Source of the DNA: a phage
Sequence record: PZ445450.1
Length of the DNA stretch: 64,000 bases
Strand: one strand, 5' to 3'
A model generated the notes under the pieces. The model saw only the letters and a program-made list of their open reading frames with translations, searched no databases and was not told the DNA's origin. The first letter of the stretch is position 1; the number at the start of each line of letters is the position of its first letter. This document shows, one piece after another, positions 1 to 64,000 of the stretch. The translations under genes and the position numbers were made by a program.

Positions 1-1
1 C

Positions 2-502
2 AACACCGATAAAACTGATGCTAAAGGTATACCTCCTTACAAGTTCCAAGTGGTTGTGTTTGGTGGTGCAACGGAGGACATTTGCCAAGCGCTTTACCAA
101 ACTATCGCCTGTACGAACAGGACTTATGGTAATATTTTCTACGATGTCACTACATCTGACGGTCAAACTGAAAGAATTTATTATTCCAAGGCAAATACCT
201 ACCGACTGGATGTAAGAATTACCTACTCCGGTGCTGCGCTTTCCACAACCGAAAAAGATGCCATTGTAGAGGCTCTTTTGCAGGTTGTTAACGGACTGGA
301 TGTTGCAGATACGTTGTATAATATCCAATTGGTCGGTGCTGCATCTGCTGCTGTGTCAATAGGCAGATTTAATAGACTGGTAATTCAAGTTAAACCAGTA
401 GGAGCTTCTGATGAAGCTTACACTACAAACGATATTGTTGCGAACATGACCGAGGTGTTTGACCTCGACGAAAGTAATATAACTTTCCAACAAACTATTT
501 AA
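2..502 (+). CDS. Tail/baseplate structural protein, C-terminal part (5' end lies outside window)
   Basis: Frame 2 is open from the window edge to the stop at 500-502; first gene of a co-directional structural block; product inferred from context only. Confidence 0.45.
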   Translation, partial: NTDKTDAKGIPPYKFQVVVFGGATEDICQALYQTIACTNRTYGNIFYDVTTSDGQTERIYYSKANTYRLDVRITYSGAALSTTEKDAIVEALLQVVNGLDVADTLYNIQLVGAASAAVSIGRFNRLVIQVKPVGASDEAYTTNDIVANMTEVFDLDESNITFQQTI

Positions 503-513
503 GGCGGCGAGAT

Positions 514-1200
514 ATGGCAGAGATTAAGTCGGATGTTAACCACATCCACACTCTGCCAGATTTTGTTCAGGGAGGTCTTGACTACCTGCCTGGAGATTTT
601 CTGGCTGAGAAGGTTAATTTAGTCACATTCTTAACCGTGTACCTTAAAAGGTTGGAGGATGTTGATAAGATGCTGGTAGGTTTGGCTGAAGGAAGATTGC
701 TTAACAATGCCAGCGGAAGATACCTTGACGAAGTTGGTAATCAACTTGGTATTCTTAGAAATGGACTTTCAGATGCTGATTTTCGTGCCACACTAATTAT
801 TCAGCAGGCCGCAGCATCAAGGGGCGGGACTCGCGAAGATGTCATCTCTACCTTGCGACAATTGTTCGGAAGAGACAATTTCGATACGTGGAAAGGAGAC
901 AACTTCAGGTTTGACATAAACATTAGAAAAACCTGCTTTGACATACTGCAGTCTATCGACCAGATCTTAGATATGCTACCATTGCCTTGTCATTTGCGTC
1001 TTACAGAATCGCAAGGGCAAGCTTTTGGTTTTGAAGGGGACTCCACAGCTCTTGGCTTCGGATCAGTATGGGAAGAAAACCAGTTCGGAGTTGGGGGGCT
1101 GGCTACTTTGCTGTATGTTCCTGACGTAAGACCTGATTGGGACACCACGACCATTTATTGTGAAAGTATTACAGTAAACGCAACTAGACAGGAGGGTTAA
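514..1200 (+). CDS. Putative small baseplate/tail protein
   Basis: 228-aa ORF packed between structural genes; N-terminal LPDFVQG..YLPGDF motif; function by position. Confidence 0.4.
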   Translation: MAEIKSDVNHIHTLPDFVQGGLDYLPGDFLAEKVNLVTFLTVYLKRLEDVDKMLVGLAEGRLLNNASGRYLDEVGNQLGILRNGLSDADFRATLIIQQAAASRGGTREDVISTLRQLFGRDNFDTWKGDNFRFDINIRKTCFDILQSIDQILDMLPLPCHLRLTESQGQAFGFEGDSTALGFGSVWEENQFGVGGLATLLYVPDVRPDWDTTTIYCESITVNATRQEG

Positions 1201-3272
1201 TGGCAACAGCTGTTTTTAAACCTTACCGTGATTACTCTACAATGGCTGCACAGTTTCATTACCGAACAGTTCAGGATACTGCCGTTCCTGGTAGGGATTA
1301 TAATCATGTTGAGGGCGATGTAACTATCCCAATTGGGGCAACCAGTATTGAGATCCCCGTGGAAATTGTTGACAAATTACCCAACAGGTTGCCAAGAAGC
1401 TTCTTTATGGAGTTTTCATCAAAATCTCAAGGGGTGATGATTGGAACACAAAGGGCGAAATGTACAATAGTTTCAGATGAGAATCTTGACAGGATATCTT
1501 GGGACACTGTTGAGGAGAGAATGTTTCACCCAAGGTATTGGGTTACAACTACTCAGCAGACTGAAAGTACCTGTATTGTTGCAGATAACAACTGTTGTAT
1601 TAACCGTTTAGTGTCAAGAACATATGGAGGTATGGCTGGGTGCATTTGGGAAACAGTTGACAAGTATGACCATTTCGGTATTGGGTTTGATGATCACTAT
1701 GAGATGAGAAACACCAAGCTTTGGTTCAGAATGTCAATAACCAATGCCAGCAACTTCTCCACTCCTGAAAAGATGATTATGACTGTAGACCTTGTTGATG
1801 GCACAATCATCTATGTTCCTTTAGCTCAATATGCTGTCAGCATCTCAGAGGACAAGAATGTTGCAGAAATTCATATTGATTTTGAGGACTGCGTCGGGAT
1901 GGACCAGAACAACAACATGATGGGTGTTGATCCTCGGCAGGTGAGAAGGATTTTAATACCGCTCATGCCTAAAGACTGGGTAAGTAATAGCACAGACCCG
2001 AGAACGGAAAATGTAGAGTGTGAGTTGCGCCTAGATCTGCTCCAGCCAGACACAGGCTGGAAAATGATGCAACTTAACAATATTCAGGTTAAAGAGCACG
2101 ATGTTGGGATCTGCACCGCATATGACGATATGTGGAACGTGTCTCCTTTAAGGGTGTTGAACAATATCAAGCGTCTGGGCTATACCGGAACCATAAACCA
2201 TTATGTTGGTATGAGTCATTATTATGACTACACATGGTCAGGAACCCAATGGTCTATAAACAGAACAGGAGCGCTAAACGCTGCAGCTTATAAATGGCAT
2301 GATGATTTTATGTACAATGCCAAACGACATAACTTCGACGTTATGCAATCTGTAAGTTTTGAGCTTTTCAGCGACGCCTGCCCGTTGGAATGGACCCAAA
2401 GAGACTGGAACGATAACTACGCTAAAACAGGGTATACACCTTGTAGCTACCTCCTGTCTCCAACCATTGAAGAGGGTATGAATTTCCTTACTGCAGTATT
2501 TAAGAATTTTGCATCAGCCGCTATGAGAAACAACCTGCCAGTGATTATGCAGGTTGGTGAACCGTGGTGGTGGTACAATACCGATACTCGTAGACCTTGT
2601 ATTTATGATTACCCTACAAAACAGGCGTTTTATGATGAGACAGGCGAGTATGCATTAGATATTGGGACTATTGACGATCCTAAAACTGGCGGTGTTTACG
2701 ACAAGTATGTAGCATTTTGTCGTGGTAAGCTTGGCGCTCGTATTGCGGCTATTTCAAAGGCAATAAAAGCACACGCTGCATCAGCTCAGATGACAGCTTT
2801 GCTGTTTTTCCCAACCATTATGGAAACCGAGCTTACGCAAAAGCTGAACCTTGCTGACCAATATAAAAAGGAAGCAGGTGCTCTTGATTTCTTCTGCACT
2901 GAGTGCTACGATTGGGTGATGCAGGGAGGTATTGAAAAGGCAAAAGAGTCTGTAAACATACCTATCGTTAAGTTAGGTTGGCAACCGTCTGAAATACAAT
3001 ACCTTGCAGGGTTCGTTCCTAGCAAAGAGCTTGCTCCGGTATATGGCTACGACCCAACTAGGAATTACCAAGAATTTTTATGGAGATGTATTTGCGGAAA
3101 CATGGCAACCATAGAGTATAGATACCCTGAGGTAAAACAGTATGTGTGGGCATACCCGCAAGTAATGTCTGACAGCATCACTGTTACCGCTAGAGATTCT
3201 ACCGTGCTTCATATGGGGCAGGTTGCTCTGAAAGGGTATGTAGAAGATGTTGTCCCGCCAGACTTCTCATAA
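1200..3272 (+). CDS. Putative tail/baseplate structural protein (690 aa)
   Basis: Long ORF, start shares a base with upstream stop (translational coupling), immediately upstream of tail fibre genes. Confidence 0.45.
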   Translation: MATAVFKPYRDYSTMAAQFHYRTVQDTAVPGRDYNHVEGDVTIPIGATSIEIPVEIVDKLPNRLPRSFFMEFSSKSQGVMIGTQRAKCTIVSDENLDRISWDTVEERMFHPRYWVTTTQQTESTCIVADNNCCINRLVSRTYGGMAGCIWETVDKYDHFGIGFDDHYEMRNTKLWFRMSITNASNFSTPEKMIMTVDLVDGTIIYVPLAQYAVSISEDKNVAEIHIDFEDCVGMDQNNNMMGVDPRQVRRILIPLMPKDWVSNSTDPRTENVECELRLDLLQPDTGWKMMQLNNIQVKEHDVGICTAYDDMWNVSPLRVLNNIKRLGYTGTINHYVGMSHYYDYTWSGTQWSINRTGALNAAAYKWHDDFMYNAKRHNFDVMQSVSFELFSDACPLEWTQRDWNDNYAKTGYTPCSYLLSPTIEEGMNFLTAVFKNFASAAMRNNLPVIMQVGEPWWWYNTDTRRPCIYDYPTKQAFYDETGEYALDIGTIDDPKTGGVYDKYVAFCRGKLGARIAAISKAIKAHAASAQMTALLFFPTIMETELTQKLNLADQYKKEAGALDFFCTECYDWVMQGGIEKAKESVNIPIVKLGWQPSEIQYLAGFVPSKELAPVYGYDPTRNYQEFLWRCICGNMATIEYRYPEVKQYVWAYPQVMSDSITVTARDSTVLHMGQVALKGYVEDVVPPDFS

Positions 3273-3284
3273 TCAGGAGATAAA

Positions 3285-4325
3285 ATGTCAAAACCTAGTT
3301 TTCCATTAGAGATTTGGGCAGAGGAGGATCAGGTTCTGCCTAACACCCACAGACAGAACAGGCTACGCCCGATTGATGATTTGTGGAGAAAAGGTTGGGA
3401 TCTTGGTCAAAAGCCCTCATGCGAAGAGCTTAACTATATTTTCAATATGCTCGGGACTTGGGCAAAATACATTGCTGACGAGCAGATTCCCGCTCAAGAA
3501 GGCCGTTATCTGGTACGTGATAATAACTTGAGTGATCTTTTGAACATTCCTGTTGCCCGTAGAAACCTTGGGATTATTACTAAGGAAGAGGCAGACGCCA
3601 GGTATGTAAAAGTTACAGGTGATACAATGACAGGCCCATTGGGTTTGCAACGTATCAACTTTAAAGCTGCCGAGACAGATAAGGCTTGGATAGAGACAAC
3701 TATTGGCCCAGATAAGACAACTCTCGACTTTGGGTTAAGTGATAATTTTGGGTCGTTTGATGATGGTGGCACATCTACAATAGATGCGTTTCGTTGGAGA
3801 TTCCAGCCAACTCAGCCGGATATTAATCCAGAGTTCACTTTGATGTACCTTAACGCGATCACGGCTAACCGTGCGCTGTTGAAAGTGGTAGGCAATGTTG
3901 AAGTTGTCGATAACATGAGGTGCAATAACCTTACTATCAGCAATACAGCAACATTCACCAACTGTAATGTGGCTAGTCAGTTGACGGCTGGGTCAGTATA
4001 TGTTAATGGTGGTGCAAGTTGTGACAGTATGGTTGTAAGAAGCCAGCACTGTGTTGTCGGTAACAGAAATGTGGTGCGCTCCGTGAATGGAGTGACGGCT
4101 AACGGTAACGGTGATGTAACGATCACTATCCCGCAGACAGGTGTGCAAGACATCAGAATCGGTGCAAGACTTGTGGACGGCGTTTCTGAATCTCCAATCC
4201 GCAACGGCTACGTTGTCACAGGCTGGCATTTCGGTGACAAAAAAGAGATGCGTGGTTCAACCTACTGGGCAGGACCTTTACAAAAACTTGTAAATGGTCA
4301 ATGGATCACTGTTAATTATGCATAG
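3285..4325 (+). CDS. Tail fibre protein, paralog A
   Basis: RBS AGGAGA before ATG; N-terminus PLEIWAEEDQV.. and C-terminus LVNGQWITVNYA shared with the 5340-6383 paralog; followed by a Tfa chaperone gene. Confidence 0.65.
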   Translation: MSKPSFPLEIWAEEDQVLPNTHRQNRLRPIDDLWRKGWDLGQKPSCEELNYIFNMLGTWAKYIADEQIPAQEGRYLVRDNNLSDLLNIPVARRNLGIITKEEADARYVKVTGDTMTGPLGLQRINFKAAETDKAWIETTIGPDKTTLDFGLSDNFGSFDDGGTSTIDAFRWRFQPTQPDINPEFTLMYLNAITANRALLKVVGNVEVVDNMRCNNLTISNTATFTNCNVASQLTAGSVYVNGGASCDSMVVRSQHCVVGNRNVVRSVNGVTANGNGDVTITIPQTGVQDIRIGARLVDGVSESPIRNGYVVTGWHFGDKKEMRGSTYWAGPLQKLVNGQWITVNYA

Positions 4326-4339
4326 ATCGGAGGACTAGC

Positions 4340-4924
4340 ATGAAAATACTTCAAGAGTTTAAACTTTACCAACCGGGATCTGGCGAATACCACTCCAACA
4401 AGGAAACCAAGGAGCTGACCCCTCAAGAGGTCGAGGATTACACCGCATACACTGGGTATTTTTTACGTAATGATGATGGTGATTGGTATGTGCAGTCACG
4501 AACATTACGACAAGAAAATCCAGGGTGTATCTTCCTACTTGTTGACGAGAAGGGAATTCTTAAGACATCTACAGAAGAACCTGATGCCTTATGGCCTGCT
4601 CCAGGTCTTCGTGTGGTTATCGCCAAAAAAGAAGAGGTACCAGAAAACATTATGCTTCACCACGACGCTTTGCGTTTAGTTGGTGATGAATTTGTCACAG
4701 ACAATGAATTCTTTGTTCAACAGGCAGAGGGTGTCATAGAGACAGAACTTGCTTGGGCTACTGCTAGAATTGGTGCCTATCAAGACATGATTGACCTTGA
4801 ATATGATCTTACTGATGACCAGAAACGTAACATCAGAGATTTGAAAATGTACAGGGTAAAACTTCTTGAAATAGATACATCTAAAGCCCCTGACATTTTC
4901 TTCCCGGAGCGACCTACCCTCTAA
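4340..4924 (+). CDS. Tail fibre assembly chaperone (Tfa family)
   Basis: C-terminal MYRVKLLEIDTSKAPDIFFPERP matches the conserved Tfa signature (W.KYRV.L..VDTS.APDI.WP); sits directly after a fibre gene; RBS GGAGGA. Confidence 0.7.
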   Translation: MKILQEFKLYQPGSGEYHSNKETKELTPQEVEDYTAYTGYFLRNDDGDWYVQSRTLRQENPGCIFLLVDEKGILKTSTEEPDALWPAPGLRVVIAKKEEVPENIMLHHDALRLVGDEFVTDNEFFVQQAEGVIETELAWATARIGAYQDMIDLEYDLTDDQKRNIRDLKMYRVKLLEIDTSKAPDIFFPERPTL

Positions 4925-4935
4925 GAGGAGGTGTT

Positions 4936-5250
4936 GTGGAGTTGGATTTGGCGGCATTGTACGGTATCTGCATGGGTACCGTTGTCCCGATCTGTGTATG
5001 GGCTTTCAACCAGTGGCACACCAAATGGAAAGGCATTTCCAAGAGGTTGGATGAGCTGGAGAAAGACCTCATCTTAGTGAAAAACAGTATGGTTACAAAA
5101 GATAGACTTGATTCCGTTATCGAGACTCGGTTAAGCAAGCTAGAGGCCGATATTAACGACCTTAAGCAGGATGTCAGGACAGATGTCTCCGGCATCCGAG
5201 CTGATGTACAAAAGATTTTGCACATGCTCGTAGAGCATAGTAAAAGGTAA
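4936..5250 (+). CDS. Membrane-anchored coiled-coil protein, unknown function
   Basis: 104-aa ORF, GTG start after GAGGAGG; N-terminal hydrophobic helix LAALYGICMGTVVPICVWAF then heptad-rich region. Confidence 0.4.
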   Translation: MELDLAALYGICMGTVVPICVWAFNQWHTKWKGISKRLDELEKDLILVKNSMVTKDRLDSVIETRLSKLEADINDLKQDVRTDVSGIRADVQKILHMLVEHSKR

Positions 5251-5259
5251 ACAAAGGTC

Positions 5260-5295
5260 AGAACGGAAAGGACTCCGTTCTTGCATTTTGTTCTC
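5260..5295 (+). terminator. Rho-independent terminator
   Basis: 8-bp stem AGAACGGA/TCCGTTCT with 6-nt loop, followed by TGCATTTTGTTCTC. Confidence 0.6.
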
Positions 5296-5339
5296 TAAAG
5301 TGTTAAAATAGTCCTAAGGAATTTTCTCAGGAGAACGTG

Positions 5340-6383
5340 ATGACTAAACCAGTTATCCCTCTTGATATTTGGGCCAATCAGGATGTTGTGCTTGAAAATA
5401 CGGGAGAGTTGAATAAATCTCAACCAAAAAAAGAAGAGAGATTGAAAGGTTGGGATATGACACAAAGAATGGCATGTGAAGTTGTTAACTTTGAACTTCA
5501 CATGCTTTCTGCGTGGTTGAAGCATTTAACAGAAGATGTTGTCCCAGGATGGGATAATAGATTCTTAAGGGTCACTAATAATCTAGCAGACGTTCCAGAC
5601 AAAGCTGCTGCACGTCAAGTTCTCAATGTATACTCACCTGAAGAAATGGACGATCTATATGTTGACAAGTCTGGAGACATAATGACTCAGACTCAAACTT
5701 TAGGTCTTCAAAGAATCGAGTTTGCATCTGCGTCAACAGACAGTGCGGCAATATATACCACCATAACTCCAGACAAGACGACGATGGATTTCTGGATTAT
5801 GGACAACATCGGTGGTGCTGACGGCACAGACCTTGATGATCCTTCTCACCAAATAGATGGGTTCCGTTGGAGATTTCAACCTTCTGGTGGGCAGCCTGTG
5901 TTTTCAGCTATGAAGCTCAATGCTATAACTGCCAACCGTGCAAGACTGGCTATCCAAGGAAATCTTGAATGCAACGATGCAAAAAGTTCCTCTGCAAATG
6001 CCAATGCGGTCACGATACCAAGAGCCACTGTTAATGGACAACAATCCTGCGGAAGCGCTCAAATAGGTGGAAGAGTTGATTGTAACGATGAAACCGTCAG
6101 GGGCCAATATGCAACAGTTGGTGGAAGAAACGTGGTCCGCAGGGTAAATGGTAACGGCGCAGACAGTAGCGGTAACCTTACTATCCCTATGCCTAGCAGA
6201 GGGGTTGATGATGTAAGGATAGCAAACCGTTTTAAAACCACCTACAGAGAGTCAAGAGTCTACCCTGGACATGTGATGTGCTCTGGTAACTACGCTTATA
6301 AACACCCTTATCAAGGTGATTACTGGACAGGTGCTATCCAAAAACTTGTAAATGGTCAATGGATCACTATATCTTATGCTTAA
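5340..6383 (+). CDS. Tail fibre protein, paralog B
   Basis: ATG at 5340 after AGGAGA (track start 5337 is GTG); N-terminus PLDIWANQD.. and C-terminus LVNGQWITISYA conserved with paralog A, middle divergent. Confidence 0.65.
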   Translation: MTKPVIPLDIWANQDVVLENTGELNKSQPKKEERLKGWDMTQRMACEVVNFELHMLSAWLKHLTEDVVPGWDNRFLRVTNNLADVPDKAAARQVLNVYSPEEMDDLYVDKSGDIMTQTQTLGLQRIEFASASTDSAAIYTTITPDKTTMDFWIMDNIGGADGTDLDDPSHQIDGFRWRFQPSGGQPVFSAMKLNAITANRARLAIQGNLECNDAKSSSANANAVTIPRATVNGQQSCGSAQIGGRVDCNDETVRGQYATVGGRNVVRRVNGNGADSSGNLTIPMPSRGVDDVRIANRFKTTYRESRVYPGHVMCSGNYAYKHPYQGDYWTGAIQKLVNGQWITISYA

Positions 6384-6394
6384 AAAGAGGGTAA

Positions 6395-6661
6395 ATGAAA
6401 CTAACTCAGTTTTTATGGGGACTGGTTGCGGCATCTGATGACCCTACGAAAGTGTCCCAATCTAAGCTATGGTCGAACATAGGCATGGCGGTGATGACTG
6501 GGGTGTTTATTCATATGGGGTATAATGATACGCTTCCTGAATGGTATGCGTGGATATACGCGCCTTCAGTAGCTTGCCCCCAGCTTATTAGCAAATTCAT
6601 CTCGCTCCGGTGGGGTTGCCAGCACCCTGACCACGTTAAAAACGAAGAGCAAAAAGCTTAA
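6395..6661 (+). CDS. Small hydrophobic protein, unknown function
   Basis: 88-aa ORF between fibre genes with hydrophobic segments; possible fibre accessory protein; no motif recognised. Confidence 0.4.
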   Translation: MKLTQFLWGLVAASDDPTKVSQSKLWSNIGMAVMTGVFIHMGYNDTLPEWYAWIYAPSVACPQLISKFISLRWGCQHPDHVKNEEQKA

Positions 6662-6670
6662 GGAGAAATC

Positions 6671-8416
6671 ATGGCGCAAGACATGACAAGCTTTGAGCAG
6701 GCGGTAGATCAAGTAATTGTTGATTCTGAACGTTTGCACCTGATTGTCAACGGTAACGCTGTGGATGAAGTTGTCGTAGAGGATGGGACCACCATCCCTA
6801 CGGTACGAAAAGCCATGCTTGACACCCTTTATTTTAAAACGCCACCGATCCCTTGGGCGTATGGTGCATCCACAACAGTTTTTAACCAGCTGTACGAGTT
6901 TAAAGGGGACACAGGCCCTCAGTGGTGGTACGCTCCCGCAGCATCAAAATCTAACCCGGTTAGAATGCCAGCAGATCCTTCACAATCCCCAAACTGGAGA
7001 TTATATACCGATTCTGCAGTAATGGCAAAATACTACGCAAAACTTAACAGTCCGAGGTTCGAAGGTGACCCGCGAGTACCTACGCCTCCAATGGACGACA
7101 AATCCGAGTCTATAGCAAACACAGAGTTTGTTGTTGACTATGTGGATAGCATATTTGAAGCCATGGAGGGAATGAAAGTTACTGTAGGGTCTTTGGTGGT
7201 AAAAGGTCTTACAGAACTTGCTAACACTATAGTTGGTGGCACACTCACCTTACATGGGCCTGTTAATGGAGCAGATTCTACTGCACGCTTCAGGAACCTA
7301 ATCCTCACGGCAAATACTTCTACACTTACTTTTGCGTGGAGTGATCCTAAGCATGCAGACTGGAGAAGCACAGAGCTGCAACCTCATGAAGTGTCCACCC
7401 ACAGGGTTATAGCTGACACTATAACTTCTGGGAAACCAGTGGCTAATAATAACGATGTGCATTTTGATGGTCTAGGTAATAACTTTTTTGACTACGTGTA
7501 CATTCGTGGTAATGCCATGAAGGCAGCAACCGAACCGACATTGCAGGTAGATGGAACCACCAGGGTTAAGAACCTTGAGGTGACAGGCACTGTTACAGGG
7601 ATAACCTACTCTGTCGATGGCACCATGATTTACCCTAGCTATATTGAAAGCACGGGGGACGCATTAATAAATGGTGATTTAGAAGTTGGCGGATCTGTAG
7701 TTATTCGAGGTACAGCCTCTATCCAAAACATAGCTCTGAATACCCTAAGAGTCAATGAGCGTGCAACTTTTGAAGGGGAAGGGCTTACAGCCAACAAAGG
7801 TGTAATTACCGAGCTGACAACCACTACTTTAACTGCAACAACTGCAAACTCTGAAAACTGCAACGTTACCAGAAACTTGCAGGTAAATGGAGATGTTAGT
7901 TTAAACGCAGCAGGGACGGGCACCACCTACCTTCACAACCTTGAAATATCCGGCACAGTGACTGGGTGGCTGCCAGACTTCTCTAATGTCAACTTTGTTT
8001 GTAATGGCATTAACTCCAGCGGCAAGATAACCACCTCTCAAGAAATTGAGGCGGGTAAAACCATTACTGCCCCTACTTTCCACGCAGGAAAGGTAGATTT
8101 TGATTTAGAGGAGGTTGACGCGTCCAGTGGGACATGGACACCTAACGGGCAGGCCAGTATGTATGTTGTCCACGCGAAAGGGGATTTTACAATAGGACAA
8201 TGGCCTGGTACATCAGCGGAAGATAAACCTTATCCATTCACTGCGGTTATCTATGTCATTCAGGATGCTGTAGGTCACAACGTGACTTTGCACGATAAGT
8301 ATGCTATCCTGTCGGCAACGCCTGTTATTAATAACAAGGCTAATAGTGTTACCTTGCTGCAATTAACATATTGTGGTGTTGGTGATATCGTAGACGTAGT
8401 AATTGCACAACGTTAA
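6671..8416 (+). CDS. Tail fibre protein with conserved phage fibre motif
   Basis: RBS AAGGAGA; contains LNSPRFEGDPRVPTPPMDDKSESIANTEFV, the conserved SP.F.G.P..PT...IANT.FV fibre motif seen in T4/P2/lambda fibres. Confidence 0.7.
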   Translation: MAQDMTSFEQAVDQVIVDSERLHLIVNGNAVDEVVVEDGTTIPTVRKAMLDTLYFKTPPIPWAYGASTTVFNQLYEFKGDTGPQWWYAPAASKSNPVRMPADPSQSPNWRLYTDSAVMAKYYAKLNSPRFEGDPRVPTPPMDDKSESIANTEFVVDYVDSIFEAMEGMKVTVGSLVVKGLTELANTIVGGTLTLHGPVNGADSTARFRNLILTANTSTLTFAWSDPKHADWRSTELQPHEVSTHRVIADTITSGKPVANNNDVHFDGLGNNFFDYVYIRGNAMKAATEPTLQVDGTTRVKNLEVTGTVTGITYSVDGTMIYPSYIESTGDALINGDLEVGGSVVIRGTASIQNIALNTLRVNERATFEGEGLTANKGVITELTTTTLTATTANSENCNVTRNLQVNGDVSLNAAGTGTTYLHNLEISGTVTGWLPDFSNVNFVCNGINSSGKITTSQEIEAGKTITAPTFHAGKVDFDLEEVDASSGTWTPNGQASMYVVHAKGDFTIGQWPGTSAEDKPYPFTAVIYVIQDAVGHNVTLHDKYAILSATPVINNKANSVTLLQLTYCGVGDIVDVVIAQR

Positions 8417-8425
8417 TATATATCT

Positions 8426-8455
8426 AACCGCTCCTGACGGGGCGGTTTTCTTATC
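8426..8455 (+). terminator. Rho-independent terminator
   Basis: Stem AACCGCTCC/GGGGCGGTT with TGAC loop, followed by TTCTTATCT. Confidence 0.55.
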
Positions 8456-8466
8456 TGGAGAACACA

Positions 8467-11400
8467 ATGCTTCCAATCCCTTTGCTAAAACTTGGTCGTC
8501 ATTTCCTCGATAAGAGAGGTGGAATTAAGGAACTTGCTGTTCTGTCATACCCAATAGACAACAGTGATGGTACAAGCAACACAGTATCCTATGTAAATAG
8601 CTTAGCTATACTTTTTGATGATGGTCAACTTAATATCACGGGCTATAACAGGTTCGGAGAGTGCCGCACTGGGGATCTTGACACGATAAACTATCCCAAC
8701 GAGGCTGCCTGGAACGTTGATCATGTGTGGAGAGCAGACCGTGCGTTTGTGATCCGAACTTTTGATAACCAGTTTTTCTACATCGGCTGCACTGCAGGGC
8801 TTATTGGGTCTGATGCTGCAGGCGGTAATGATGTTTGTGTAAGAGAGTGGACACCTCTTCCTGAACAGATCGTTAAAGGATTGCACCTTGACACCCACCC
8901 AGAGCGCCTTATTGAGGTGATGGGTGGTATTAACAACACTGTCTGGGTTATTGCAGAGGCAGAAGGCACTGGCATACTTAACCTGTATGGGTCTGGTAAC
9001 AACACCTACGGATCTTTGCATGTAGATAAAAATCAGCATGCAACCCCTGTAAAGATTGGTGAGACATCGGAAAATCCTGAAACAGGCCCTTGGAAAAACC
9101 CAAGCATCAACTGCGAGGTGCATGACAACTCTGTTATTTTCGGTGGTCCTAGGGGTTTCTGGATTGCTGGATACGACTTTCTGAGAAATAACAGTAGAAA
9201 CGACCTTGTTTGGCCTCCTGTGCAGATCACTCGTAACGATTTGAGGGGCATTCCTGCAGATGAGGAGTGGAAAGGGTTTATGTGTGGTCCTAACGGGGCA
9301 ATAATTGCCACACAGAGGATGCATAGACCCGATGACCAGCAGCTTGTTAACGTATTCTACGGGCAAGACGTTTGGGGAGATGACACATGGCGTTCCTTAA
9401 ATATCACCTACACCCATGAGGTAATAATGGCTCGTGGGTACGGCACAAGTGGCATTTTCTTCAATAATGGCACTAAGCAGTATCGTGGATTCTCTCGCAA
9501 CTTGTGTAATGATATTGGCGCACAATCTGCAAACAATAGCCCTAGGGCCAATTTTATCCACTATCAAGCTCTTGCTACAGCTAAATATGTTGAGCAACGC
9601 CTGCCAGTTAGCTGGACAGAGAGTGTTTATTTCCAAGGCATCCACAGGGAAGGTTTCTTAGGAACCTTTACTGTTGTTAATGGTAAACTTTGGTGGTCAG
9701 GCATCCCAAGGGGGAGTTTTGCAGGCTCTAACAACCTGTTTGGCGGCAGACTTAATAGTCAGGGGTTCACAGAGGTTCCTGAGAATTGGTATAAAAATGT
9801 CCCAGTAGACAGTTGGGGTGTTGATGATATTTTCGACGTTAACGGTGTTAGCAGCGTTAGCAATATTTACATTGGTGACACGGTCAAGATGAAATTGAAG
9901 CCTCAGCCAGAAGGGGCTACGTTCATTATTGACAAGATTGAACTGGTAAATGCTGCAGGCACGGTTGTTACAGATGCAAATTACCAATTCTCCACCAACT
10001 GGAACCACGGCGGGGCCAATGAAGTTGTTGTTACCCAGTATAACAGAAATGTTAACAGACGTGGCCTGTACTCTGTAAAAATAACTTATCATGACAAGCA
10101 TGGCACAGGCAGAACCCATACGACAAGGACTTTGAACTGGAACACCATAGTTCCTGCGTATCCGTCTAACGGCAAGTGGCATACCGTTGGTAGAAACAAG
10201 CAGTTCCATGTTAACGATACTGTATACTTTGGGCTGAATGGTACTCAGCCTGCAGTAGAAGGTGATACATCATATATGGTCCGACTCCACAGAATGGATG
10301 CTGGATCAGTCACTTACGATGTTACCCAAGAGATTTATGATCAGAGAAGAAATACCTACAACAACTTGGTGCAGACACAGGCCGTATGGGAGTTCAACCC
10401 TAACGGCAGAGGTGGTAAAATGTTGCAGGTTAACGAGCAAAACGGAACGTCGTTAACTGTCCACGAACACCCAGACCCTTGGCCTGATCCTGGAAAACCT
10501 CACCCAGGCGCTCGTACGCTGAAAATTGTCAGCCATGATGTAGGATATTTCGGAATACGCTGGGAAGCTACAGTAAGGTATGCCGACGGGACAACAAACA
10601 ACATAGGGATTACACTTGGTGGCACCAGTGAAGATAACTCGCTGAAAATTGCCTACACTCCTAGAGGTATATCTATTGACAATATGGATGTTGTTCGCAA
10701 TGGTTACGGCGATGTGAATGTCAAAGTTACTCTTGGCGAACATCTTGGTGGGGAAAGGATCATCATGTATGCTTTTGATCATGACCCGCGTACCAACGGA
10801 ACTTATGCAAATCAGGCATGGAGTTACCTGATAAATGCACCTGGGCCGAATACTAAAGAGTTCTACTACGGCATGAAGCGAGATGTGTGCAAGAAAACAG
10901 GAACACATGACTGGATTGCTATCTGCGTTAAAGATGAGCGCACAGCTTGGGATGAGCCTGTTAACAGATGGTTCATAGGTATTCCTACCAGAAGTGATAA
11001 GTATGTCGCAGAATATATTGTATGCATGGGCGGTACCAACCTGAACATGTGTTGGAACGAGGATGCAAACAAATACTCTGATTATGACTATATGAGGGAC
11101 TACTCTTGTAATCAGTGGTTTAACCAATCAACAGGATACCCTCCACGTCAGGCGAGAGTAAACCCTGCAATCTTCACAGATACGCAGGTTTTCTTGACAA
11201 AACAGGCCAACGAGGTTCAGACCTTCAAGAATAAATACGATCCTAACAAGTGGTTCTACAACTGTTACGGCGCATTTTTCTGGGGACCTGGTGAGTTACC
11301 TGGTGGAGGATCTTGCTTGAATGAGGCAACTTACGCCAGTGACTACATCATGGGGCAGGTCAAGAAGTATAAGATAATCCCCGGTCCTGAGACTCTGGGC

Positions 11401-14094
11401 AATGCCGTTGACCCTTATATCATCATGACTGCACTGAGATCAAACATGGACGGGACATCCATGTCTATGCAAATTCCGGTAACAAACGGGTACAAACGTG
11501 TTGTGATGATCATTAAGTGCGACTTAATAGGTAAACAAGTTCTTGCAGAAAACGGGACATCCACACATCCTTTTGAGATTGCTCTGCACTATCAGTTTGC
11601 TGACTCGCCTTTTGCAGGTGATAAGGGAATATCTGATACAGATGCACAGCGTTGTAAGAAAGTATTGTTGGGTGCAGGTTGGTGGTGGTATGAGTTTGAT
11701 TTAACAGACAAATTCACCGACACATCTAAAGTTGTAACAGGACTTCGTCTAGACCTTGGCGAGAACATGCACAAAGCTGTTTGTGATGGCACCTATGGTG
11801 ACCCTACAATATACCTAAAATATATTTCTTTTGAGCATCCGGAAGATGTTGTCTATGGTCCAAAACTGAGATTGTTTGGCAGTTGGATTGCAAAAGATAG
11901 GGTAGGCATGGGTAAGAAGGTAAGAGGGTTCTTGGTTGATGCAGGAACAGAAGACATGCTGGTTAATGCAGTATGGCCTGAATTACCTGGGACTCAGTGG
12001 GACAACTCAGCCAAATCTATAAACTGGTTTAACATTCATAGGGCCATGTGGACCACTAACTGCTACTTGTGGAGAGAGCTTAACGATCAGGCCTTTGGAT
12101 TCAGCGATGGTAGAAGGATGGCGATCATTTGCTGGACAACACTGCAAAGATGTTATGACCATGACTATGAGATTGGGGGCAGGGCATGGAAAAATATCAG
12201 GGATAGAATCATAACCAATTTTGCAGACGACAACGGTGGTGGAGCACATAACTTTGGCACAAGCCGACTCATCCATTTGAACGGATCCTCAGCCTACAAG
12301 AAAGAAGGTTACTCTGGGTCTATGATCGAGTGGGGTCTGGTGAAAGATGCTCGCGTATTGATGGGCCAGCAACTTGCTGCCGCAATAGGTCCCAGCGCAG
12401 TGCAGTCGGTTAAACCAGCGTGGTTCGATATTCCATTGTGGTCACCCGGAACACCGGGAACTGCTGCAATCAACCCTACCACTGGGGATCTAGAAATCTC
12501 CTGGGAGGACTTGAAGCAGGTCGGTGGTTGGGACAAAACAGGGTATCAGGTTCAGTGGTGGAGGGCTGATGGATCTTTAGCCGCTGATGAGTTTGTTAAG
12601 GACAATTTCTACACTATGTCCTCTGCAAAAGCACAGCAATTATTTGGTCAGGCAACTCCGTCAACGATCACCATGTCTATGTGCTGTAAAGACAACAGGA
12701 CTGGAGCTTTGGGGCCAAGGGTTGCTAAAGTTTTCTCAGGTATTAAATGGAATCTACCTGTCCAAAGTATTTCATGGAAGCAAATAGGTGATAACAAGCT
12801 GCTGGTTACCCCTGCCTGTCAGTTCAACGCAACTCTTAACGTTGATCCTGCTGTTGCGGCAAACTCAGCTAAAGCTTCTGACTTCTCTGTGTCTAACACT
12901 GCTATGGCAGATGTGAGGAAGATTGACACGCTGAACGCCAGAATTACCTGTAAAAACACTTATGGCACATTCCAGATCATCAACAACTTCACAGATGCTG
13001 ATTCTAAGGTAGTGAGGACAGCAAGCCAGACTTTGAGTTTAGGAACTCTGGCCTATGCGGCCCTGATCACTGAACAGTCGGCAACACTCCAAGGAGGTGG
13101 TGTAGGCAAGTCCATTACAACACCTGTGTGGAAGCCAAATGAGTGGGTTGTGTTTGATTTGACTGTGGACTTCTCCAGCGATAATAACTGGACATGGGTA
13201 AGGAATTGTTTGTCACAGTTGATGGGCGGTCCAAGCTCCGTTAGTGATAGTCACGACTCTACTGACCCGAGTGTGTTCCAGGTAGGTAAAACTCACCCAG
13301 AGACTGGAGAAACGTTGCCTGACAGGAAGTATGCGTTGGTTTGCATCTCTTACGGGAAGGCAGATGTCACCTTCTCAGGGACACACACTTATAACGGAAC
13401 CTACAATTTCTCAAGGAAGTATAGTCTCAAAGCAGGGAACATTATAGACGAGGTTGGTGCACTGTATAATCCTGGCAACGGCATAGGGATTGTGGGTGGT
13501 CAACTGCAGATGCAGGAACCTTCTATTACCCCTTCCAACGTATCTGGGATTAGAAAGACTTGGGAAAGTAGCAATACCAACATTGCAACAGTGGATGCTA
13601 CCACAGGACTGGTAACATTTAAAGCTACTGGGAATGTCACCATAAAGTTTGTAGTTACAGATGATGCAGGCCGCAAAACGTCCTCAACATCATTCACTGT
13701 CAAACAGATGGCACCTCAGTGGTTTATTTGGGAAGGAAATCCTCTTGACGGGGCCTACCCTAGACCTGCAGGAACGTCTAATATGAGGGTCTTTACCGGT
13801 CCGGTAATGAACAATCCGACCACAACCACCAACCCTACATTTTTTGGTGCTTACATACCTGAAATTATTGGCCTACCAAGGAACCAGATACAACTGCTTT
13901 TCGGAGCAGGTGTTGATGGTCTAGCCACTTTTGGGTACAGTGACAACATTGATGCAGCCAGAAGCTCGGGTTGGATTGGATTTAAGTTTCAGTGGAACCC
14001 TGGTGGTAGAACATTAGGTATTGCAAGCATAGGTGTTATGCTACCTGGTAACCAGCAATACCATCTCGAAGCTTATACAAACTTCCCTAGTTAA
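8467..14094 (+). CDS. Giant tail-associated protein (1875 aa) with Ig-like Big_2 domain; putative adhesin/host-specificity protein
   Basis: Uninterrupted 5.6-kb ORF with RBS; near C-terminus SNVSGIRKTWESSNTNIATVDATTGLVTFKATGNVTIKFVVTDDAGRKTSSTSFTV fits the Big_2 pattern. Confidence 0.6.
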   Translation: MLPIPLLKLGRHFLDKRGGIKELAVLSYPIDNSDGTSNTVSYVNSLAILFDDGQLNITGYNRFGECRTGDLDTINYPNEAAWNVDHVWRADRAFVIRTFDNQFFYIGCTAGLIGSDAAGGNDVCVREWTPLPEQIVKGLHLDTHPERLIEVMGGINNTVWVIAEAEGTGILNLYGSGNNTYGSLHVDKNQHATPVKIGETSENPETGPWKNPSINCEVHDNSVIFGGPRGFWIAGYDFLRNNSRNDLVWPPVQITRNDLRGIPADEEWKGFMCGPNGAIIATQRMHRPDDQQLVNVFYGQDVWGDDTWRSLNITYTHEVIMARGYGTSGIFFNNGTKQYRGFSRNLCNDIGAQSANNSPRANFIHYQALATAKYVEQRLPVSWTESVYFQGIHREGFLGTFTVVNGKLWWSGIPRGSFAGSNNLFGGRLNSQGFTEVPENWYKNVPVDSWGVDDIFDVNGVSSVSNIYIGDTVKMKLKPQPEGATFIIDKIELVNAAGTVVTDANYQFSTNWNHGGANEVVVTQYNRNVNRRGLYSVKITYHDKHGTGRTHTTRTLNWNTIVPAYPSNGKWHTVGRNKQFHVNDTVYFGLNGTQPAVEGDTSYMVRLHRMDAGSVTYDVTQEIYDQRRNTYNNLVQTQAVWEFNPNGRGGKMLQVNEQNGTSLTVHEHPDPWPDPGKPHPGARTLKIVSHDVGYFGIRWEATVRYADGTTNNIGITLGGTSEDNSLKIAYTPRGISIDNMDVVRNGYGDVNVKVTLGEHLGGERIIMYAFDHDPRTNGTYANQAWSYLINAPGPNTKEFYYGMKRDVCKKTGTHDWIAICVKDERTAWDEPVNRWFIGIPTRSDKYVAEYIVCMGGTNLNMCWNEDANKYSDYDYMRDYSCNQWFNQSTGYPPRQARVNPAIFTDTQVFLTKQANEVQTFKNKYDPNKWFYNCYGAFFWGPGELPGGGSCLNEATYASDYIMGQVKKYKIIPGPETLGNAVDPYIIMTALRSNMDGTSMSMQIPVTNGYKRVVMIIKCDLIGKQVLAENGTSTHPFEIALHYQFADSPFAGDKGISDTDAQRCKKVLLGAGWWWYEFDLTDKFTDTSKVVTGLRLDLGENMHKAVCDGTYGDPTIYLKYISFEHPEDVVYGPKLRLFGSWIAKDRVGMGKKVRGFLVDAGTEDMLVNAVWPELPGTQWDNSAKSINWFNIHRAMWTTNCYLWRELNDQAFGFSDGRRMAIICWTTLQRCYDHDYEIGGRAWKNIRDRIITNFADDNGGGAHNFGTSRLIHLNGSSAYKKEGYSGSMIEWGLVKDARVLMGQQLAAAIGPSAVQSVKPAWFDIPLWSPGTPGTAAINPTTGDLEISWEDLKQVGGWDKTGYQVQWWRADGSLAADEFVKDNFYTMSSAKAQQLFGQATPSTITMSMCCKDNRTGALGPRVAKVFSGIKWNLPVQSISWKQIGDNKLLVTPACQFNATLNVDPAVAANSAKASDFSVSNTAMADVRKIDTLNARITCKNTYGTFQIINNFTDADSKVVRTASQTLSLGTLAYAALITEQSATLQGGGVGKSITTPVWKPNEWVVFDLTVDFSSDNNWTWVRNCLSQLMGGPSSVSDSHDSTDPSVFQVGKTHPETGETLPDRKYALVCISYGKADVTFSGTHTYNGTYNFSRKYSLKAGNIIDEVGALYNPGNGIGIVGGQLQMQEPSITPSNVSGIRKTWESSNTNIATVDATTGLVTFKATGNVTIKFVVTDDAGRKTSSTSFTVKQMAPQWFIWEGNPLDGAYPRPAGTSNMRVFTGPVMNNPTTTTNPTFFGAYIPEIIGLPRNQIQLLFGAGVDGLATFGYSDNIDAARSSGWIGFKFQWNPGGRTLGIASIGVMLPGNQQYHLEAYTNFPS

Positions 14095-14105
14095 CAGGAG
14101 GAAAA

Positions 14106-14138
14106 TAAAAAAGGGGCCAAACGGCCCCTTTCTTTTTA
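14106..14138. terminator. Bidirectional rho-independent terminator between convergent genes
   Basis: Stem AAGGGGCC/GGCCCCTT with AAAC loop, flanked by A-run upstream and T-run downstream. Confidence 0.75.
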
Positions 14139-14141
14139 TAA

Positions 14142-14342
14142 TTAGTAATATTCCCAACACGACCCATCTTCAGACGGCTGGACACGCTTACCTTCATGAT
14201 CGACATAGGTGTAACCACAGCCTTCACAGATAACAGGTGCCGCGTAACCTTCCTTCCACTGGTCTTCTGTGATCAGTCCTTTCAGATCTCCGCAGTCACG
14301 ACCAAACAACTCTTCAGAACAATCTTTGCAAAAATCAGCCAT
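14142..14342 (-). CDS. Small Cys-rich zinc-ribbon-like protein
   Basis: 66-aa ORF with C..C pairs CKDCSEE and CEGCGY. Confidence 0.45.
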   Translation of the reverse strand: MADFCKDCSEELFGRDCGDLKGLITEDQWKEGYAAPVICEGCGYTYVDHEGKRVQPSEDGSCWEYY

Positions 14343-14345
14343 TTC

Positions 14346-14753
14346 TCAGTCCTCGCATTTAACAAATTTTTCTACAGATCCACCAAGCACAGCTTGCTGT
14401 TTTATGGCGCTTTCTTCATCATAGTGGATAGACTTATGTTCCGTACCCCCAAACTTACCTGTGTGAAAGGTGTGCACCCAAATCTCTTTGGGGAGGGATT
14501 TATTCTCTTTCTCCACCAACTCCCACATACCCCACAAGTGATCTGTGATATCTTTGATGAAATATCCCTCGCCGAGGTTTGTATTCACACTATAAGCTGA
14601 TTCGTGATCTCCACAAATATAACGGAAGGCTGTGTACTCTTTACCTGGTGTGAAGTGAGTATCCATTAGTATAGCTGTTAAAGAATAAGGGTCTCGAAAG
14701 CCCAAGAACTTTAGTTTAACAATTTCGACATTTACATCTGCAAGATTGTTCAT
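14346..14753 (-). CDS. Hypothetical protein
   Basis: Start moved to ATG 14753 (GAGGAG RBS); the track start 14792 would sit on the -10 of the adjacent promoter. Confidence 0.45.
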   Translation of the reverse strand: MNNLADVNVEIVKLKFLGFRDPYSLTAILMDTHFTPGKEYTAFRYICGDHESAYSVNTNLGEGYFIKDITDHLWGMWELVEKENKSLPKEIWVHTFHTGKFGGTEHKSIHYDEESAIKQQAVLGGSVEKFVKCED

Positions 14754-14783
14754 GACGATCTCCTCTGTTTGGTTGGTGAGATA

Positions 14784-14812
14784 ATCATACATAGATCTGA
14801 TGTTGGTGTCAA
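14784..14812 (-). promoter_or_regulatory. Sigma70-like promoter (minus strand)
   Basis: Minus strand reads TTGACA-N17-TATGAT; drives the leftward gene block. Confidence 0.55.
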
Positions 14813-14917
14813 GCTTAATTTTAAACGATTTTGGAGAGGTATTTTGTTCAGGAGGGTAATCACATAAGGTAGGACAATTTATGAAGGCACAGGCCTCGTT
14901 TGAGGCCTTAAAATCGA

Positions 14918-15298
14918 TTATGACACTTTTACGTAGCGCTCTGACAGGGCTGGAAAGCCAAAAGCAGTACCTATACTACCGTACGCTACCCACCATTGAA
15001 GTTCATCGTGACACCATTTTCCGATCAGGAAGGTGCTGGGGTAGCGGGTCAGTATTTTGGCATAAGCTTTAGGGTCTGCATCTTCTGGGATAATGATACT
15101 TGGAACATCTTTGTTATGACCACAGCAGCAGTTTAGAGTTTTCAATCCTGCCGCCCATAGACTCATGATAGGCTTAACCATGCACTTATCAAGGCACACA
15201 CGTTTTTTGCCGTCACGGAGCTTTTTAGGCACATCAACGATAACATTTTGATGCTTGGCACCTTTCACTTTCCAATTATAGGATTTACACTTGCACAT
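14918..15298 (-). CDS. Cys-rich hypothetical protein
   Basis: 126-aa ORF with CKCK and LNCCCGHNKD clusters; GGAG upstream. Confidence 0.45.
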   Translation of the reverse strand: MCKCKSYNWKVKGAKHQNVIVDVPKKLRDGKKRVCLDKCMVKPIMSLWAAGLKTLNCCCGHNKDVPSIIIPEDADPKAYAKILTRYPSTFLIGKWCHDELQWWVAYGSIGTAFGFPALSERYVKVS

Positions 15299-15328
15299 TT
15301 AATCAGTCTCCATCTAGAAAGCAATACT

Positions 15329-15499
15329 TTACTTAAAATCTTTGTCACCTATTACGATTGCACGAATCCACTCATTGTGATGTTCAATGGCGGCAAGGCG
15401 TAACATAATGCAGTGATTGTCATTACTAAACACGGTGCGGTAAGCTTTAGCAGCACCATGATATAACTTCCACATCAGGTAATGATATCTTCGCCTCAT
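15329..15499 (-). CDS. Small hypothetical protein (56 aa, not in ORF track)
   Basis: Hand-translated minus ORF filling the gap; ATG at 15499 preceded by GGAG. Confidence 0.3.
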   Translation of the reverse strand: MRRRYHYLMWKLYHGAAKAYRTVFSNDNHCIMLRLAAIEHHNEWIRAIVIGDKDFK

Positions 15500-15504
15500 G
15501 GCTC

Positions 15505-15975
15505 TTACTCCGGTTCAGGATCTGGGTAATCTTCAATAATAAAAGGCCATCCGTTCCGCTTAGCCTCAGACTTATACTCGATCTCCTTCATTGCAAACTC
15601 TAACTGATTTTTAGCCGGAATACATGCCGGAGAATCATCAATCCAAATATCCGGGTAGATATCAAACTGCGCCAGATAGGCTGCCTTCTGAACACCTCCA
15701 GTATAAAACACACCAACATCAAGCTCCTTGCGCCAATACTCAATGTCTACATTGTCTTGAGTAATGAATCGGAAAGTCACAAGGTAGACTGTCCACCCCT
15801 CCTTCTTCAGATCCCTGATCAGGCGGGAGAAGATGAAAGGGCTCGCATTAAATGTTCCATCAAAGTCAATGGCAATGATGTGTGTGCCGTGGCGTGTCTC
15901 ATATGGATTGCTTGTGGTAAGATTGCTGTAATTAAAAGGGACTTCTTCCCCGCAGTAGCTGTAGTCCATATTCAC
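15505..15975 (-). CDS. HAD-superfamily phosphatase-like protein
   Basis: Motif I IAIDFDGT (DxDGT), motif II YLVT, Lys region KAAY, motif IV IWIDDSP. Confidence 0.55.
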   Translation of the reverse strand: MNMDYSYCGEEVPFNYSNLTTSNPYETRHGTHIIAIDFDGTFNASPFIFSRLIRDLKKEGWTVYLVTFRFITQDNVDIEYWRKELDVGVFYTGGVQKAAYLAQFDIYPDIWIDDSPACIPAKNQLEFAMKEIEYKSEAKRNGWPFIIEDYPDPEPE

Positions 15976-16247
15976 ACCTTCTCGTTGATAAATTTACGGG
16001 CGGTTTGGTGAGTTGTTTCTGCTGTCTTCAGAATAATATTAATTTTATTGTCAAGATCATTCATCTCTGCAGTTAATTCAGGAATCTCCCCGGCATGCAT
16101 AGTGAAATCATACATAGACATGCCCAGAATCTCATTGATGCGGCGGTTGCATTCTGCAGCACGCTGGTTCATTTTCCAAGCTAACACCAAAGCCTCCTGC
16201 GTAGCCTCTAGTGCAAAATCTAATACGTCGGCCTCTTCTTTCGTCAT
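15972..16247 (-). CDS. Hypothetical protein
   Basis: Start moved to internal ATG 16247 with AGGAGA RBS; the track's longer form overlaps the next gene by 236 nt. Confidence 0.45.
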   Translation of the reverse strand: MTKEEADVLDFALEATQEALVLAWKMNQRAAECNRRINEILGMSMYDFTMHAGEIPELTAEMNDLDNKINIILKTAETTHQTARKFINEKV

Positions 16248-16302
16248 CTTTCTCTCCTGTTGTATTGTTGGTAGGTGTATGAATACCTTATAACCCACCT
16301 TT

Positions 16303-16869
16303 TTATTCAAACTGCAATAGTAAGTCCACCACCGCGCTAGGTCTGTCAACAAATTCCCCAGGTCCACATGCCCACAGAGGGTATCCGTCCACATACCGCC
16401 AAATCCAACCTGCAGTGTGGAGTTCGAGCAGGGCAGTACCGTCCTTACTGTCAACCACTCTTTCCCACAGTGTTGGGCAGCGAAGCTTGAGAATCGGATC
16501 ACCTCCCTTATACCCGTCCATGTAGATACCCATTGCAAAGTTCAGCATCATCTTTTTGTGCACTGATCTCTTACTGAGGGTGCTCATCACTTCCTCTTTG
16601 TGAATGTTTGTAAGCTTCTCTTTGGCTACCCGCAGATCGTTGCAACCATTGTTCAGCAGATCTTCCAGACACTTGATCCGGAGGTCGTGAATGTCTTTGT
16701 CGTGTACCGTTGGCACAGGGTCGTAGCGGTATAGCACTGTTGATACAAGGTTGCTCGGGTGTGGGTCTGACAGCAACCCATAACCCCAATACTCTTCTGT
16801 ATCTGAAAGGACAAGACACCCAATGTCTCTGTCAAGCTTTCCTGTGTTGTAAGCCACATTGACCGCCAT
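16303..16869 (-). CDS. Hypothetical protein (188 aa)
   Basis: ORF with GGAG upstream of ATG; no confident motif. Confidence 0.45.
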   Translation of the reverse strand: MAVNVAYNTGKLDRDIGCLVLSDTEEYWGYGLLSDPHPSNLVSTVLYRYDPVPTVHDKDIHDLRIKCLEDLLNNGCNDLRVAKEKLTNIHKEEVMSTLSKRSVHKKMMLNFAMGIYMDGYKGGDPILKLRCPTLWERVVDSKDGTALLELHTAGWIWRYVDGYPLWACGPGEFVDRPSAVVDLLLQFE

Positions 16870-16871
16870 GA

Positions 16872-17117
16872 CTATAGCTCCACTAGCAAAGTGCTTTCAA
16901 AGTGCCGTTCATGCAGACCGTTGTAAGGGACCACTTCCACAACACCATCACGGACATACGGGGCCATCATAGTGGTATAATCTCCAAACGGGTTGGTATT
17001 GTCACTAACCACAACCACCTTCTGCCCTTCCTTGGCAGAGTGCCAAATAGATCTACACTTCATCAGGTGTTCGAGAGCTCCAGGTAAAATTTTGTTACGT
17101 TCTTTACGGGTCTTCAT
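16872..17117 (-). CDS. Hypothetical protein
   Basis: 81-aa ORF tightly packed in leftward operon. Confidence 0.4.
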   Translation of the reverse strand: MKTRKERNKILPGALEHLMKCRSIWHSAKEGQKVVVVSDNTNPFGDYTTMMAPYVRDGVVEVVPYNGLHERHFESTLLVEL

Positions 17118-17563
17118 AACAGATATAGCTCCTTATGAAAGTGGTCTTTTAATTTCTCACTGAGAAACTTCTTGATACCTTCCTCTAAAGTGTTTTCGAT
17201 GTAGTCCAGCTTAACTGCTTCGATGGACATATCATAGATTGCCAGCTCTAAGCTGTCAAGTCCCATCATAGCATGAACCATAAGATTTTCATCTTCAGAT
17301 ACATTCAGGGGACTTCCTATAACATCTGGAGGCAGAATAGTTTCCCAATTATTCTGGGTGGTAGTTCTCCCGCCATCTACTTTACGGCGCAGTTCGAATG
17401 TGTTCTTAGTGTAGAACACTTCATAAGAAACGATACGACTGTCACTCTCATAATAAACGAAGTTCAGGTAGGAGCCTAGCCGCAGTCGGCAAACTTCCAC
17501 CCCAAACCATTGTTTCTTATAAGAATTCAGGCTAATGCTGTCGCATTCACGTTTGCTCAACAC
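17114..17563 (-). CDS. Hypothetical protein
   Basis: 149-aa ORF, 4-nt overlap with downstream gene. Confidence 0.4.
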   Translation of the reverse strand: MLSKRECDSISLNSYKKQWFGVEVCRLRLGSYLNFVYYESDSRIVSYEVFYTKNTFELRRKVDGGRTTTQNNWETILPPDVIGSPLNVSEDENLMVHAMMGLDSLELAIYDMSIEAVKLDYIENTLEEGIKKFLSEKLKDHFHKELYLL

Positions 17564-17579
17564 GGCTATCTCCTTTTTG

Positions 17580-17813
17580 TTAATCTTCGTAAATCAGGAT
17601 TTCTGCTTTAGGTTTTCGTGCTTTCAGGTCCAGCTCTATCCAGTGCACCACAGCTGTTTCAAGAAAAACAGCTTGGATGCATCCGTCCTCAGCGTGCCCC
17701 ACCAACATAACGAGATCTTCACCTTCGTCATCTGCATCACGAACATAAAGAATCTCTCCAGATTCGAAGTCTTTCACAACCTGATTGCTAGATAATTTTC
17801 GAATTTTTGCCAT
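17580..17813 (-). CDS. Hypothetical small protein, possible distant relative of the 87-aa triplet
   Basis: 77-aa ORF adjacent to the tandem triplet. Confidence 0.4.
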   Translation of the reverse strand: MAKIRKLSSNQVVKDFESGEILYVRDADDEGEDLVMLVGHAEDGCIQAVFLETAVVHWIELDLKARKPKAEILIYED

Positions 17814-17814
17814 A

Positions 17815-18078
17815 TCAGAAACCCTCTAAAAAGCTCTTGTAGAAAACAATCTCAGTATCCACACCAGTCACAATCTTGTCGTTCCTGATTTCATCGGTAA
17901 GATAGGTGTCAAAACGCAGAACCTGTGTGGTGTTGTCACACATCCACTCAGCTGTGACCATTGCGAAAATCTTAGCATCTTCATTATCTGGTGTGAATGT
18001 TACCACCTCACCGCACTTAAACTTTTCGATAGGCTGAGTGTTAGCTTTCGGTTCTGCGATAGTGATTTTTGTGGTCAT
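17815..18078 (-). CDS. Small protein, tandem paralog 1 of 3
   Basis: Exactly 264 nt like its two neighbours; shared pattern PGTVV / CGEVV ... ILGE. Confidence 0.5.
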   Translation of the reverse strand: MTTKITIAEPKANTQPIEKFKCGEVVTFTPDNEDAKIFAMVTAEWMCDNTTQVLRFDTYLTDEIRNDKIVTGVDTEIVFYKSFLEGF

Positions 18079-18341
18079 TATTCTCCTCCTTCTTTTGAAT
18101 AGCTTGTCTCTCCAAGGATGGTAATTTTGGTGTCAAGCTCTGTAACTTTCATGTTTGGCGGCAGATCGTACAACTCATTATTTTCTAAATCGAACCCCCA
18201 CACACAATGTTCTCCTGTTTTGACAATCATAACTATGTTTTGAATGCCGTCTCCGTCGCAACTTACCACGGTCCCACACGGAAAACTGTCTGCACGCTTT
18301 TTGTTCTTCACCTTAGAATTGAATACAATGCTGGTAGCCAT
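18078..18341 (-). CDS. Small protein, tandem paralog 2 of 3
   Basis: 264-nt ORF; start/stop overlap with neighbours; conserved CGTVV..IVMIVK..ILGE. Confidence 0.5.
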   Translation of the reverse strand: MATSIVFNSKVKNKKRADSFPCGTVVSCDGDGIQNIVMIVKTGEHCVWGFDLENNELYDLPPNMKVTELDTKITILGETSYSKEGGE

Positions 18342-18604
18342 TATTGTTCCTCCACCATAACTTCGCCAAGAATTTCTATGCAGGCATCCATTTCTGTAAC
18401 AACCAAACTGTGAGGTAGTTCTACAAACACCTTTCTGAACAGATCAAATACCCCAACATATATGTTTGCAGGATGTGATTTTACAACAAGTGCTGTATTC
18501 ACATCCCCAAGTTCATCAACAAACATCACCACAGTGCCTGGAGCTACTGAGGACAGATACTTCTTAGTTTTACGGTTTGATGCAAATTTTAACTCTGTTG
18601 CCAT
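18341..18604 (-). CDS. Small protein, tandem paralog 3 of 3
   Basis: 264-nt ORF; conserved PGTVV..ALVVK..ILGE. Confidence 0.5.
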   Translation of the reverse strand: MATELKFASNRKTKKYLSSVAPGTVVMFVDELGDVNTALVVKSHPANIYVGVFDLFRKVFVELPHSLVVTEMDACIEILGEVMVEEQ

Positions 18605-18619
18605 AAATAACCTCCTCTC

Positions 18620-20080
18620 TTACTTAGCGTACTCGATTAATTCCACAGTTTTCCCAAAGCTCGGGATATAATTTTTATTATACCCTTCAGTTAGGACCCA
18701 TAGAGTATCGTACTTTTTCCACTTGTTGTCAACAGCCTTTTGTTCAAAGTTATGCTCAAAGTATAGGTCGGTCAGGACGATGACATCTTTTGCATTCGGT
18801 ATGTTGGCATCCAGATACTCGAACACGCAAGCAGCTGTTGTGCCCCATGTTGAGTGGACCTCATAGTTGATCATCTCGTCTATGTTGCCGCGAGTGTATA
18901 CTTTAACCTCTCCAACCTCAGTTGACCAACAGAACATTGTAACCTTAAACTCTTTATACAGATTGCACAATCCGGTGATTTCATTGAACATTTTCTTTAA
19001 AGTTCTTTGAGAGATCGAGCCAGAAACGTCTAAAGCTACAACAATATCTATGGTGTTTTCCGGATTACGACCAGGAACAATAACGTGCTGGTTCTTGTTT
19101 ATAGCCCCAACTTTTCGCATTGTGCTGGTCAAAGACCCAGATCGGCGACCAGGTTTTCTGTAGGTCAGTTCAGCCTTTCGTTTAGACAACATGCGTTGCT
19201 TAATGATGTCTATATAGTTGATTACAGGCTTACCCCTGTTCTTGACAAACTCACGCACCGCCTCAGGGCAACGACCTCCGGAAGCTTGCATTGCTGCTTC
19301 CAGCATGTCACCAGAGTCTTGCATGGCCTGATCTTTATCAGATTGGCTGATTACAGGTTGTGGCTGATCATACCCCATAGCCTTTCCGAGATCATCACTG
19401 GTGCCACCGTTCCCACTCATGTGATCATCGGTTTGTCGCTTATCCCCCTGAGAGTTATCACCTTTACCACTCTTACTTTTACCGTTATTCTGATCTCTTT
19501 GCTTATCAAGAACTGCATAGACGTTCTCAGCAATCCATCCATGAAACCTCATGTCGCAGTAGCAGCTGGCTAAGAAACCAAAAGGCTTACCTTTTACGAA
19601 CGTAGTGCTTTTCCCCTTCGGGAAGAAAACACAAGGAGGCTTGCTAAAGTCCACCACAAGGCCTGTGTTGATAACGTGATCACAAGCAATATTGAACAGC
19701 TCTGGCTCAAAGCTTTTACCACGGACTAGGTGATCACAGATAATATGCCCCACCTCATGTGACAGAAGAAAGGCCACCTCTTTCACAGATTTGGGGGAAT
19801 AGAAAACCTCAGCCATTTCAAACTGCTCGTCAGTCAGAGATGCTTTAAGAATTGTTTTGCGCTCATCTGCCAATCCCATAATGAATTCGGGGCTGTAGTA
19901 GATGCGTTTATGGTCGGTTGCCATGGTGGAGCACCATGTGTGGTTTTCTACGAACTGCAACCCTGACAGCAGTGTGCCGTAAAACGGCAGCTTTTCAAGG
20001 AGATACATACGTGCAGCCTGCAACATTCTCAGGGCATCATCTTTTTGTGAGGCAATGATTTCTGAACTTCTGCTATCCAT
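18620..20080 (-). CDS. vWA-domain protein with N-terminal HExxH metallopeptidase-like motif
   Basis: HEVGHIICDH zinc-peptidase motif; C-terminal MIDAS-like VVALDVSGSIS; ATG 20080 with GGAG preferred over track TTG 20101. Confidence 0.65.
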   Translation of the reverse strand: MDSRSSEIIASQKDDALRMLQAARMYLLEKLPFYGTLLSGLQFVENHTWCSTMATDHKRIYYSPEFIMGLADERKTILKASLTDEQFEMAEVFYSPKSVKEVAFLLSHEVGHIICDHLVRGKSFEPELFNIACDHVINTGLVVDFSKPPCVFFPKGKSTTFVKGKPFGFLASCYCDMRFHGWIAENVYAVLDKQRDQNNGKSKSGKGDNSQGDKRQTDDHMSGNGGTSDDLGKAMGYDQPQPVISQSDKDQAMQDSGDMLEAAMQASGGRCPEAVREFVKNRGKPVINYIDIIKQRMLSKRKAELTYRKPGRRSGSLTSTMRKVGAINKNQHVIVPGRNPENTIDIVVALDVSGSISQRTLKKMFNEITGLCNLYKEFKVTMFCWSTEVGEVKVYTRGNIDEMINYEVHSTWGTTAACVFEYLDANIPNAKDVIVLTDLYFEHNFEQKAVDNKWKKYDTLWVLTEGYNKNYIPSFGKTVELIEYAK

Positions 20081-20113
20081 TAAAACTCCAGAAGGGGCCA
20101 ATGGCCCCTGTCA

Positions 20114-21091
20114 TTATTTAACGTGTTTGAAAATACCTGCCAACTCTGTCATTGTCATGCGGGTGGTCTTCATAAGATCTGTCATAGCTTTCTCCATAAT
20201 TGGAGATACTACCATAAAGTTACCTTTGGTGAAACCTTTATTCCAGTCGGTCACTAACAGGGGCTTAAGTCCAGCTCCGAGACGTTCACCAGTTAAAGCA
20301 CAGCATTTGCGAACATACGAACTCTTAAATTGGCTGAACGACAGATCAACTTTCATACCTGCATCGTAGAACGTTTGACAATAGAAAGTGTAAGCCTTAG
20401 CAACCTCAACATCATCAGGCAGTGCAGGAACCTCTTCTGCAATCTCCTCTTCGACCTCCTGAGGCTCTTTTTCCTCTTCAGAGTTCTGTTCTCCAATTTC
20501 TTCTGTCACAGTTTCGTTTACGATGTCTGAAATGTGTTTGTTGGCTGCACGATCAGCCATGAAATTTTTAAAGTCCTGCATTGGTGACATATCTTCTTCC
20601 TCTTCGTCAAAAAGTGCTAGTTTATCTTCTTCTGTCCCATATTGCAAGATGAAGTCTTCAAAAGTATAATCACCTTTCAATTTCTCCATACGCTCTTCGC
20701 TCAGGTGAAGCATCATCTGCTGGACAATTTTTCGATCAGTTTTGTCTTTTATCAATATTGCAGTCTTTTTATCTACCAGACAGTCTTTCAGAGCGTTGCA
20801 CCTCAACCCTACCACACAACAATTGTCAATTGCGTAAGGACCTTCATCATCTATCCGCTCCAGAGATGGGTAGAAAGGATTCCCCAGCCCGTTTTCATCT
20901 GTGTGCATGTCGAAAGGTATAAGGGTATAGTCGCATACCCCCTCTCCTAAAAGTTTTTTACCAAATAGGAGGTATTCTTCCCATGACAGGTTGAACTCTA
21001 TATCTCGTTTCCGTGCATTATTTTGTTTGCGTCTGTATTTTTTGAGCAGGCGCTCTAACTCTTCTGGTGTATAATATTTTTCAAGATTCAT
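20114..21091 (-). CDS. Nuclease-like protein with acidic linker (tentative)
   Basis: ERIDDEGPYAIDNCCVV..CNALK resembles HNH/AP2-type nuclease spacing but lacks the canonical His; central EEEEDM..EEEKEPQEVEEE; start set at ATG 21091. Confidence 0.35.
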   Translation of the reverse strand: MNLEKYYTPEELERLLKKYRRKQNNARKRDIEFNLSWEEYLLFGKKLLGEGVCDYTLIPFDMHTDENGLGNPFYPSLERIDDEGPYAIDNCCVVGLRCNALKDCLVDKKTAILIKDKTDRKIVQQMMLHLSEERMEKLKGDYTFEDFILQYGTEEDKLALFDEEEEDMSPMQDFKNFMADRAANKHISDIVNETVTEEIGEQNSEEEKEPQEVEEEIAEEVPALPDDVEVAKAYTFYCQTFYDAGMKVDLSFSQFKSSYVRKCCALTGERLGAGLKPLLVTDWNKGFTKGNFMVVSPIMEKAMTDLMKTTRMTMTELAGIFKHVK

Positions 21092-21164
21092 GAGTTGTCT
21101 CTCGTGCTCTGTAGGTGAAGAAATCTTATCAAGTGCCTCGACAGATGTCAACCTCAAAAACGTG

Positions 21165-21193
21165 TTGACTTTACTATAAATCTACGATATAGT
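21165..21193 (+). promoter_or_regulatory. Sigma70-like promoter
   Basis: TTGACT-N17-TATAGT in the divergent intergenic region upstream of the rightward block. Confidence 0.6.
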
Positions 21194-21233
21194 GCACCCA
21201 TTCGAAAGAAAACGAACACAGGAGCACTTAATC

Positions 21234-22133
21234 ATGGCAAATCTTAACAGCTTTAGCACTCGGTGGAAACAAGATATCACAACCAATCTCTCAGCAGGTG
21301 ATATCCTTTCTGCAATTTACGAGGCTTTGGATGATAAAGCTACTTCAAGATCGGTTTGTACTAACCCGCTAATTCCTATAGTGATGAAGGTAATTGAGCG
21401 GAGGTTGGTATCCGGGTCTGATAAGTGGACATATTTAGATAATGGAGGGCATACTTACTCCAACGGATATGTTGATATAAAAGTGGAATACGCAGTATCA
21501 TACCGCCGGAGCGGTTCTGTAACTTTCAACTTCTCTGGAGGTTTTCGATCTCTGGCTACTTCACCTTTTGTTTCCTCAGAGGAGAAGTATGAGCTGCCAT
21601 TTCTTTGGATGATGGCTAACGCGACAGGAAAAACCCCCGTTAGCATCCGAGTAAAATACAACTACAACGGATCTAGTAAGATCTATGCCGAAAGTGCCTC
21701 AGCAAGTTTTTATTTTGTGATGGGGGATGGAATCCTCAAACATATAAAGATGTGCGATATGCATGATGTTATAAATGAAGTGACTGATAAGAATGTTCTA
21801 GTGAAAGACCTCAACAATTTTTATACACCCGGAGACTATTACGTCAGCCGTCCACTGTGCATCTTTAATGCCGCACACCCTCTAGGTGAGTATTTGATCG
21901 CCAATAGCGATATTGCCAATAACCGCTTCGAGGTAGCAAGAGTTCAGAATGAGGTATTGACATCTTGCAAGAGCGGTGATAAGTTTACCGAAGAAGAGAT
22001 GGGTGTTTTAGAAATGATGGGATATAAGTGTAGCCTTTGGGTAGATGAGGTGTTTAATGATTGCATCTATGGACAGGATATTTACCCATTAAAGAAGTAT
22101 ACTGATACAAGTTTAATTTATGCGAGGGTTTGA
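21234..22133 (+). CDS. Hypothetical protein (299 aa)
   Basis: ATG 21234 after CAGGAG; first gene of the rightward module. Confidence 0.5.
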   Translation: MANLNSFSTRWKQDITTNLSAGDILSAIYEALDDKATSRSVCTNPLIPIVMKVIERRLVSGSDKWTYLDNGGHTYSNGYVDIKVEYAVSYRRSGSVTFNFSGGFRSLATSPFVSSEEKYELPFLWMMANATGKTPVSIRVKYNYNGSSKIYAESASASFYFVMGDGILKHIKMCDMHDVINEVTDKNVLVKDLNNFYTPGDYYVSRPLCIFNAAHPLGEYLIANSDIANNRFEVARVQNEVLTSCKSGDKFTEEEMGVLEMMGYKCSLWVDEVFNDCIYGQDIYPLKKYTDTSLIYARV

Positions 22134-22408
22134 CTATGATGAAGGCATGTGGTAATGTATATTACGTCGGTGAACATGTTCAGGCAGACAGTGTGTGGAA
22201 ATCTATTAAGTCCACCACTGACGATGCCTTTCTGAGCGGGTTATGCTTTCCCAGCCCAGGGGACACTCTCCCTTACCCTGGAGATTTTGTTGTCAACAAG
22301 ATGGACGGTTATACCGTGTGCCTGATGGTTGAAAAAATCTTTTTAGACACTAGACGCAATCACCGTTTTGTGTTAAAATTTCAAGAATGTAAAATGACAA
22401 TTGCCTAA
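22130..22408 (+). CDS. Hypothetical protein
   Basis: 92-aa ORF overlapping upstream stop. Confidence 0.4.
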   Translation: MTMMKACGNVYYVGEHVQADSVWKSIKSTTDDAFLSGLCFPSPGDTLPYPGDFVVNKMDGYTVCLMVEKIFLDTRRNHRFVLKFQECKMTIA

Positions 22409-22421
22409 GGAGACCTTGCCG

Positions 22422-22778
22422 ATGTCTAAAGTTACTTATCGTGCAGCTATTTACTGCAATGAACACCCAATCAATAATGATGGTCACTGCCTTTTTAAAG
22501 AAAATCAGTTGGGATGTATTGTCCTCCCTGATGAAGGGAAAGGTTATCTGATTGCATTGACAGGGTTTGAACCTGAAGCTCTGGAAGCCAATCTGGACTA
22601 CCTGGTAGAAGAGGGTGCTGCAGACCTGGTTGCCAATGGCCTCTCCATAAGCCTTGACGAAGTGGAGCGCTTCATGGGCAATTACCGTGTAGTGCGTGAG
22701 TTTACTATCGAGGTGGAAACTCCAGAGTGGGGTAGCCATGAAACTAATGCCGAAGAAAAAGAAGAGGAGGTAGAATAA
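22422..22778 (+). CDS. Hypothetical protein with acidic C-terminus
   Basis: ATG 22422 after TAAGGAGA; ends EEKEEEVE. Confidence 0.45.
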   Translation: MSKVTYRAAIYCNEHPINNDGHCLFKENQLGCIVLPDEGKGYLIALTGFEPEALEANLDYLVEEGAADLVANGLSISLDEVERFMGNYRVVREFTIEVETPEWGSHETNAEEKEEEVE

Positions 22779-23035
22779 TGAAAGTGCAGATCTTGACTAA
22801 TGCCGAGAAGATGTTTATTGAAGATACACCTTTTGAAGCTGGTGAGCTACAGTTCATTTATTTTGTTGACTTAGATAAGGTGTTCCCTGCACTGAATCTT
22901 GGTCTGGATGAAGTTCCTCATAAGGTTTTGTGCCAAGTTGTTCGTGCATTAGCGGCAGATGGGGAGTTCCACACCCTTGAAGATGTCCAGACCTACGGGT
23001 ATCTTGAACTACAACGAGAAGAAGAGGTGGACTGA
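22778..23035 (+). CDS. Hypothetical protein
   Basis: 85-aa ORF, start overlaps upstream stop. Confidence 0.4.
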   Translation: MKVQILTNAEKMFIEDTPFEAGELQFIYFVDLDKVFPALNLGLDEVPHKVLCQVVRALAADGEFHTLEDVQTYGYLELQREEEVD

Positions 23036-23037
23036 TA

Positions 23038-23418
23038 ATGGCCCGGTGGAAGACAACAGTTGACCTTCATGATCAGTGGTTAGGACGCATCACTGAAGAC
23101 GGGAAGCTAGTGGAGTGGGACAATAAGCATGTTAGCGAGTTGGCAAGTATTGTGGCTGGCAAGTTACGCTCCAAGTTCCCTGAACAACTGGATCCTGATA
23201 GTTCAAAGTTCGATCCTGAGTTGGAGGATGTTGTATACTACTTCGACACCGTTGATGACTACGACGCGTGGTTTGCAGCACGGGAGCTTTACCCACAAGG
23301 CTCTGCTATGCGTCAGATGGAAGAAGATTATCCTCCGTGTGAGCAATTCAATAGTGCAATGACTTGCCTCTATGATTGGGCAGATAAGAACCTTGTCTGG
23401 ATTCGGACTGCATTTTAG
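23038..23418 (+). CDS. Hypothetical protein
   Basis: 126-aa ORF in tight co-directional array. Confidence 0.4.
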   Translation: MARWKTTVDLHDQWLGRITEDGKLVEWDNKHVSELASIVAGKLRSKFPEQLDPDSSKFDPELEDVVYYFDTVDDYDAWFAARELYPQGSAMRQMEEDYPPCEQFNSAMTCLYDWADKNLVWIRTAF

Positions 23419-23462
23419 TGGGCAGGAATGGCGGCAAGGATGCTGCTTAAGGAGTAGTAGAG

Positions 23463-23732
23463 ATGTTATACCAGCAATATGAACTTCGTGCAGAAAAAGA
23501 GTTAAATTTTGACAAAGATATTCACAGATATTATTATGGGAAAGTTAGAGGGCAAGCAAGAAAGTGTACTCCAACACTCTTTTATGCCAGCAGACGACTA
23601 GCGCCAGAAGAGGCAACAGCAGAAAGGGTTGCGTACAACTGGAGAGTCACGTATGATATTGATAGATCCGATGTAATATCTGTTTTGGAAAACTTTGAAA
23701 ACACTTACACACAAGTAGAGGACTTTTACTAA
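23463..23732 (+). CDS. Hypothetical protein
   Basis: 89-aa ORF; stop overlaps start of the AAA ATPase gene. Confidence 0.4.
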   Translation: MLYQQYELRAEKELNFDKDIHRYYYGKVRGQARKCTPTLFYASRRLAPEEATAERVAYNWRVTYDIDRSDVISVLENFENTYTQVEDFY

Positions 23733-24916
23733 TGTCAAGAAACGTATTCGAAAGTGGTCAAATCACTGTCCGTGAGTTGCCAGCTATTATTCAGTTTGCC
23801 CAACGTCATAGCCGATCTGTCCTAATTTTGGGACCAATGGGTGTAGGTAAAAGCCAGGTGATGAAGCAGATCGCTGATAATATGTTCGGTGAGCGAGATG
23901 ACAACCTTGTTGACGTGCGACTGTCAGATAAAGATCCTGCCGACTTATCTGGGCTACCTATCCCTGTAGAAGCGGATGGAACTACACGTACAGTGTTTGC
24001 AATTCCAGAATTTTGGCCTGCGGATCCTGACTGGAGCGGAATTATCTTTCTGGATGAGCTCACTCATGCAGATAACTACCTGCAAAAGGTTGCAATGCAA
24101 ATTATGCTTGACCACAAGTGCGGTACTTATGCATTCCCTAAGGGGTCTGTTTTTGTGGCTGCTGGTAACCGTTCTACAGATGGTGCGGTTCTTTCGGCGC
24201 TCGAAGCCCCTCTGGCTAACCGTTTTATCATTGTAGAGGTTACAAGCAATGCAGAGGTGTTTATTGAGGACTACGCATTCCTTAATGGGGTGCACTCCTC
24301 TGTAATTGGATATCTGAAAAGAGTTCCATCAGCTATCGATAATTATGAGGCCATGGCTGAGATTAATTGTCCATCTTTTGCCACACCGCGATCTTGGGTT
24401 GCTGCATCTGATATCTTGCACGATTTTGACAGCGGTATTATTTCTGACGCTATGGCCCGTGTTCTTCTGCAAGGTGCTATTGGTCACACTGCAGCGGTAG
24501 AGATCTGGACTTACCACACCAAGAAACGCAACTTACCGGAAATCGGTCGGATTATGGCAGGAGGTTGCAAAGAATACGTAGGTCCTAAACAGCCAGACAT
24601 CTTGTGGATTCTTGGATCTGAAGGTTGCATCGCTATTCGTAATATGATGGAAAATGCAAGTATCTCCGACGAAGATCTTGTTAGCTGTGTGGCAAACTTT
24701 CTCGATTTCCTTTGGGAAAACTTCAAGGACGAGAACCGAGATTTTGTATTTTCAGTCTTTATGGCGATGATGAAACCTAATGCCTTAGGAAATGCCTTGC
24801 TTATCGGTAAAGGTCGTGACAAGATCGTTGCTCAGCTGATCAAAGCATACCCAAACCTGATGAAGATTGTAAAAGAGTTTGGTGAAGAGTTTAGCGCCAT
24901 TTTGGCTAAAGCTTAA
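23732..24916 (+). CDS. AAA+ ATPase (MoxR/CbbQ-like)
   Basis: Walker A GPMGVGKS, Walker B IIFLDEL; about 390 aa typical of MoxR-type ATPases that pair with vWA proteins. Confidence 0.7.
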   Translation: MSRNVFESGQITVRELPAIIQFAQRHSRSVLILGPMGVGKSQVMKQIADNMFGERDDNLVDVRLSDKDPADLSGLPIPVEADGTTRTVFAIPEFWPADPDWSGIIFLDELTHADNYLQKVAMQIMLDHKCGTYAFPKGSVFVAAGNRSTDGAVLSALEAPLANRFIIVEVTSNAEVFIEDYAFLNGVHSSVIGYLKRVPSAIDNYEAMAEINCPSFATPRSWVAASDILHDFDSGIISDAMARVLLQGAIGHTAAVEIWTYHTKKRNLPEIGRIMAGGCKEYVGPKQPDILWILGSEGCIAIRNMMENASISDEDLVSCVANFLDFLWENFKDENRDFVFSVFMAMMKPNALGNALLIGKGRDKIVAQLIKAYPNLMKIVKEFGEEFSAILAKA

Positions 24917-24925
24917 GGAGGTTGT

Positions 24926-25306
24926 ATGGCTAAAGTAGGTAAGCGGGGAAACTACCTGGTGGTATTGACCGAGGAGCCGGAGAAGGAGTACGAATGCAGC
25001 TCCACTTGCGTGATCGATATCCGAGAAAAAGATGTAGATGAAATCTGGTTTAAAATATTGGACGCTTGCGACAGCAGTGATTATTTCTTCATCTATGTCA
25101 ACGATAAGGCTGGGTTCTTCCATGACGACGGAGAGTTGCCGTATGAAATCTATGAACTTGTAGAGGCTTGCCATCGTGGAGATGCGGAGTTGTTTGGCTT
25201 ACGGCTGAAAAGCGGTAAATTCTTCTATCAAGATGAGTGCATGAATCTTCATAACTTTGTAGAGGGAACTTGCAACGATGGAGAGATTTTGGCACACTAC
25301 GATTAA
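24926..25306 (+). CDS. Hypothetical protein
   Basis: 126-aa ORF with AGGAGG RBS. Confidence 0.45.
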   Translation: MAKVGKRGNYLVVLTEEPEKEYECSSTCVIDIREKDVDEIWFKILDACDSSDYFFIYVNDKAGFFHDDGELPYEIYELVEACHRGDAELFGLRLKSGKFFYQDECMNLHNFVEGTCNDGEILAHYD

Positions 25307-25317
25307 TTTCTAAGACC

Positions 25318-25346
25318 TCCCCCGCTTCGGCGGGGATTTTCTATTT
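25318..25346 (+). terminator. Rho-independent terminator
   Basis: Stem CCCCGC/GCGGGG with TTCG tetraloop followed by ATTTTCTATTT. Confidence 0.65.
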
Positions 25347-25355
25347 GGAGTTATT

Positions 25356-25856
25356 GTGAAAATTAAGATCTTTGCTATTATTTTGAGCGCATTTTTATCG
25401 CTGCCTGTTGTTGCAGCACCAAAACAAAAAGTATACCATACTTGCAAGCCATCAGATACTAAGGAAAACATTCTAGCATGCAATATCTACAGGGAAGCTA
25501 GAGGGGATGGCACGATGGGTATGCTGGCATCTGGGTTTGCCACCCTAAACAGGAAATCTCACCCCAAATACCCGGACACCATAAGAAAGATTGTCTACCA
25601 ACCTAACCAGTTTTCGTGGACAAACCACGGCAAAACTTTTAAGGTGACAGAAAAAGATTCATGGGATCACGCTAAAAGTCTTGCAAAGATGCTTCTAAAG
25701 GTCTATAATAACAACCATGTTGCATACATGGCTATGGACATAACAGGTGGAGCAACACACTACCATACAACCAAAGTACGACCGAAATGGGCAAAAAAGA
25801 TGCAGAGGACAGCTCAATTCGGGAGTCATATCTACTACAAGGAGCGCAATAAATGA
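25356..25856 (+). CDS. Secreted cell-wall hydrolase (SleB/Hydrolase_2-like)
   Basis: N-terminal signal peptide MKIKIFAIILSAFLSLPVVAAP; CNIYREARGDG and VYQPNQFSW fit the Hydrolase_2 signature. Confidence 0.6.
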   Translation: MKIKIFAIILSAFLSLPVVAAPKQKVYHTCKPSDTKENILACNIYREARGDGTMGMLASGFATLNRKSHPKYPDTIRKIVYQPNQFSWTNHGKTFKVTEKDSWDHAKSLAKMLLKVYNNNHVAYMAMDITGGATHYHTTKVRPKWAKKMQRTAQFGSHIYYKERNK

Positions 25857-27835
25857 TTGTAAACAGTAATGAAACTAAAGCAGTACTAACCGGAAATATG
25901 GAGGTCACCAGGGGCTCAATTTCTCTGAACAAAGAGACTTTTGGGCTAATCATTAAAGGGATTTACGAAGATAAGGTGCTGGCAAGCTGCCGTGAACCAA
26001 TCTTCAATGCTGTGGACTCCCATGTTGAGTCTGGACGGGGTGATGTACCGATCATCATTCACTCCCCTACAGACCTTGAACCATACTTCTTTGTGCAGGA
26101 CGTTGGATTGGGCATGTCAGAAGAGATGGTCCGCAACACTTTCATGAACCTCGGTGAGTCAACCAAGCGCAACAGCAACGCTCTGGTTGGCAATAAAGGT
26201 GTTGGTTCAAAGGCTCCGTTCAGCATGGTGGACACTTTCGATGTTATCAGTGTGCACAATGGTATTGAAAGCACATATCTATTGTTCTTGGATCAGGGTA
26301 TCCCAAACGTTACCAAGATCCGCGAGCGGAAGACTGAAGAGCACAACGGGGTAAAAGTTCAGTTCCATGTTAAGAAAGAGCATGTCCTGAAATATCGCAC
26401 TGCTATTGCATCGTGCTTACGCTATGCGAAGTTTCCGTTCATCGTCACCGATCCCATGACCAGTAAGATGTTAGAAGGTGACAAGGTTGAGGCACAGTAT
26501 CATTACGAGAAGGATGGCTGGAAAATGACCATCCTGAAAGGTTATACCAGTTCTGATGAGAGCCGTGTTGTGATGGGTAACCAACCTTACCGCTCCAAGT
26601 TCCTGGAGACATTGACCGATTACCCTGCAATCTGCGTGGAAATTCCTATTGGGGATTGCAATATTAACCCTGGGCGTGAATGGACCATAGAGGGCCATGA
26701 CGACGGTGGATTCCAGGATCGCCTGGAGGCATTTGTCAAAGAAGGTATACGTCTTCGCGGGGCAGAAGTTGTTGCAGAACTGGAGACGGCAAAAACCTCC
26801 GCAGAAGCACGTGAAATGATGAAGAATAGTGGAGTGTTCGGACACATCTTCGGCAAGAACTTTATGTGGAACCGTTGGGAAGAAACAGGGCTTGGCGACT
26901 TAGGCGATTGTGAAATTTTCGCTGGAGGCTTAAATAAAGGCCGCATAGGCTATGCTTGTTACGGAAAGTCGGAGTTCTTACGAGGTGTATACCTTGTATT
27001 TAACGACGGAGACGGCAAATATAACCGGAATAAGTGTAACTACTTAAGCGAGATCACCGGACGCAACGTTTTCTATTGCCGGAACACGGATCTGGTGAAA
27101 GAGTTTAAAGAGGCGGCACACCATCCGTTCTTTGCAGATACGGTCAAATTGTTATCGGAGCTTCCACGCCGACCTGCGAAGAAAGGTGAAACCAAAACTC
27201 GTTACGAGCCAGGCTACTGGGTTAAGAAGCTTAGAGAGGATGGCTACTTCCATCGTGAGCGCCTCACGAAGGCAGAGTTCAAGAAGATTAAGCATTGCAT
27301 TCCTTATGAGGGGGATATCCAACGGGGAAGCTGCTGGCTGGGCCAGATGAGTAACATCTACCAGCAAAATTATGACCGTGTGCGTGCTGCACTCCAGATT
27401 CCTGAAGGTGAAGATCTGTACCTGGTATCAGAATCTCGTCTGCTTTGGACTGATCCTGATTGCCAGTATGTTACAGAGAAGAATGTGGAACATTTGTTGA
27501 AAGAGGATGCTTGGAAATTCTTACTGACTCGCGCAGCAAATGAAACTTCATATGACAGCCTGTATAGACAATTAGGGAAAATTATCCCCATGCAGGATTT
27601 TGGAAATTATCGGCCACATTTCCACAAGTGGGAAGGTAACACCGCGTGGAAGCACAGTGAGCTAAATCATCGTGCCAAAATCTTAATCGCCAACCGGGTT
27701 AAGTGCGGGAAGGCCTATATTGCAAGATTGGAAAAGAAATATCCACTTTTGAAGCATGTGGGCTTGAAATATTGGGACACTCCTGCTATGATTGAATACC
27801 GTGAACTGATCGATACAAAGAATAACATCAAATAA
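25853..27835 (+). CDS. rIIA: rIIA-like protein (GHKL ATPase fold)
   Basis: Bergerat-fold boxes DVGLGMSEE and GNKGVGSKAPFS; 660 aa; immediately upstream of an rIIB homolog. Confidence 0.7.
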   Translation: MIVNSNETKAVLTGNMEVTRGSISLNKETFGLIIKGIYEDKVLASCREPIFNAVDSHVESGRGDVPIIIHSPTDLEPYFFVQDVGLGMSEEMVRNTFMNLGESTKRNSNALVGNKGVGSKAPFSMVDTFDVISVHNGIESTYLLFLDQGIPNVTKIRERKTEEHNGVKVQFHVKKEHVLKYRTAIASCLRYAKFPFIVTDPMTSKMLEGDKVEAQYHYEKDGWKMTILKGYTSSDESRVVMGNQPYRSKFLETLTDYPAICVEIPIGDCNINPGREWTIEGHDDGGFQDRLEAFVKEGIRLRGAEVVAELETAKTSAEAREMMKNSGVFGHIFGKNFMWNRWEETGLGDLGDCEIFAGGLNKGRIGYACYGKSEFLRGVYLVFNDGDGKYNRNKCNYLSEITGRNVFYCRNTDLVKEFKEAAHHPFFADTVKLLSELPRRPAKKGETKTRYEPGYWVKKLREDGYFHRERLTKAEFKKIKHCIPYEGDIQRGSCWLGQMSNIYQQNYDRVRAALQIPEGEDLYLVSESRLLWTDPDCQYVTEKNVEHLLKEDAWKFLLTRAANETSYDSLYRQLGKIIPMQDFGNYRPHFHKWEGNTAWKHSELNHRAKILIANRVKCGKAYIARLEKKYPLLKHVGLKYWDTPAMIEYRELIDTKNNIK

Positions 27836-27845
27836 GGAGACCAAG

Positions 27846-29051
27846 ATGATTTTCATCTACGAACATTTCAAAACCCGTAAAGAAGCACGAGACCGCCGTG
27901 CAGAACTTGAGAAGAAGGGTTTCACATGTGCCATTGAGAAAGGCGACACAACCTGGACACTGGCAGTTGGTGCCCCAGAGTTGTTCGATCCTGACCGTGA
28001 CAGCGTCTGCTACACCCGTGAGGATTTTGAAACCCGCGAAGAGGCCCGTTTATTTCGATACGGTCTGGAAGATAACGGTAAGTACGCTATGATCTTAGAT
28101 TTAGGCGAAGGTTCCGTTAAACGTTGGGGCGTGGTATACCCACTGTGTGTTGTTCACGGTGTGGGGTTCACTGGGGTAGCAATCAAGTCAGAAGAACCTT
28201 TAGTAGAAGTCAAAGATCCGGTGCTGGAGGTGGTGAGCAGTGTGTCTCAGCAACAGACTCGAAGCATCGAGCCTTTGGTAGTTATTTGTGGGGAACTCCT
28301 CCAGATCACCTGCAACGAAGGCATTTTTGAAATTCGCCGCAGCGAAAGTGAGGAAGTTTACCAGAAAGTCTTCGACCATATCTCTGTTCAGGAATATGAT
28401 GAGGCAATTGGTGAAATCCTTGTCTGGCTGGAACGCAAGAATGAGTTCACCACACTTGCAGACAACCTGATCATGAAAGATGGCAAGCTCTACTACTACG
28501 GTGTAGAGATGCGATCCACCATTGCAAAGAAAATTGAGAAAGATTATGCAGACGGAACGCTGGATGACCGCTATGTGAAATTCCTCGTTCGCCTGCTACG
28601 CAATCCTTCTGCAAAATCTGTAAACATGCTCTACGATTTTATGCAGGCCAACGATATCCAGATTGCAGAAGATGGTCGAATCATTTGCTACAAAGGGGTT
28701 CAGTTTAACGGCAGCAAGTGGGTGGATTGGCACAGTGGTAAAGTTCCACAATACCAGGGTGCTTTTGTATCCATGCCTCGTAACTTTGTAGAGGATGATC
28801 CGGAAGCTGCGTGCTCCTATGGCTTACACTGCGCCAGCAAAGAGTATGCAAAGAGCTACGGCACTGTAATGACTGTCATGGTTGACCCTGCAGATGTGGT
28901 TAGTGTGCCATACCAACACAATAGCGCCAAGTGCCGTGCATGCCGCTATGAGATTGTGGTAGCTCCGGAAGCACGCAAAGATGGAGACCCTATTGAATAT
29001 GTAGTTGATCGTGACGGTAACACTATCGACATTCTTTACGAGGAGGCGTAA
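27846..29051 (+). CDS. rIIB: rIIB-like protein
   Basis: C-terminal CSYGLHCASKEYAKSYGTV..VDPADVVSVPYQHNSAKCRACRYEIV closely parallels T4 rIIB as recalled from memory; not database-verified. Confidence 0.75.
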   Translation: MIFIYEHFKTRKEARDRRAELEKKGFTCAIEKGDTTWTLAVGAPELFDPDRDSVCYTREDFETREEARLFRYGLEDNGKYAMILDLGEGSVKRWGVVYPLCVVHGVGFTGVAIKSEEPLVEVKDPVLEVVSSVSQQQTRSIEPLVVICGELLQITCNEGIFEIRRSESEEVYQKVFDHISVQEYDEAIGEILVWLERKNEFTTLADNLIMKDGKLYYYGVEMRSTIAKKIEKDYADGTLDDRYVKFLVRLLRNPSAKSVNMLYDFMQANDIQIAEDGRIICYKGVQFNGSKWVDWHSGKVPQYQGAFVSMPRNFVEDDPEAACSYGLHCASKEYAKSYGTVMTVMVDPADVVSVPYQHNSAKCRACRYEIVVAPEARKDGDPIEYVVDRDGNTIDILYEEA

Positions 29052-30421
29052 TGGAAAAAGGGCAGTATGATGTAGGCACAGATGCTGCCCTCGTTGCAAT
29101 CATGAGCGGTGAGAATGTCTTCGTTTCAGGACCTGCAGGTTGTGGGAAGACGTATCTCATCAACATGATCCAGTCGATGTATGGAGACTCTTGCATAACG
29201 GTTGCCCCGACAGGGGTAGCCGCTTTAAACGTTAATGGAGCAACAGCACACCGAACCTTCGATCTTGCAGCAGGTGTGAGCATGGAGTCAGACTGGACCG
29301 CAATAAGGGCAAAAACAGCAAAGCCTTTGAAAAGCAAGGCATTTACCATCCTAATTATCGATGAAATCTCTATGATCCGTGCTGATAAGTTTATAGAGAT
29401 GGATAGGAAACTCCGCTTCCTTCGAAAAAATGACAAACCTTTCGGAGGCATACAGGTCATATTGTTTGGCGATTTTTACCAGGCACCTCCTGTTGTCTCT
29501 TCTATGGAGAAGGAAGCCTACTTCAACTTCTACCATACGGACCTGTGTTGCTATACCGAATCTTGGAAAGAGCTTGACCTCCACAACATAGCCCTAGTAG
29601 ATCAGTTCCGACAGGAGTCTATTCGATTTGCTACAATGCTCAACTGTGTTCGTGAGGGTCGTCGCATAAAAGAGGTTGTAGCAGAACTTAATGCTCGCTG
29701 TTACAAAGGAGGTGTACCAACAGACGCTCTCACAATTTGCGCCACCAACAAACAAGCAGAGGAAGTGAACAGAAGGTTCTATGATGCCATCAACGCCCCA
29801 GAGAAGGTATACACTGGTGAAATGAAGGGTAAGTTTCCCTCCACCCTGCCAGTTGAGCAGGAGATGAAGTTGAAAATTGGCATGAAAGTTATGATAACCG
29901 CCAACGATGTTGACCCGACGCACAAAGTACCTTATTATGTTAACGGAACACGTGCTACAATTGTTAAATTTAAGAACAAGGCGGTGGTGGTAGAGCTTGA
30001 AGATGGAACACAGGTTGACATAGAGCAGAGGTTGTGGGAGAATAACGAGTATAAGCCATCTCAGAGATACAACATTGCAGAAAGGAAGATGGAGAAGTTT
30101 ATAGAGAGGGTAGTGATTGGGTCATACAAGCAACTTCCTCTGAAATCTGGGTACGCCGTAACATCTCATAAAAGTCAAGGACTTACACTAGATTGTTACA
30201 ACCTAGACCTTGGAAAGAACGGAGCTTTCTCTCCTGGGATGACGTATGTCGCTTTGAGTAGAGTTAAGACAATACAAGGAATAAACTTGTTGCGTCCACT
30301 AAGAGAGGTTGACATTATTGTTGACCCGCGAGTCGTAGAGTTTTACAATACAACATTCCCTGACTTAGACAAAATTGTCAGGAAAGATTTTGAAACCAGA
30401 GCAGAAGAGGGGGACGTATGA
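29051..30421 (+). CDS. dda: Dda-like SF1B DNA helicase
   Basis: Walker A GPAGCGKT, motif II IIDEISM, QAPPV, VTSHKSQGLTLD and YVALSRVK; 456 aa. Confidence 0.75.
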   Translation: MEKGQYDVGTDAALVAIMSGENVFVSGPAGCGKTYLINMIQSMYGDSCITVAPTGVAALNVNGATAHRTFDLAAGVSMESDWTAIRAKTAKPLKSKAFTILIIDEISMIRADKFIEMDRKLRFLRKNDKPFGGIQVILFGDFYQAPPVVSSMEKEAYFNFYHTDLCCYTESWKELDLHNIALVDQFRQESIRFATMLNCVREGRRIKEVVAELNARCYKGGVPTDALTICATNKQAEEVNRRFYDAINAPEKVYTGEMKGKFPSTLPVEQEMKLKIGMKVMITANDVDPTHKVPYYVNGTRATIVKFKNKAVVVELEDGTQVDIEQRLWENNEYKPSQRYNIAERKMEKFIERVVIGSYKQLPLKSGYAVTSHKSQGLTLDCYNLDLGKNGAFSPGMTYVALSRVKTIQGINLLRPLREVDIIVDPRVVEFYNTTFPDLDKIVRKDFETRAEEGDV

Positions 30422-30759
30422 GTTTGTGGAGAAATATCGTTAACTACGTGTGCGGCAATCCAACTCCTGAAGAGAAGGATGTTGTGATTCACGATTTTAC
30501 TAAAAGATCTCGTGAAAAAGATCTACTGCTAACAAAGGTGACTGATAAAGATCCTGCAGTAGGGGACTGGGCAGGTTTTGCGTTTACATCGGACAAATAC
30601 ACCTTTAACAAAGGTGACTACCTTGTTGTGGATTTTAACGAAGACATTGAGGGTGCTGAACCTTACTATCAAACCCTTATTGTTGCAGGGTGTGTTGATC
30701 TCTCTGCAGGCATGCACAGTTTGATTCTTTTTGAGCTTGACTCTGAAGACCTTGAGTAG
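30418..30759 (+). CDS. Hypothetical protein
   Basis: 113-aa ORF overlapping helicase stop. Confidence 0.4.
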   Translation: MSLWRNIVNYVCGNPTPEEKDVVIHDFTKRSREKDLLLTKVTDKDPAVGDWAGFAFTSDKYTFNKGDYLVVDFNEDIEGAEPYYQTLIVAGCVDLSAGMHSLILFELDSEDLE

Positions 30760-30819
30760 TAAGATGTGAGTATAAAGGGGAGGCACTCCTCCCCACAAAA
30801 ACTAAGGAAGCACTAAACG

Positions 30820-31122
30820 ATGAAACGTTATAAACCATACACTTTTGAAATCGATTTCGAACTTGACGATATGTTTACTGTGGAAGCTCAGGCAGTTGTC
30901 CAGTTGCCAGACTCGGAGTGCCGTGACTCTGATGTTGACTATTACGGGTTTAGACAAATTACCGATGTGCGTGTTTACCACAACGGTGAAGAGGTGGACT
31001 TCCACCAACTGCCAAACGATATGCGCCACTCAATTTACAAACGTGCAGCCCGTGAACTAGAGTCCTATCTGGATGCAGCGACGACAGCAGCTGCATTTGC
31101 TGAAGAAGTGGGAGGTTTCTGA
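30820..31122 (+). CDS. Hypothetical protein
   Basis: 100-aa ORF after a GC stem-loop near 30775-30792. Confidence 0.4.
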   Translation: MKRYKPYTFEIDFELDDMFTVEAQAVVQLPDSECRDSDVDYYGFRQITDVRVYHNGEEVDFHQLPNDMRHSIYKRAARELESYLDAATTAAAFAEEVGGF

Positions 31123-31517
31123 TGATTACAGGTGTGAAGATTATCCAATACCACTTAACCAAATTGGAAGATGCTGAAAAAGAGCTTGCAGAAGTTCTGA
31201 ATGGTGGATATACTTTGCTATCATGCGCCTGCTCAGACACATACGCTGTGTGGACACTTATCCGGAAGGAAGAGCCTGCGGGGATCTTGGTGCCAAACCC
31301 TAAGATCATTAGTGAGGTGGATGACTACGCTCAGGACGGCCTGCCAGAAGGCTGGGAAGTATGGGAAGGTGGTGAAAACCCTGCACCAGGTAAGTGGGTA
31401 AAATACAAACTGCGTAGTGGCGCACAGTACGCTGACTATTCTGATGACCTGGACTGGAGTCATTCTTCACCAGAATCATCTGCAAGTTCCTATGATATCA
31501 TAGCTTTTAAGGAATAA
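31122..31517 (+). CDS. Hypothetical protein
   Basis: 131-aa ORF; start overlaps upstream stop. Confidence 0.4.
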   Translation: MITGVKIIQYHLTKLEDAEKELAEVLNGGYTLLSCACSDTYAVWTLIRKEEPAGILVPNPKIISEVDDYAQDGLPEGWEVWEGGENPAPGKWVKYKLRSGAQYADYSDDLDWSHSSPESSASSYDIIAFKE

Positions 31518-31529
31518 GGAGAAGGTGGT

Positions 31530-32012
31530 ATGTCAGATTTTATGTGGAAAGTTGGTTATTCCTCCCCTGAAATGTGTAAGGCCTGTTTTGTGAAAATAGG
31601 TCGCGAGGATATCGACAAAGTGATTCTTAAGTTTCGTGATGTGGCTGTAATCGGCAACCGAGTGCTTAAGCACTTAAAGAATCTGAAGCTCACCAAAAAG
31701 AAGTTCTTTGGACTTTTCGAAGAGAAGGTTGATGCTTGGACCCATTGCATTCAGGAAGCTAAATCTCACTACAGTGCTATCATTACCCCAGAACGGGTAG
31801 CCAAGATGGAAGGATTCATAAACAGCACAGAGTTTGAGTGCCTGAAAGCTGCACTTGATAGTTATCCGAAATGCCTCAAGCACTTGGACAAGTATGTAGA
31901 AAAGGATGGGGAAATGTACCTAACCCTGGACGCATATTATGAGATGCAAGAAATTTTAAATTTAGATTTGACATTGGTATCCACCGAGTATACAATAGGT
32001 ATCCGGGTTTAA
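31530..32012 (+). CDS. Hypothetical protein
   Basis: 160-aa ORF with GGAGAAGG RBS. Confidence 0.45.
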   Translation: MSDFMWKVGYSSPEMCKACFVKIGREDIDKVILKFRDVAVIGNRVLKHLKNLKLTKKKFFGLFEEKVDAWTHCIQEAKSHYSAIITPERVAKMEGFINSTEFECLKAALDSYPKCLKHLDKYVEKDGEMYLTLDAYYEMQEILNLDLTLVSTEYTIGIRV

Positions 32013-32018
32013 CACTAG

Positions 32019-32047
32019 GCCCTGCCCGAAAGGGTGGGGCTTTTTGC
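32019..32047 (+). terminator. Rho-independent terminator (one of two identical copies)
   Basis: GCCCTGCCC-GAAA-GGGTGGGGC then TTTTT; identical 23-mer recurs at 42168. Confidence 0.7.
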
Positions 32048-32063
32048 ATTAGGAGACAGCAAA

Positions 32064-32828
32064 TTGAAATTCATCTACAAAGAACACTACCACAAAGGTG
32101 TTGTGTGGAGTCTATTTGACGGGTCTGGTGGTGCAGTTATTGACTGGGCAAAAGCTGGGTACCTGTGCCTGTGCTTTAATGCAGAAGGTGCTGACCACGG
32201 CAGTTATGCAGAGGTGATAACCGATCATCCTAACATTCACTATGTGGATTATTGGATTGACCCATGGTTCCCTCAAGAAACTTTTTGCATGTATCCAGCT
32301 CCAGACTTTATTCTTGCATTTCCTCCGTGCACGCATTTAGCAGTATCCGGAGCTGCACACTTTAAGAAAAAGCTGGCTAAGGACCCACTGATCCAAATTA
32401 ATGCTGTGAAAGATGCTCGGGTTGCGGAAGAGTTGGGAGAGATTTACGATTGCCCGTGGCATGTAGAGAATCCTGTAGGGGTTATGTCCACACTGTGGCG
32501 AAAACCTGATTACCGTTTTCATCCTTCGGATTATGGTGGGTATTTACCGGAGGATGATGTAAACCCCTGGTTTCCTGAATTTATAGCTCCACGTGATGCC
32601 TATCCAAAAATAACTTGCGGCTGGATAGGCAATGGATTTATAATCCCGGCCACAAAACCTGTCCCGCAAATAGTTGACGCGGTTAGCGGGTATTCCATGC
32701 AACACGCCAAGCTGGGTGGAAAGAGTGCAAGAACGAAGATGATCCGAAGCCTCACGCCACGTGGCTGGGCAAAAGCCGTATTCTTAGCAAACGAGCCTGT
32801 AGTAAGGAGCAGAATTAATGGGAAGTAA
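32064..32828 (+). CDS. Compact C5-cytosine DNA methyltransferase-like protein
   Basis: Motif I LFDGSGG, motif IV-like FPPCTHLAVSG (Thr where Gln is usual), motif VI HVENPVG, C-terminal RSLTPRGWAKAV; start tentatively TTG 32064 after AGGAGA. Confidence 0.5.
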   Translation: MKFIYKEHYHKGVVWSLFDGSGGAVIDWAKAGYLCLCFNAEGADHGSYAEVITDHPNIHYVDYWIDPWFPQETFCMYPAPDFILAFPPCTHLAVSGAAHFKKKLAKDPLIQINAVKDARVAEELGEIYDCPWHVENPVGVMSTLWRKPDYRFHPSDYGGYLPEDDVNPWFPEFIAPRDAYPKITCGWIGNGFIIPATKPVPQIVDAVSGYSMQHAKLGGKSARTKMIRSLTPRGWAKAVFLANEPVVRSRINGK

Positions 32829-34896
32829 ATTTATGGCATCTGCATACAACCGTTTCGGTGAGCCAAACCCGAAAGCAACTAAGTATAAAAGTGGGGGAAG
32901 TGTGAAACGAGACTATCGTGATGAAAAAGAGGTTGAAACTGTAGAGACTGTTTTAGAAAATACTAAAATCGTCCCTGTCCCACAACAAAATATCGGTCTG
33001 ATGGCTGCACAATATTTTGGTGTGCGATCAGCATTGTCCCAAGAAGACGGTGTGACAGTTACTGCAACATATTTCCCATATTACGACCGCTACGGAAATC
33101 TGTCCGGTTTCAAAAAGCGTGACTGGACGATTCCTAAAGAGCAAAGAGGCCATTTCTCCGTTGTTGGCATAGTAAAGGCTAACTCTCAGATGTTTGGTCA
33201 AAAGCTGTGTGCATCTTCCAACAACCGTAAGCAGATTAACGTTTGTGAGGGAGAAGGTGATGTTATTGCAGCATGGCAGGCTGCATATCAGATACAAGTA
33301 AAAGGGATTCTCACCAACGCTAAAGCCCCAGCAAAGGTGAAGCAGTGGGCTAAAGAGGTCCAGGACGGGATCGACGCAGTTATCAACGGTGGTGATCTGG
33401 CAGGAAAACCCTGCCTGCCTTTTGTTGGAATTAACTGTGGATGTGCAAACGCAGTAGATACTTTTGCAAACAATGAGAAGTTTATCCGTAGCTATGGAAC
33501 AGTTGTGCTGGCAATGGATAACGATGCAGCTAACGAGGTAGAGAAGCAAAAACACGTCATTAAAGGTGTTGAGGCTACGCACAATATCGCAGCATTTTTG
33601 ATGGCTGATAACGTTTACCACGTAGAGTACCCTGGTGAAGTAAACGATCCTGACGGTGTAAAAGATATCCGTGACATGCTGAAGGCTAAAAAGCTGGAAG
33701 ATATTGTAAACATGTTCCGGCATCCTGTTAAGTATGTACCGGATGCTGTATCGGATTTAGAAGACTTCTCTATCGAATCTTTGCGGAAAAAGACTTCCAA
33801 CGGGGTAGATATCAGCGCAGAGTTCCCAAAACTGCAAAAAATGCTAAAAGGCTTGCACAAAGGGACACTCGTAATGCTTACAGGTCCATCAGGAGGCGGT
33901 AAAACAACTGTAGCTAAAAAACTGGAACACTGTATTGCAAGATACCTAATGGACCCGACATGTCCAAAGGCTGATGATTACGAAGAGGATGATCGTCTAT
34001 GCATGATTCATCTTGAGGAGGACCCAGAGGAAGCAATTAACTCCTTGTATGCAAACCAGTTAGGGTTTGATGTTAAAGAGTTTGTTGAAGATCCTAGCCA
34101 GTTTTTAACTGATCAAGAACACGCAGAGATTCACCAATCATGGGCAAAAGCTGGAAAAATCAAAGTGTTCAAACATTTCGGGTCTATTCCGGTGGACGAG
34201 TTGATTACCAAGCTTAAGCAAATGGTTTGCCTGTACCATTGTCGTTATATTGTGCTGGATCACCTGTCCATGGTAATTTCGGGGCTTAATGTTAAGGATG
34301 AGCGAAAAGAGCTGGACATGGCTATGACCCAACTGGCTGCGTTTTGTAAGCAGTTTAACGTGTTTATCTTGGTGATCGCTCACCTCAAACGTACAGAGAT
34401 TGTGCCTCCTAAAGACAAGGATGGTAACCCGTTACCTTTCTGGTATCCTGTGCGAAAAGAGAATTTGCGAGGATCGGCTGGGCTTGAACAGTTGAGTTGG
34501 GTAGTCATAGGTGTCGAGGCCGAAGAAATGGTGGATCGTTCTCGTGGGCGTGTCCGTTTAGTAGGTCTTAAAAACCGTCCAGCAAAAACATTGGGTATTG
34601 CAGACACTTTGGTTATGGACCCACATACAGGTAAGTTTCATGATGCCAGTAATTGGTACTGGGACAAAGAAATGCAAATGTTTACAGATGGAGAAGGTGG
34701 GGAGGTTGTTTGGAGACCTCAGGCTATGTTTGAGGATCAGGAGCATGCAGTTGTAGAAACACCTATGGGCAAGGTTGTGGCTGATAAGGTTGTAACTCCT
34801 ACTGTTAAGCCTGTTGACACACAAGAAGACCTTCCGTATGATGATCCGTCCTCTGACCCTGTTCCTGGTTTTGAAGACGATGAAACACCTTTTTAA
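32818..34896 (+). CDS. Bifunctional primase-helicase (T7 gp4-like)
   Basis: TOPRIM-like CEGEGD; DnaB-family Walker A LTGPSGGGKTT; 692 aa. Confidence 0.75.
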   Translation: MGSKFMASAYNRFGEPNPKATKYKSGGSVKRDYRDEKEVETVETVLENTKIVPVPQQNIGLMAAQYFGVRSALSQEDGVTVTATYFPYYDRYGNLSGFKKRDWTIPKEQRGHFSVVGIVKANSQMFGQKLCASSNNRKQINVCEGEGDVIAAWQAAYQIQVKGILTNAKAPAKVKQWAKEVQDGIDAVINGGDLAGKPCLPFVGINCGCANAVDTFANNEKFIRSYGTVVLAMDNDAANEVEKQKHVIKGVEATHNIAAFLMADNVYHVEYPGEVNDPDGVKDIRDMLKAKKLEDIVNMFRHPVKYVPDAVSDLEDFSIESLRKKTSNGVDISAEFPKLQKMLKGLHKGTLVMLTGPSGGGKTTVAKKLEHCIARYLMDPTCPKADDYEEDDRLCMIHLEEDPEEAINSLYANQLGFDVKEFVEDPSQFLTDQEHAEIHQSWAKAGKIKVFKHFGSIPVDELITKLKQMVCLYHCRYIVLDHLSMVISGLNVKDERKELDMAMTQLAAFCKQFNVFILVIAHLKRTEIVPPKDKDGNPLPFWYPVRKENLRGSAGLEQLSWVVIGVEAEEMVDRSRGRVRLVGLKNRPAKTLGIADTLVMDPHTGKFHDASNWYWDKEMQMFTDGEGGEVVWRPQAMFEDQEHAVVETPMGKVVADKVVTPTVKPVDTQEDLPYDDPSSDPVPGFEDDETPF

Positions 34897-34911
34897 TGTT
34901 TAACCAAGAGT

Positions 34912-34940
34912 GGGAGGGGTAGTACAACCGCCTCCCCTTT
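34912..34940 (+). terminator. Stem-loop, possible terminator
   Basis: GGGAGG/CCTCCC stem with 13-nt loop then CTTT; weak U-tract. Confidence 0.35.
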
Positions 34941-34954
34941 AAGGAGAACACTTT

Positions 34955-37732
34955 ATGAGTATGTATAGCTTCGATTTTGAGGCCTCTGGGCTTTTGGAAG
35001 ATCCAGACCTTTATTATCACTGCGGCCTGTTTAAAGCGTTGAATAAGAACCGTTTTATGCTGTTCCTTCCTCTGAATGACCGCACACACTACTCCGAGGA
35101 GGATATAGAAAAGGCTAAGAACTTCATTCTGGCAAAGAAAACTCTTTATAAAGATTTTGAAGTTCGCATAGCAGATTTTTCGGAGTTGGAAGGTTGGCTT
35201 ACAGGCAATTCTGACTGGTCACCAACAGCTTTGAACTGCCATAACTGCTACAGTTATGACTTTATGCTAATGGAAAGATTATCCGGTATTCATTTTGATA
35301 TGTTCCGTGATCCTAAATGCATGGGGACTATCAACGACCACCAGGTTAACCTGTTTGATACGTTGGCTATGAGCCGAATCTTGTGGCCTGATCGCCCTTT
35401 ACCAAAAGGTTGTCCGGACGCTGTATTCAACCCGGTTACTAAGAAAATGCAACCTGTTGGTCCTCACGGCCTTATGGCATGGGGCTACGCCCTTGGTAAC
35501 CAGAAAGTTCAAATTGATGACTGGCGCGATCTTCCGCTGTGGAAATATGTGGATCGTGTGTTCGAGGACGTTATCATCCAGGAGTTGCTCTGGAAAGAGT
35601 TGGTAGCGGAATCAAAAGGTGTATTCTACGGCAAATCTGACATGCAGAACTTTATGTATGACCCTGCCAAAGAGAAGCCTAAAGGATTCAAGAAGATTAC
35701 CTGGAAGAATGCATTACGCCGAGGCATGCTGCAGCATTTCCTGATGGAGTTGCAGGCTCGACAGGGTGTGTATTTCGACATAGATGGGGCTATTGCTTTA
35801 CGTGACCGCTGCGATGCGTGGATGAAAGAGATCGCTGATCGTGTTGAACCACAACTTCCTTTAAAAGAGTTATCAATGTCTCAGCGGCCTAAGTTCCCTG
35901 AAAAGCCGTTTAACCAGGATGGGACAATCTCCAATAATGGTTGGAAATGGTTAAAAGACAAGCTTGGCTACCCTGTGGACATGAGTGCTTTAGAATTCAA
36001 AGCTCCTCCTAAGCGAGCATTTACCTCCACAGGAGATGTCAGTAAGATGGGGATAAAATGGTGTGAAGAGATGGGCTGTAAAGACCCTGATAAGATGGCG
36101 GATTTCTTGAGGGGCTATATCAAGGGCACCTCCACACCACAACCTTTACCTAAAGAGCTAATGGATCAGGCAATAAGCGATCTACAGCAGAAGCGAATGC
36201 CTGACTGCAAGATACCTATGAAAATCAGCAATCAGGACGATATTAAGCGATACCTGATCAGTGCTGGTTGGCTTCCGACAATGTGGAGAACTAAGGATGT
36301 AACTAAAGACAGCAAGAAGAAAGCTCTACCTGATGCAGATGTTGATGCACGAGTGTATGCATATATGGACGAGCTTTTAGAGTCAGAGTATTGTGACCTA
36401 ATTATCAACTTCTGGAACAAAACTGATGCTAAGTTCCAGACAACCGTGCACAAGTTCCGAAGCTTTCCTAACTCCGAAAGGATTAAAAAGGAAGTATTCG
36501 GGAAAATACGTAGAAAAGCTAGGGCACTTATTACTTCTCCGCAACTGAAAGATACGTTTGGACACCTATGCCCGAATCTTGAAAAATTGAACGGAGAGAT
36601 GGCTAAAGATATCGTCTTGTGGTTATCATTGCGAAACCGCAGATCGGTCCTTGATCCAATCAAGGAGGATAAGGTTGATACTGGTCTTCTTAATCACCCA
36701 CGTTTGAAGATTGACCATAAGCTTCCTGCTAAAAGTTCTGGATTAACAAACACTTCCCGACAGAAACACAGTATTTGTGCAAACATGCCTAAACCATCTC
36801 CTAAAGTGGTTATGGGTAAAGAGATGCGTAGTCTGTGGGGTGTTCCTCCAGGATACTTTGAGATCGGTATTGACGGGTCCAACTTAGAGCAGCTTATCGG
36901 GGCTTGGGGTGCCTTTGAGTTCGACAACGGCTTGTACTATGATGTTGTAAGTAACGGAGACGCACACCAAAACAATGCTGAGGCATATACAAAAGTAGCA
37001 GGCAAAGAGGTGTCTCGTAACGACGGTAAACCTATCACGTATGGGGTTATGTACGGGGCACAAAAAGATAAAGTTGCAGATATGCTGGATATCTCCCCAG
37101 AGTTGGGGCAAAGGGTGATCGATGCACTTTGGGATGCCAACCCCGGTCTTAAGGGGCGCAAAGAGGATCTGGAGAAATTCTGGGAAGCAACAGGTAAGAA
37201 GTTTATCTACTCTTTTGATGGTCATGCTATCTGGACCCGATCTAAACACTCTTTACTTAATGCATACCAACAAAATGGTGGTGCATCGCTGTGTGACTTA
37301 GTTGGGATACTCATGCACCACCAAATGGTGAAGCGTGGGTGGTACGATGAAGGTGTCCGTCGTATTATTTATTACCATGATGAGTACCAACTTCAGGTCC
37401 CTGACACACCTAAGTATAAGACTGTGTACACCTTCGACACAATTGAAGAATTGGAAGCATTTAAGGCAGAGCAGGAGGCCAAACTTCATGTGTTCGACGG
37501 TCATAAGTACAAAAAGGCACGCAAGGATGAAAACGGAAACGAAGTGGTTGACAGAGACGGAAACACGGTGTACGATCCTATCCTGAACGATGACGGAAAG
37601 CTTGAACTTATCTGGAGCCCTGTGGGTGAAATGGTGGTGCATTGCTTCTGGCAAGCTTCTAAAATGATGGGCGTTCCATTCCAGATCACAGGTGAATACT
37701 TGTGCGGTCGTAACTGGGGTGATTGTCACTAA
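34955..37732 (+). CDS. Family A DNA polymerase (Pol I/T7-type)
   Basis: Motif A-like IDGSNLEQLIGAW, motif B KPITYGVMYGAQ, motif C YYHDEYQL; 925 aa. Confidence 0.75.
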   Translation: MSMYSFDFEASGLLEDPDLYYHCGLFKALNKNRFMLFLPLNDRTHYSEEDIEKAKNFILAKKTLYKDFEVRIADFSELEGWLTGNSDWSPTALNCHNCYSYDFMLMERLSGIHFDMFRDPKCMGTINDHQVNLFDTLAMSRILWPDRPLPKGCPDAVFNPVTKKMQPVGPHGLMAWGYALGNQKVQIDDWRDLPLWKYVDRVFEDVIIQELLWKELVAESKGVFYGKSDMQNFMYDPAKEKPKGFKKITWKNALRRGMLQHFLMELQARQGVYFDIDGAIALRDRCDAWMKEIADRVEPQLPLKELSMSQRPKFPEKPFNQDGTISNNGWKWLKDKLGYPVDMSALEFKAPPKRAFTSTGDVSKMGIKWCEEMGCKDPDKMADFLRGYIKGTSTPQPLPKELMDQAISDLQQKRMPDCKIPMKISNQDDIKRYLISAGWLPTMWRTKDVTKDSKKKALPDADVDARVYAYMDELLESEYCDLIINFWNKTDAKFQTTVHKFRSFPNSERIKKEVFGKIRRKARALITSPQLKDTFGHLCPNLEKLNGEMAKDIVLWLSLRNRRSVLDPIKEDKVDTGLLNHPRLKIDHKLPAKSSGLTNTSRQKHSICANMPKPSPKVVMGKEMRSLWGVPPGYFEIGIDGSNLEQLIGAWGAFEFDNGLYYDVVSNGDAHQNNAEAYTKVAGKEVSRNDGKPITYGVMYGAQKDKVADMLDISPELGQRVIDALWDANPGLKGRKEDLEKFWEATGKKFIYSFDGHAIWTRSKHSLLNAYQQNGGASLCDLVGILMHHQMVKRGWYDEGVRRIIYYHDEYQLQVPDTPKYKTVYTFDTIEELEAFKAEQEAKLHVFDGHKYKKARKDENGNEVVDRDGNTVYDPILNDDGKLELIWSPVGEMVVHCFWQASKMMGVPFQITGEYLCGRNWGDCH

Positions 37733-37781
37733 TGTAAACTATCAGCACAGGGAGGTGCTGTTGAGCAAAGAGGAGACTTTT

Positions 37782-38066
37782 ATGGTAGTAGAGCCAACAA
37801 AAACATTTACATCCATGACCATTCCTGTTATTATGCAGGTGGAGTGTGTTCAGGTATCTCAAGTGTGGCCTGGCACCAAAATCCCAACAGGGCCTGATTT
37901 CTTTCAGGTTGGGAAAGTGTACAATGTCTGGAAGGCACCAGATTGTTACCCTTTCATTAAAGATGACCGTGGGATGCTGTGGTATCTTGGAAATGACTTG
38001 ACACTGCACCTTGGGAATGCTATTATTGCAGTATTCAGACTTAACAAGAAGGAGACCGATCAATGA
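37782..38066 (+). CDS. Small protein, paralog family X (1 of 3)
   Basis: ATG 37782 after AGGAGA; FQVGKVYNVWKAPDCYPFIKDDRGMLWYLGND shares a pattern with the next two ORFs. Confidence 0.45.
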   Translation: MVVEPTKTFTSMTIPVIMQVECVQVSQVWPGTKIPTGPDFFQVGKVYNVWKAPDCYPFIKDDRGMLWYLGNDLTLHLGNAIIAVFRLNKKETDQ

Positions 38067-38290
38067 CGACTTTGGTTAAAGCTACCTTTGTAGAAGAAAA
38101 GATGACAGACCTGTCATTCTTTAAAGAAGGAAAGACCTACGAGGTTTATTACGATAAAGCTCGTGCAAACAAAATGATTAAAGACGAGGAAGGGGTTGCC
38201 TGGTATATCTCTCACCTGGCAAACGGTGAGTATCATATCTACGGAACCACTTTGCTTGCCAAGTTTGTAGTTGTTGAAGAGGACCTATGA
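38063..38290 (+). CDS. Small protein, paralog family X (2 of 3)
   Basis: FKEGKTYEVYYDK..IKDEEGVAWYISHLANG. Confidence 0.45.
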   Translation: MTTLVKATFVEEKMTDLSFFKEGKTYEVYYDKARANKMIKDEEGVAWYISHLANGEYHIYGTTLLAKFVVVEEDL

Positions 38291-38481
38291 AAGTAAAGTA
38301 TCTTGCTGAAGGTATGAATAGGTATTTTACCCTTGGTGAAGAATATTGGCCCTTTACAAACAACGGTGATGTCTACGTGAAAGATAATTTCGGCACGCCG
38401 TGGTTTCTGCACTCTAATGGGCTGGGATACTCCATTTACTGCGGTGCAGTGAACAACACAACTCTTGCAGAGTTCGTTTAG
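38287..38481 (+). CDS. Small protein, paralog family X (3 of 3)
   Basis: FTLGEEYWPF..VKDNFGTPWFLHSNG. Confidence 0.45.
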   Translation: MKVKYLAEGMNRYFTLGEEYWPFTNNGDVYVKDNFGTPWFLHSNGLGYSIYCGAVNNTTLAEFV

Positions 38482-38491
38482 AGGAGGTAGG

Positions 38492-38863
38492 ATGTTAGTA
38501 AAAGGTACCCACACAGTCAAACAACGTATTGAAGTTGAGATTGATGATTGTGAGCTGAAGCATATTTTACGGTCATGCTCCAACGTTTTGCTCCTTAGTA
38601 TTCTCCAGGAGCGAGCGGAGAACGAGTTCTTAAATGCACTGGCAGGCCGCCCTGGTGATTTCTGTGTGCGTAAGCGTGGTGACAACAAGTCATGGCTGTG
38701 GGAGATAGACGCAGAATGGGATTACCATAAAAATGAGGGTATAGATGAACCTATTCGTGAATTGACGGACAACGAGGTTCAGATGTACAATGAAGTTTGT
38801 CAGTGGGCAAAAAGTCAACAAACTTATCTTGATCCTTGGTGGATGATCGAAAATAGTCGTTGA
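38492..38863 (+). CDS. Hypothetical protein
   Basis: ATG 38492 after GAGGAGG; 123 aa. Confidence 0.45.
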   Translation: MLVKGTHTVKQRIEVEIDDCELKHILRSCSNVLLLSILQERAENEFLNALAGRPGDFCVRKRGDNKSWLWEIDAEWDYHKNEGIDEPIRELTDNEVQMYNEVCQWAKSQQTYLDPWWMIENSR

Positions 38864-38888
38864 CAGGAAGTAAGATTAGATATAAGAT
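38860..38888 (+). promoter_or_regulatory. Sigma70-like promoter (weak -10)
   Basis: TTGACA-N17-TAAGAT upstream of 38940 gene. Confidence 0.4.
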
Positions 38889-38939
38889 GCTTCACACAAA
38901 CAGAGCGTTGATTGTTTAACACTTAAGGAGACCGCTAAG

Positions 38940-39194
38940 ATGAAAATTACTCTGAAGCCAGAATGCGTTGAAAATGACCGAGCTTTTAAAGATTGCACAA
39001 TCGGTGCAATTTATGAAGCAGAGTTTTGTGAGAACCCTTTGGTAAAAGCCCTTCTGGAAGAAGGAGCTCCTCTATCACAGGAAGAGCTTGATGAGTTGGA
39101 AAACTCAGCACAGTGCCTTACCTTTAAAGATGATGAAGGAGACTCTGTCTGGTGCACTGTTAATGAAGTAGTTTTTGTAAAACCTGAACATTAA
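38940..39194 (+). CDS. Small protein, paralog family Y (1 of 2)
   Basis: KPECVENDRAFKDCT..KDDEGDSVWCT pattern shared with 39258 gene. Confidence 0.45.
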   Translation: MKITLKPECVENDRAFKDCTIGAIYEAEFCENPLVKALLEEGAPLSQEELDELENSAQCLTFKDDEGDSVWCTVNEVVFVKPEH

Positions 39195-39197
39195 TGC

Positions 39198-39226
39198 TTG
39201 ACAACAGTCATAGGGCTTACTATAAT
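39198..39226 (+). promoter_or_regulatory. Consensus sigma70 promoter
   Basis: Exact TTGACA-N17-TATAAT. Confidence 0.7.
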
Positions 39227-39257
39227 GGCCCTATCAAAACGAAAGGGGACCACAGCA

Positions 39258-39530
39258 ATGACCAAACAATATCAACGAATTAAAGCCAAGGTTAAGCCAG
39301 ACTATCTGGAGAAGGACTCTGCTTTTCGGGACTGCACAGCTGACAAAGTTTACACAGGGGCCGTCCTGTTGAACGATGAACTTGAAGTAGATATTCTGGG
39401 TAAAGAGGCCACTATTAAGGACGACCAAGGCGATTATGTTTGCTGCACCACACGTGAGCTAGAAATCTTAGAATACTTCGGTGAAATCTTCACCTCTCTT
39501 GATGATTACTTAGATGATGAGGAAGCGTGA
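39258..39530 (+). CDS. Small protein, paralog family Y (2 of 2)
   Basis: ATG 39258 downstream of the promoter (track start 39198 lies on the -35); KPDYLEKDSAFRDCT..KDDQGDYVCCT. Confidence 0.45.
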   Translation: MTKQYQRIKAKVKPDYLEKDSAFRDCTADKVYTGAVLLNDELEVDILGKEATIKDDQGDYVCCTTRELEILEYFGEIFTSLDDYLDDEEA

Positions 39531-39919
39531 TGAAAAATATTTGGGATATCGATATCTTTGAAGCCTCTAAGCTTGATGGTGCTGATGGAGTGATTATGGT
39601 GTCTGATGGCAAGGCAACACTAACTTCCGGAGATATCATCTATGCCTTGGACGAGCTGGCGCTTCTGAAATCTACCGGTAACACTTTAGAGGAGCGTCTT
39701 CAAGGCTTCGCCTTCAAAGAAGGCACAAATACCGCCATGATGTGCACCACACGGACAGTTCAAGTTGGTAACGGTGTCTATATGATCATTGCTGTGTGTC
39801 CTAAATTCAGCAACGTCAACAAAGATGATGCTGACGCTGTCAACGATGTGGTTGTTCTCTTCGTGGGTGACGCTATGGCAGATCTGATGAATGCAGGAGA
39901 AGCAGCAAATGAAGACTGA
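39527..39919 (+). CDS. Hypothetical protein
   Basis: 130-aa ORF overlapping upstream stop. Confidence 0.4.
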   Translation: MMKNIWDIDIFEASKLDGADGVIMVSDGKATLTSGDIIYALDELALLKSTGNTLEERLQGFAFKEGTNTAMMCTTRTVQVGNGVYMIIAVCPKFSNVNKDDADAVNDVVVLFVGDAMADLMNAGEAANED

Positions 39920-40211
39920 AAACATCACCCCCGCAGGGTTCTTAAAAGTATACCGTGAACTGCTATATACTACAGAGGACAGTGTTCTAGAGTATCCAGA
40001 ATATCTTTTGCTGTATAAGTATCTGCAGGAGGCTGGTGAAAATCTGCCAGTTAGTGCAGAAGGTGGTCCGAACTGGATATACAGCGCATGGAGAAAGGTT
40101 GACATTCTCCCCGACCCAGGTAAAGATATGGTAGTTTGGCAGCTTATTAACAACATCGGGATTCCAATCTTTGATGAAGCTGTTAAAATCTATTTTGAAC
40201 TTGACGATTAA
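39909..40211 (+). CDS. Hypothetical protein
   Basis: ATG 39909 after AGGAGA; overlaps upstream stop. Confidence 0.4.
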   Translation: MKTENITPAGFLKVYRELLYTTEDSVLEYPEYLLLYKYLQEAGENLPVSAEGGPNWIYSAWRKVDILPDPGKDMVVWQLINNIGIPIFDEAVKIYFELDD

Positions 40212-40228
40212 TATCAGGAGACCTTAAG

Positions 40229-40474
40229 ATGACTGAAGTAGTTGCTCGCGCAGGACAGAAAGTACGTTGTGTTGAAGTAGGTTTTGGTGGCAAAGGGTGT
40301 CAAAACTTGACTCAAGGTAAGGAATACGCTGTTATTTCTGGTGGTGGCGACGAAAGTATTGTGTTCGAGGGCCACATCCTGGATGCTGAAAACTTTGAAA
40401 TCTTTGACGACGATGGGGATCCGATCACCTGCCTGCTGGACGGGAATTGGGGAACTTTCGAAGTGATTGGCTAA
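40229..40474 (+). CDS. Hypothetical small protein
   Basis: 81-aa ORF with AGGAGA RBS. Confidence 0.45.
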   Translation: MTEVVARAGQKVRCVEVGFGGKGCQNLTQGKEYAVISGGGDESIVFEGHILDAENFEIFDDDGDPITCLLDGNWGTFEVIG

Positions 40475-40557
40475 CAAATACCTATTGTAATTTACAGAAG
40501 GAGATGCTAAAATAGTGTCTCCTTCTATGTTGTTCAAATAAAATCGGAGATTCCATA

Positions 40558-40923
40558 ATGGAACAAATGAACGATCAAGCGTCGGTTGCGATGAACGAGC
40601 AAGAACAACCTCAAGAATTTTTCTTAGGGTTAAGTAAAGATCAAGTGTCTCTTTTGCTAGTGCTTTCTTCTTTCATGGGAAGACTTCAGGAGCTCACACA
40701 ACAACCGGAGGCTGAACAATTATTTCAGGCTCTGCGTGAAGAAGAAAAATATCGTCGTTTGGACTATGCCTTAGGTTGGGTAGCTCAACAACGAGATATG
40801 CTGATGGCCCTCTCTGGGACCACAAGTTTTGCAATGGGCCTGTTGGCTCAAGTTCAGGACAAATTAATTCAAGCAGGGTTTGCACACACGGCAAACACTA
40901 ACGAAGAACAAGGAGACAAATAA
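40558..40923 (+). CDS. Hypothetical protein
   Basis: 121-aa ORF; stop overlaps start of SSB-like gene; preceded by stem-loop GAAGGAGA..TCTCCTTC. Confidence 0.45.
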   Translation: MEQMNDQASVAMNEQEQPQEFFLGLSKDQVSLLLVLSSFMGRLQELTQQPEAEQLFQALREEEKYRRLDYALGWVAQQRDMLMALSGTTSFAMGLLAQVQDKLIQAGFAHTANTNEEQGDK

Positions 40924-42152
40924 TGAGCGTTATTCAACAATTCGCTAACCCGATGAATCCGCGTGAAACTGTTTTACTGGCTCACGGCATGATTAAACGC
41001 GTCAGCATCAAGCCTATCAAAGGTGCTGATCCTACAACAGGTATTAAAACCACTGTGTGGCAAGGTAAGAAAATTGAGTCCAGCCACACCATCTCTTTAC
41101 TGATTTCTGAACTGGATTCCTCTGATAACCTGCTTCAAGGTGGTGAAGAAGTCTGGATCAGCATGGGTGATAAACTGCTTAAACCGGGTCATCAAGACTC
41201 TGTCTCTGTTAAGATTGATGACAAGTGGGAAACCGTAACGCCAGGATGGATCGTAAATATCCCTTTGAAGGCAAACGAGCATAACGGTAAGACCTACTAC
41301 AAAGGCTCACTGGCTAAGATGGTTAAGCTGGGCGCAGGAGAGGCTCCAGCAGCGACTCAGCAGCAAAAACAGCAACAAGGTGCACAATCACAAGGCCAGA
41401 AGCAGAAACCTCAGCAGAATGCCAATCAGGACGTTTTACGCATCTATGGTGATGTGACTCAGATTGTTGGCAACGTGGTTACTGTAAATGACCACAAGAT
41501 TGGCGAAGGTGCTATGGTTGTAACTGATGAGCAGCTTAAAGACCTGGTGGTAGGCGGTCGTGTTGCAGCCATTGTGGACAAAGACACCGGAAACATTATC
41601 AGTGGTTTCAAAGCCTACCCACCTAAGGCAGAGAACGGCACTCAAGGCCCTGGTGGCAAGCGTAAATCCTCTTACGACCCTATTGGTGTGGAGACGGGGC
41701 ATAGCATCAATGCGTTGCAGATCATCCTGGATCGTGGGTTTAAGGTAGACGACCCACTAGGCGTGGCTAAAACACTGCACGTAGTCACCATCGAGCTTAA
41801 GAAAGAGTATGCTCAAGCCACCAACCGAACTGAAGATGAAGTAGGTGCCAGTGTCGGTAATGCGGTGTTGAACGCTTGTCGCCGTATTGACAAGAAAACG
41901 AAAGTTGATGATTTTGCAGCGGCAATTACTGCAGAAGCAAAAGATGTTTTGACTAATCTGGCTGAGCCGTTGTACGATTGGATCAAGAACGGTGCTGAGT
42001 CCACTGACCATCAAGAACCTCAAGCTGCCAAACAGGAAGAAGCCGCTCCACAGCAAAACACTGTAGACGCCCCTCCTGTAAATGATGAGGAAGATGACCC
42101 GATGGATCAGAATCCAGCACAGTACGCCTTTGATGATGACATCCCTTTTTAA
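40923..42152 (+). CDS. SSB-like protein with host-type acidic C-terminal tip
   Basis: Ends FDDDIPF, identical to the bacterial SSB C-terminal tip; Gln-rich low-complexity linker QQQKQQQGAQSQGQKQKPQQ; in replication module. Confidence 0.55.
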   Translation: MSVIQQFANPMNPRETVLLAHGMIKRVSIKPIKGADPTTGIKTTVWQGKKIESSHTISLLISELDSSDNLLQGGEEVWISMGDKLLKPGHQDSVSVKIDDKWETVTPGWIVNIPLKANEHNGKTYYKGSLAKMVKLGAGEAPAATQQQKQQQGAQSQGQKQKPQQNANQDVLRIYGDVTQIVGNVVTVNDHKIGEGAMVVTDEQLKDLVVGGRVAAIVDKDTGNIISGFKAYPPKAENGTQGPGGKRKSSYDPIGVETGHSINALQIILDRGFKVDDPLGVAKTLHVVTIELKKEYAQATNRTEDEVGASVGNAVLNACRRIDKKTKVDDFAAAITAEAKDVLTNLAEPLYDWIKNGAESTDHQEPQAAKQEEAAPQQNTVDAPPVNDEEDDPMDQNPAQYAFDDDIPF

Positions 42153-42167
42153 CATCTAGTCAACATG

Positions 42168-42197
42168 GCCCTGCCCGAAAGGGTGGGGCATTTTTGT
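42168..42197 (+). terminator. Rho-independent terminator (second identical copy)
   Basis: Same 23-mer GCCCTGCCC-GAAA-GGGTGGGGC followed by ATTTTTGT. Confidence 0.7.
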
Positions 42198-42214
42198 ATA
42201 AGGAGATCTGAAAA

Positions 42215-42631
42215 ATGACATTAGAAGATATCATTGTTAAGCCTGAGAACTATGACCAATACAACCTGTCAACTCAATCTGTAGACCTTGGATGCGCCAC
42301 GGTCAGTGCGTGGCTGGTTAACGGAAAAGAGTTGGATAAATGCTTGGAAGCCCACATGTCTGTTAACAAGTTCCTGGATGAAAACACTCACTGGCTTGAG
42401 GGTGCAGGCGTATATGCTTCATGGTTGGAGAGTATGGGATTCGACTACCAATCTGAAGAGGGGTGGTGGAGCTATTTAGCTATCTGCCCAGAGACGCTAC
42501 AATGCTTCATGAAATATTCTGAAGATTTGGAGTACCGTGCGGTGGTTGATAGTGCTATTGCCCGTTATAGCCGTAAACCTTTTTCCCACGACATTAAAAC
42601 TGTGGAAGAATTTGTTGAAGTTTTCTGTTGA
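42215..42631 (+). CDS. Hypothetical protein
   Basis: 138-aa ORF with AAGGAGA RBS. Confidence 0.45.
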   Translation: MTLEDIIVKPENYDQYNLSTQSVDLGCATVSAWLVNGKELDKCLEAHMSVNKFLDENTHWLEGAGVYASWLESMGFDYQSEEGWWSYLAICPETLQCFMKYSEDLEYRAVVDSAIARYSRKPFSHDIKTVEEFVEVFC

Positions 42632-42657
42632 CACGGATTGAAAGGTGTGCAATTATA
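42628..42657 (+). promoter_or_regulatory. Sigma70-like promoter
   Basis: TTGACA then AT-rich -10 (AATTATAAC) at 17-19 nt. Confidence 0.45.
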
Positions 42658-42727
42658 ACTTCATAGAACGGGAGGACGTGATGAACGAAGAAAACTGGGA
42701 TGTATAACTAACAGGAGGCCACTGCCC

Positions 42728-42925
42728 ATGATTTATCGAATCCGTGTAAGAGAAGATGCACCAGGCTGTTACTTTGACTGGCGTGGGTGGTGGTTTCTCC
42801 ACCCGATGGATGGACTCACAGATAGAATGCTGGATGCTGCCCTTTATACAGATACCGATATAGAATATAATCTCTATCTGAAGGACGGTATAGATAACGG
42901 TCTATTTGAAGCAATTCCTGTGTAA
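42728..42925 (+). CDS. Hypothetical small protein
   Basis: 65-aa ORF. Confidence 0.4.
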   Translation: MIYRIRVREDAPGCYFDWRGWWFLHPMDGLTDRMLDAALYTDTDIEYNLYLKDGIDNGLFEAIPV

Positions 42926-42993
42926 GAGACTGTGATAGCCATGTTTTATGATCTTCCTGTAGCACCACCACCTGTTGAACCCGGAGAACTAAG

Positions 42994-43419
42994 ATGATCT
43001 ATGAAATGCCAAAACTGATTCGTGACGATGCCCAAAACGCTCACACCATTATTATGGGCAAACGCATGGATATTATTTGTCATAAAGATTTCTGGGAAGG
43101 AAGTTACTTCACAGAGTATTTTGGTAAACTGGACAATGGTCTGCTGATCCAGTTCTACACCGATGCGGAAAACAACATTCACTGGGAGTTCGAAACTGAA
43201 GATATCCATAAACTTTTCACCTTCCTCGGTATTAAGGTTGAGGCCAAGTTTGAAGAAGGTGAGTGCGACGATTGTGGATTCTATGAGGTAACAGATTTCT
43301 ACCTTCCAAGTGGTAAAAATCTCTACTACGAAAGCCACTTCGGCAACTCAAATATGCCACAGGGTTGGGATGAGTTTTTGGAAATTGCAGAAGAGGAGCT
43401 GGAATACCGTGATTATTGA
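42994..43419 (+). CDS. Hypothetical protein, translationally coupled to the macro-like gene
   Basis: 141-aa ORF; stop overlaps downstream start. Confidence 0.45.
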   Translation: MIYEMPKLIRDDAQNAHTIIMGKRMDIICHKDFWEGSYFTEYFGKLDNGLLIQFYTDAENNIHWEFETEDIHKLFTFLGIKVEAKFEEGECDDCGFYEVTDFYLPSGKNLYYESHFGNSNMPQGWDEFLEIAEEELEYRDY

Positions 43420-43867
43420 TACTGTAAAGGGAGATCTAATCTCCATTTTCAAGAAAGGGTCAGGCCACATGATCCACGGTTGTAACTGCTTTCACACAAT
43501 GGGTGCAGGTATAGCGAAAGATATTGCCCGTGAGTTCCCTCAAGCACTGGCAGCCGACAAAGAGACTGCTTATGGTAATCTAGACAAGCTGGGTATGTTT
43601 TCTTGTTGGGAGCATTTTGCCAAGGCCAGGGTCGTATATGGAATCAACCTGTATACCCAGTTCTACCCAGGGCCCAATGCTGAATACTTCTCAATCATGA
43701 AAGGTTTTGAGCGAGTCAACGAGGTATTCAAAGGTATGTCATTGCCGTTCTACATTCCTAAAATCGGATGCGGTATTGGAGGTCTAAAGTGGGAACATGT
43801 AGAAGATGTAATTAATCTTGCAACCACAGATATTGATGTGGTTGTAGTAGAGTACAAAAAGTGTTGA
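43409..43867 (+). CDS. Macro-like domain protein (ADP-ribose binding/processing fold)
   Basis: IHGCNCFHTMGAGIAKDIAREFP and PKIGCGIGG fit the Macro_2/Poa1p-like signature; start proposed at GTG 43409 after GAGGAG (track start would overlap upstream gene by 110 nt). Confidence 0.5.
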   Translation: MIIDTVKGDLISIFKKGSGHMIHGCNCFHTMGAGIAKDIAREFPQALAADKETAYGNLDKLGMFSCWEHFAKARVVYGINLYTQFYPGPNAEYFSIMKGFERVNEVFKGMSLPFYIPKIGCGIGGLKWEHVEDVINLATTDIDVVVVEYKKC

Positions 43868-43892
43868 CGACCATCTTCTGAGGTGATATAGT
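43864..43892 (+). promoter_or_regulatory. Sigma70-like promoter
   Basis: TTGACG-N17-TATAGT. Confidence 0.55.
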
Positions 43893-43921
43893 TTCCACAA
43901 CAACTAAGAGAGGAGAGCACT

Positions 43922-44092
43922 GTGGAGACTAAAATCTTAATTCTTGCTGTGGTAGATACAACCGAAGGAGCTATATTCGAATCTGCAGGAGGGTATTTCT
44001 ACCTACCATACGGAAAAAGAACTTCCGAGCCAAGTAAAGATTCAATCCTCAAAGTGTTCCCGTGTGCTTTCTGGCTGGAGATTTTGGTATAA
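43922..44092 (+). CDS. Small hypothetical protein (56 aa, not in ORF track)
   Basis: GTG start after GAGGAGA, hand-translated, downstream of promoter. Confidence 0.3.
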   Translation: METKILILAVVDTTEGAIFESAGGYFYLPYGKRTSEPSKDSILKVFPCAFWLEILV

Positions 44093-44118
44093 GATTGCAG
44101 ATGATTTGGGAGAGAATT

Positions 44119-44313
44119 ATGAGAAACAAGAAAGAACTTTACTCTGGTGAGTGGATCAACGATCAACAGGTGGGAGAGGTAACCTGCTTCCGATGTTTTA
44201 CCAGGTACAATCTTAAAACTGCACCAAAAAGTGTTCCAAAGACTGATGGTTATTATATAAAAGAACCCCATTGCCCAAAATGTAAATGCCGATTGTACTG
44301 GAGCAATCTGTAA
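44119..44313 (+). CDS. Small zinc-ribbon-like protein
   Basis: CFRCF and CPKCKC pairs; ATG 44119 after GGAG. Confidence 0.4.
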   Translation: MRNKKELYSGEWINDQQVGEVTCFRCFTRYNLKTAPKSVPKTDGYYIKEPHCPKCKCRLYWSNL

Positions 44314-44317
44314 GAGG

Positions 44318-44345
44318 TTGACATCTGAAAACTGCAGTGTATAAT
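44318..44345 (+). promoter_or_regulatory. Sigma70-like promoter
   Basis: TTGACA-N16-TATAAT. Confidence 0.65.
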
Positions 44346-44376
44346 ATACGCATAAACTAACAGAGAGCGATGTATT

Positions 44377-44568
44377 ATGGTAATTTTTAACCGAGATGGT
44401 ATCATAGTTAGACAGCACCCGTTCCTTGAATACTATCAAATTGAGCAATGGTGCTACGGGGATTGCAGTCACTCCTATGGGCAAAGTTGGGGATACCGTA
44501 CAGTTTTTGAATCCACAGACCTTGACAAAGTAAGACAGAAAGTTTTAGAACTTATTAACAACAAGTGA
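44377..44568 (+). CDS. Hypothetical small protein
   Basis: 63-aa ORF downstream of promoter. Confidence 0.4.
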   Translation: MVIFNRDGIIVRQHPFLEYYQIEQWCYGDCSHSYGQSWGYRTVFESTDLDKVRQKVLELINNK

Positions 44569-44575
44569 GTATGAT

Positions 44576-44908
44576 ATGGTAACATTGGAAAGACGTAAAG
44601 CTATCGCCGCCACACTGGCAGACATCTTTTGGGATTGCAACTTAAAAGATACCAGAAATTGTGGCGCATCTGTAGATGTATTATTCTCACGGCCCACCAT
44701 TGTTGCAATGGGAAACCTGTTAAACGTAGTGTACGGAGCATGGGATAAAGAGGGTGGATTTTACATCTGGCAACCTGACTACGGGACCTGGAAAGAGGTA
44801 AGGGGTGCGGATGACTTTGGGCCTGCAGCTGCTAAGATGGATGGCTGGCAAATTTATGTTGGAAACGACATGAAGCTGAAAGGCGAGATTGTTTACTGGT
44901 TACCTTAA
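44576..44908 (+). CDS. Hypothetical protein
   Basis: 110-aa ORF. Confidence 0.4.
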   Translation: MVTLERRKAIAATLADIFWDCNLKDTRNCGASVDVLFSRPTIVAMGNLLNVVYGAWDKEGGFYIWQPDYGTWKEVRGADDFGPAAAKMDGWQIYVGNDMKLKGEIVYWLP

Positions 44909-44928
44909 GAGAATGCAGGAGATAAAGT

Positions 44929-45174
44929 ATGAACAAAGGGTGGACATTTGTAGACGGCGTTAAAAACATGCCTCTAGGGAAGTATATTGTAGCCATGGCA
45001 GATGAGAATGGCAAGGTGGATTTCGGAGTTTGCGAGGTTGTTCTTGCAGGATCTGGTGACTATGCTCACAAAACTGGGATAATTAACGGTCATTTCTACT
45101 TTGATTACAACCCTGTTGTGGCGTATATGGCTATGCCAGAGTTAGAGCTCCCAAAGGAGGGTGCAGATGTTTAA
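44929..45174 (+). CDS. Hypothetical protein
   Basis: 81-aa ORF with GGAG RBS. Confidence 0.4.
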   Translation: MNKGWTFVDGVKNMPLGKYIVAMADENGKVDFGVCEVVLAGSGDYAHKTGIINGHFYFDYNPVVAYMAMPELELPKEGADV

Positions 45175-45364
45175 GCTTAAATCTGCATGGAACATCGCTG
45201 TGGGGGACGAGATCCGCATCCCAGGTGGAAAGACCATTATGAAGATATCACGTATCGAGTATGAAGGTGATCGTGTATTTCATATCTTTGCAGAAGATGG
45301 TCGAGAAATTTATATACAGGCAGGCTCTCACATCTATATCCGTAAGAAAGGGGACGACAAATGA
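45161..45364 (+). CDS. Hypothetical protein
   Basis: 67-aa ORF overlapping neighbours. Confidence 0.4.
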   Translation: MQMFKLKSAWNIAVGDEIRIPGGKTIMKISRIEYEGDRVFHIFAEDGREIYIQAGSHIYIRKKGDDK

Positions 45365-45693
45365 CAGAGATCATCGTTTCAACTGCAGGGTATGTATTCC
45401 TGACAATCATTGCGTTGGCTATTCTGGTGGCGGTGTATGGATTTGTTATCCTGCCTATTCTTGAGACATTTAGTTTGTGTCGGTGTTGGAGAAAAGCTTA
45501 CGGACCACAACCGTGGAAAGACTGGTTCCATTTGGTGCGTATAGCGTTCTCTTATGCCTATGACCACTCTAGCAGTGCATGCGTAACCGGGTACCATGCC
45601 TACAACTGGAACTGGGAAGGGCTGGGGAGATGGACTGTTACAAAAACTATACCCTTACGGTTGTATAAAGGAAAGAACAAACTGGGCACCTGA
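45361..45693 (+). CDS. Small membrane protein
   Basis: Hydrophobic N-terminal helices GYVFLTIIALAILVAVYGFVILPIL. Confidence 0.45.
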   Translation: MTEIIVSTAGYVFLTIIALAILVAVYGFVILPILETFSLCRCWRKAYGPQPWKDWFHLVRIAFSYAYDHSSSACVTGYHAYNWNWEGLGRWTVTKTIPLRLYKGKNKLGT

Positions 45694-46005
45694 TATTTTT
45701 AAGTTATCAGGTTGCTAGAGATCAGGAGGATTTCTAAAATGGATTTCCTCCTTTTGATATTTCACCGGACCAGATATTTTAAAATTCTTAGAAAATCAGA
45801 AAATGGATCGAAAACTAAAATGGATTTTTCAGAGTAGGCGCGACAAGCTGAATCGCTCATCCTATCGTTTGCACCATATTCTAGACCACCATTACAGATT
45901 TCCCGCACATGCTCACATCCTTCTACTAGAACTTCCTCCACTTACCCTTGACTTTTTATGGTAATAGTCTAACCACTATCTTGAGGTTGCGGTACAGCTT
46001 TCCGG

Positions 46006-46170
46006 GTACTCGATCTGTTTTTCGTTTCAAAGATTGAATTTTCTGAAAATTTTTCTCGATAAATTTCTCAGTACTCGATCTGTTTTTCGTTTTCTGAATC
46101 GGATTTTCTGGAAATCGTTCCGGAGCTCGACCTGAAATTTTTGGGGACGAAATCGATTTTTCGTTTTCAG
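46006..46170. repeat. Imperfect direct repeats with about 65-bp period
   Basis: GTACTCGATCTGTTTTTCGTTT at 46006 and 46071, related CGATTTTTCGTTTTC at 46154; AAATGGATTTTT motif recurs in the region. Confidence 0.6.
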
Positions 46171-46242
46171 AAATGGATTTTTAAAATTTCTATATGGGAA
46201 TATTTTATAGGATACTGTTTTATAGGAAATTGTTACGGAGGG

Positions 46243-46260
46243 TAATTAGCATGCTAATTA
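46243..46260. repeat. Perfect 18-bp palindrome
   Basis: TAATTAGCATGCTAATTA; operator-like. Confidence 0.6.
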
Positions 46261-46330
46261 AATTTATTAAATGCGAGGAGTTCTCATTTAGAATTTTGAA
46301 TGATAATCATTCTCGTTTGCAGAATAACGG

Positions 46331-46370
46331 GCAGGCCCGGTGATTGTCTCCCGGCCCCTGTTGCCCCGGC
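46331..46370 (+). repeat. GC-rich element, copy 1
   Basis: Core CCGGTGATTGTCTCCC within GGGCAGGCCCGG..CCGGCCCCTG. Confidence 0.55.
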
Positions 46371-46464
46371 TTGTTATTATAGTATCACACAGGACAAAGA
46401 AAGCAAGGACTTTTTGCATAAATTTTTAAATGATAATGATAACCGTTCTCATTTTATGCAGCGC

Positions 46465-46505
46465 CCATCCCCGGTGGTTGTCTCCCCCGTCACCGGTGCC
46501 TGCCG
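46465..46505 (+). repeat. GC-rich element, copy 2
   Basis: Core CCGGTGGTTGTCTCCC followed by CACCGGTGCCTGCC; reverse complement matches copy at 55694. Confidence 0.55.
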
Positions 46506-46675
46506 TCCTTTCGATAGGTATATTGTGCCACCTGGCGGGGCCGCTGTCAACACTTTTCAAAAAATTTTTCTAACCTGATGCGCTAACCGTTGCAACCTGG
46601 CGGGGCCAGCCTGGCAGGGGGGTGAAAGCTTGCAAACCTGGTAGTAGGGTAAACAATTGAAGAGGAGGTACAAAA

Positions 46676-46849
46676 ATGAAAGGTAATGCTACTCACCTGG
46701 AGAATGTAGCGATTAATGACGCTGAGGCTATCGCCCTGGTTGAAAAGGCTATGGCGGGAGCGTTGGAACATAAAGAAGAGTACGAAAAAATGGTGGTTAA
46801 CCTAGCGGGGGCGGCAGGTGGATTCTATCATAAAAATAATTTAAAATAG
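46676..46849 (+). CDS. Small early protein (57 aa, not in ORF track)
   Basis: ATG after GAGGAGG; hand-translated to TAG 46847-46849. Confidence 0.4.
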   Translation: MKGNATHLENVAINDAEAIALVEKAMAGALEHKEEYEKMVVNLAGAAGGFYHKNNLK

Positions 46850-46852
46850 TCG

Positions 46853-46880
46853 TTGACAACAAGGTTAATCATGGTATTAT
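46853..46880 (+). promoter_or_regulatory. Sigma70-like early promoter
   Basis: TTGACA-N16-TATTAT; the track ORF start at 46853 lies on this promoter. Confidence 0.6.
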
Positions 46881-46930
46881 TACCCTACAAGGTGAACAAC
46901 ACCGCACTAACCAGTAAAGAGGATAAATTT

Positions 46931-47128
46931 ATGAACGCATACGGGATCAAAGTACGTTGCAACACTCGCCAGGTGGTCACCAATCAAGTGATTTGCCGGG
47001 TGGATGTAACCATCAACAACGGGCAAGGCCTTTATAAATTTCGTCGCGGTCATAGCTATACCCTGCAACAGCTTAATCGTTGCGCCCTGACAAAAGGTCA
47101 GATCAACCACTGGTTTAATAAAAAATAA
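46931..47128 (+). CDS. Small early protein
   Basis: ATG 46931 after AAAGAGGA. Confidence 0.45.
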   Translation: MNAYGIKVRCNTRQVVTNQVICRVDVTINNGQGLYKFRRGHSYTLQQLNRCALTKGQINHWFNKK

Positions 47129-47131
47129 ATA

Positions 47132-47160
47132 TTGACATGTAGTCTGAAACAAAATATACT
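47132..47160 (+). promoter_or_regulatory. Sigma70-like early promoter
   Basis: TTGACA-N17-TATACT. Confidence 0.6.
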
Positions 47161-47192
47161 GAAAGCACAAAAGACACTAAGAGGATAAAATC

Positions 47193-47591
47193 ATGAAAAC
47201 CACAACCTTTAATTTTGACAATGCTGACTTCTCTTTTTCTGATGTTAAAAGCTGCCGCCGTGATCGCGGATTCTACAAGGCCTATAATCTGGTTGGCCTG
47301 GACGATGATAATAATTTGCACGAAGTAGCGGAGATCCGGTACTATGCCGCCGCCAGCGGTAACACTCACTACTGTGTATTTTGGATTCACGACAACAAGA
47401 ACAATAAGTACGGTTATACTGGCGGCAAGGCGAGCGGTCACGGTTATGATAAAGCCAACGCTGCACTTGAAAGCGCATTAAGTGCCATGGGAATCACTGC
47501 CGACGGCTGGATCTATGAAGAAGAGTTTTTGGCGGCACTTGCTAACCACCTGGGCTATAAAAAGCACATTGTAACATGTGCCCACGAATAA
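47193..47591 (+). CDS. Early protein, unknown function
   Basis: 132-aa ORF with AAGAGGA RBS. Confidence 0.5.
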   Translation: MKTTTFNFDNADFSFSDVKSCRRDRGFYKAYNLVGLDDDNNLHEVAEIRYYAAASGNTHYCVFWIHDNKNNKYGYTGGKASGHGYDKANAALESALSAMGITADGWIYEEEFLAALANHLGYKKHIVTCAHE

Positions 47592-47599
47592 AAAAATTA

Positions 47600-47627
47600 T
47601 TGACACGCTGCAAAATTCAAGTAAACT
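47600..47627 (+). promoter_or_regulatory. Sigma70-like early promoter
   Basis: TTGACA-N16-TAAACT, then 5' hairpin GGCGGGAATGTTTCCCGCC. Confidence 0.5.
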
Positions 47628-47675
47628 ATACACAAAAGGCGGGAATGTTTCCCGCCAACACAAAGGAAAAAGATC

Positions 47676-48071
47676 ATGAATAAGAACGTACGCCGCATCA
47701 TGAACGAACTGGCAAACGATGAAAAAATTATTGACATGCATTTAGTCAACATTTGCCGCCGTTGTGTAACATATAACAACCGCGCCGCAAAAGCGCGTGA
47801 GATGAACGCAAAAGGCACCTTAAAGCCTTTTCAGGTGGTTGTAAAATCTATAACTAATGCAGCAGGCCAGGCGCATGACCACAACAACGAGAGCACTAAT
47901 ATTGATCCGTCTTACGTAATGAAACGGATCCGGACTTGCAAGAATAAAGAGCAGGTGTATAACGTCATAGATTGGCTGGACTCCCTGGGCGATGTGGTTT
48001 ACAATAGGTTTTCTGCAGCCATCGAGATCCAGCTTGACAGATTGGACGGGAAAGTACTAAAAACTTATTGA
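47676..48071 (+). CDS. Early protein, unknown function
   Basis: 131-aa ORF; leader ..CCAACACAAAGGAAAAAGATC ATG. Confidence 0.5.
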   Translation: MNKNVRRIMNELANDEKIIDMHLVNICRRCVTYNNRAAKAREMNAKGTLKPFQVVVKSITNAAGQAHDHNNESTNIDPSYVMKRIRTCKNKEQVYNVIDWLDSLGDVVYNRFSAAIEIQLDRLDGKVLKTY

Positions 48072-48082
48072 GTTTATTTTTA

Positions 48083-48119
48083 GATGGCCTTGACTCCAGG
48101 GCCATCAATAAAGTAAACT
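48083..48119 (+). repeat. Conserved hairpin-promoter repeat, copy 1
   Basis: GATGGCC-TTGACTCCAG-GGCCATC hairpin holding TTGACT, then AATAAAGTAAACT; near-identical at 48704 and 52448. Confidence 0.6.
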
Positions 48120-48151
48120 AACCACAATTAAGCGGAAAAGGAGGCTTAAAG

Positions 48152-48271
48152 ATGAGCACTACACGCCAGCACACAAAGGTAACTATTATCGTTTGCATCA
48201 TTGGTTACATCCTGGCGCAAATGTTGATGGGTAGCGCCAACGGTGTAGCAAAATTTTTCTTAAACTTTTAA
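48152..48271 (+). CDS. Small hydrophobic peptide (39 aa)
   Basis: RBS AAAAGGAGG; VTIIVCIIGYILAQMLMG. Confidence 0.35.
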   Translation: MSTTRQHTKVTIIVCIIGYILAQMLMGSANGVAKFFLNF

Positions 48272-48299
48272 TTGACAAGCTAACTTAGATCAGTATACT
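48272..48299 (+). promoter_or_regulatory. Sigma70-like early promoter
   Basis: TTGACA-N16-TATACT. Confidence 0.6.
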
Positions 48300-48350
48300 A
48301 AGCACATAGACGGGAAAACTTCCCCAGACACACGAAAGGAGAAAAACACC

Positions 48351-48692
48351 ATGACTACTATGACCGCCGAAGAAAAAGCCCTGCAGATCGCCGCTCTGAA
48401 AAAACAGATCGCAGACCTTGAGAATAAGATCGATAACTTTGAAATCGACGAGGACAAGTACGACGAAAACTATGATGAATGGCTAGACGAGGTTTATGGC
48501 GAAATTATGATCGGAAACATTTCTTTTCTTCCGTCGCGTATCCTCAAGGAGTTAGATCCTATCGCTTACCGCTGCGGATTTAGCGACTACATCGACAGCC
48601 TGGATATTGAGGACGATGAAGAATACCGGGAATTACAGACAGAGTTGGAAGAAGCAAAAGAAGAGCTTGCGGAGCTGGAAGAAAACGAGTAA
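48351..48692 (+). CDS. Highly acidic early protein (113 aa)
   Basis: About one third Asp/Glu with coiled-coil segments; strong promoter and AAAGGAGA RBS. Confidence 0.5.
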   Translation: MTTMTAEEKALQIAALKKQIADLENKIDNFEIDEDKYDENYDEWLDEVYGEIMIGNISFLPSRILKELDPIAYRCGFSDYIDSLDIEDDEEYRELQTELEEAKEELAELEENE

Positions 48693-48703
48693 GATTATTT
48701 TTA

Positions 48704-48740
48704 GATGGCCTTGACTCCAGGGCCATCAATAAAGTAAACT
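48704..48740 (+). repeat. Conserved hairpin-promoter repeat, copy 2
   Basis: Same GATGGCCTTGACTCCAGGGCCATC..AAAGTAAACT element. Confidence 0.6.
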
Positions 48741-48781
48741 TTATACTGTTAACACTGAACTAATGCATAGGAGTTAAAACC

Positions 48782-49027
48782 ATGGCAGCACTAATCACTA
48801 AATATTACGCCCCTACCAACACCAAAAGCGCCCGTATCATGGTAAAAGGCTTCGGACGTAAAAAGGTTTACACCTGGGATTATGCCTTAGACACGGAAGA
48901 CAACTACACCAACGCGATGACAGATTTTATTAATGAGCTGAACACGCGGATCTTGACAAATTATAAAATTACCGATATTGCCTATATAGGGGAAGGCGGG
49001 ATCTGTTTTGTCGGTATCGTCAAATAA
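48782..49027 (+). CDS. Early protein, unknown function
   Basis: 81-aa ORF after repeat copy 2. Confidence 0.45.
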   Translation: MAALITKYYAPTNTKSARIMVKGFGRKKVYTWDYALDTEDNYTNAMTDFINELNTRILTNYKITDIAYIGEGGICFVGIVK

Positions 49028-49103
49028 ACTGTTTTTTCGGTGGTCCTGGTAGCAGGGCCATCTATAAAGATAGTTTATCAATACAATGAAAGGAGAAAGT
49101 AAC

Positions 49104-49451
49104 ATGATCAGTGGGGCAAGTTTTATTATTGGCGCTATTGCTACGGCTTTAATTGTAAACAAGATCCAATCTAAAAACGAAAAAGAGAGCAACGCGCTCA
49201 CAGAATACCCATTTTGGATATTCAACGACAATGAAGACTACATTATCAAGTACAAGAATGAGAAGGGCGACCAGGTAACACCGCGACCGATCCCGGCCTA
49301 CAAGATGCAAGAAACACTATACCGCCTAAAGGCTGGAGGCGCAAAAATCGTAGACTTTTGGGGATATGATTGCAAGGATCAGGAGGTTATAAAACGGCGT
49401 ATCCGGGCTATTCAGGCCAATATTGAAGTTAGCAAGGGGGGGAATATATGA
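49104..49451 (+). CDS. Early protein with N-terminal hydrophobic helix
   Basis: ATG 49104 after AAGGAGAAAG; N-terminus ISGASFIIGAIATALIV. Confidence 0.45.
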   Translation: MISGASFIIGAIATALIVNKIQSKNEKESNALTEYPFWIFNDNEDYIIKYKNEKGDQVTPRPIPAYKMQETLYRLKAGGAKIVDFWGYDCKDQEVIKRRIRAIQANIEVSKGGNI

Positions 49452-49645
49452 AGATTAATTTTGAGAAGATTGTAAAGCGATCTCATGTTTCCGAAGAGCT
49501 GCCGGAACGACGCCAGCGTAACAATAAACTGAATAAGCCAAAAAGATTTGGAAAGATCTGGCGAAATCATTATGATCGTAAATTGCCTGGCCTACTTTTG
49601 GAACGTGAACGACAGGCAGAACGATACCGCCATAAAGACAAATAA
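49448..49645 (+). CDS. Small basic protein
   Basis: 65-aa Lys/Arg-rich ORF overlapping upstream stop. Confidence 0.4.
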   Translation: MKINFEKIVKRSHVSEELPERRQRNNKLNKPKRFGKIWRNHYDRKLPGLLLERERQAERYRHKDK

Positions 49646-49653
49646 CAACCAAC

Positions 49654-49683
49654 GCCCCGCCATTGTGCGGGGCTTTTTATTTC
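49654..49683 (+). terminator. Rho-independent terminator
   Basis: Stem GCCCCGC/GCGGGGC, loop CATTGT, then TTTTTATTTC. Confidence 0.7.
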
Positions 49684-49826
49684 TATCCTACGAATAGCGC
49701 CCCTGGTTGGCCCTGTAAGCGCCAAAAAGGCCCCACCTATGCAATCGCCCCCCTTTAACCTGAAAACATCGCTTAGGGCCGTTTTATGGCGTTAAAAATA
49801 TCATTGACAGTGATTTTATTTAAAGC

Positions 49827-49854
49827 TTGACATCTTAAACAGGTTAGCTATACT
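49827..49854 (+). promoter_or_regulatory. Sigma70-like early promoter
   Basis: TTGACA-N16-TATACT; second TTGACA at 49804. Confidence 0.6.
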
Positions 49855-49886
49855 AACCACATCAAAGAGAGAAAGGAGTAAACGCC

Positions 49887-50147
49887 ATGCGTAAATTAAA
49901 AAATTTTGATAAAGTTGATGTTGTCCTGAATAATTTTTACTACTGCAACAACAAGGCCATTTGGTGGCGTGATAGTTCCACCGATAAAGTCAAGGCGCGC
50001 TTTCTCCAGGGGCACTGGCAAGGCCGCCCAGTGATTAAAATCATGGGGCAATTGGTAGCGTTTAAAAATTGCCGCCGTGTTGATGACGTTGAGGAGATTT
50101 TAAACATTTTGCGCCACAATAATTTAAAAAATAGTGTTGACAAGTAA
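49887..50147 (+). CDS. Early protein, unknown function
   Basis: 86-aa ORF; 3' end overlaps next promoter. Confidence 0.45.
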   Translation: MRKLKNFDKVDVVLNNFYYCNNKAIWWRDSSTDKVKARFLQGHWQGRPVIKIMGQLVAFKNCRRVDDVEEILNILRHNNLKNSVDK

Positions 50148-50164
50148 ATCTCAATAAGTATAAT
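50137..50164 (+). promoter_or_regulatory. Sigma70-like early promoter
   Basis: TTGACA-N16-TATAAT, then 5' hairpin GGCGGGAAAACTTACCGCC. Confidence 0.65.
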
Positions 50165-50221
50165 TAAACACACAGGCGGGAAAACTTACCGCCACTAACA
50201 AAGAAAACAGGAGAAAATATC

Positions 50222-50845
50222 ATGACCACCGTTAACATTACCACAGGTTACAATTTATCTTTCGACGTGCTGACCGACGAACAAAAAGAAAAAGCCATTG
50301 AAATGGTACGCGAAAGAGAAGAACACAGCGGGGATGACTTTTTTGCAGAAAGTGTAATTGAACACTACAAAGAATATATCTTTCCAGAGTACGGCCTTGA
50401 AGATACCGAAGTACATTGGTCCGGCTTTTGGTGCCAGGGTGACGGCGCGTCAATCAGTGCTGAAAACGTGGATTTAGAAAAATTTTTGCGTAAAGTAAAG
50501 GCCCTGACCAAGTTCCGATCAATTCGTCACTTGTTCGGCACAATGCACGATGGCGAGTTATCAGCCAGTGTTGAACGCGACAAGTACAGCCATTACAGCC
50601 ATGAAAACACTGTAAGCGGATACATTGATACCACCTGGCTAGATCTGACCGCCAAACAAGAAAACAAAGTGGAAGACCTGGAAGAGCTGATCACCGAGAC
50701 GGTACGGGAGCTATCCCGCAAGGTTTACGTAGACCTGGAGGAGGCCTATCTAGAACAGTTCACTACCGAAAACCTGATCGGCCTTATTGAGGCCAATGAT
50801 TGGCGGTTTGATGTGGATGAATATGGAGAGATGAGTTTTTCATAA
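50222..50845 (+). CDS. Acidic early protein (207 aa), unknown function
   Basis: ORF with CAGGAGA RBS; Glu/Asp-rich. Confidence 0.5.
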   Translation: MTTVNITTGYNLSFDVLTDEQKEKAIEMVREREEHSGDDFFAESVIEHYKEYIFPEYGLEDTEVHWSGFWCQGDGASISAENVDLEKFLRKVKALTKFRSIRHLFGTMHDGELSASVERDKYSHYSHENTVSGYIDTTWLDLTAKQENKVEDLEELITETVRELSRKVYVDLEEAYLEQFTTENLIGLIEANDWRFDVDEYGEMSFS

Positions 50846-50853
50846 ATAAAGTG

Positions 50854-50881
50854 TTGCAATAATCTAAAAACCTGCTATATT
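50854..50881 (+). promoter_or_regulatory. Sigma70-like early promoter
   Basis: TTGCAA-N16-TATATT, then hairpin GGGGCAAGACGTTTGCCCC. Confidence 0.5.
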
Positions 50882-50934
50882 AAAACTCAAGGGGGCAAGA
50901 CGTTTGCCCCACACAAAACAAAGAGGAAAACATT

Positions 50935-51315
50935 ATGAAAAACACTACTAAAGCTATTGACACCGTTATGTTTAACCTGGTTACCTTTCGCGAGGATATG
51001 AAAGATCTTCCACGTGAAACAGTGTGCGATCACATTGAAAACTATCGCAAACTAATCAAAGAGTTGCCTTTAAAACGTGACCAGTATGCGGCTAACGCTA
51101 TGCTCAACGCCATGATCAAAAAGATGATTCAGTGTGATTTAACCCTGGCCTATGATTATGCAGGTGGTCGTTTTGCAGTATACAATCAGCCCGTGCCTGG
51201 TATGGGCACCACTGAAGAATTGCACGCGCTCAATCTAAAACAAGACGTGTGGGATAGTATGCCCCGCGTGGTGGTGTGGGCAGAAAGCGGAAAGATTTAC
51301 GGCGATAATTTTTAA
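50935..51315 (+). CDS. Early protein, unknown function
   Basis: 126-aa ORF with AAGAGGAAAA RBS. Confidence 0.5.
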   Translation: MKNTTKAIDTVMFNLVTFREDMKDLPRETVCDHIENYRKLIKELPLKRDQYAANAMLNAMIKKMIQCDLTLAYDYAGGRFAVYNQPVPGMGTTEELHALNLKQDVWDSMPRVVVWAESGKIYGDNF

Positions 51316-51324
51316 TCAGGTAAC

Positions 51325-51351
51325 AGGCGGCATATTTGCCGCCTTATTGTT
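51325..51351 (+). terminator. Rho-independent terminator
   Basis: Stem AGGCGGCA/TGCCGCCT, loop TATT, then TATTGTT. Confidence 0.6.
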
Positions 51352-51379
51352 AAACAGAACTGCAAAAGAGGTACATAGA

Positions 51380-51751
51380 ATGGAATTTATTATTTTGGCC
51401 GTATTAGTTGCCTTGTTTAACGCCTGGATCGCTGGCAAGATGGGTAGATCCGCCTTTTTATGGTTTATTATATCTATTTTCCTGGGGGTGGTTGCAACTA
51501 TTGTACTTGTTATCCTTGCAATTGTTGACAAAGGCGATAATAGAAAGGGTAAAGTATTTTCCGACCTGTATGACGCGCAAACATTTGTCAACGCCTATTA
51601 TAGTGATCTTCCAGTCTCCCTACGCTGCAGCCTTGCACAACAGGTTTTCGATGAAGCTAAAACCAGAGATCACGCCCATGAGATTTGTTTAACTGAGGCG
51701 GATCGCCTATTTGAGAGGAATAGAAAATATGTGGGCCAGCCGTTTAAATAA
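51380..51751 (+). CDS. Membrane protein
   Basis: ATG 51380 after AAAGAGG; two hydrophobic helices FIILAVLVALFNAWIAG and LWFIISIFLGVVATIVLVILAIV. Confidence 0.45.
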   Translation: MEFIILAVLVALFNAWIAGKMGRSAFLWFIISIFLGVVATIVLVILAIVDKGDNRKGKVFSDLYDAQTFVNAYYSDLPVSLRCSLAQQVFDEAKTRDHAHEICLTEADRLFERNRKYVGQPFK

Positions 51752-51974
51752 TACCACGTTAATTAATCCCTTTGATGAAGATTTGAAGCCAGCCGCCTGG
51801 CGTGATGGATTCAATAACGAACGCTTTATTTTCAGGCCTGATCTTAAGGAATTTTATAACAATGGATCGAACAACGACAGAGATAATTTTTCTTGTGATG
51901 TGCGTGGTGATGGTACTCCTGGGGGCCATTGTAAACCACGTCACTACTACCAGGATGAAAGGGGGAGACGATGA
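51729..51974 (+). CDS. Hypothetical protein
   Basis: ATG 51729 after GAGGAA; overlaps neighbours. Confidence 0.35.
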   Translation: MWASRLNNTTLINPFDEDLKPAAWRDGFNNERFIFRPDLKEFYNNGSNNDRDNFSCDVRGDGTPGGHCKPRHYYQDERGRR

Positions 51975-52090
51975 CAACCAAGGATAAGCCCCGCACCGAT
52001 AAGGTGCGCCGGGTTATGGTATGGCTTGAGATCATCGCCCTTGAAATATTGTTAGGCGTAGGGATGTATTTTATCGCTGTAAGTAACTGA
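51971..52090 (+). CDS. Small membrane peptide (39 aa, not in ORF track)
   Basis: ATGA overlap with upstream stop; WLEIIALEILLGVGMYFIAV. Confidence 0.3.
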   Translation: MTTKDKPRTDKVRRVMVWLEIIALEILLGVGMYFIAVSN

Positions 52091-52094
52091 TAAC

Positions 52095-52125
52095 GGCCCC
52101 CGATCCCTGGGGGCCTAACTTTTTC
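52095..52125 (+). terminator. Rho-independent terminator
   Basis: Stem GGCCCCC/GGGGGCC, loop GATCCCT, then TAACTTTTTC. Confidence 0.65.
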
Positions 52126-52147
52126 AAAAAATTTTTCTTCCGGGGTG

Positions 52148-52175
52148 TTGCAATCCGGTCCGAAATATGGATAAT
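52148..52175 (+). promoter_or_regulatory. Sigma70-like promoter, TTGCA-type
   Basis: TTGCAA-N16-GATAAT preceded by TG; same ATATGGATAAT box as promoter at 53314. Confidence 0.5.
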
Positions 52176-52234
52176 AATAATAATCAACGGGGAGCTAATC
52201 CCCACCAACACAAAAACCAGAAAGGAGAAACAAA

Positions 52235-52435
52235 ATGAGCAACAATATCCGCGTTATTAACTTCAAAAAAGAAGAAAAAATTGCCGTGCTGATTGACGGT
52301 CAAGAAATCTTCAAGGGCGACTATGAAGATCATCAAACGGCGATTAGTATCACTCGCGTGATTGGTTACCATAATTTTTACCCCCAAGGCGCTGAGGCAG
52401 CTGTTAAACGAATCAAAGAGATTGTAGGCCTGTAA
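52235..52435 (+). CDS. Small early protein
   Basis: 66-aa ORF; leader hairpin GGGGAGCTAATCCCC + CCAACACAAAAACC + AAAGGAGA. Confidence 0.5.
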   Translation: MSNNIRVINFKKEEKIAVLIDGQEIFKGDYEDHQTAISITRVIGYHNFYPQGAEAAVKRIKEIVGL

Positions 52436-52447
52436 AATTTATTTTTA

Positions 52448-52484
52448 GATGGCCTTGACTCCAGGGCCATCAATAAAGTAAATT
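52448..52484 (+). repeat. Conserved hairpin-promoter repeat, copy 3
   Basis: GATGGCCTTGACTCCAGGGCCATC..AAAGTAAATT. Confidence 0.6.
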
Positions 52485-52528
52485 TAAACCCTGTTAAAAT
52501 ACCACGCAGTTAACAAGGAGTGATAGAC

Positions 52529-52828
52529 ATGTTTATCCAGGCTAATAATCTTTATTTCTTTGATGGTCAGATCGTAGACGGCGTGGAAGTAGAGATCACC
52601 GGGTGCCCTGGCGGTCAGGTTATGACTTTTCGGAATAATGCCTTTGATGATTCTCATATCGTTATGAGAATGGAAGTTAGTAAGCTGGACGATAAGAAAA
52701 CACTCATTGATTATTCCGTGAAAGATCATCCAGACTACCACATGATCTATGGCGATTTGTGCATTGTTGACCGTGACAAGGTGAACGGCATTGTGATCGC
52801 TATTGTGAACGATGTTTTCTCAAACTAG
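52529..52828 (+). CDS. Early protein, unknown function
   Basis: ATG 52529 after AAGGAG. Confidence 0.45.
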   Translation: MFIQANNLYFFDGQIVDGVEVEITGCPGGQVMTFRNNAFDDSHIVMRMEVSKLDDKKTLIDYSVKDHPDYHMIYGDLCIVDRDKVNGIVIAIVNDVFSN

Positions 52829-52845
52829 TTTCAGCAGGTTATTTT

Positions 52846-53196
52846 ATGAAAGTAAAACTATATTACCTTAATGAGCTTAACCCCCTTGCCCAGGTCCGCG
52901 CCCTGGCTAATACCTTGATTTGTGAGAAATCTGTATATTGTGTTGAGATTAACGCCATGCGTGAACGTCTCAAAGGTGGTTACTTTGACATCCATGCTGC
53001 AATCAACGGCCTGAATATGGAATTTATCCGCTTACGTAACAGCCGCCAGAGTCTGGCAAGAATGGAACAAGATCCGGCCCACCTTCGTAAGCTGGTTATT
53101 GAAAACCATCTGATGTTCAATGCCGATGGCGATTATTACCATTTTCACCGTAAACGCTGGTACCGTAGCGGCAATATAGGAAATAATGCAAAATAA
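52846..53196 (+). CDS. Early protein, unknown function
   Basis: 116-aa ORF. Confidence 0.45.
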   Translation: MKVKLYYLNELNPLAQVRALANTLICEKSVYCVEINAMRERLKGGYFDIHAAINGLNMEFIRLRNSRQSLARMEQDPAHLRKLVIENHLMFNADGDYYHFHRKRWYRSGNIGNNAK

Positions 53197-53232
53197 GGCC
53201 CCCGGCAGGGCCTACAGCGATATAATCATCTA

Positions 53233-53266
53233 AAGGCTATGCAACCGCATGGCCTTTATTATTTTG
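53233..53266 (+). terminator. Rho-independent terminator
   Basis: 10-bp stem AAGGCTATGC/GCATGGCCTT, loop AACC, then TATTATTTT. Confidence 0.6.
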
Positions 53267-53313
53267 GCGTTACAGCGGCCCCAAGGCGCTTAAAAATTTT
53301 TTTAAAGAAGTGC

Positions 53314-53341
53314 TTGCATCAAGTCCTACAATATGGATAAT
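53314..53341 (+). promoter_or_regulatory. Sigma70-like promoter, TTGCA-type
   Basis: TTGCAT-N16-GATAAT with upstream TG; 5' hairpin GGGGGCGGCCCCC follows. Confidence 0.5.
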
Positions 53342-53397
53342 AGGACGTGTCAGGGGGCGGCCCCCAATCATTAACCGGATAGATAGGAGTTAAAACT

Positions 53398-53682
53398 ATG
53401 GCTATTGTTACCGTTGGCGATGTAGTAGAAATGGAAGCCAAATACTTAAAAGCGGGTATGCATATCCTACGCAACGATCTTGAGCTAGTCCTGACAATGG
53501 TCGACTATAATCCCGGCCAGGATTATCCAAGCATCGACTACTTTTTTGAGTATGTTGATGAAGAGCTAAAAGAAGACGAAGCCTATTGCGGTGAATTTTG
53601 CAACTTCTTTTGCCCTGATGAGGTTGTAAAAGTTATCTATCAACCTGGCGTACCTTTCCCGTTGCACGCCATCAATAAATAA
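53398..53682 (+). CDS. Early protein, unknown function
   Basis: 94-aa ORF with TAGGAG RBS. Confidence 0.5.
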   Translation: MAIVTVGDVVEMEAKYLKAGMHILRNDLELVLTMVDYNPGQDYPSIDYFFEYVDEELKEDEAYCGEFCNFFCPDEVVKVIYQPGVPFPLHAINK

Positions 53683-53744
53683 GCCTAGCGGGGCCGAAAA
53701 GGCCCCTCCTGAAATTATGAAAAAATAAAGAGGGGTAAATCATC

Positions 53745-53981
53745 ATGATTGAACAAATTAAAAGCACTAAACCGAACGTTAACGGCAATGTTTCTCACTT
53801 TATTGGTGATAATGAAAGAGGGACACCGTACGCTGCGGTAACAGTTCAACCGAACGGGGATTATTGGTTTACTGTATACGGATCTTATTCTTTTGGGCGT
53901 CCGGTGCATGATAGAATTTTAAAAGTAGCTAATCCGACCGGGAAGAATATCACAGCAGAAAAATTTTTTGAAAATAGTTGA
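53745..53981 (+). CDS. Early protein, unknown function
   Basis: 78-aa ORF with AGAGGGG RBS. Confidence 0.45.
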   Translation: MIEQIKSTKPNVNGNVSHFIGDNERGTPYAAVTVQPNGDYWFTVYGSYSFGRPVHDRILKVANPTGKNITAEKFFENS

Positions 53982-54008
53982 CATGACCGTATAAGACTGT
54001 AGTATATA
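53978..54008 (+). promoter_or_regulatory. Sigma70-like promoter
   Basis: TTGACA then TATATA at about 19 nt; 5' hairpin GGGGGCAAGCCCC follows. Confidence 0.4.
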
Positions 54009-54053
54009 AATCAAAGGGGGCAAGCCCCACCAACCACAAAGAGGATAAAAATC

Positions 54054-54233
54054 ATGGCTATTATTGCAAAGACCGAGATTGTAGGGTTAGATTCTATTCT
54101 CCTGGCATATGAGGAAGCTATAGAAATGTATGTGGTTTCCTACGGTGAGTATATCCGTGAATATAAATCTGTTGATCTAGCTTTTGAATGTTATATTCGC
54201 CAGGTCAATAAAGCATATGATGATTATCGTTAA
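54054..54233 (+). CDS. Small early protein (59 aa, not in ORF track)
   Basis: ATG after AAGAGGA; hand-translated to TAA 54231-54233. Confidence 0.35.
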   Translation: MAIIAKTEIVGLDSILLAYEEAIEMYVVSYGEYIREYKSVDLAFECYIRQVNKAYDDYR

Positions 54234-54239
54234 AATAGT

Positions 54240-54267
54240 TTGACAACAATTATAAATCGGGTAGAAT
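54240..54267 (+). promoter_or_regulatory. Sigma70-like promoter
   Basis: TTGACA-N16-TAGAAT, then hairpin GCGGCA-ATGA-TGCCGC. Confidence 0.55.
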
Positions 54268-54318
54268 GTATTTCGTAGGGCGGCAATGATGCCGCTCACA
54301 ACTAGAAGAGGGGTCATC

Positions 54319-54513
54319 ATGGCGCTTAAAAAACTAACAAGCAATACTCGTTGGGATGAAATCGACGGGGAAGTTTACATTTTCGCCCGTAAACCAGGGG
54401 ATCAAAAATGGTCAAAGGCTTTTACTTGCCACCCTGCAACAATAGACCTGATAAAAAGGGAAGGTCTACGTGAAGCAGTATCAAGAAGCCTACTGATCCC
54501 TTGTAAAAAATAG
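54319..54513 (+). CDS. Small early protein
   Basis: ATG 54319 after AGAAGAGGGG; track start 54286 lies inside the leader hairpin. Confidence 0.45.
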   Translation: MALKKLTSNTRWDEIDGEVYIFARKPGDQKWSKAFTCHPATIDLIKREGLREAVSRSLLIPCKK

Positions 54514-54594
54514 TTGGACAATACGCGGTTACCTGGTAAAGTGTACGACATAGGGCGGGGCAATAAGGCAACGCCCATTAATGAGGGTGGAATC

Positions 54595-54699
54595 ATGTTA
54601 GAGAAAATTTTCACGGTTGTAGTAGTGGGCCTGGCGTTATCGGTTGGAGTAGTTGCAACTATGGCTAACATGATCCTATCTTCCCACGGTATTGGATAA
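54595..54699 (+). CDS. Small membrane peptide (34 aa)
   Basis: ATG 54595 after GAGGGTGG; FTVVVVGLALSVGVVATMANMIL; the track's 54514 start is probably an artefactual extension. Confidence 0.3.
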   Translation: MLEKIFTVVVVGLALSVGVVATMANMILSSHGIG

Positions 54700-54925
54700 G
54701 GTGAATCAAATGATCACGAATAAAACAGGTAAAACAGAATTTTTACGCGGCTTGCAGATCGGCAAGCCTGAGATCTGGTATTGCACTAAAACACCACGTG
54801 ACGAAATGAAAGACTTCACCGCCACGCTACAACGGGTAAAGATATCCATCACACAGAAAAAGGCCTTGATAGTGGTGGAAGGTGAGATCCCCCAAGCCGT
54901 TGTTATAGTTGAGCGTACAGCATAG
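54692..54925 (+). CDS. Hypothetical protein
   Basis: Track ORF; alternative in-frame ATG at 54710. Confidence 0.4.
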   Translation: MDKVNQMITNKTGKTEFLRGLQIGKPEIWYCTKTPRDEMKDFTATLQRVKISITQKKALIVVEGEIPQAVVIVERTA

Positions 54926-55014
54926 TTTAATCTATACCGTACACCCCATTAACTAACAAAGCATAAACAGGCGGCGGTGACCGCCTTAAACGCAACAGAA
55001 AGAGGATAGACACA

Positions 55015-55299
55015 ATGAAAAAGATGATCGCAGTGGTTGCCCTGGTTGTTGGACTTAATGCGCCTGCAATGGCTAAAGAGCTGGCAAAAGAGGTAGATCT
55101 AACTGATATCCATGCCGTCAATCAAATCGGGGTTACTTATCGCTTATGCCTTGCCGCTAAAACTTTTAAGGACGGCACTACAGAGTACTACGGATTCGAG
55201 GGCGTCCGGTGCGGTGAACTTGCTCGCGACCTTAAAGAAGATCCAGACCTGGAGGATCTGCCGATAACCGTAAACGGGAAAACTTACGTGAACCGTTAA
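55015..55299 (+). CDS. Secreted small protein
   Basis: Signal-peptide-like MKKMIAVVALVVGLNAPAMA; RBS AAAGAGGA. Confidence 0.5.
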   Translation: MKKMIAVVALVVGLNAPAMAKELAKEVDLTDIHAVNQIGVTYRLCLAAKTFKDGTTEYYGFEGVRCGELARDLKEDPDLEDLPITVNGKTYVNR

Positions 55300-55444
55300 C
55301 CATGAGAAAGATAATTATTACCATAGGGATCGTGGCGGCAATGTTGGCGATCTTTCCCCTTATGGTTAGGTATGTGCTGATCAGTGTTGTCCTGGTAGTC
55401 AGCGATCTAATGTTATATATTAACTCATTGTTTTAGGTGGAATA

Positions 55445-55636
55445 ATGACAGCAGAAGAAGTTAAAAAAGTACTGGCAGTACTACGTTACCATAATCATTG
55501 CAAGGTGAAGAATGATCCTGATTATCTCGATTCATCCCTTGAAGAGGATACACTGCAAGCCATAAGCAACATGCAAGAATTGCTTAAGCGTATGACAGAG
55601 AAAAACCGACCGGACTATATAGGCGAAAAAATATAA
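55445..55636 (+). CDS. Small early protein
   Basis: 63-aa ORF. Confidence 0.45.
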   Translation: MTAEEVKKVLAVLRYHNHCKVKNDPDYLDSSLEEDTLQAISNMQELLKRMTEKNRPDYIGEKI

Positions 55637-55650
55637 TCTTTATAAACCAT

Positions 55651-55684
55651 AAAACAGGGCTTGTAATGGTCCTGTTTTTTGTTA
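55651..55684 (+). terminator. Rho-independent terminator
   Basis: Stem AAAACAGG/CCTGTTTT with wobble-extended inner pairs, T-run TTTTTTGTT. Confidence 0.65.
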
Positions 55685-55693
55685 TACTTATTT

Positions 55694-55745
55694 CACGGCA
55701 GGCACCTGGCGACGGGGGGAGACAATCACCGGGGGTGCCTGTCAT
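55694..55745 (-). repeat. GC-rich element, copy 3 (inverted)
   Basis: GGCAGGCACC..GACGGGGGGAGACAATCACCGGGGGTGCCTGTC is the near reverse complement of copy 2. Confidence 0.55.
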
Positions 55746-55765
55746 ATAAAAAACTATAAAAACCG

Positions 55766-55794
55766 TTGACACCTGCCAGGCGGTGGGGTAACAT
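55766..55794 (+). promoter_or_regulatory. Sigma70-like promoter
   Basis: TTGACA-N17-TAACAT. Confidence 0.45.
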
Positions 55795-55848
55795 TTATCT
55801 TGAAGGGGCAAAAGTGCTCACACAACAACCAGAAGAGAGGAAAACGCC

Positions 55849-56121
55849 ATGTTAAGCTGGATTAACCAAGAAGTCGAATCACGTTTTAATACTATTTAGG
55901 ATCTCATCGAAAAAGAGGACGGAACATCAAGCCCTTATCTCAATAATCTTGAATTCCATTTCGTGGAAGCGATGAACGCAGAACATGATCACGAAGGTGG
56001 TGCGGACGAGTTCGCTAAAGGGTATGGCTTCAACAATGCCAACGAAATGATCGAGGCGGTTGTACTCCAGGCTGAGGAAGATTATCAATTAAAAACGCTT
56101 GAATTCTGCCGCCGTAAGTAA
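55849..56121 (+). other. Early ORF interrupted by an in-frame TAG at 55897-55899 (codon 17 of 90)
   Basis: ATG 55849 after AGAAGAGAGGAAAA; frame open on both sides of a single amber codon to TAA 56119-56121; alternative downstream start ATG 55975. Confidence 0.4.
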
Positions 56122-56183
56122 TAAGATAATGACACGGGCCAAAAGGCCCACTAATCAGAACCGCACAAAAAGAGAGAAAGAAA

Positions 56184-56402
56184 ATGGCAACCCGTAAAAT
56201 TAAAGTTGTTTGCATTGAATCAACTGGTAGCGCTTTTGTAGTTGGTCAGAAATATAATGCGGTTTTAATGGGTACGGATTGGAAGGTTAAAGGCCTTGAT
56301 GGTTACGAATACGGCACTACTCGGGGATTGCGTGGTCGAATCGGATACGTGAGTTTTGACAACAAAGAAAAATTTGTTTTCGATATTGTTGTGAGTAAAT
56401 AG
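56184..56402 (+). CDS. Small early protein
   Basis: 72-aa ORF with AAAGAGAGAAAG RBS. Confidence 0.45.
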   Translation: MATRKIKVVCIESTGSAFVVGQKYNAVLMGTDWKVKGLDGYEYGTTRGLRGRIGYVSFDNKEKFVFDIVVSK

Positions 56403-56458
56403 CAATTCATGCTATATTATCAACTAATCAAAACGAACCGCATAAAGAGGAAAACATC

Positions 56459-56722
56459 ATGAAACGTCTTGACCAGCTCAAACTAGTTCAGTACATGGCT
56501 TACAGAATTCTTGAAGTCCAAAAAGGTAGCAAAAAAGAAGTTTGCGAGAAAGCGTACAAGATCTTTACTCGCAAAAAAGACGATTGGATGTTACGCCAGA
56601 CCAAAAAAGCCGATATCTTGGGGTACCTGGAAGAAGAGATCCGGCTTGAAGAACAAGAAGAGATCCGCCGTAGTGAGGCAGATTATCAGGCAGCTTGGGA
56701 AAACTGGATGAGCAACAAATAA
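56459..56722 (+). CDS. Small early protein
   Basis: 87-aa charged ORF with AAAGAGGAAAA RBS. Confidence 0.45.
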   Translation: MKRLDQLKLVQYMAYRILEVQKGSKKEVCEKAYKIFTRKKDDWMLRQTKKADILGYLEEEIRLEEQEEIRRSEADYQAAWENWMSNK

Positions 56723-56788
56723 TACAACAGGTTGCATGGTCAGGGGCGATAAAGCCCCTTGATCACATAAAAATTATGCTATCCCTTG

Positions 56789-56817
56789 TTGACAGGGATC
56801 GGCAGTTTTGCTATATT
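56789..56817 (+). promoter_or_regulatory. Sigma70-like promoter
   Basis: TTGACA-N17-TATATT. Confidence 0.6.
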
Positions 56818-56866
56818 CTTTTTTGAAGGGAAGTTGTAAGAAAATTAACTAAGAGGTAAAAACACC

Positions 56867-57286
56867 ATGAACATTAAATCTGATAATCCGGCATATAGCT
56901 TTGATAACGCTTTTTGTCACGGTCCGGCGGCGAAAGGATTCGAAATCGATGGTAAACTAATTATTGTCAATGTTGACGGGGAAGAGGTTGCAGTATATCC
57001 GGTGGCAGACGTTAAAAGCCGTCTACAATGCCGCATAGATGTTACCGCCTATCAGCTTGATCCGGTCCGGGTAGTTGCCCTGGTCCTGGAAGAAGAAATT
57101 AAAGCAATGCACCACAGCAACAAGTTTATTGGTGACGCTCAAGATAATATGCAGGTATGCCGCTATAAAGTTAATGAAGTGCTTAAAGAGTACGGCTATA
57201 AGGATTTAATGATCAAGCGCGATGAAAAATTCCGCTACCGTAACAACCTGGCAAATCGGATTTTTGAAATATACGAATCATTATAA
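56867..57286 (+). CDS. Early protein, unknown function
   Basis: 139-aa ORF with TAAGAGGTAAAA RBS; last gene of rightward early cluster. Confidence 0.5.
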   Translation: MNIKSDNPAYSFDNAFCHGPAAKGFEIDGKLIIVNVDGEEVAVYPVADVKSRLQCRIDVTAYQLDPVRVVALVLEEEIKAMHHSNKFIGDAQDNMQVCRYKVNEVLKEYGYKDLMIKRDEKFRYRNNLANRIFEIYESL

Positions 57287-57304
57287 TTTCTTAACTGAAT
57301 TATC

Positions 57305-57334
57305 AAGGGGCTTAAAGGCCCCTTTCTTTTTGTC
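57305..57334 (+). terminator. Rho-independent terminator closing the early cluster
   Basis: Stem AAGGGGC/GCCCCTT then TCTTTTTGTC. Confidence 0.75.
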
Positions 57335-58046
57335 TGCTCTTCTCCTACCATAAACGGCCCTACCTGGCAAGTGGAATAATTGACTAGCCATCAATCCCAC
57401 ATACTGTACAAATATACATGGAAAATAACTATTGCATAATCTTTCATTGTGCGGTAGCAGGGCCATTTTTACCCGTTTTCTCTCCCAAAAGTGCACGTAA
57501 TGCCGCTATTGCACAAATTTTAACCTGATGCACATATCCAATATCTTGTCAACAACTAAAAATCTTTATAAGTCATACACTTATACAGCATCGAAAGCGT
57601 GTTCTACGTGAAAAATCGAGTATAACTATAGCCGCCAGATCTCAGAATTCACGTACGCACGCCATTCTATAGCCTGCAAAGTATTTATTCCAACCACAGA
57701 ATAACGGAATAGTCAATACCTGCATAAAATAATTATTCGTGTAAACTGCATAACATAAATCAGCTCAGGTGTCAACATTTTTCGTAAACAGTCCGAAATT
57801 ATCACGATGAGTTATCATAAACAGAGAAATCTTTAGTCGTCTAATGTTTACTGTACATTACTATACTGACTGGAATCATTAGATGACTAAGAAAAAGATA
57901 AGAAATAATTAATAATGTAATTGTTTTATCTGTAACAATAAGGCAACCATGCAAACGAATGTCATGGCGCGACGGAGTCGCGACATAATATAAAAGCAGT
58001 AACCATCACCCCCGTGATAGTTTGTCTGCAATCTATTATTCAGATC

Positions 58047-58118
58047 ATAGTTGCCTTGTATTTAGTTAATCATGACATAACAAGCAAGGCAACTATAGCT
58101 CTGATAATAGTTGCCCTG
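58047..58118. repeat. 12-bp inverted repeat pair plus a direct copy
   Basis: ATAGTTGCCTTG (58047) / CAAGGCAACTAT (58085) with 26-bp spacer; direct variant ATAGTTGCCCTG at 58107. Confidence 0.6.
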
Positions 58119-58247
58119 CTTTTATATTATGTCATAGATTGTTAGCTTGTTAACTGTCAGCCTGTTGGCTGTTAGCTTGTCAATTATTAAATTGCTAATC
58201 TTTATCATGCAAACGAATGTCATGGCTTATCATCTCTGTGTAAACAG

Positions 58248-58302
58248 TTTGGGCGTAAACTATTCAGGCGTAAACAGTCTATGCGTAAACAGTGAGATAT
58301 GG
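58248..58302 (+). repeat. Four tandem 15-bp repeats (iteron-like)
   Basis: Units start 58248, 58263, 58278, 58293, each G(T/C)GTAAAC(A/T)..; dispersed GTAAACAG copies also near 57783, 58587, 59347. Confidence 0.65.
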
Positions 58303-59837
58303 AATAGTAACAGCCGTTATTGTGTCATATTGTGTGACATTGTGTCCGGTGTCTGGTGTCCAGTGTGTCAGACAAGTTTTTCTCCTCTTTGTCAAGTGCT
58401 GCATGAAAAATTTACAAACTGGTATGGTAGCATTTTTGCGGCCCTGTTTACATTCAGTTGTGTATGTATAACCCTTGTTGTGTGGGCGTTTAGACGTCTA
58501 GACGGTTGGAAGTCTGCAGGTCAATATCTAATCTATCGGCTGCTAACTATATCCCACACAAATAGTAAGAAATATAATTGTTATGTGCGTAAACAGTAAC
58601 TCATGTTATCAATCCCTGTATGTATCGCCAGTGGTGCGCATAATGGGTATTATGTTAAATTGCCCGTAATGATAATGGTTCTCACAATGATAGGTATTCT
58701 CATTCATCCACACAAAATAGGTTGCAAATGTTGTGCCACTGTGTGAACGGCCTGGCCTATTAATTTCCCTCACTGCCTCGATATTTGAGAATTGTTATAA
58801 GAATGAGAAGTATTCCCATTTCGTCCGCCTGGCAGCACTCCTGTAGTCCTACAAGGACTCTAGCTGAAAGCTAGACCCTTCGGGCCTCCCTGCAGGTCAG
58901 GTCAAAATCGTGGTAGAATTGGGCTTATTCAGATATTTCTGGCCGACTCTTCAGGTCTGTGTGGGAAAAGCCAACCTCTCCGGCGGGGCAGGGGGAGGTC
59001 AATTAAAAAATTTACGTGGTGTATGAAGCGCTCTTCAGGTAAGGCAGGTATTATGGGATGAAACCCTCTTCAGGCAATGATATTTGTGGGTGTGATATTT
59101 GCTGGAAAGCCAGATATGACGGGACTCCCGGCGGGGATGGGGCAGTACAGACAGGGAAAATATGGGGATGTAGTTGGGTAAATTGATCAGACAGGTAGAG
59201 TATGGAATATGTTACAAGTATGTTAAATATGGAGGGTGAATATCTGTAGGATTTGTGTGTAAAATCAAAGACTTAAGCGGTGTTGTGGTATTTTCTATAA
59301 ATAATTCAAGTTTAATAGGTAATATTTGTCTCTATCCACTCTGTGTGGTAAACAGATTCAGATGATATTGGTTTGCAAGTGTATACATAATATACAAATT
59401 AAAGATACAAGAAACCCCCCTCCCCCTTCGGCTACCATTCACCTTTTCCTCTGACTGGTACTTAAACACTTATTCAGACTCTTCAGGTTATCACCCATAT
59501 ATCATATGGCAGTGACTGGTGTCCTCCGGCCCCTCTTTCGTCACCCGTCCGCTTCGCCATGCTAATGCCATAGCCAAATGTTCGGTTGTTCACCCTGTTC
59601 ACTCAGGTGTATCTCCATACCCCTTCAAACCGAAGAGAACAGAAAACCCGAATTACTCGGTAAAAGAAAAGAGAAGAACTTAATTTTATCATGATAGGCA
59701 AGAATGTCAAGGCATGACTGCTCACTAAACAAGCAAACAGTCATGTGTGGAAGGTAAGTGATTGTGGTGGTAGGAAATTTAGTTGAAAGATGTGTTATAG
59801 GTGCTCCCAGCACTTTAGCCGGGTAGCTAATTGTGTG

Positions 59838-60053
59838 TCAGTCCAGTGGTTCATCACCTACTTCACTGAAATCAATGTTCATGGTCTCCTCCCAACCATC
59901 AATCTCAGCACCAGAGTAGAGATCTTTAGGACTTACTCCCAAAGCCTCAGCAACAGAGTCTATATTTAACACCTCTGGCAGGTATGATTCATCGAATTCA
60001 AGGTAAATCAGGCCACGAGTGTTGTCAGCTCCACCAAATATTTCTATCTTCAT
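59838..60053 (-). CDS. Small acidic protein
   Basis: Start set at ATG 60053 with GAGGAGA RBS; 71 aa. Confidence 0.45.
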   Translation of the reverse strand: MKIEIFGGADNTRGLIYLEFDESYLPEVLNIDSVAEALGVSPKDLYSGAEIDGWEETMNIDFSEVGDEPLD

Positions 60054-60173
60054 GAAATCTCCTCTGGAAATGAGAATGTGAACAGGGTTTATATGTTCCA
60101 ATGCACTGGAATTATGCACGTTTGCCTCTTCAGGCCATGCTTTAGCATGAGGAACCTGTGTGGGCTCGGTGCT

Positions 60174-60386
60174 TCATAGTCTACCACCTCTGAACTCTTC
60201 GTGCTCAGGCATAATAGAGAACCAGATATCTACGATGTCTTCCCACGTTAGGTCATCAGCCTCAGGATCTACCTGGAGCGAAGATGGAGAATCTTCAGAA
60301 TTGAAGTTTTCCTCTTGCACTGGCTCAGTCAAGGGACATATAGTCACTCCTTTGGATGTCTCTTCAGACGCATGTGTGGTAGTCAT
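60174..60386 (-). CDS. Small acidic protein
   Basis: 70-aa Asp/Glu-rich ORF; weak RBS. Confidence 0.35.
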   Translation of the reverse strand: MTTTHASEETSKGVTICPLTEPVQEENFNSEDSPSSLQVDPEADDLTWEDIVDIWFSIMPEHEEFRGGRL

Positions 60387-60689
60387 GTTCCACCCGTGAG
60401 TATTCCGGCAACAGCCGCTATGGAAGTAATGATCATCAGGATCACCACTAAAACTTCAGACAATGTTCTCATTGTGTATTCCATATTCTCCAAACTGTGT
60501 GTGGATACTATCACGGGAGCGGTAATGTGTCAACAGCAACGCCGCGAGGGTTTGGTTAAAATCCGAGCGTATGGTGATTTGGGTCAAAACGGACGTGCGT
60601 TCTCGCTACGCTCGAAAGAGAGGTTTGTTTATAGACCGTCCTTAAACGCTCTGTAACGAGATTATCTGTCCAAGGTATGCAATCGTGCA

Positions 60690-60722
60690 CCAGATAAAGA
60701 AAAGGACGCCATAGAGCGTCCT
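60690..60722 (-). terminator. Rho-independent terminator (minus strand)
   Basis: Stem AGGACGC/GCGTCCT; minus-strand RNA gets a U-tract from the + strand A-run CAGATAAAGAAAAGG. Confidence 0.55.
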
Positions 60723-60752
60723 AGGTGTCTTAAATTTGATATTTTGCTATAC

Positions 60753-61058
60753 CTATGAGGGCTTATCAAGGTTGGAGTAGCTGAAAGGTGTCAAAAGGTG
60801 ATTGTCAAAATCTCTCAAACTGTCCAGATCTTTTTCCTCGTCCTGACACCATCTGTGCCTACATTTATTGTTGTAGTGCATAGAATGCATAGCGTTCTGC
60901 AACTTAACAGGCACAAGTGATTCAGGAGTGGATAGTATTGTTGGGTATGCCAGAACCACCTCAAATAGTGGGAACACATCGAAACTAAAGTCTACCTCTG
61001 CAGAGGTTGATGGCATGTAGGAGTATTTAGCCGCCTTTGTAGACATAATCCACCTCAC
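60753..61058 (-). CDS. Hypothetical protein
   Basis: 101-aa ORF. Confidence 0.45.
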   Translation of the reverse strand: MRWIMSTKAAKYSYMPSTSAEVDFSFDVFPLFEVVLAYPTILSTPESLVPVKLQNAMHSMHYNNKCRHRWCQDEEKDLDSLRDFDNHLLTPFSYSNLDKPS

Positions 61059-61381
61059 ACAGGTTTGATAATACCTTTACCGAATAATTCTTCGTATCTA
61101 ATCTTATCCGGATCCCACTCCTGGATAATTTCGAAGACAATATCCAACCCAGGGATAATCACTTCTCCAGTGTCAAGTTTGGCAAGAACAAAACCAGAAG
61201 GCTGAATGGTTTCCCAGTTGCGACGATTGGAATAGAAGACCTCGAAAATATCACCGACCTTGATCTGTTGATCAAGATGTTCAAGATTCTCTTTCATATA
61301 GATGCAGCGGATTTTTCGTGCAGGCCATAGACCGCCTGCATCACGTTCATTTAGTTCTTTTACAGTAATCGGTATACCCAT
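61055..61381 (-). CDS. Hypothetical protein
   Basis: 108-aa ORF with AAGGAGA RBS. Confidence 0.45.
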   Translation of the reverse strand: MGIPITVKELNERDAGGLWPARKIRCIYMKENLEHLDQQIKVGDIFEVFYSNRRNWETIQPSGFVLAKLDTGEVIIPGLDIVFEIIQEWDPDKIRYEELFGKGIIKPV

Positions 61382-61404
61382 CTCAAATCTCCTTCATGGA
61401 TAGT

Positions 61405-61432
61405 AAAAGAGGGGCTTGGGCCCCTCTTTGTC
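61405..61432. terminator. Stem-loop terminator/attenuator between minus-strand genes
   Basis: Stem AGAGGGG/CCCCTCT flanked by A-run and T-run. Confidence 0.5.
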
Positions 61433-61433
61433 A

Positions 61434-61739
61434 TTATTCTACAGAGCGTTTGAACAGAATGTCTGCCTCAGACATGTGCTCAACCTCTTCTTCGATTTTA
61501 GCTCGACGTTTTTCAGCCTCATAGCGAATATCGAACTCGGTAGCCACCAGAGATTTGATGAATTTAGGAGAATACAGATGATCCTGCTTCTCAACAAGAA
61601 TGATATCCTTGATGGCATCTTTCAGATCTTTAATCTGAAGCTGGAGTTCCACCAGTTCTTCGATTGTTTTGCGAAGGCGATCACGTTCTGCAGTGTCAGA
61701 AGGAAGAGAGGTGAACAGTTCAACTTTAGATTTAGCCAT
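61434..61739 (-). CDS. Coiled-coil protein
   Basis: 101-aa charged heptad-rich ORF. Confidence 0.45.
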   Translation of the reverse strand: MAKSKVELFTSLPSDTAERDRLRKTIEELVELQLQIKDLKDAIKDIILVEKQDHLYSPKFIKSLVATEFDIRYEAEKRRAKIEEEVEHMSEADILFKRSVE

Positions 61740-61767
61740 AGTAGGAGTCTCCTTATGTTGTTTTAAA

Positions 61768-62019
61768 TTAACGTTCTACAAAAATACCATTCAGTTCAAT
61801 AACCAGGAATTTCTGGTCTTCACTATCGTCTCGTGCCAGTACCTCACAGACGTATCGGTCATCCCCATCATCATCGCAGTCAAATACAAGACTGAGGACT
61901 TTATCATGGTAAACCTTCGCCACTACCGCCTCGTAAGTATTGCCGATTGTGAATCCAAGATAATCTCCGATGCATTTGACAACAACATGGTCTCCAGCAT
62001 TTAAGTCAATCTTTGTCAT
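61768..62019 (-). CDS. Small protein
   Basis: Start moved to ATG 62019 with AAGGAG RBS; acidic patch DCDDDGDD. Confidence 0.45.
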   Translation of the reverse strand: MTKIDLNAGDHVVVKCIGDYLGFTIGNTYEAVVAKVYHDKVLSLVFDCDDDGDDRYVCEVLARDDSEDQKFLVIELNGIFVER

Positions 62020-62174
62020 TACTGCGCTCCTTGGGTAATAATACTGTATGTAAAACTTTAACCAGAGATGTGAATAACGCCCCAAAACACACCGATAGCA
62101 CTAAAACAGACAAGGCCATCATTAAAGCTTCAGTAAAATCAGTCACTCCTCACCTCTTGTTAGTCACTATACTG

Positions 62175-62438
62175 TCATTTATCCTTGCCGTCAAGAACTT
62201 TTTTAAATCTTTCAGGGATATCTCCTGTTCTTAGATAGTTCATGACCTCGCAAGGTTCCCACTTGAATTTCTTACAGAGCAGGACGGCTGAGATTGTTTC
62301 ATTGCGAAAAGAAAGGATATTAATATCCCACTCTGAGAACCCCAACTTCCGAAGGGTAGCTATAGAAATCCTCACCGCAACCCAGCAGCAAAAACATGCA
62401 ACAAACGCCACTGCTACAACCCACATCAGGATGTTCAT
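62175..62438 (-). CDS. Small membrane protein
   Basis: N-terminal helix ILMWVVAVAFVACFCCWVAV. Confidence 0.45.
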   Translation of the reverse strand: MNILMWVVAVAFVACFCCWVAVRISIATLRKLGFSEWDINILSFRNETISAVLLCKKFKWEPCEVMNYLRTGDIPERFKKVLDGKDK

Positions 62439-62527
62439 ACAAGCACCTTACTGAAATACAAGACACAGTGTTAAGGTTACTGACCAGCAAATAATTAACA
62501 GAACTGTTGCAACCTTGGCAAGATTTA

Positions 62528-62815
62528 TCATAGTGCCTCTAAGATTTCATATCCATCTGGTCGGAATACAAGCCACTCCGTGGCTCCGTTTGGTCGATAC
62601 GCTTTATACAGAACAACCTGATCTCGGCACATGCACATAGCTACATAGTTTTCATCCACACCTGCAGCCTGCATTGCAGCTTCTTCTCCGGCAACTGCTT
62701 TGCTTACAACCTCCTTGGTAGGCAGGTGTGCGATCAGTTCGTCACCATCATTAACTCCAAAATGGCTGAGCTCCCCATTGGTATCTTTAATCTTAATCTT
62801 AACCAGATCTTTCAT
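62528..62815 (-). CDS. Hypothetical protein
   Basis: 95-aa ORF. Confidence 0.4.
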   Translation of the reverse strand: MKDLVKIKIKDTNGELSHFGVNDGDELIAHLPTKEVVSKAVAGEEAAMQAAGVDENYVAMCMCRDQVVLYKAYRPNGATEWLVFRPDGYEILEAL

Positions 62816-63144
62816 TAGTCTTCCTCCAGGTTCAAAGGCCCTAAGATTTCATATGCCAGATTAGAAGTTACCAGAGGGTCTTCTGCATCTTTAGTATTAT
62901 ACCACCCGTGAATAACCAGAGTCCCACTCTGTTTCATATCCAACTGGAACTGTTCTGCAGTTTCCTCCTCCATCTCTAAGATTTCCATAAGGTATTTGAT
63001 GTTAGGAAGGTATGCAGCTGTTACAGTCCCCTCTACCAGACCTTCAGGCCAACCTACATCTGGATGACAAGTAGGAACCAGGTTGGTCAGCTTAATGGTG
63101 TACGCTTTTTCTGCACGAGCCTTCAGTAACGGGTCAATCTTCAT
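62815..63144 (-). CDS. Hypothetical protein
   Basis: 109-aa ORF, start/stop overlap with neighbours. Confidence 0.4.
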   Translation of the reverse strand: MKIDPLLKARAEKAYTIKLTNLVPTCHPDVGWPEGLVEGTVTAAYLPNIKYLMEILEMEEETAEQFQLDMKQSGTLVIHGWYNTKDAEDPLVTSNLAYEILGPLNLEED

Positions 63145-63494
63145 TATTCGTCCTCCTCTTCGGTGCCTGCTTCCAGTAATAAGTTAAGAATATCTTCTGC
63201 ACAAGGCTCATAGAACTCTTGGCCTTCATTATCGATGATTTTGTAGTCATCTCCACGAATAATCAGGGGATCACTCTCAAAATTATCGAGACCTTTAACA
63301 ACGACAACACGATCGATTGCCATCATTGTAAGAACTTTATCGACATCTTCCTCTGCTACACCATACTGCAGCAGAATGTCCTTGGTAGGAGGAACAGCAT
63401 CCACCACAACACCGTTACCAAAACCTTCCGGCAAGTTAGCTAAAATATCTTCCGGAACCACATTAGTATCAAAACCGGTAATTTCTACTTTCAT
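63144..63494 (-). CDS. Hypothetical acidic protein
   Basis: 116-aa ORF. Confidence 0.4.
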   Translation of the reverse strand: MKVEITGFDTNVVPEDILANLPEGFGNGVVVDAVPPTKDILLQYGVAEEDVDKVLTMMAIDRVVVVKGLDNFESDPLIIRGDDYKIIDNEGQEFYEPCAEDILNLLLEAGTEEEDE

Positions 63495-63755
63495 TTACAG
63501 CACCTCTTCGTCAACTACTTCATAAAAATGGCCTGGGATTGCAATAGCGTTCTCACCTTCACCTACAAACACAGTTCCATCAAGAATCAACATCATAAGA
63601 ATTTCTGTAATATCCTCTTCCGGAACGTTGCCAAAACCTTTAATCAGCTCGTAGGTTGGGAGATTTACCTCTAAGATGTCACCATCTTTAGAACGGAAAT
63701 CAACACCGTCCTGAATCTCTGCCGTTTCAAGGTTTTTCAATTTAATCTTCATCAA
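63495..63755 (-). CDS. Hypothetical protein
   Basis: 86-aa ORF with AGGAGA RBS. Confidence 0.45.
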   Translation of the reverse strand: MMKIKLKNLETAEIQDGVDFRSKDGDILEVNLPTYELIKGFGNVPEEDITEILMMLILDGTVFVGEGENAIAIPGHFYEVVDEEVL

Positions 63756-63784
63756 TCAGTCTCCTGTCTTGTTAAGATGAAGGT

Positions 63785-63813
63785 ATTATTTCACACAGGG
63801 TTGGCGTTGTCAA
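63785..63813 (-). promoter_or_regulatory. Sigma70-like promoter (minus strand) with -35 inside a hairpin loop
   Basis: Minus strand TTGACA-N17-AATAAT; -35 lies in loop of CACACAGG/CCTGTGTG hairpin (63792-63823). Confidence 0.45.
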
Positions 63814-63831
63814 CACCTGTGTGCAAGAAAA

Positions 63832-64000
63832 TTACTGAAACAGTGTGAATAAATTACCTTCCGGTGGGAACTTATCTGCCAAAAACGGTGTTAGCACAGT
63901 AGCCTTCTGAAGATCTGGGGTCCACTCGTTGTTCAGAACATCCCAATAGTACGCAATGTTGCTGTGTGGGTGCCGCATTACGAACTTTTTCCCTTCGTAG
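63832..64000 (-). CDS. Hypothetical protein, C-terminal part (5' end outside window)
   Basis: Minus frame open from window edge to TAA at 63834-63832; hand-translated; not in ORF track. Confidence 0.3.
   Translation of the reverse strand, partial: YEGKKFVMRHPHSNIAYYWDVLNNEWTPDLQKATVLTPFLADKFPPEGNLFTLFQ

What the first reader, a model, noticed from the sequence alone, without database searches (positions are those of the whole stretch)
48351..48692. Strongly acidic 113-aa early protein: candidate DNA mimic
About one third of residues are Asp/Glu (EIDEDKYDENYDEWLDE.. and DIEDDEEYRELQTELEEAKEELAELEENE) and it sits behind a strong early promoter. Size, charge and timing resemble Ocr-type DNA-mimic anti-restriction proteins, although there is no sequence evidence of homology.
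Basis: inference. Interest (0 to 1): 0.5.

Follow-up and report, generated by a model that had tools for sequence, protein, structure and literature searches.

The report
Hyperacidic early phage protein, unnamed family
This is a real, conserved, extremely acidic small early gene of an rV5-like coliphage that belongs to a very large, phage-only protein family of unknown function and new fold; it may act as a decoy that blocks a host DNA-binding enzyme, but it is not related to Ocr and no target has been shown.

Summary
Window 48351..48692(+) encodes a 113-aa protein with 36 Asp/Glu, net charge -26 and pI 4.05, the most acidic ORF in the window. It sits behind TTGACA-16-TATACT and an AAGGAG ribosome-binding site. 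The window is a Vequintavirus, and the protein is identical to bas59_0104 of phage EduardKellenberger.

The family is large (3,846 clusters at 50% identity) and seen almost only in phages. Every member examined is strongly acidic. Members sit in early regions: gene 2 of Proteus phage PM16, and PAK_P3 gp86 inside an RNA-seq-defined early block.

Published plating data show this phage is barely restricted by two type I systems, although the window has as many EcoKI sites as chance predicts. Other virulent coliphage groups not shown to carry the family escape too, so the phenotype cannot be assigned to this gene.

Best reading: an acidic decoy inhibitor of a conserved host nucleic-acid-binding protein, target unknown. 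Anti-type-I restriction is one testable option (~0.2).

The parts
48272..48299 (+). sigma-70-type promoter TTGACA-16-TATACT (11/12 consensus) driving the gene
   Evidence: an equivalent promoter is annotated in phage Gotham
48336..48341 (+). Shine-Dalgarno AAGGAG, 9 nt upstream of the ATG
   Evidence: read from the sequence
48351..48692 (+). CDS of 113 aa, identical to bas59_0104 of Escherichia phage EduardKellenberger; member of PHROG 9294 (unknown function)
   Evidence: E 3.5e-53; 100% identity; dN/dS 0.08-0.18
48366..48434 (+). N-terminal amphipathic helix (aa 6-28) with heptad I/L pattern; predicted to pair antiparallel with the C-terminal helix
48450..48599 (+). conserved alpha/beta head domain (aa 34-83): acidic helix YDxxLDE, beta-hairpin, two helices carrying the near-invariant S62, L65, D69-P70, A72-Y73-R74-C75-G76, D79-Y80
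48618..48683 (+). C-terminal poly-acidic helix (aa 90-111); 12 of 16 non-heptad positions are Asp/Glu
48702..48739 (+). 38-nt repeated intergenic cassette just after the stop codon (identical copy at 48081-48118, one-mismatch copy at 52446-52483). It forms a stable 10-bp hairpin and carries TTGACT-18-TAAACT hexamers. It marks the 3' boundary of the transcription unit and/or the promoter of the next gene.
   Evidence: (dG -22.3 kcal/mol, z -5.0)

Best explanation
The gene encodes a soluble, folded, hyperacidic early protein that most likely acts stoichiometrically as a decoy. The host RNA polymerase transcribes it from its own strong promoter as soon as the DNA enters the cell. The product would bind and block the positively charged nucleic-acid-binding surface of a conserved host protein. 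In this model the small alpha/beta head, with its near-invariant DPIAYRCG..DY motif, provides the specific contact. The acidic helix 34-49 and the poly-acidic N/C helical hairpin provide polyanionic, nucleic-acid-like electrostatics.

Shown: the gene is real and under constraint; its charge; its promoter; the confidently predicted architecture; family-wide conservation of both the motif and the acidity; phage-only distribution; early-region location of relatives.

Inferred: that it binds a host protein, that the binding is competitive with nucleic acid, and the identity of the target.

My split over targets is about 0.2 for type I R-M and/or BREX (Ocr-like outcome), about 0.1 for RecBCD/AddAB-type nucleases, and the rest for non-defence DNA- or RNA-binding machinery or unknown.
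For: Acidity and bulk properties:
- The protein has 31.9% D+E, net -26, pI 4.05, close to Ocr at net -28.
- All 194 relatives of 200 aa or less are acidic, with net charge -9 to -46 and median 31% D+E. This includes 64-90-aa head-only versions.
- Exposed helix positions are 60-70% acidic with almost no basic residues.

Structure:
- The model is confident (pLDDT 87.9) and shows a helical hairpin plus head.

Family size and distribution:
- The family has 3,846 clusters at 50% identity with E<=1e-3 and 1,709 with E<=1e-10.
- It is found in phages of Enterobacteria, Vibrio, Pseudomonas, Pelagibacter, Clavibacter and Gordonia. This argues for a target conserved across bacteria.

Early expression and position:
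- It has its own consensus promoter.
- The PM16 homologue is gene 2 at the left genome end.
- PAK_P3 gp86 is a member (hhalign 96.9%) and lies within the RNA-seq early block gp74-gp112 (PMC4933390).
- 16 of 36 large IMG/VR contigs carry the gene within 4 kb of an end, against about 5 expected.

Other points:
- No conserved operon partner was found, so it acts as a stand-alone gene.
- The phage shows EOP 0.06-0.83 on EcoKI and 0.5-1 on EcoCFT_I, against 2.4e-5 for lambda-vir in the same assay, but about 1e-4 or zero on type II/III systems.
- The window has 9 EcoKI sites, against 7.6 expected by chance.
Against: - There is no experimental datum for any family member.
- There is no sequence or fold similarity to any known DNA mimic.
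- The strongest conservation is in a non-acidic motif, which is unlike Ocr and ArdA, whose sequences drift while charge is kept (this comparison rests on my own knowledge).
- Charge geometry against B-DNA could not be computed.
- Type I escape also occurs in phi92-like and Felix O1-like phages. The BASEL authors attribute weak type I restriction in general to rare sites (PMC8594841).
- Acidic helices can also be mere solubility or oligomerisation modules.
- Enrichment at contig ends can partly reflect assembly breakpoints.
Confidence: 0.4

Rival explanations
1. Host-takeover factor acting through a specific protein-protein contact, with no role in counter-defence. The invariant DPIAYRCG..DY epitope would bind and inhibit an essential, universally conserved host machine such as RNA polymerase, HU-type nucleoid proteins, replication or division proteins. 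The acidity would be secondary.
For: - The non-acidic motif is near-invariant across phages of different phyla.
- The gene is absent from 5,426 complete E. coli genomes, from plasmids, and almost absent from 185,579 species genomes. This fits a product that is incompatible with lysogeny or toxic to the host.
- Authors of the PAK_P3 transcriptome interpret that phage's early block as host-shutdown 'monkey-wrench' proteins (PMC4933390).
Against: - Toxicity is untested.
- The genome scan used one strict peptide pattern, so absence from cellular genomes is only approximate.
- The Pelagibacter phage HTVC048P that carries a homologue also encodes an integrase.
- Family-wide selection for negative charge is not explained if only the epitope matters.
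Confidence: 0.3
2. Phage-internal role. The protein would be an acidic chaperone, assembly factor or regulator that binds one of the phage's own basic DNA-binding or structural proteins. One variant of this idea is a protein delivered with the DNA.
For: - Some metagenomic relatives are long multi-domain proteins with two tandem copies of the head domain, recurrent xAE(S/T)F linkers and a C-terminal hydrophobic anchor. The resemblance to protease-processed virion polyproteins is my own reading.
- The coiled-coil stalk is typical of oligomeric scaffolds.
Against: - The early promoter and the left-end position in podophages fit a host-directed function better.
- No phage gene co-occurs consistently with the family.
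- The polyprotein context could not be identified.
Confidence: 0.12
3. An ordinary small coiled-coil ORFan with no specific function. The acidity would be compositional chance, and the weak database hits (FlxA, GvpG, SbcC-like) would reflect its nature.
For: Only weak coiled-coil-type Pfam and NCBIfam hits were found, all below their gathering thresholds. Some sources have auto-named relatives 'GvpG' or 'SbcCD ATPase'.
Against: - dN/dS is 0.08-0.18.
- Thousands of relatives share an invariant head motif.
- The confident model is not a plain coiled coil.
- It is the most acidic ORF of the window.
Confidence: 0.03

Closest known systems
Ocr (T7 gp0.3; Pfam PF08684; PDB 1S7Z), a DNA-mimic inhibitor of type I R-M and BREX
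   Same: Nearly the same length and charge (113 aa, net -26 versus 117 aa, net -28). Both are stand-alone genes with a strong host-RNAP promoter. In podophage relatives the homologue is among the first genes at the entering genome end. The host phage escapes type I R-M.
ArdA (Pfam PF07275), an anti-restriction DNA mimic of conjugative elements
   Same: A small, very acidic protein expressed first on entry of foreign DNA. That ArdA targets type I R-M across bacterial phyla is my own knowledge. This family is likewise spread across phages of several phyla.
   Different: No Pfam hit. ArdA lives on plasmids, ICEs and prophages, whereas this family is absent from plasmids and E. coli genomes. The architecture is different.
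T7 Gp5.9 and lambda Gam, acidic helical or coiled-coil DNA mimics that block RecBCD
   Same: Acidic helical early phage proteins. The long acidic helices here would suit insertion into a DNA-binding channel. This is a resemblance from my own knowledge, not a test.
   Different: The only hit is a non-significant PHROG match to the Gp5.9-like family (E 1.9). The head domain has no counterpart. Gam-type proteins are common in temperate phages, unlike this family.
PHROG 9294, with related PHROGs 9396 and 37123 (all 'unknown function')
   Same: Full-length match at E 3.5e-53. The head domain also matches the two related PHROGs at about 1e-10. This is the family it actually belongs to.
   Different: These PHROGs carry no annotation. 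The true family is far larger than they suggest, at 3,846 clusters at 50% identity.

Membership tests
Ocr (T7 gp0.3, PF08684) | Detectable sequence or profile homology to gp0.3 | tested here: not met
   Pfam scan to E=10 gives no ocr hit. hhalign of the family profile against Ocr gives probability 0.2%. The Ocr sequence was verified against 1S7Z.
Ocr (T7 gp0.3, PF08684) | All-helical Ocr fold (1S7Z) | tested here: not met
Ocr (T7 gp0.3, PF08684) | Small, strongly negative protein (about 115 aa, net about -28) | tested here: met
   113 aa, net -26, pI 4.05, against Ocr at 117 aa, net -28.
Ocr (T7 gp0.3, PF08684) | Surface carboxylates spaced like B-DNA phosphates on a dimer | not testable with these tools
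   Model coordinates are not exposed and no multimer prediction is available.
Ocr (T7 gp0.3, PF08684) | Blocks type I R-M and BREX in vivo | not testable with these tools
   Only an indirect phage-level datum exists. Bas59 has EOP 0.06-0.83 on EcoKI and 0.5-1 on EcoCFT_I, against 2.4e-5 for lambda-vir. The same pattern is seen in phi92-like and Felix O1-like phages.
ArdA (PF07275) | Profile match to ArdA and carriage on conjugative elements | tested here: not met
   No Pfam hit.
PHROG 9294 (unnamed phage family) | Full-length profile match | tested here: met
   E 3.5e-53 over residues 1-113, matching profile positions 1-119 of 127.
Unnamed 'DPIAYRCG' head-domain family (defined here) | Head motif: Y41, L45-D46, S62, L65, D69-P70, A72-Y73-R74-C75-G76, D79-Y80 | tested here: met
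   All of these residues are present in the window protein. Column frequencies are 0.74-0.99 over 159 diverged members.
Coiled-coil families FlxA, GvpG, SbcC-like | Score above the Pfam gathering threshold | tested here: not met
   17.6 and 17.0 bits against cut-offs of 26.3 and 30.6. These are compositional coiled-coil hits.

The most novel reading that the evidence does not exclude
The protein is the first recognised member of a third major class of anti-restriction or anti-defence polyanionic decoys, after Ocr and ArdA. The class would have a new fold and be spread through thousands of virulent phages of many bacterial phyla. It would neutralise type I R-M (and perhaps BREX) and so explain why large virulent coliphages with unmodified DNA and many EcoKI sites ignore type I restriction.
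Probability: 0.17. Interest if true: 0.8.

Novelty: new variant of a known kind. Interest (0 to 1): 0.5.

Why it matters
Small acidic early proteins such as Ocr, ArdA, Gam, Gp5.9 and Arn have repeatedly turned out to be precise inhibitors of host nucleases, and useful tools. This family is large, phage-specific, spread across phyla, structurally new and completely uncharacterised.

It also sits in a phage from the BASEL collection whose published plating data contain an unexplained escape from type I R-M despite a normal number of sites. That makes the hypothesis cheap to test, either with one plasmid and lambda-vir or with one deletion mutant.

If the target is instead an essential host machine, the invariant 14-residue motif would define a new, widely used takeover epitope.

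Tried and rejected
- Pfam, NCBIfam and PDB sequence searches, with the single protein and with the family profile, gave only sub-threshold coiled-coil noise.
- BFVD Foldseek found only uncharacterised phage relatives. The AFDB50 library was unavailable.
- Fusion partners: ten long relatives were scanned with Pfam and only one, a DUF6894, gave a hit.
- The genomic context of the tandem-domain polyproteins (locus L077) had no PHROG hits and only a UvdE Pfam hit. The idea that the domain is a packaged, protease-processed internal protein therefore remains unsupported.
- A search for a conserved neighbouring gene over 69 viral loci found only loosely syntenic small early genes at variable distances, with no fixed partner.
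- Literature searches found nothing on this protein or family. I searched Vequintavirus with anti-restriction, DNA mimic and anti-defence, PAK_P3 gp86, and the peptide motif itself.
- Correlating the type I R-M phenotype with presence of the family failed as a discriminator, because phi92-like and Felix O1-like phages are equally unrestricted.
- Other acidic ORFs of the window and the immediate neighbours all fall in unannotated PHROGs, so no rival annotated anti-restriction gene was found in those ORFs.
- There are no tRNA genes near the locus.

Full report
**1. Observation**

Both quoted acidic stretches are present.
- It has 36 Asp/Glu (31.9%), 10 Lys/Arg, net charge -26 and pI 4.05.
- It is the most acidic of the 170 ATG-started ORFs of at least 60 aa in the window.
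- T7 Ocr has 117 aa, 34 Asp/Glu and net charge -28. I verified its sequence against PDB 1S7Z.
- The acidity is concentrated in aa 28-48 (11 of 21 residues) and aa 83-113 (16 of 31).
- A TTGACA-16-TATACT promoter (11/12) lies at 48272..48299. AAGGAG lies 9 nt before the ATG.
- Within 46.5-51.5 kb, five + strand promoters with at least 11/12 matches each precede a small ORF.

**2. Provenance and reality of the gene**

The window is a Vequintavirus (rV5-like myovirus). A 3-kb stretch around the gene is 90-97% identical to about 115 of 120 matching phage records. The protein is 100% identical to bas59_0104 of Escherichia phage EduardKellenberger, Bas59 of the BASEL collection.

All annotated relatives call it a hypothetical protein. 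dN/dS is 0.18 against phage Gotham and 0.08 against an IMG/VR relative with dS near 1. It is therefore a protein under purifying selection.

**3. What it is not**

Pfam, NCBIfam and the PDB sequence library give only sub-threshold coiled-coil noise, whether searched with the single protein or with the family profile. There is no hit to the Pfam ocr or ArdA models. hhalign of the family profile against Ocr gives a probability of 0.2%.

**4. Family**

The protein matches PHROG 9294 (unknown function) at E 3.5e-53. Residues 38-100 also match PHROGs 9396 and 37123.

An alignment of 30 diverse relatives shows that the conserved unit is a head of about 45-50 residues, YDxxLDExYG-(beta-hairpin)-SRxLKELDPIAYRCGFSDYxD. 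The flanking helices vary or are absent.

A profile search of 1.84 billion cluster representatives finds 3,846 proteins at E<=1e-3 and 1,709 at E<=1e-10. Over 159 diverged members the column frequencies are as follows:

| Residue | Frequency |
|---|---|
| D69 | 0.99 |
| A72 | 0.99 |
| L65 | 0.97 |
| D79 | 0.97 |
| P70 | 0.90 |
| C75 | 0.90 |
| Y73 | 0.89 |
| G76 | 0.88 |
| Y41 | 0.88 |
| L45 | 0.88 |
| S62 | 0.86 |
| R74 | 0.74 |

Acidity is a property of the whole family.
- All 194 members of 200 aa or less have 20-40% Asp/Glu (median 31%) and a net charge of -9 to -46.
- This includes head-only proteins of 64-90 aa.
- In the helices, heptad positions are I/L. The other positions are 60-70% acidic and less than 10% basic.

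**5. Structure**

AlphaFold2 with the family alignment gives pLDDT 87.9. The elements are helix 6-28, helix 34-49, a beta-hairpin at 52-59, helices 61-68 and 70-83, and helix 90-111.
- BFVD Foldseek finds only uncharacterised phage proteins, from Clavibacter, Gordonia, Pseudoalteromonas and Pseudomonas phages.

The structure is therefore neither a plain coiled coil nor any known DNA-mimic fold. I could not compute charge geometry because coordinates are not exposed.

**6. Distribution and context**

tblastn finds the family in 169 phage records. These include Vequintaviruses, about 130-kb Vibrio myoviruses, Klebsiella and Serratia phages, Pseudomonas Nankokuviruses, Proteus and Providencia Autographiviridae, and a Pelagibacter podophage.

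It is rare or absent outside phages.
- It is not in 5,426 complete E. coli genomes.
- A strict-motif scan of 185,579 species genomes returns one locus, against 71 loci in IMG/VR.

Relatives sit in early regions.
- In Proteus phage PM16 the homologue is gene 2, at 3.0 kb from the left end, flanked by predicted terminators and upstream of primase.
- Providencia phage PS3 is similar.
- PAK_P3 gp86 is a member (hhalign 96.9%) with its own annotated promoter. It lies in the block gp74-gp112, which RNA-seq defines as early at 3.5 min (PMC4933390).
- Among 36 IMG/VR contigs of at least 30 kb, 16 carry the gene within 4 kb of an end, against about 5 expected. Assembly breakpoints may contribute to this.

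There is no fixed neighbouring gene.

**7. Phage-level restriction phenotype**

The data come from BASEL S1 Data and S5 Table (PMC8594841). Bas59 has 15 EcoKI and 5 EcoCFT_I sites. Stocks were grown on a restriction-less host.

| System | Type | Bas59 EOP |
|---|---|---|
| EcoKI | I | 0.06-0.83 |
| EcoCFT_I | I | 0.5-1 |
| EcoRI | II | 1e-4 to 9e-4 |
| EcoRV | II | no plaques |
| EcoCFT_II | III | no plaques |

In the same assay lambda-vir, with 5 EcoKI sites, gives 2.4e-5 on EcoKI. I counted 9 EcoKI sites in this window alone, against 7.6 +/- 2.8 expected from shuffles. Sites are therefore not avoided, and the sensitivity to EcoRI and EcoRV argues against general DNA modification.

The phage thus has an unexplained, type I-specific escape. 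That is what an Ocr-like factor would produce. However, phi92-like (Bas60-62) and Felix O1-like (Bas63) phages are equally unrestricted. The BASEL authors ascribe weak type I restriction generally to rare sites. The phenotype is permissive evidence, not evidence for this gene.

**8. Interpretation**

The conserved hyperacidity, the early stand-alone expression, the phage-only cross-phylum distribution and the folded head with an invariant epitope fit best with a stoichiometric decoy. Such a protein would occupy the nucleic-acid-binding surface of a conserved host protein. I give this a confidence of 0.4.
- The main rival, at 0.3, is a host-takeover inhibitor acting through the invariant motif. 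It is favoured by the near absence from cellular genomes and by the non-acidic nature of the best-conserved residues.
- A phage-internal chaperone or packaged role is about 0.12. It is suggested only by metagenomic multi-domain relatives with tandem heads and xAE(S/T)F linkers, whose context I could not resolve.
- A functionless coiled-coil ORFan is effectively excluded.

**9. Novelty and score**

The gene is annotated only as hypothetical, and literature searches, including one for the motif itself, found nothing. If it is a polyanionic decoy it would be a new structural variant of a known kind of phage weapon. The function is unproven, so interest is moderate at 0.5. The experiments that would decide it are simple.

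Noticed in passing
window 48081-48118, 48702-48739, 52446-52483 (+): A 38-nt intergenic cassette, TAGATGGCCTTGACTCCAGGGCCATCAATAAAGTAAAC, occurs three times: two perfect copies and one with a single mismatch. It folds into a 10-bp hairpin with dG -22.3 kcal/mol and z -5.0. It carries TTGACT-18-TAAACT promoter-like hexamers. There is no U-run after the stem, so it is not a canonical terminator. It may be an RNA-processing or stability element, or a promoter cassette between early genes.
   Followed up: partly
whole window (EcoKI sites at 9109, 10360, 11769, 19076, 31851, 37935, 38393, 42758, 63812): The window has 9 EcoKI sites, as many as chance predicts. Yet published EOPs of this phage are 0.06-0.83 on EcoKI and 0.5-1 on EcoCFT_I, against 2.4e-5 for lambda-vir (PMC8594841 S1 Data). 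This is an unexplained type I-specific escape, which the source paper does not single out. Phi92-like and Felix O1-like phages share it.
   Followed up: partly
window 50222-50845 (+): A second strongly acidic early ORF of 207 aa with net charge -26 and its own 12/12 consensus promoter at 50137-50164. It belongs to PHROG 5162 (unknown function) and has no Pfam hit. It is another candidate decoy-type protein in the same block.
   Followed up: partly
proteins P0066, P0086, P0089, P0154 (metagenomic); locus L077 10001-12108: These are long relatives of 387-837 aa with two tandem copies of the head domain at the N-terminus, recurrent xAE(S/T)F linkers and a C-terminal hydrophobic anchor. They look like processed polyproteins. 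The only viral contig recovered for a relative of them (123 kb, locus L077) has no recognisable neighbours except UvdE.
   Followed up: partly
L003 (Providencia phage PS3), 2131-2346 and 2931-3131: tblastn reports two places matching the family in this 41-kb podophage's early region. This suggests paralogous copies. The second copy was not examined.
   Followed up: no
records MG0656xx: Seventeen GenBank records named 'Campylobacter phage', with host given as C. jejuni, are 94-97% identical to this E. coli Vequintavirus region. These are probably mislabelled or contaminant phage genomes.
   Followed up: no

Follow-up and report, generated by a model that had tools for sequence, protein, structure and literature searches.

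The amber codon that interrupts a 90-codon early gene in the phage DNA analysed here (sequence record PZ445450.1; the whole stretch of 64,000 nucleotides is referred to as the window) is best read, at a probability of roughly 0.7, as a genuine and recent loss-of-function (null) allele of a dispensable accessory gene, so that the locus would be in effect a young pseudogene. The account that we propose starts from a small early accessory gene with its own sigma-70 promoter, encoding a predicted four-helix bundle of 90 aa, in which a single G-to-A transition at 55898 would have turned the invariant Trp17 codon TGG into the amber codon TAG. In an ordinary non-suppressing host, read with the standard genetic code and with TAG serving as a terminator elsewhere in the window, translation would halt at codon 17 after 16 residues, and no full-length or functional product would be expected. 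Because the gene appears dispensable for lytic growth, such a null allele would be tolerated, and because about 220 nt of message would become untranslated, the downstream genes (56184-56402 and 56459-56722) may experience some Rho-dependent polarity. The account presumes a correct base call at 55898. None of the candidate readings weighed below would be a new kind of biology.

The interrupted frame and its family

The first-pass annotation had described a promoter, a ribosome-binding site and an ATG at 55849, followed by a frame that stays open for 90 codons except for one TAG at codon 17, and this description holds: sequence and translation give a plus-strand frame from ATG 55849 to TAA 56119-56121, directly followed by a second TAA, with 90 sense positions and the TAG as the sole internal stop, and ahead of it stand a sigma-70-type promoter and a GAGAGG Shine-Dalgarno sequence (Table 1). 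The downstream in-frame ATG that it reported exists as well, but at 55972-55974 (codon 42) and not at 55975, and the base that it named as a candidate error does lie inside the TAG, although the one that differs from relatives is the middle base, 55898, and not 55897.

Table 1. Features of the interrupted locus (window coordinates) and of other broken alleles of the same gene.
Feature	Position	Strand	Remarks
Intrinsic-terminator-like hairpin and T-run ending the upstream gene (55445-55636)	55651..55678	+	11-bp stem, then T-run
Sigma-70-type early promoter, TTGACA-17 nt-TAACAT	55766..55794	+	10/12 consensus matches
Shine-Dalgarno sequence GAGAGG	55835..55840	+	8 nt 5' of the ATG; kept in relatives
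Interrupted CDS	55849..56121	+	Ortholog of rV5 ORF167, ECP32_00155, bas54_0131, phrog_7287; 90 codons, internal amber
Predicted product in a non-suppressing host, 16-residue peptide, then stop	55849..55899	+	MLSWINQEVESRFNTI (translation)
Amber codon TAG, codon 17	55897..55899	+	Ancestral codon TGG (Trp17); derived base A at 55898
Possible restart ORF, 52 aa (GTG 55963, codon 39) or 49 aa (ATG 55972, codon 42)	55963..56121	+	
Broken allele L009 (ENA ERZ28658859 scaffold_58838)			TGA at the same codon 17, and GTG start
Broken allele L008 (SRR26367876)			13-nt deletion between AATCA direct repeats
Broken allele L007 (SRR30977706)			First ~26 codons gone via ~1.7-kb upstream deletion

By its sequence, the window is a fragment of a Vequintavirus (rV5-like) E. 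coli myovirus. In megablast searches the locus is 99.4% identical over 1.1 kb to phage vB_EcoM-ECP32 (ECP32) and about 89-92% identical to rV5, the BASEL phages and many others. For the last 24 kb of the window, the best-ranked records among the matches listed are ~94% identical, and no record of the phage collection matches this part at 99% or more. The neighbourhood is that of Vequintavirus relatives, with homologs of ORF169 and ORF166/165/164 flanking the gene and the same promoter, P168. The rV5 annotation of P168 (L002, 1867-1895) aligns with the promoter in Table 1, which is nearly invariant across four aligned phages, and the terminator-like hairpin further upstream is present in the minimum-free-energy fold of the 5' region.

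The frame at 55849-56121 is not a chance open frame, since it matches phrog_7287 over its full length and since annotators have placed a CDS of 273 nt there in relatives. With Trp17 restored, residues 2-86 of the protein align with positions 2-86 of the 86 in phrog_7287 (E = 3.2e-46), a match that takes in the residues ahead of the stop, and the annotated CDS occupies exactly this position in ECP32 (ECP32_00155), rV5 (ORF167) and EmilHeitz (bas49_0132); protein accessions of orthologs are ABI79232.1 (rV5 ORF167), QDB73780.1 (ECP32_00155) and QXV82651.1 (bas54_0131). The window copy shares position, promoter, Shine-Dalgarno sequence, start, length and stop codon with rV5 ORF167, ECP32_00155, bas54_0131 and phrog_7287, and its protein is 96-100% identical to theirs when Trp17 is restored; unlike the window copy with its TAG, all other copies of the ORF167 family examined in this comparison are intact at codon 17. 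The window copy is a disrupted allele of the phrog_7287 / rV5 ORF167 family and not an intact member: an uninterrupted frame of about 90 codons is a trait of the family, and the TAG at codon 17 breaks it.

The family was found in 147 phage records covering at least 80% of the query, ~114 of which are Vequintaviruses at 95% identity or more, while U136B and other phages of ~49 kb, UPEC06, and phages of Citrobacter, Salmonella, Vibrio and Pseudomonas carry more distant members; IMG/VR contigs of about 53 kb contain the family as well. On two IMG/VR contigs (L025, 497-1402, and L015, 495-1399) the homolog lies just 3' of a tandem row of four small paralogous ORFs, each about 71-79 aa long and with the common motif Y..D..G..W, which suggests a locally amplified small-gene family. 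Neither Pfam nor NCBIfam gave a match above curated cut-offs for the protein, the PDB fold search gave none with E < 1 for the family protein, and PHROG gives no function for phrog_7287. As the gene has an early sigma-70 promoter and sits in a long array of small early genes, its product is most plausibly a host-interaction accessory protein, a reading drawn from position.

A derived and private change at an invariant codon

A DNA alignment places TGG at codon 17 in ECP32, rV5 and EmilHeitz. When the 61-mer centred on the TAG was looked up, none of the 85 phage records with this segment matched it exactly, the two best having one mismatch; with G restored, the same 61-mer is found in ECP26 and ECP32 at 100%, and all 85 records reach at least 95% identity. 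Since each record seems to gain one matching base in the restored 61-mer, this indicates that all 85 GenBank phage records carry G at 55898. The picture extends to environmental sequences: all 21 IMG/VR loci, with protein identities as low as 59%, share both the start ATG and the TGG of codon 17, and the two metagenome contigs both have the TGG. Across 13 protein clusters Trp17 does not vary; it lies within the conserved motif RFNAIWDLIEKEDG. The TAG allele was found in no other assembly among IMG/VR, metagenome contigs and GTDB genomes, the last being a collection in which the motif has no copy at all.

On these comparisons, the TAG is a derived G-to-A transition at 55898, private to the window, at an invariant Trp17 codon. 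Besides the TAG, the gene differs from that of its closest relative, ECP32, by one synonymous change only, and for this reason the event appears to be recent. A nonsense allele that is derived with respect to all close relatives and accompanied by no further decay is what we find, and the recent nonsense mutation that the first-pass annotation listed among its options is the one that gains support, with the relatives all having TGG.

Real mutation or base-call error

The reading that competes at this point takes the A at 55898 for an error of sequencing or assembly, the phage itself having TGG and an intact gene. It draws on the uniqueness of the A against the 85 phage records, the 21 IMG/VR loci and the 2 metagenome contigs, and on the place that it affects, an invariant residue in a gene that purifying selection strongly constrains. 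Such selection across the family shows the gene to be of importance in nature, so that a null allele would be expected not to persist for long, an expectation that fits a recent event and a sequencing error equally.

The overall character of the assembly argues against error. Over the ~23 kb for which at least four relatives give coverage, 212 substitutions are private to the window, and those in coding sequence comprise 97 synonymous, 46 missense and 2 nonsense changes, with 92 of the 145 (63%) at codon position 3. This pattern looks like real divergence under selection and not like random error; because private substitutions are mostly synonymous, the assembly would mainly record real variation. 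In the substitution spectrum against ECP32, transitions are balanced, there is no G-to-A excess, and a signature of mutagenesis or damage was not seen.

A second private TGG-to-TAG change lies 5 kb from 55898 on the minus strand (codon 60753-60755, base 60754, in the ORF 61046..60750). In the 99-residue homolog of rV5 ORF160 it falls on residue 98, so that two C-terminal residues are lost, and it is unique among the 103 phage records with this segment. Both 55898 and 60754 are the first G of a T-GGG run, and this common context could hint at a systematic, context-specific miscall; it is the only such hint, and with two changes sharing it the cases are too few to weigh. Since, in addition, the gene is dispensable and natural broken alleles of it exist (see below), a real nonsense allele is plausible, and we regard sequencing error as unlikely, and as less likely than the ordinary nonsense allele.

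Dispensability and other broken alleles

In transposon-insertion sequencing of Bas54 (the Vequintavirus phage MaxBurger, MZ501093) with E. coli K-12 as the host, insertions in bas54_0131 were recovered at 11 of 12 TA sites, and the gene was classed as 'Non-essential' (bioRxiv 10.1101/2025.11.20.689424, Extended Data Table 8). The bas54_0131 protein is 98% identical to the restored window protein, and a gene of the ORF167 family, shown to be dispensable for lytic growth in the Bas54 ortholog, would by analogy be dispensable in the present phage too.

The alleles L009, L008 and L007 (Table 1), from metagenome assemblies, are real and independent disruptions of this gene on different backgrounds. 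They resemble the window allele in that the N-terminal part is lost with the C-terminal 49 codons unchanged, L009 even being hit at the very same codon, and they differ from the window TAG in the lesion itself, which is a TGA with a GTG start, a 13-nt deletion and an upstream deletion, respectively; all three were ascertained by looking for truncated gene products. The 52-aa cluster P0014 was also considered as an amber allele and was rejected, as the ENA scaffold is broken there by a run of N and the codon is TGG.

It could be argued from these alleles that loss of the full-length protein is selected, for example as an escape from a host defence system that senses the protein, given four independent N-terminal disruptions (the window TAG, the L009 TGA, the L008 frameshift and the L007 5' deletion). 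However, the disruptions were sought among truncated gene calls, which introduces an ascertainment bias, more than 100 phage genomes have the gene intact, and searches of PHROG, Pfam, NCBIfam and PDB folds link the protein to no defence system. The repeated hit at one codon carries little weight as well: calculated from the codons, 5 transitions could create a stop ahead of Met42 and 2 of them fall on Trp17, so that a repeat event there has a chance of about 0.4 and repeated loss of this codon is unremarkable. We therefore see only a very slim chance that the loss is selected, and give hardly more credence to the broader statement that the amber is one of several selected N-terminal knockouts or that the 49-aa C-terminal module works alone.

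The appropriate annotation for the locus is a pseudogene, a disrupted member of the rV5 ORF167 / phrog_7287 family, and neither a 52-aa gene nor a case of recoding. Apart from annotation its significance is slight, though the natural null, the Bas54 transposon data and the broken alleles from metagenomes together mark a widespread small early protein as dispensable, which is useful for picking genes for deletion or cargo replacement in Vequintavirus engineering.

Coding status of the N-terminal part and the possibility of restart

The first-pass annotation had also considered a short leader peptide with re-initiation at the downstream ATG, and had named, as a finding that would refute its observation, orthologs in relatives that start there with unrelated sequence upstream. 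The opposite was found, as orthologs begin at the ATG that corresponds to 55849 and conserve the coding sequence that follows it. Between the window gene and the homolog L013, codons 1-41 show 9 synonymous and 3 non-synonymous differences (dN/dS 0.06), and against L015 the synonymous sites are saturated (20/23) with only 10 of 97 non-synonymous sites differing; codons 1-41 are under purifying selection as strong as that on codons 42-90. The AlphaFold2 model of P0001, a homolog with 94% identity, is a compact four-helix bundle (mean pLDDT 86.8, pTM 0.74) with helices at residues 7-24, 29-47, 51-58 and 64-89, and Trp17 lies in the middle of helix 1. Because codons 1-41 are constrained and because helix 1 is present in the model, the 16-codon 'leader' is the beginning of the protein and not a separate unit. 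In relatives there is no separate conserved upstream ORF, the 16 codons being fused in frame and evolving as coding sequence, and a leader peptide with re-initiation is not the native design, since the 41 N-terminal codons of orthologs are in frame and under purifying selection.

There is still the reading that in the window allele itself ribosomes restart at GTG 55963 or ATG 55972, so that the locus would consist of a leader peptide and a shorter gene for a functional C-terminal fragment of 49-52 aa. In-frame start codons are indeed present, and the residues that vary least are in the C-terminal half. In the homolog P0015 the same 40 C-terminal residues are preceded by an N-terminus that is unrelated, a hint that they form a separable module, and several broken alleles retain a C-terminal 49 aa that is 100% identical; for such alleles in public assemblies, the 49/52-aa restart fragment is what gene callers report. 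Against this, the two starts lie 63 and 72 nt 3' of the TAG, hence not near the stop, and the only purine-rich motif in the vicinity, GGAAG, ends 2 nt 5' of ATG 55972, which is too close for a well-spaced Shine-Dalgarno sequence. By the P0001 model, the restart product would be without helix 1 and without the greater part of helix 2 of a compact four-helix bundle, and the family-wide constraint on codons 1-41 equals that on codons 42-90. Since the alleles were retrieved by an exact-match look-up, which itself picks out identical C-termini, this identity is uninformative on function. Restart with a functional fragment is, in our estimation, very unlikely, although low-level initiation at GTG 55963 or ATG 55972 may occur.

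Recoding and suppression

Readthrough or suppression of the stop, likewise put forward in the first-pass annotation, finds no support in the sequence context: TAG is a normal terminator in the window, it is absent from orthologs at this codon, and neither the window nor the tRNA clusters of rV5 and ECP32 hold a suppressor tRNA. Of the 101 genes in the window with homology support, 10 end with TAG, and the gene directly downstream (at 56400) is one of them. When the 186 annotated CDSs of ECP32 and rV5 were compared with the window, the TAG at 55897 was the only stop falling mid-body in a well-supported gene; the scan was based on annotated CDSs only, as a scan of all stop-to-stop segments is noisy and antisense frames produce spurious matches. 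The remaining in-frame stops are minor, namely the TAG at 60755, which is the only other in-frame TAG in a supported gene, a TGA at codon 8 of an annotation present in rV5 only, and those in very small doubtful ORFs. That TGA, at 60458 on the minus strand, interrupts the homolog of rV5 ORF162 (101 aa), which is unannotated in ECP32; this ORF may in truth begin further downstream, or may be a doubtful one. Genome-wide recoding of TAG was rejected, with TAG being a normal terminator and no other gene broken mid-way, and the window uses the standard genetic code.

As had been reported before, no tRNA gene is present in the 64-kb window, which ARAGORN corroborates; the tRNA cluster of rV5-like phages maps to a part of the genome beyond the window. 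The clusters of rV5 and ECP32 have seven tRNA-like genes, with the anticodons tgg, cat, tgt, tga, gta and tct plus a 99-nt gene, and a CUA anticodon was found neither in these clusters nor in the window. The 99-nt tRNA-like gene is conserved (rV5 L011, 12221-12319; ECP32 L036, 21211-21309) and lacks annotation in rV5. ARAGORN calls a 4-base anticodon (atcc) for it, and the Rfam tRNA model scores it at 35.5 bits, with the anticodon loop UUUUUAA and a 26-nt insertion in the variable region. Rfam detected no structured element in the region of the amber codon, the RNA fold of the 5' region is unremarkable (z = -1.8), and a search of the literature on amber codons in rV5-like phages found nothing relevant.

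Could the TAG nevertheless be decoded, by a host (supE/supF) or phage suppressor tRNA or by natural readthrough, to give the 90-aa protein? The two nonsense changes private to the window both produced amber codons, the TAG is followed by a purine (G), which in classical work is a suppression-favouring context, the phage tRNA cluster maps outside the window, and some relatives have been propagated on DH5alpha. On the other side, two ambers out of two would arise by chance with a probability of about 0.25, no tRNA gene lies in the window, CUA is absent from the tRNA-like genes of rV5 and ECP32, TAG ends about 10% of genes with the neighbour among them, and the region holds no Rfam element. An in-frame stop that serves for readthrough would be conserved in orthologs, and here 0 orthologs carry TAG, all having TGG; similarly, recoding would entail avoidance of TAG as a terminator together with many in-frame TAGs, and the 10 in 101 gene ends speak to the contrary. 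We consider decoding of this TAG highly improbable. On a supE/supF laboratory host, partial restoration of the full-length protein would nonetheless be expected, with Gln or Tyr at position 17.

Classical amber mutants of phages such as T4 and lambda, when the gene is essential, grow normally on suppressor hosts only. The window allele resembles these classical mutants in being a single-base UAG inside a CDS, reached by TGG to TAG, a typical transition route; it differs from them in that the gene is non-essential, no suppressor host is needed and the substitution spectrum looks natural, with nothing that points to deliberate mutagenesis. In some gut phages TAG is reassigned throughout the genome (genetic code 15), with phage-encoded suppressor tRNAs. 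With such phages the window has in common an in-frame TAG inside a conserved gene, whereas it contains one mid-gene TAG only, ends about 10% of its genes with TAG, has TGG in the orthologs and lacks a suppressor tRNA, as do the tRNA clusters of its relatives.

Flanking sequence

Between the upstream terminator and the promoter, the window holds a long GC-rich hairpin at 55697-55744 (GGCAGGCACC...GGTGCCTGTC). This stretch is annotated in BASEL phages as the 29-aa ORF bas54_0130, which was classed as 'Intermediate' in the Bas54 transposon data, with 4 of 8 TA sites hit (bioRxiv 10.1101/2025.11.20.689424). In rV5, an ORF168 is annotated over ORF167 in another frame (window 55814-55972); its frame is broken by a stop at 55853 in the window, it is without annotation in ECP32 and the BASEL phages, and it is probably not a real gene. 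Further downstream, the early genes on the plus strand are separated from the genes on the minus strand by ~2.5 kb of gene-poor sequence (about 57287-59800).

What the first reader, a model, noticed from the sequence alone, without database searches (positions are those of the whole stretch)
57335..59837. 2.5-kb gene-free, repeat-dense locus between two convergent early-gene blocks
Both flanking blocks transcribe toward this region, and it holds at least four repeat families (GTAAACAG, CTCTTCAGGT, ATAGTTGCCYTG, a 21-bp exact duplicate CATGCAAACGAATGTCATGGC at 57948 and 58206) and strand-skewed composition. This is the signature of a cis-acting site such as a replication origin, packaging site, genome terminus or ncRNA locus rather than degenerate coding DNA.
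Basis: seen in the sequence. Interest (0 to 1): 0.75.

Follow-up and report, generated by a model that had tools for sequence, protein, structure and literature searches.

The report
Phage genome ends and terminal repeat
This gene-free stretch of an rV5-like E. coli phage holds the physical ends of the packaged DNA, a 459-bp direct terminal repeat flanked by repeat arrays. That was already published for close relatives, so the locus is real and functional but mostly ordinary.

Summary
Window 57335-59837 shows no coding signal. The repeat families sit where stated, are far above chance, and recur in more than 100 independent Vequintavirus (rV5-like) genomes.

The locus is the terminal, or concatemer-junction, region of the phage chromosome. 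Window 58371-58829 matches base for base the 459-bp non-permuted terminal redundancy that PhageTerm found in phage LL12. [quoted passage not shown] It also matches the repeat annotated at both ends of phage Gotham. At least 11 GenBank records start or end exactly at 58371 or 58829.

Four hypervariable tandem arrays abut the left cut site, and a hairpin-module indel follows the right one. The cut-site sequences themselves do not vary.

Three sub-features appear not to have been described:
- A 406-bp block (59395-59800) that is more conserved than codon positions 1 and 2 of the neighbouring gene. It carries a near-consensus sigma-70 promoter aimed at the repeat.
- A palindromic cassette that is missing in phage FV3.
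- Fur-box-like palindromes inside the repeat, shared with two other genera.

The core finding is already known and interest is modest. Origin and ncRNA roles remain untested.

The parts
57305..57334 (+). Intrinsic terminator (8-bp stem, T-run) closing the + strand gene block
   Evidence: annotated as a terminator in Murica at the homologous place
57335..57824 (.). Left spacer with no coding signal, evolving at about the neutral rate
   Evidence: 31% variable columns against 32% at third codon positions of the control gene; codon-phase p>0.5
57948..57968 (+). 21-bp direct repeat, copy 1 (CATGCAAACGAATGTCATGGC)
   Evidence: D7; FV3 lacks everything between the two copies
57982..58133 (.). Palindromic cassette. 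It has 18-bp perfect outer arms (57982-57999 / 58116-58133) and inner ATAGTTGCCYTG arms at 58047, 58085(-) and 58107. It contains terminator-like hairpins on both strands.
   Evidence: I1, I7, I14; folding z about -8 on both strands; 8.5% variable columns; absent from FV3; inner hairpin annotated as a terminator in Murica
58135..58180 (+). Tandem array TAGCTTGT (period 8, about 6 copies), replaced by GC-rich hairpin modules in most relatives
58206..58226 (+). 21-bp direct repeat, copy 2
   Evidence: D7
58240..58293 (+). 15-bp tandem array GTAAACAGnnnnnGC (3.6 copies here; 1-8 GTRAAC units in relatives)
   Evidence: D1, 82, 85
58318..58366 (+). 10-bp and 7-bp tandem arrays TATTGTGTCA / GTGTCCG that run up to the left cut site; copy number varies between phages
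58371..58829 (.). 459-bp direct terminal repeat, that is, both physical ends of the virion DNA. The left cut is RTGTCA|GACAAGTTTT and the right cut is CGTCCGCC|WGGCAGC.
   Evidence: Aligns end to end with the Gotham repeat_region 1-459 and 136567-137025. It hits LL12 at 104966-105424, exactly the PhageTerm repeat of PMC6658697. Records of ECP2303, ECP2309, EdH4, EcoIv14a_Aya, YN3, Pr121LW and four bov phages begin or end at these two coordinates. The cut-site flanks are invariant in 17 sequences apart from the R/W positions.
58668..58704 (.). Two adjacent Fur-box-like palindromes (AATGATAAnnnTTCTCAyy) inside the repeat; a third lies at 58802-58820
   Evidence: 12 strand-matches in the window against 1.3 expected. 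Half-sites are invariant and the spacer is variable in 14 phages. The same box clusters in the terminal regions of BME3 and KPP-1.
58842..58888 (+). Insertion/deletion module of GC-rich hairpins (GAAA and UUCG loops) just right of the right cut; absent or different in most relatives
58889..59394 (+). G-rich (+ strand), weakly constrained spacer with CTCTTCAGG at 58947, 59031 and 59066, CCGGCGGGG at 58980 and 59128, an indel hot spot at 58995, and an AT-rich tail at about 59260-59400
   Evidence: 29% variable columns
59395..59800 (-). Highly conserved 406-bp block containing the promoter below, a C6TC5 run at 59415-59426 (G5AG6 in a - strand RNA) and a CTCTTCAGG copy at 59479
   Evidence: 5.4% variable columns against 9% at codon positions 1-2 of the neighbouring gene; 96-99.5% identity in 117 records; top 5% of 400-nt windows against phage WM; no codon signal and no PHROG hit
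59683..59710 (-). Near-consensus sigma-70 promoter (TTGACA-16-TG-TAAAAT, 11 of 12) reading leftwards towards the terminal repeat about 850 bp away
   Evidence: both hexamers unchanged in 18 distinct sequences

Best explanation
The locus is the terminal (concatemer-junction) region of a Vequintavirus chromosome. Virion DNA is linear and non-permuted. Its two ends are the cuts at window 58370|58371 and 58829|58830, so the 459 bp between them is present at both ends of every packaged molecule as a short direct terminal repeat. In an assembly it collapses to one copy.

Inferred mechanism, by analogy with T7-type phages. Replication joins genomes head to tail through the repeat. Terminase recognises the junction, cuts at the two invariant sites, and the repeat is duplicated so that each genome leaves with a full copy at both ends. 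The roughly 1 kb of gene-free DNA on each side carries the accessory signals:
- terminators that keep the two convergent gene blocks from transcribing through the junction;
- short tandem arrays abutting the left cut, proposed here as terminase or accessory-protein binding sites;
- palindromic, Fur-box-like operator sites inside the repeat;
- a highly conserved promoter block that sends transcription towards the junction.

Shown: the location and length of the repeat, the invariant cut sites, the absence of genes, and the pattern of constraint. Inferred: every functional role given to the flanking elements.
For: Location of the repeat.
- The Gotham record carries the same 459 bp at both ends, and it aligns to window 58371-58829.
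[quoted passage not shown] My 459-bp query hits LL12 at exactly those bases.
- At least 11 records from several laboratories begin or end at 58371 or 58829.

Conservation.
- Repeat length is 457-460 bp, and the cut-site flanks are invariant apart from the R/W positions, in 17 sequences.
- The same architecture (convergent small-gene blocks, a 1.5-2.5 kb gene-free gap, a short repeat inside it) occurs in KPP-1 (514-bp repeat from doubled coverage plus PhageTerm, T7-type) and BME3 (342 bp).
- The two ends of the KPP-1 repeat resemble those of the window..TCTCC(T)TTGTCAAG.. at one end and ..GTCCGYC at the other.

Flanking elements.
- No coding signal is present.
- The four tandem arrays all lie within 236 bp of the left cut and are the most variable part of the locus, with 69% variable and 78% gapped columns.

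T7 precedent. Repeats are used in replication and packaging, and RNA polymerase pauses at the concatemer junction to start maturation.
Against: - No reads exist for this particular phage, so its termini are inferred by homology (93-98% identity).
- Some reports call vequintaviruses circularly permuted or headful: the rV5 paper, the bov phages in PhageTerm and BpE1AUH.
- The terminase gene lies outside the window and was not examined.
- Nothing shows that the arrays, the cassette or the conserved block act in packaging. The cassette is missing in FV3, so it is dispensable. The conserved block has no counterpart in KPP-1, whose corresponding flank is only about 335 bp.
Confidence: 0.85

Rival explanations
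1. Replication origin (may coexist with the terminus). In this reading the conserved block 59395-59800 is a transcription-primed, R-loop-type origin. The sigma-70 promoter makes a G-rich - strand RNA that ends in G5AG6 next to an AT-rich stretch. The phage's T7-like polymerase and primase-helicase would take over from that RNA. Alternatively, the GTAAACAG arrays could be iterons.
For: - A near-consensus, invariant promoter is present.
- The block is more constrained than the neighbouring gene's codon positions 1-2.
- The - strand is G-rich here, with GC skew -0.14 on the + strand.
- A C6TC5 run at 59415-59426 is followed by the AT-rich 59260-59400.
- The window encodes a family-A DNA polymerase and a primase/helicase.
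- Local GC skew flips sign on either side of the repeat.
- GTAAACAG is enriched: 8 copies against 2.0 expected.
Against: - There is no experimental mapping.
- The rV5 authors found that skew changes simply follow transcription direction.
- DnaA boxes are not enriched: 26 against 20 expected, with one in the region.
- The arrays have a 15-bp period and 1-8 copies in viable relatives, which is unlike a fixed iteron set.
- No initiator-like gene is adjacent.
- The block is absent from KPP-1.
Confidence: 0.2
2. Non-coding RNA locus. One or more stable structured RNAs are made from the region, for example a - strand RNA of about 280 nt starting near 59676. Their function would explain the high conservation.
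For: - A strong conserved promoter has no ORF behind it.
- Folding z-scores are -2 to -3 on the - strand across 59480-59880.
- The only double substitution in the block (59504/59505) keeps the CCATAT..ATATGG palindrome.
- GNRA and UUCG-type hairpins occur at 58860-58885.
Against: - Rfam gave no hit at gathering threshold, and only microRNA-like noise on the DNA palindrome at E<=10.
- The 286-nt candidate folds with z=-1.15 on the - strand and -0.12 on the + strand.
- Sequence variation is too low for covariation.
- The tetraloop hairpins lie in an indel module that most relatives lack.
- A weak terminator-like hairpin sits only about 16 nt after the predicted start.
Confidence: 0.15
3. Headful packaging with circular permutation. 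There would be no fixed ends, and the region would be at most a pac site or a spacer between transcription units.
For: The rV5 paper groups these phages with circularly permuted genomes. PhageTerm returned 'circular permutated' for four bov phages and 'headful' for BpE1AUH.
Against: - LL12 PhageTerm gave a non-permuted 459-bp redundancy.
- The deposited version-2 bov records themselves start exactly at the repeat boundary.
- At least 11 records share the same two end coordinates.
- KPP-1 shows two-fold coverage over its repeat.
- PhageTerm gives such default calls when no read-start peak is found, for example with transposase libraries (own knowledge).
Confidence: 0.06
4. Unannotated or decaying protein-coding DNA.
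For: Some records call small ORFs here (APECc02, 12A, JEP1, HMD-6). The longest ORF is 150 aa (58147-58599).
Against: - No three-base periodicity of substitutions appears anywhere in the region, while the neighbouring gene gives p=5e-5.
- The 150-aa ORF spans the hypervariable arrays and the repeat boundary.
- There were no PHROG hits.
- The ORFs called differ from record to record.
Confidence: 0.03

Closest known systems
Vequintavirus terminal redundancy (LL12, EdH4/HdK5, Gotham)
   Same: It is the same sequence element. It is 93-98% identical and 457-460 bp long, with the same boundaries and the same position in a non-coding gap between convergent transcripts.
   Different: Nothing differs at the level of the repeat itself. 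The published notes give only its length and position. They do not describe the flanking arrays, the cassette, the conserved promoter block or the Fur-box-like sites.
Phage T7/T3 concatemer junction (short direct terminal repeat)
   Same: Both have a short exact repeat at each end of a non-permuted genome, used for concatemer formation and packaging, and transcription running into the junction is linked to maturation. From my own knowledge, T7 also has arrays of short repeats on both sides of its 160-bp repeat, promoters (phiOL, phiOR) a few hundred bp from the ends, and a hairpin intermediate at an inverted repeat during end duplication.
   Different: This is a myovirus of about 137 kb with no phage RNA polymerase in evidence, and the promoter is host sigma-70 type. 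The flanking genes are transcribed towards the ends rather than inward from the left end. The gene-free DNA is about 1 kb on each side. No sequence similarity exists. The terminase was not examined.
Short terminal repeats of related genera: KPP-1 (Mydovirus, 514 bp) and BME3 (Justusliebigvirus, 342 bp)
   Same: Both have convergent or end-directed small-gene blocks and a gene-free gap of 1.5-1.8 kb holding the repeat. The KPP-1 repeat has similar terminal sequences. All share clusters of AATGATAAnnnTTCTCATT boxes and have short repeats next to a repeat boundary.
   Different: There is essentially no alignable sequence (nhmmer and blastn give only 37-40-nt weak matches). Repeat lengths differ. 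The conserved 59395-59800 block and the GTAAACAG arrays are absent.
Lambda cos (cosN/cosB with a host IHF site)
   Same: A terminase cut site lies next to an array of protein-binding repeats and a host-factor site, which is the role proposed here for the arrays and the Fur-box-like sites (own knowledge of lambda).
   Different: Lambda makes 12-nt cohesive ends and has no terminal repeat. Binding of any protein here is untested.

Membership tests
Short direct-terminal-repeat (T7-type) genome terminus | Fixed, non-permuted physical ends | tested here: met
   The test is indirect. At least 11 independent GenBank records begin or end at window-equivalent 58371 or 58829. The PhageTerm result for LL12 maps to the same bases. 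No reads of this phage were available.
Short direct-terminal-repeat (T7-type) genome terminus | The same sequence present in direct orientation at both ends | tested here: met
   The left and right ends of Gotham are identical over 459 bp and both align to 58371-58829. ECP2309 and YN3 also carry it twice.
Short direct-terminal-repeat (T7-type) genome terminus | Two-fold read coverage of the repeat in virion DNA | not testable with these tools
   Reported for the relative KPP-1 only.
Short direct-terminal-repeat (T7-type) genome terminus | Large terminase belonging to the short-DTR clade | not tested
   The terminase gene is outside the 64-kb window (gene content).
Headful pac-type, circularly permuted genome | Ends distributed around the genome with no fixed repeat boundaries | tested here: not met
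   Record ends cluster at two exact coordinates and the repeat length is constant at 457-460 bp. Reports to the contrary are noted.
Iteron or DnaA-type replication origin | A fixed set of phased iterons, DnaA boxes, an AT-rich unwinding element and an adjacent initiator gene | tested here: not met
   The arrays have a 15-bp period and 1-8 copies among relatives. DnaA boxes are not enriched. Flanking ORFs have no Pfam match. AT-rich stretches do exist.
Known structured RNA family (Rfam) | A covariance-model match at the gathering score | tested here: not met
   There were no hits in the whole window at gathering threshold. Only microRNA noise on a DNA palindrome appeared at E<=10. There are no tRNAs.
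Protein-coding gene | Three-base periodicity of substitutions, a conserved ORF and family matches | tested here: not met
E. coli Fur box | Match to the 19-bp consensus GATAATGATAATCATTATC (own knowledge of the consensus) | tested here: inconclusive
   The sites in the repeat have 5-6 mismatches. Better sites lie at 46432 (3 mismatches) and 46296 (4), in the BME3 repeat (2) and in the KPP-1 terminal region (3). The derived 19-mer is strongly enriched. Binding by Fur was not tested.

The most novel reading that the evidence does not exclude
The genome ends of rV5-like phages may be wired to a DNA-binding regulator. Palindromic boxes that closely resemble the host Fur (iron-sensor) operator cluster inside or next to the terminal repeat in three genera that share almost no other DNA sequence. 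In this phage they sit beside a 406-bp block, more conserved than codon positions 1-2 of the neighbouring gene, whose sigma-70 promoter fires towards the junction. If host Fur, or a phage protein with the same specificity, binds there, then packaging, end protection or the first transcription after DNA entry would depend on host iron status. The conserved block could be the transcription-primed origin or the packaging trigger.
Probability: 0.25. Interest if true: 0.55.

Novelty: already known. Interest (0 to 1): 0.3.

Why it matters
Knowing where the true ends lie matters in practice. It sets the correct start of the genome record and explains why many vequintavirus assemblies are opened arbitrarily or called 'circular'. 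It also tells anyone engineering these therapeutic-candidate phages which 2.5 kb must be kept intact in cis.

The sub-anatomy gives concrete targets for dissecting packaging and replication in a phage group where neither has been studied. Those targets are the invariant cut sites, the fast-changing arrays, a dispensable palindrome, a highly conserved promoter block and the Fur-box-like sites shared across genera.

Tried and rejected
- Rfam at gathering threshold on the whole window, and at E<=10 on the region, gave nothing usable.
- ARAGORN found no tRNA or tmRNA.
- PHROGs on ten ORFs, and Pfam/NCBIfam on flanking ORFs, gave no hits.
- Distant blastn of the region and of the conserved block against 50,697 phage records found only Vequintavirus.
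- nhmmer and short-word blastn against the KPP-1 and BME3 terminal regions gave only 37-40-nt weak matches inside the repeats.
- An IMG/VR scan with a 28-mer from the conserved block returned only two contigs, so there was no extra diversity for covariation.
- RNA folding of the candidate 286-nt transcript was not distinguishable from shuffles. In sliding windows only the DNA palindrome stands out.
- DnaA boxes are not enriched.
- The GC-rich hairpin insertion modules are not repeated elsewhere in the window.
- No extended homology exists between this region and the second non-coding spot at 46 kb beyond the 18-nt box.
- No paper in the searchable library links Fur boxes with rV5-like phages.
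- One paper search failed on a too-short term.
Full report
IDENTITY OF THE WINDOW. The 2.5-kb region matches 121 phage records at 87-96% identity. Nearly all are Escherichia phages of the genus Vequintavirus, the rV5-like myoviruses of about 137 kb. The equivalent 64 kb of phage WM carries tail-fibre genes, rIIA/B, a primase/helicase, a DNA polymerase and long runs of small unknown ORFs.

The + strand block ends with ORF 56867-57286 and an intrinsic terminator at 57305-57324. The - strand block ends at 59838. Carefully annotated relatives have no gene in between. The rV5 paper already drew this interval as a 'non-coding' box (104013-106618) with no function assigned.

I aligned 14 genomes and counted variable columns by codon phase. 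The neighbouring gene 59838-60119 gives 30:8:9 (p=5e-5). No ORF or 150-nt window inside the region departs from 1:1:1 (all p>0.08). Ten ORFs gave no PHROG match.

- GTAAACAG: 8 copies against 2.0 expected, 7 of them in the region.
- CTCTTCAGG: 6 copies against 0.5 expected.
- ATAGTTGCCYTG: three exact copies forming inverted arms.
- The 21-mer: exact at 57948 and 58206.

Tandem Repeats Finder adds four arrays between 58135 and 58366. The composition skew is real.

WHAT IT IS. Several GenBank records end inside the region. Phage Gotham is annotated with a 459-bp repeat_region at both ends. Both copies align to window 58371-58829, starting GACAAGTTTTTC and ending CGTCCGCC. A search with exactly those 459 bp shows further records that begin or end at one of the two boundaries: ECP2309, YN3, Pr121LW, bov10K2 and bov22_2, in addition to ECP2303, EdH4, EcoIv14a_Aya, bov11CS3 and bov25_3. 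It also hits LL12 at 104966-105424.

[quoted passage not shown] Korf et al. report 458-bp terminal redundancies for EdH4 and HdK5 (PMC6563267).

The central 459 bp of the finding is therefore the direct terminal repeat, and the two boundaries are the physical ends of the packaged DNA. The repeat sits almost in the middle of the gene-free gap, with 1036 bp to its left and 1008 bp to its right. In rV5 itself it maps to 104973-105431, inside the published 'non-coding' box.

Other reports describe vequintaviruses as permuted or headful. However, the bov records that were called permuted start exactly at the repeat boundary. I weigh those reports as failures to detect the ends.

THE SAME DESIGN IN RELATED GENERA. 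KPP-1 (Mydovirus) has a 514-bp repeat shown by doubled coverage and PhageTerm, with packaging described as T7-like. The repeat lies in a gap of about 1.8 kb between convergent small-gene blocks. BME3 (Justusliebigvirus) has a 342-bp repeat followed by 1.1 kb without genes, and its first gene points at the end. Sequence similarity is almost nil. Even so, the KPP-1 repeat starts with ..TCTCTCTCCTTGTCAAG.. and ends with ..CTGTCCGTC, against ..TCTCCTCTTTGTCAAG.. and ..TCGTCCGCC here.

ANATOMY AND CONSTRAINT. The fraction of variable columns in the 14-genome alignment is:
- left spacer 57335-57824: 0.31, the same as third codon positions of the control gene (0.32)
- 57825-57968: 0.15
- palindromic cassette 57969-58133: 0.085
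- tandem arrays 58134-58370: 0.69, with 78% of columns gapped
- terminal repeat: 0.16
- 58830-58888: 0.39, an indel of hairpin modules
- G-rich spacer 58889-59394: 0.29
- block 59395-59800: 0.054, below codon positions 1 and 2 (0.09)

The sequences at the cuts are unchanged in 17 sequences apart from the R/W positions: RTGTCA|GACAAGTTTT and CGTCCGCC|WGGCAGC. Each cut lies in a small palindrome, TGTC-A-GACA and GCC-T-GGC. The distance from the second 21-mer to the left cut ranges from 124 to 211 bp, with 1-8 GTRAAC units.

Phage FV3 lacks everything between the two copies of the 21-mer, that is, the whole palindromic cassette. The cassette is therefore dispensable for a viable phage. The cassette is the only strongly folding element (z about -8 on both strands, a DNA palindrome). 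It contains terminator-like hairpins facing both ways. That fits the bidirectional terminator the rV5 authors expected here but did not find.

THE CONSERVED BLOCK. Window 59395-59800 is 96-99.5% identical in 117 records, nearly invariant in 18 distinct sequences, and in the top 5% of 400-nt windows when the whole 64 kb is compared with phage WM. It holds a - strand promoter, TTGACA-16-TG-TAAAAT (11 of 12), that reads towards the terminal repeat about 850 bp away.

The predicted transcript is G-rich and ends with G5AG6 (the complement of 59415-59426) just before an AT-rich stretch. Folding energy is unremarkable (z=-1.15), Rfam finds nothing, and there is no coding signal. KPP-1 has no room for a counterpart.

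I see two plausible roles, neither tested. One is a promoter that drives transcription into the junction, as phiOR does in T7, where polymerase pausing at the junction starts maturation (the phiOR detail is from my own knowledge). The other is a transcription-primed origin for the T7-like replisome.

FUR-BOX-LIKE SITES. The best-conserved part of the repeat (58600-58710) contains two adjacent palindromes, AATGATAAnnnTTCTCAyy. Their half-sites are invariant while the central three bases vary. With up to three mismatches the 19-mer AATGATAANNNTTCTCATT gives:
- 12 strand-matches in the window against 1.3 expected, at seven sites. Three are in the repeat and three are in a second gene-free spot at 46.27-46.45 kb.
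- 7 matches against 0.16 expected in the BME3 terminal 3.5 kb.
- 9 matches against 0.13 expected in the KPP-1 locus, all in or beside the terminal repeat region.

The pattern was derived from some of these sites, so the counts are somewhat circular. The additional sites and the cross-genus clustering are still not expected by chance. Several sites are close to the classical E. coli Fur box: BME3 has 2 mismatches, KPP-1 has 3 and window 46432 has 3. I found no paper linking Fur boxes to these phages. Whether Fur or a phage protein binds is unknown.

RIVALS. An iteron or DnaA-type origin is not supported. Array copy number varies, the period is 15 bp, DnaA boxes are not enriched, and no initiator gene is adjacent. 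A structured RNA is possible for the conserved block but has only weak support. Coding DNA is rejected. Headful packaging is contradicted by the shared exact ends.

VERDICT. The core fact is already published for close relatives, so novelty is low. The parts that look undescribed are the hypervariable arrays against invariant cut sites, the dispensable palindrome, the highly conserved promoter block and the Fur-box-like sites shared by three genera. These are leads rather than results.

Noticed in passing
window 45965-46675: This is a second stretch without a convincing gene, inside the + strand small-ORF block. It has two units of about 130 bp. Each starts with a Fur-box-like palindrome (46299 AATGATAATCATTCTCGTT; 46435 AATGATAACCGTTCTCATT, a perfect match to the derived 19-mer) followed by a GC-rich segment. 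A - strand sigma-70-like promoter lies at 46550->46522 (10 of 12). Phage WM has an unannotated 1.3-kb gap at the same place.
   Followed up: partly
window 58628-58667 and about 58700-58715; L023 1501-1590 (E. coli UTI89 1652930-1653019): Part of the terminal repeat (GGTGCGCATAATGGGTATTATGTTAAATTGCC...) matches, at 90% over 40 nt, an unannotated intergenic spot in 35 E. coli chromosomes plus one plasmid record. The listed chromosomes include UTI89, NU14 and UM146. The similarity resumes after a gap (CATTCAcATCCACACA). The same stretch is the part weakly conserved in the KPP-1 repeat. Neighbouring E. coli ORFs have no family match.
   Followed up: partly
window 57969-58226 against L010 (FV3): Phage FV3 has a clean deletion of the palindromic cassette between the two copies of the 20/21-bp repeat. 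SYGMH1, of the same species, keeps the cassette.
   Followed up: yes
window about 58077, 58134-58200, 58842-58888 and 58995 (alignment): Small GC-rich hairpin modules (for example ACACCCGAAGGGGTGACC...GGCATAGCCAG and CTCGGGAGCATAGCCCTCGTCTC) are present or absent at four fixed points in different phages, like tiny mobile or recombining cassettes. None is repeated elsewhere in this window.
   Followed up: partly
GenBank records MG065635-MG065690: About 19 unannotated records named 'Campylobacter phage' with host Campylobacter jejuni are 88-97% identical to E. coli vequintaviruses across this region. The host label looks doubtful.
   Followed up: no
window 56459-56722 and homologues; L002 4653-4787: Some annotation labels in relatives look unfounded. 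An 87-aa ORF is called 'DNA translocase FtsK' but has no Pfam hit. A 44-aa ORF inside the gene-free region of APECc02 is called 'structural protein'. Small ORFs in phage WM are labelled '30S ribosomal protein S2' and 'portal vertex protein'.
   Followed up: partly
window 58350-58374: In this phage the left cut site lies inside a 10-bp-stem hairpin (TGTCTGgtgtccagtgtgtCAGACA) followed by the T-run of the repeat's first bases, which resembles a + strand terminator. The left arm is in the variable array, so only the core TGTCAGACA is conserved.
   Followed up: partly
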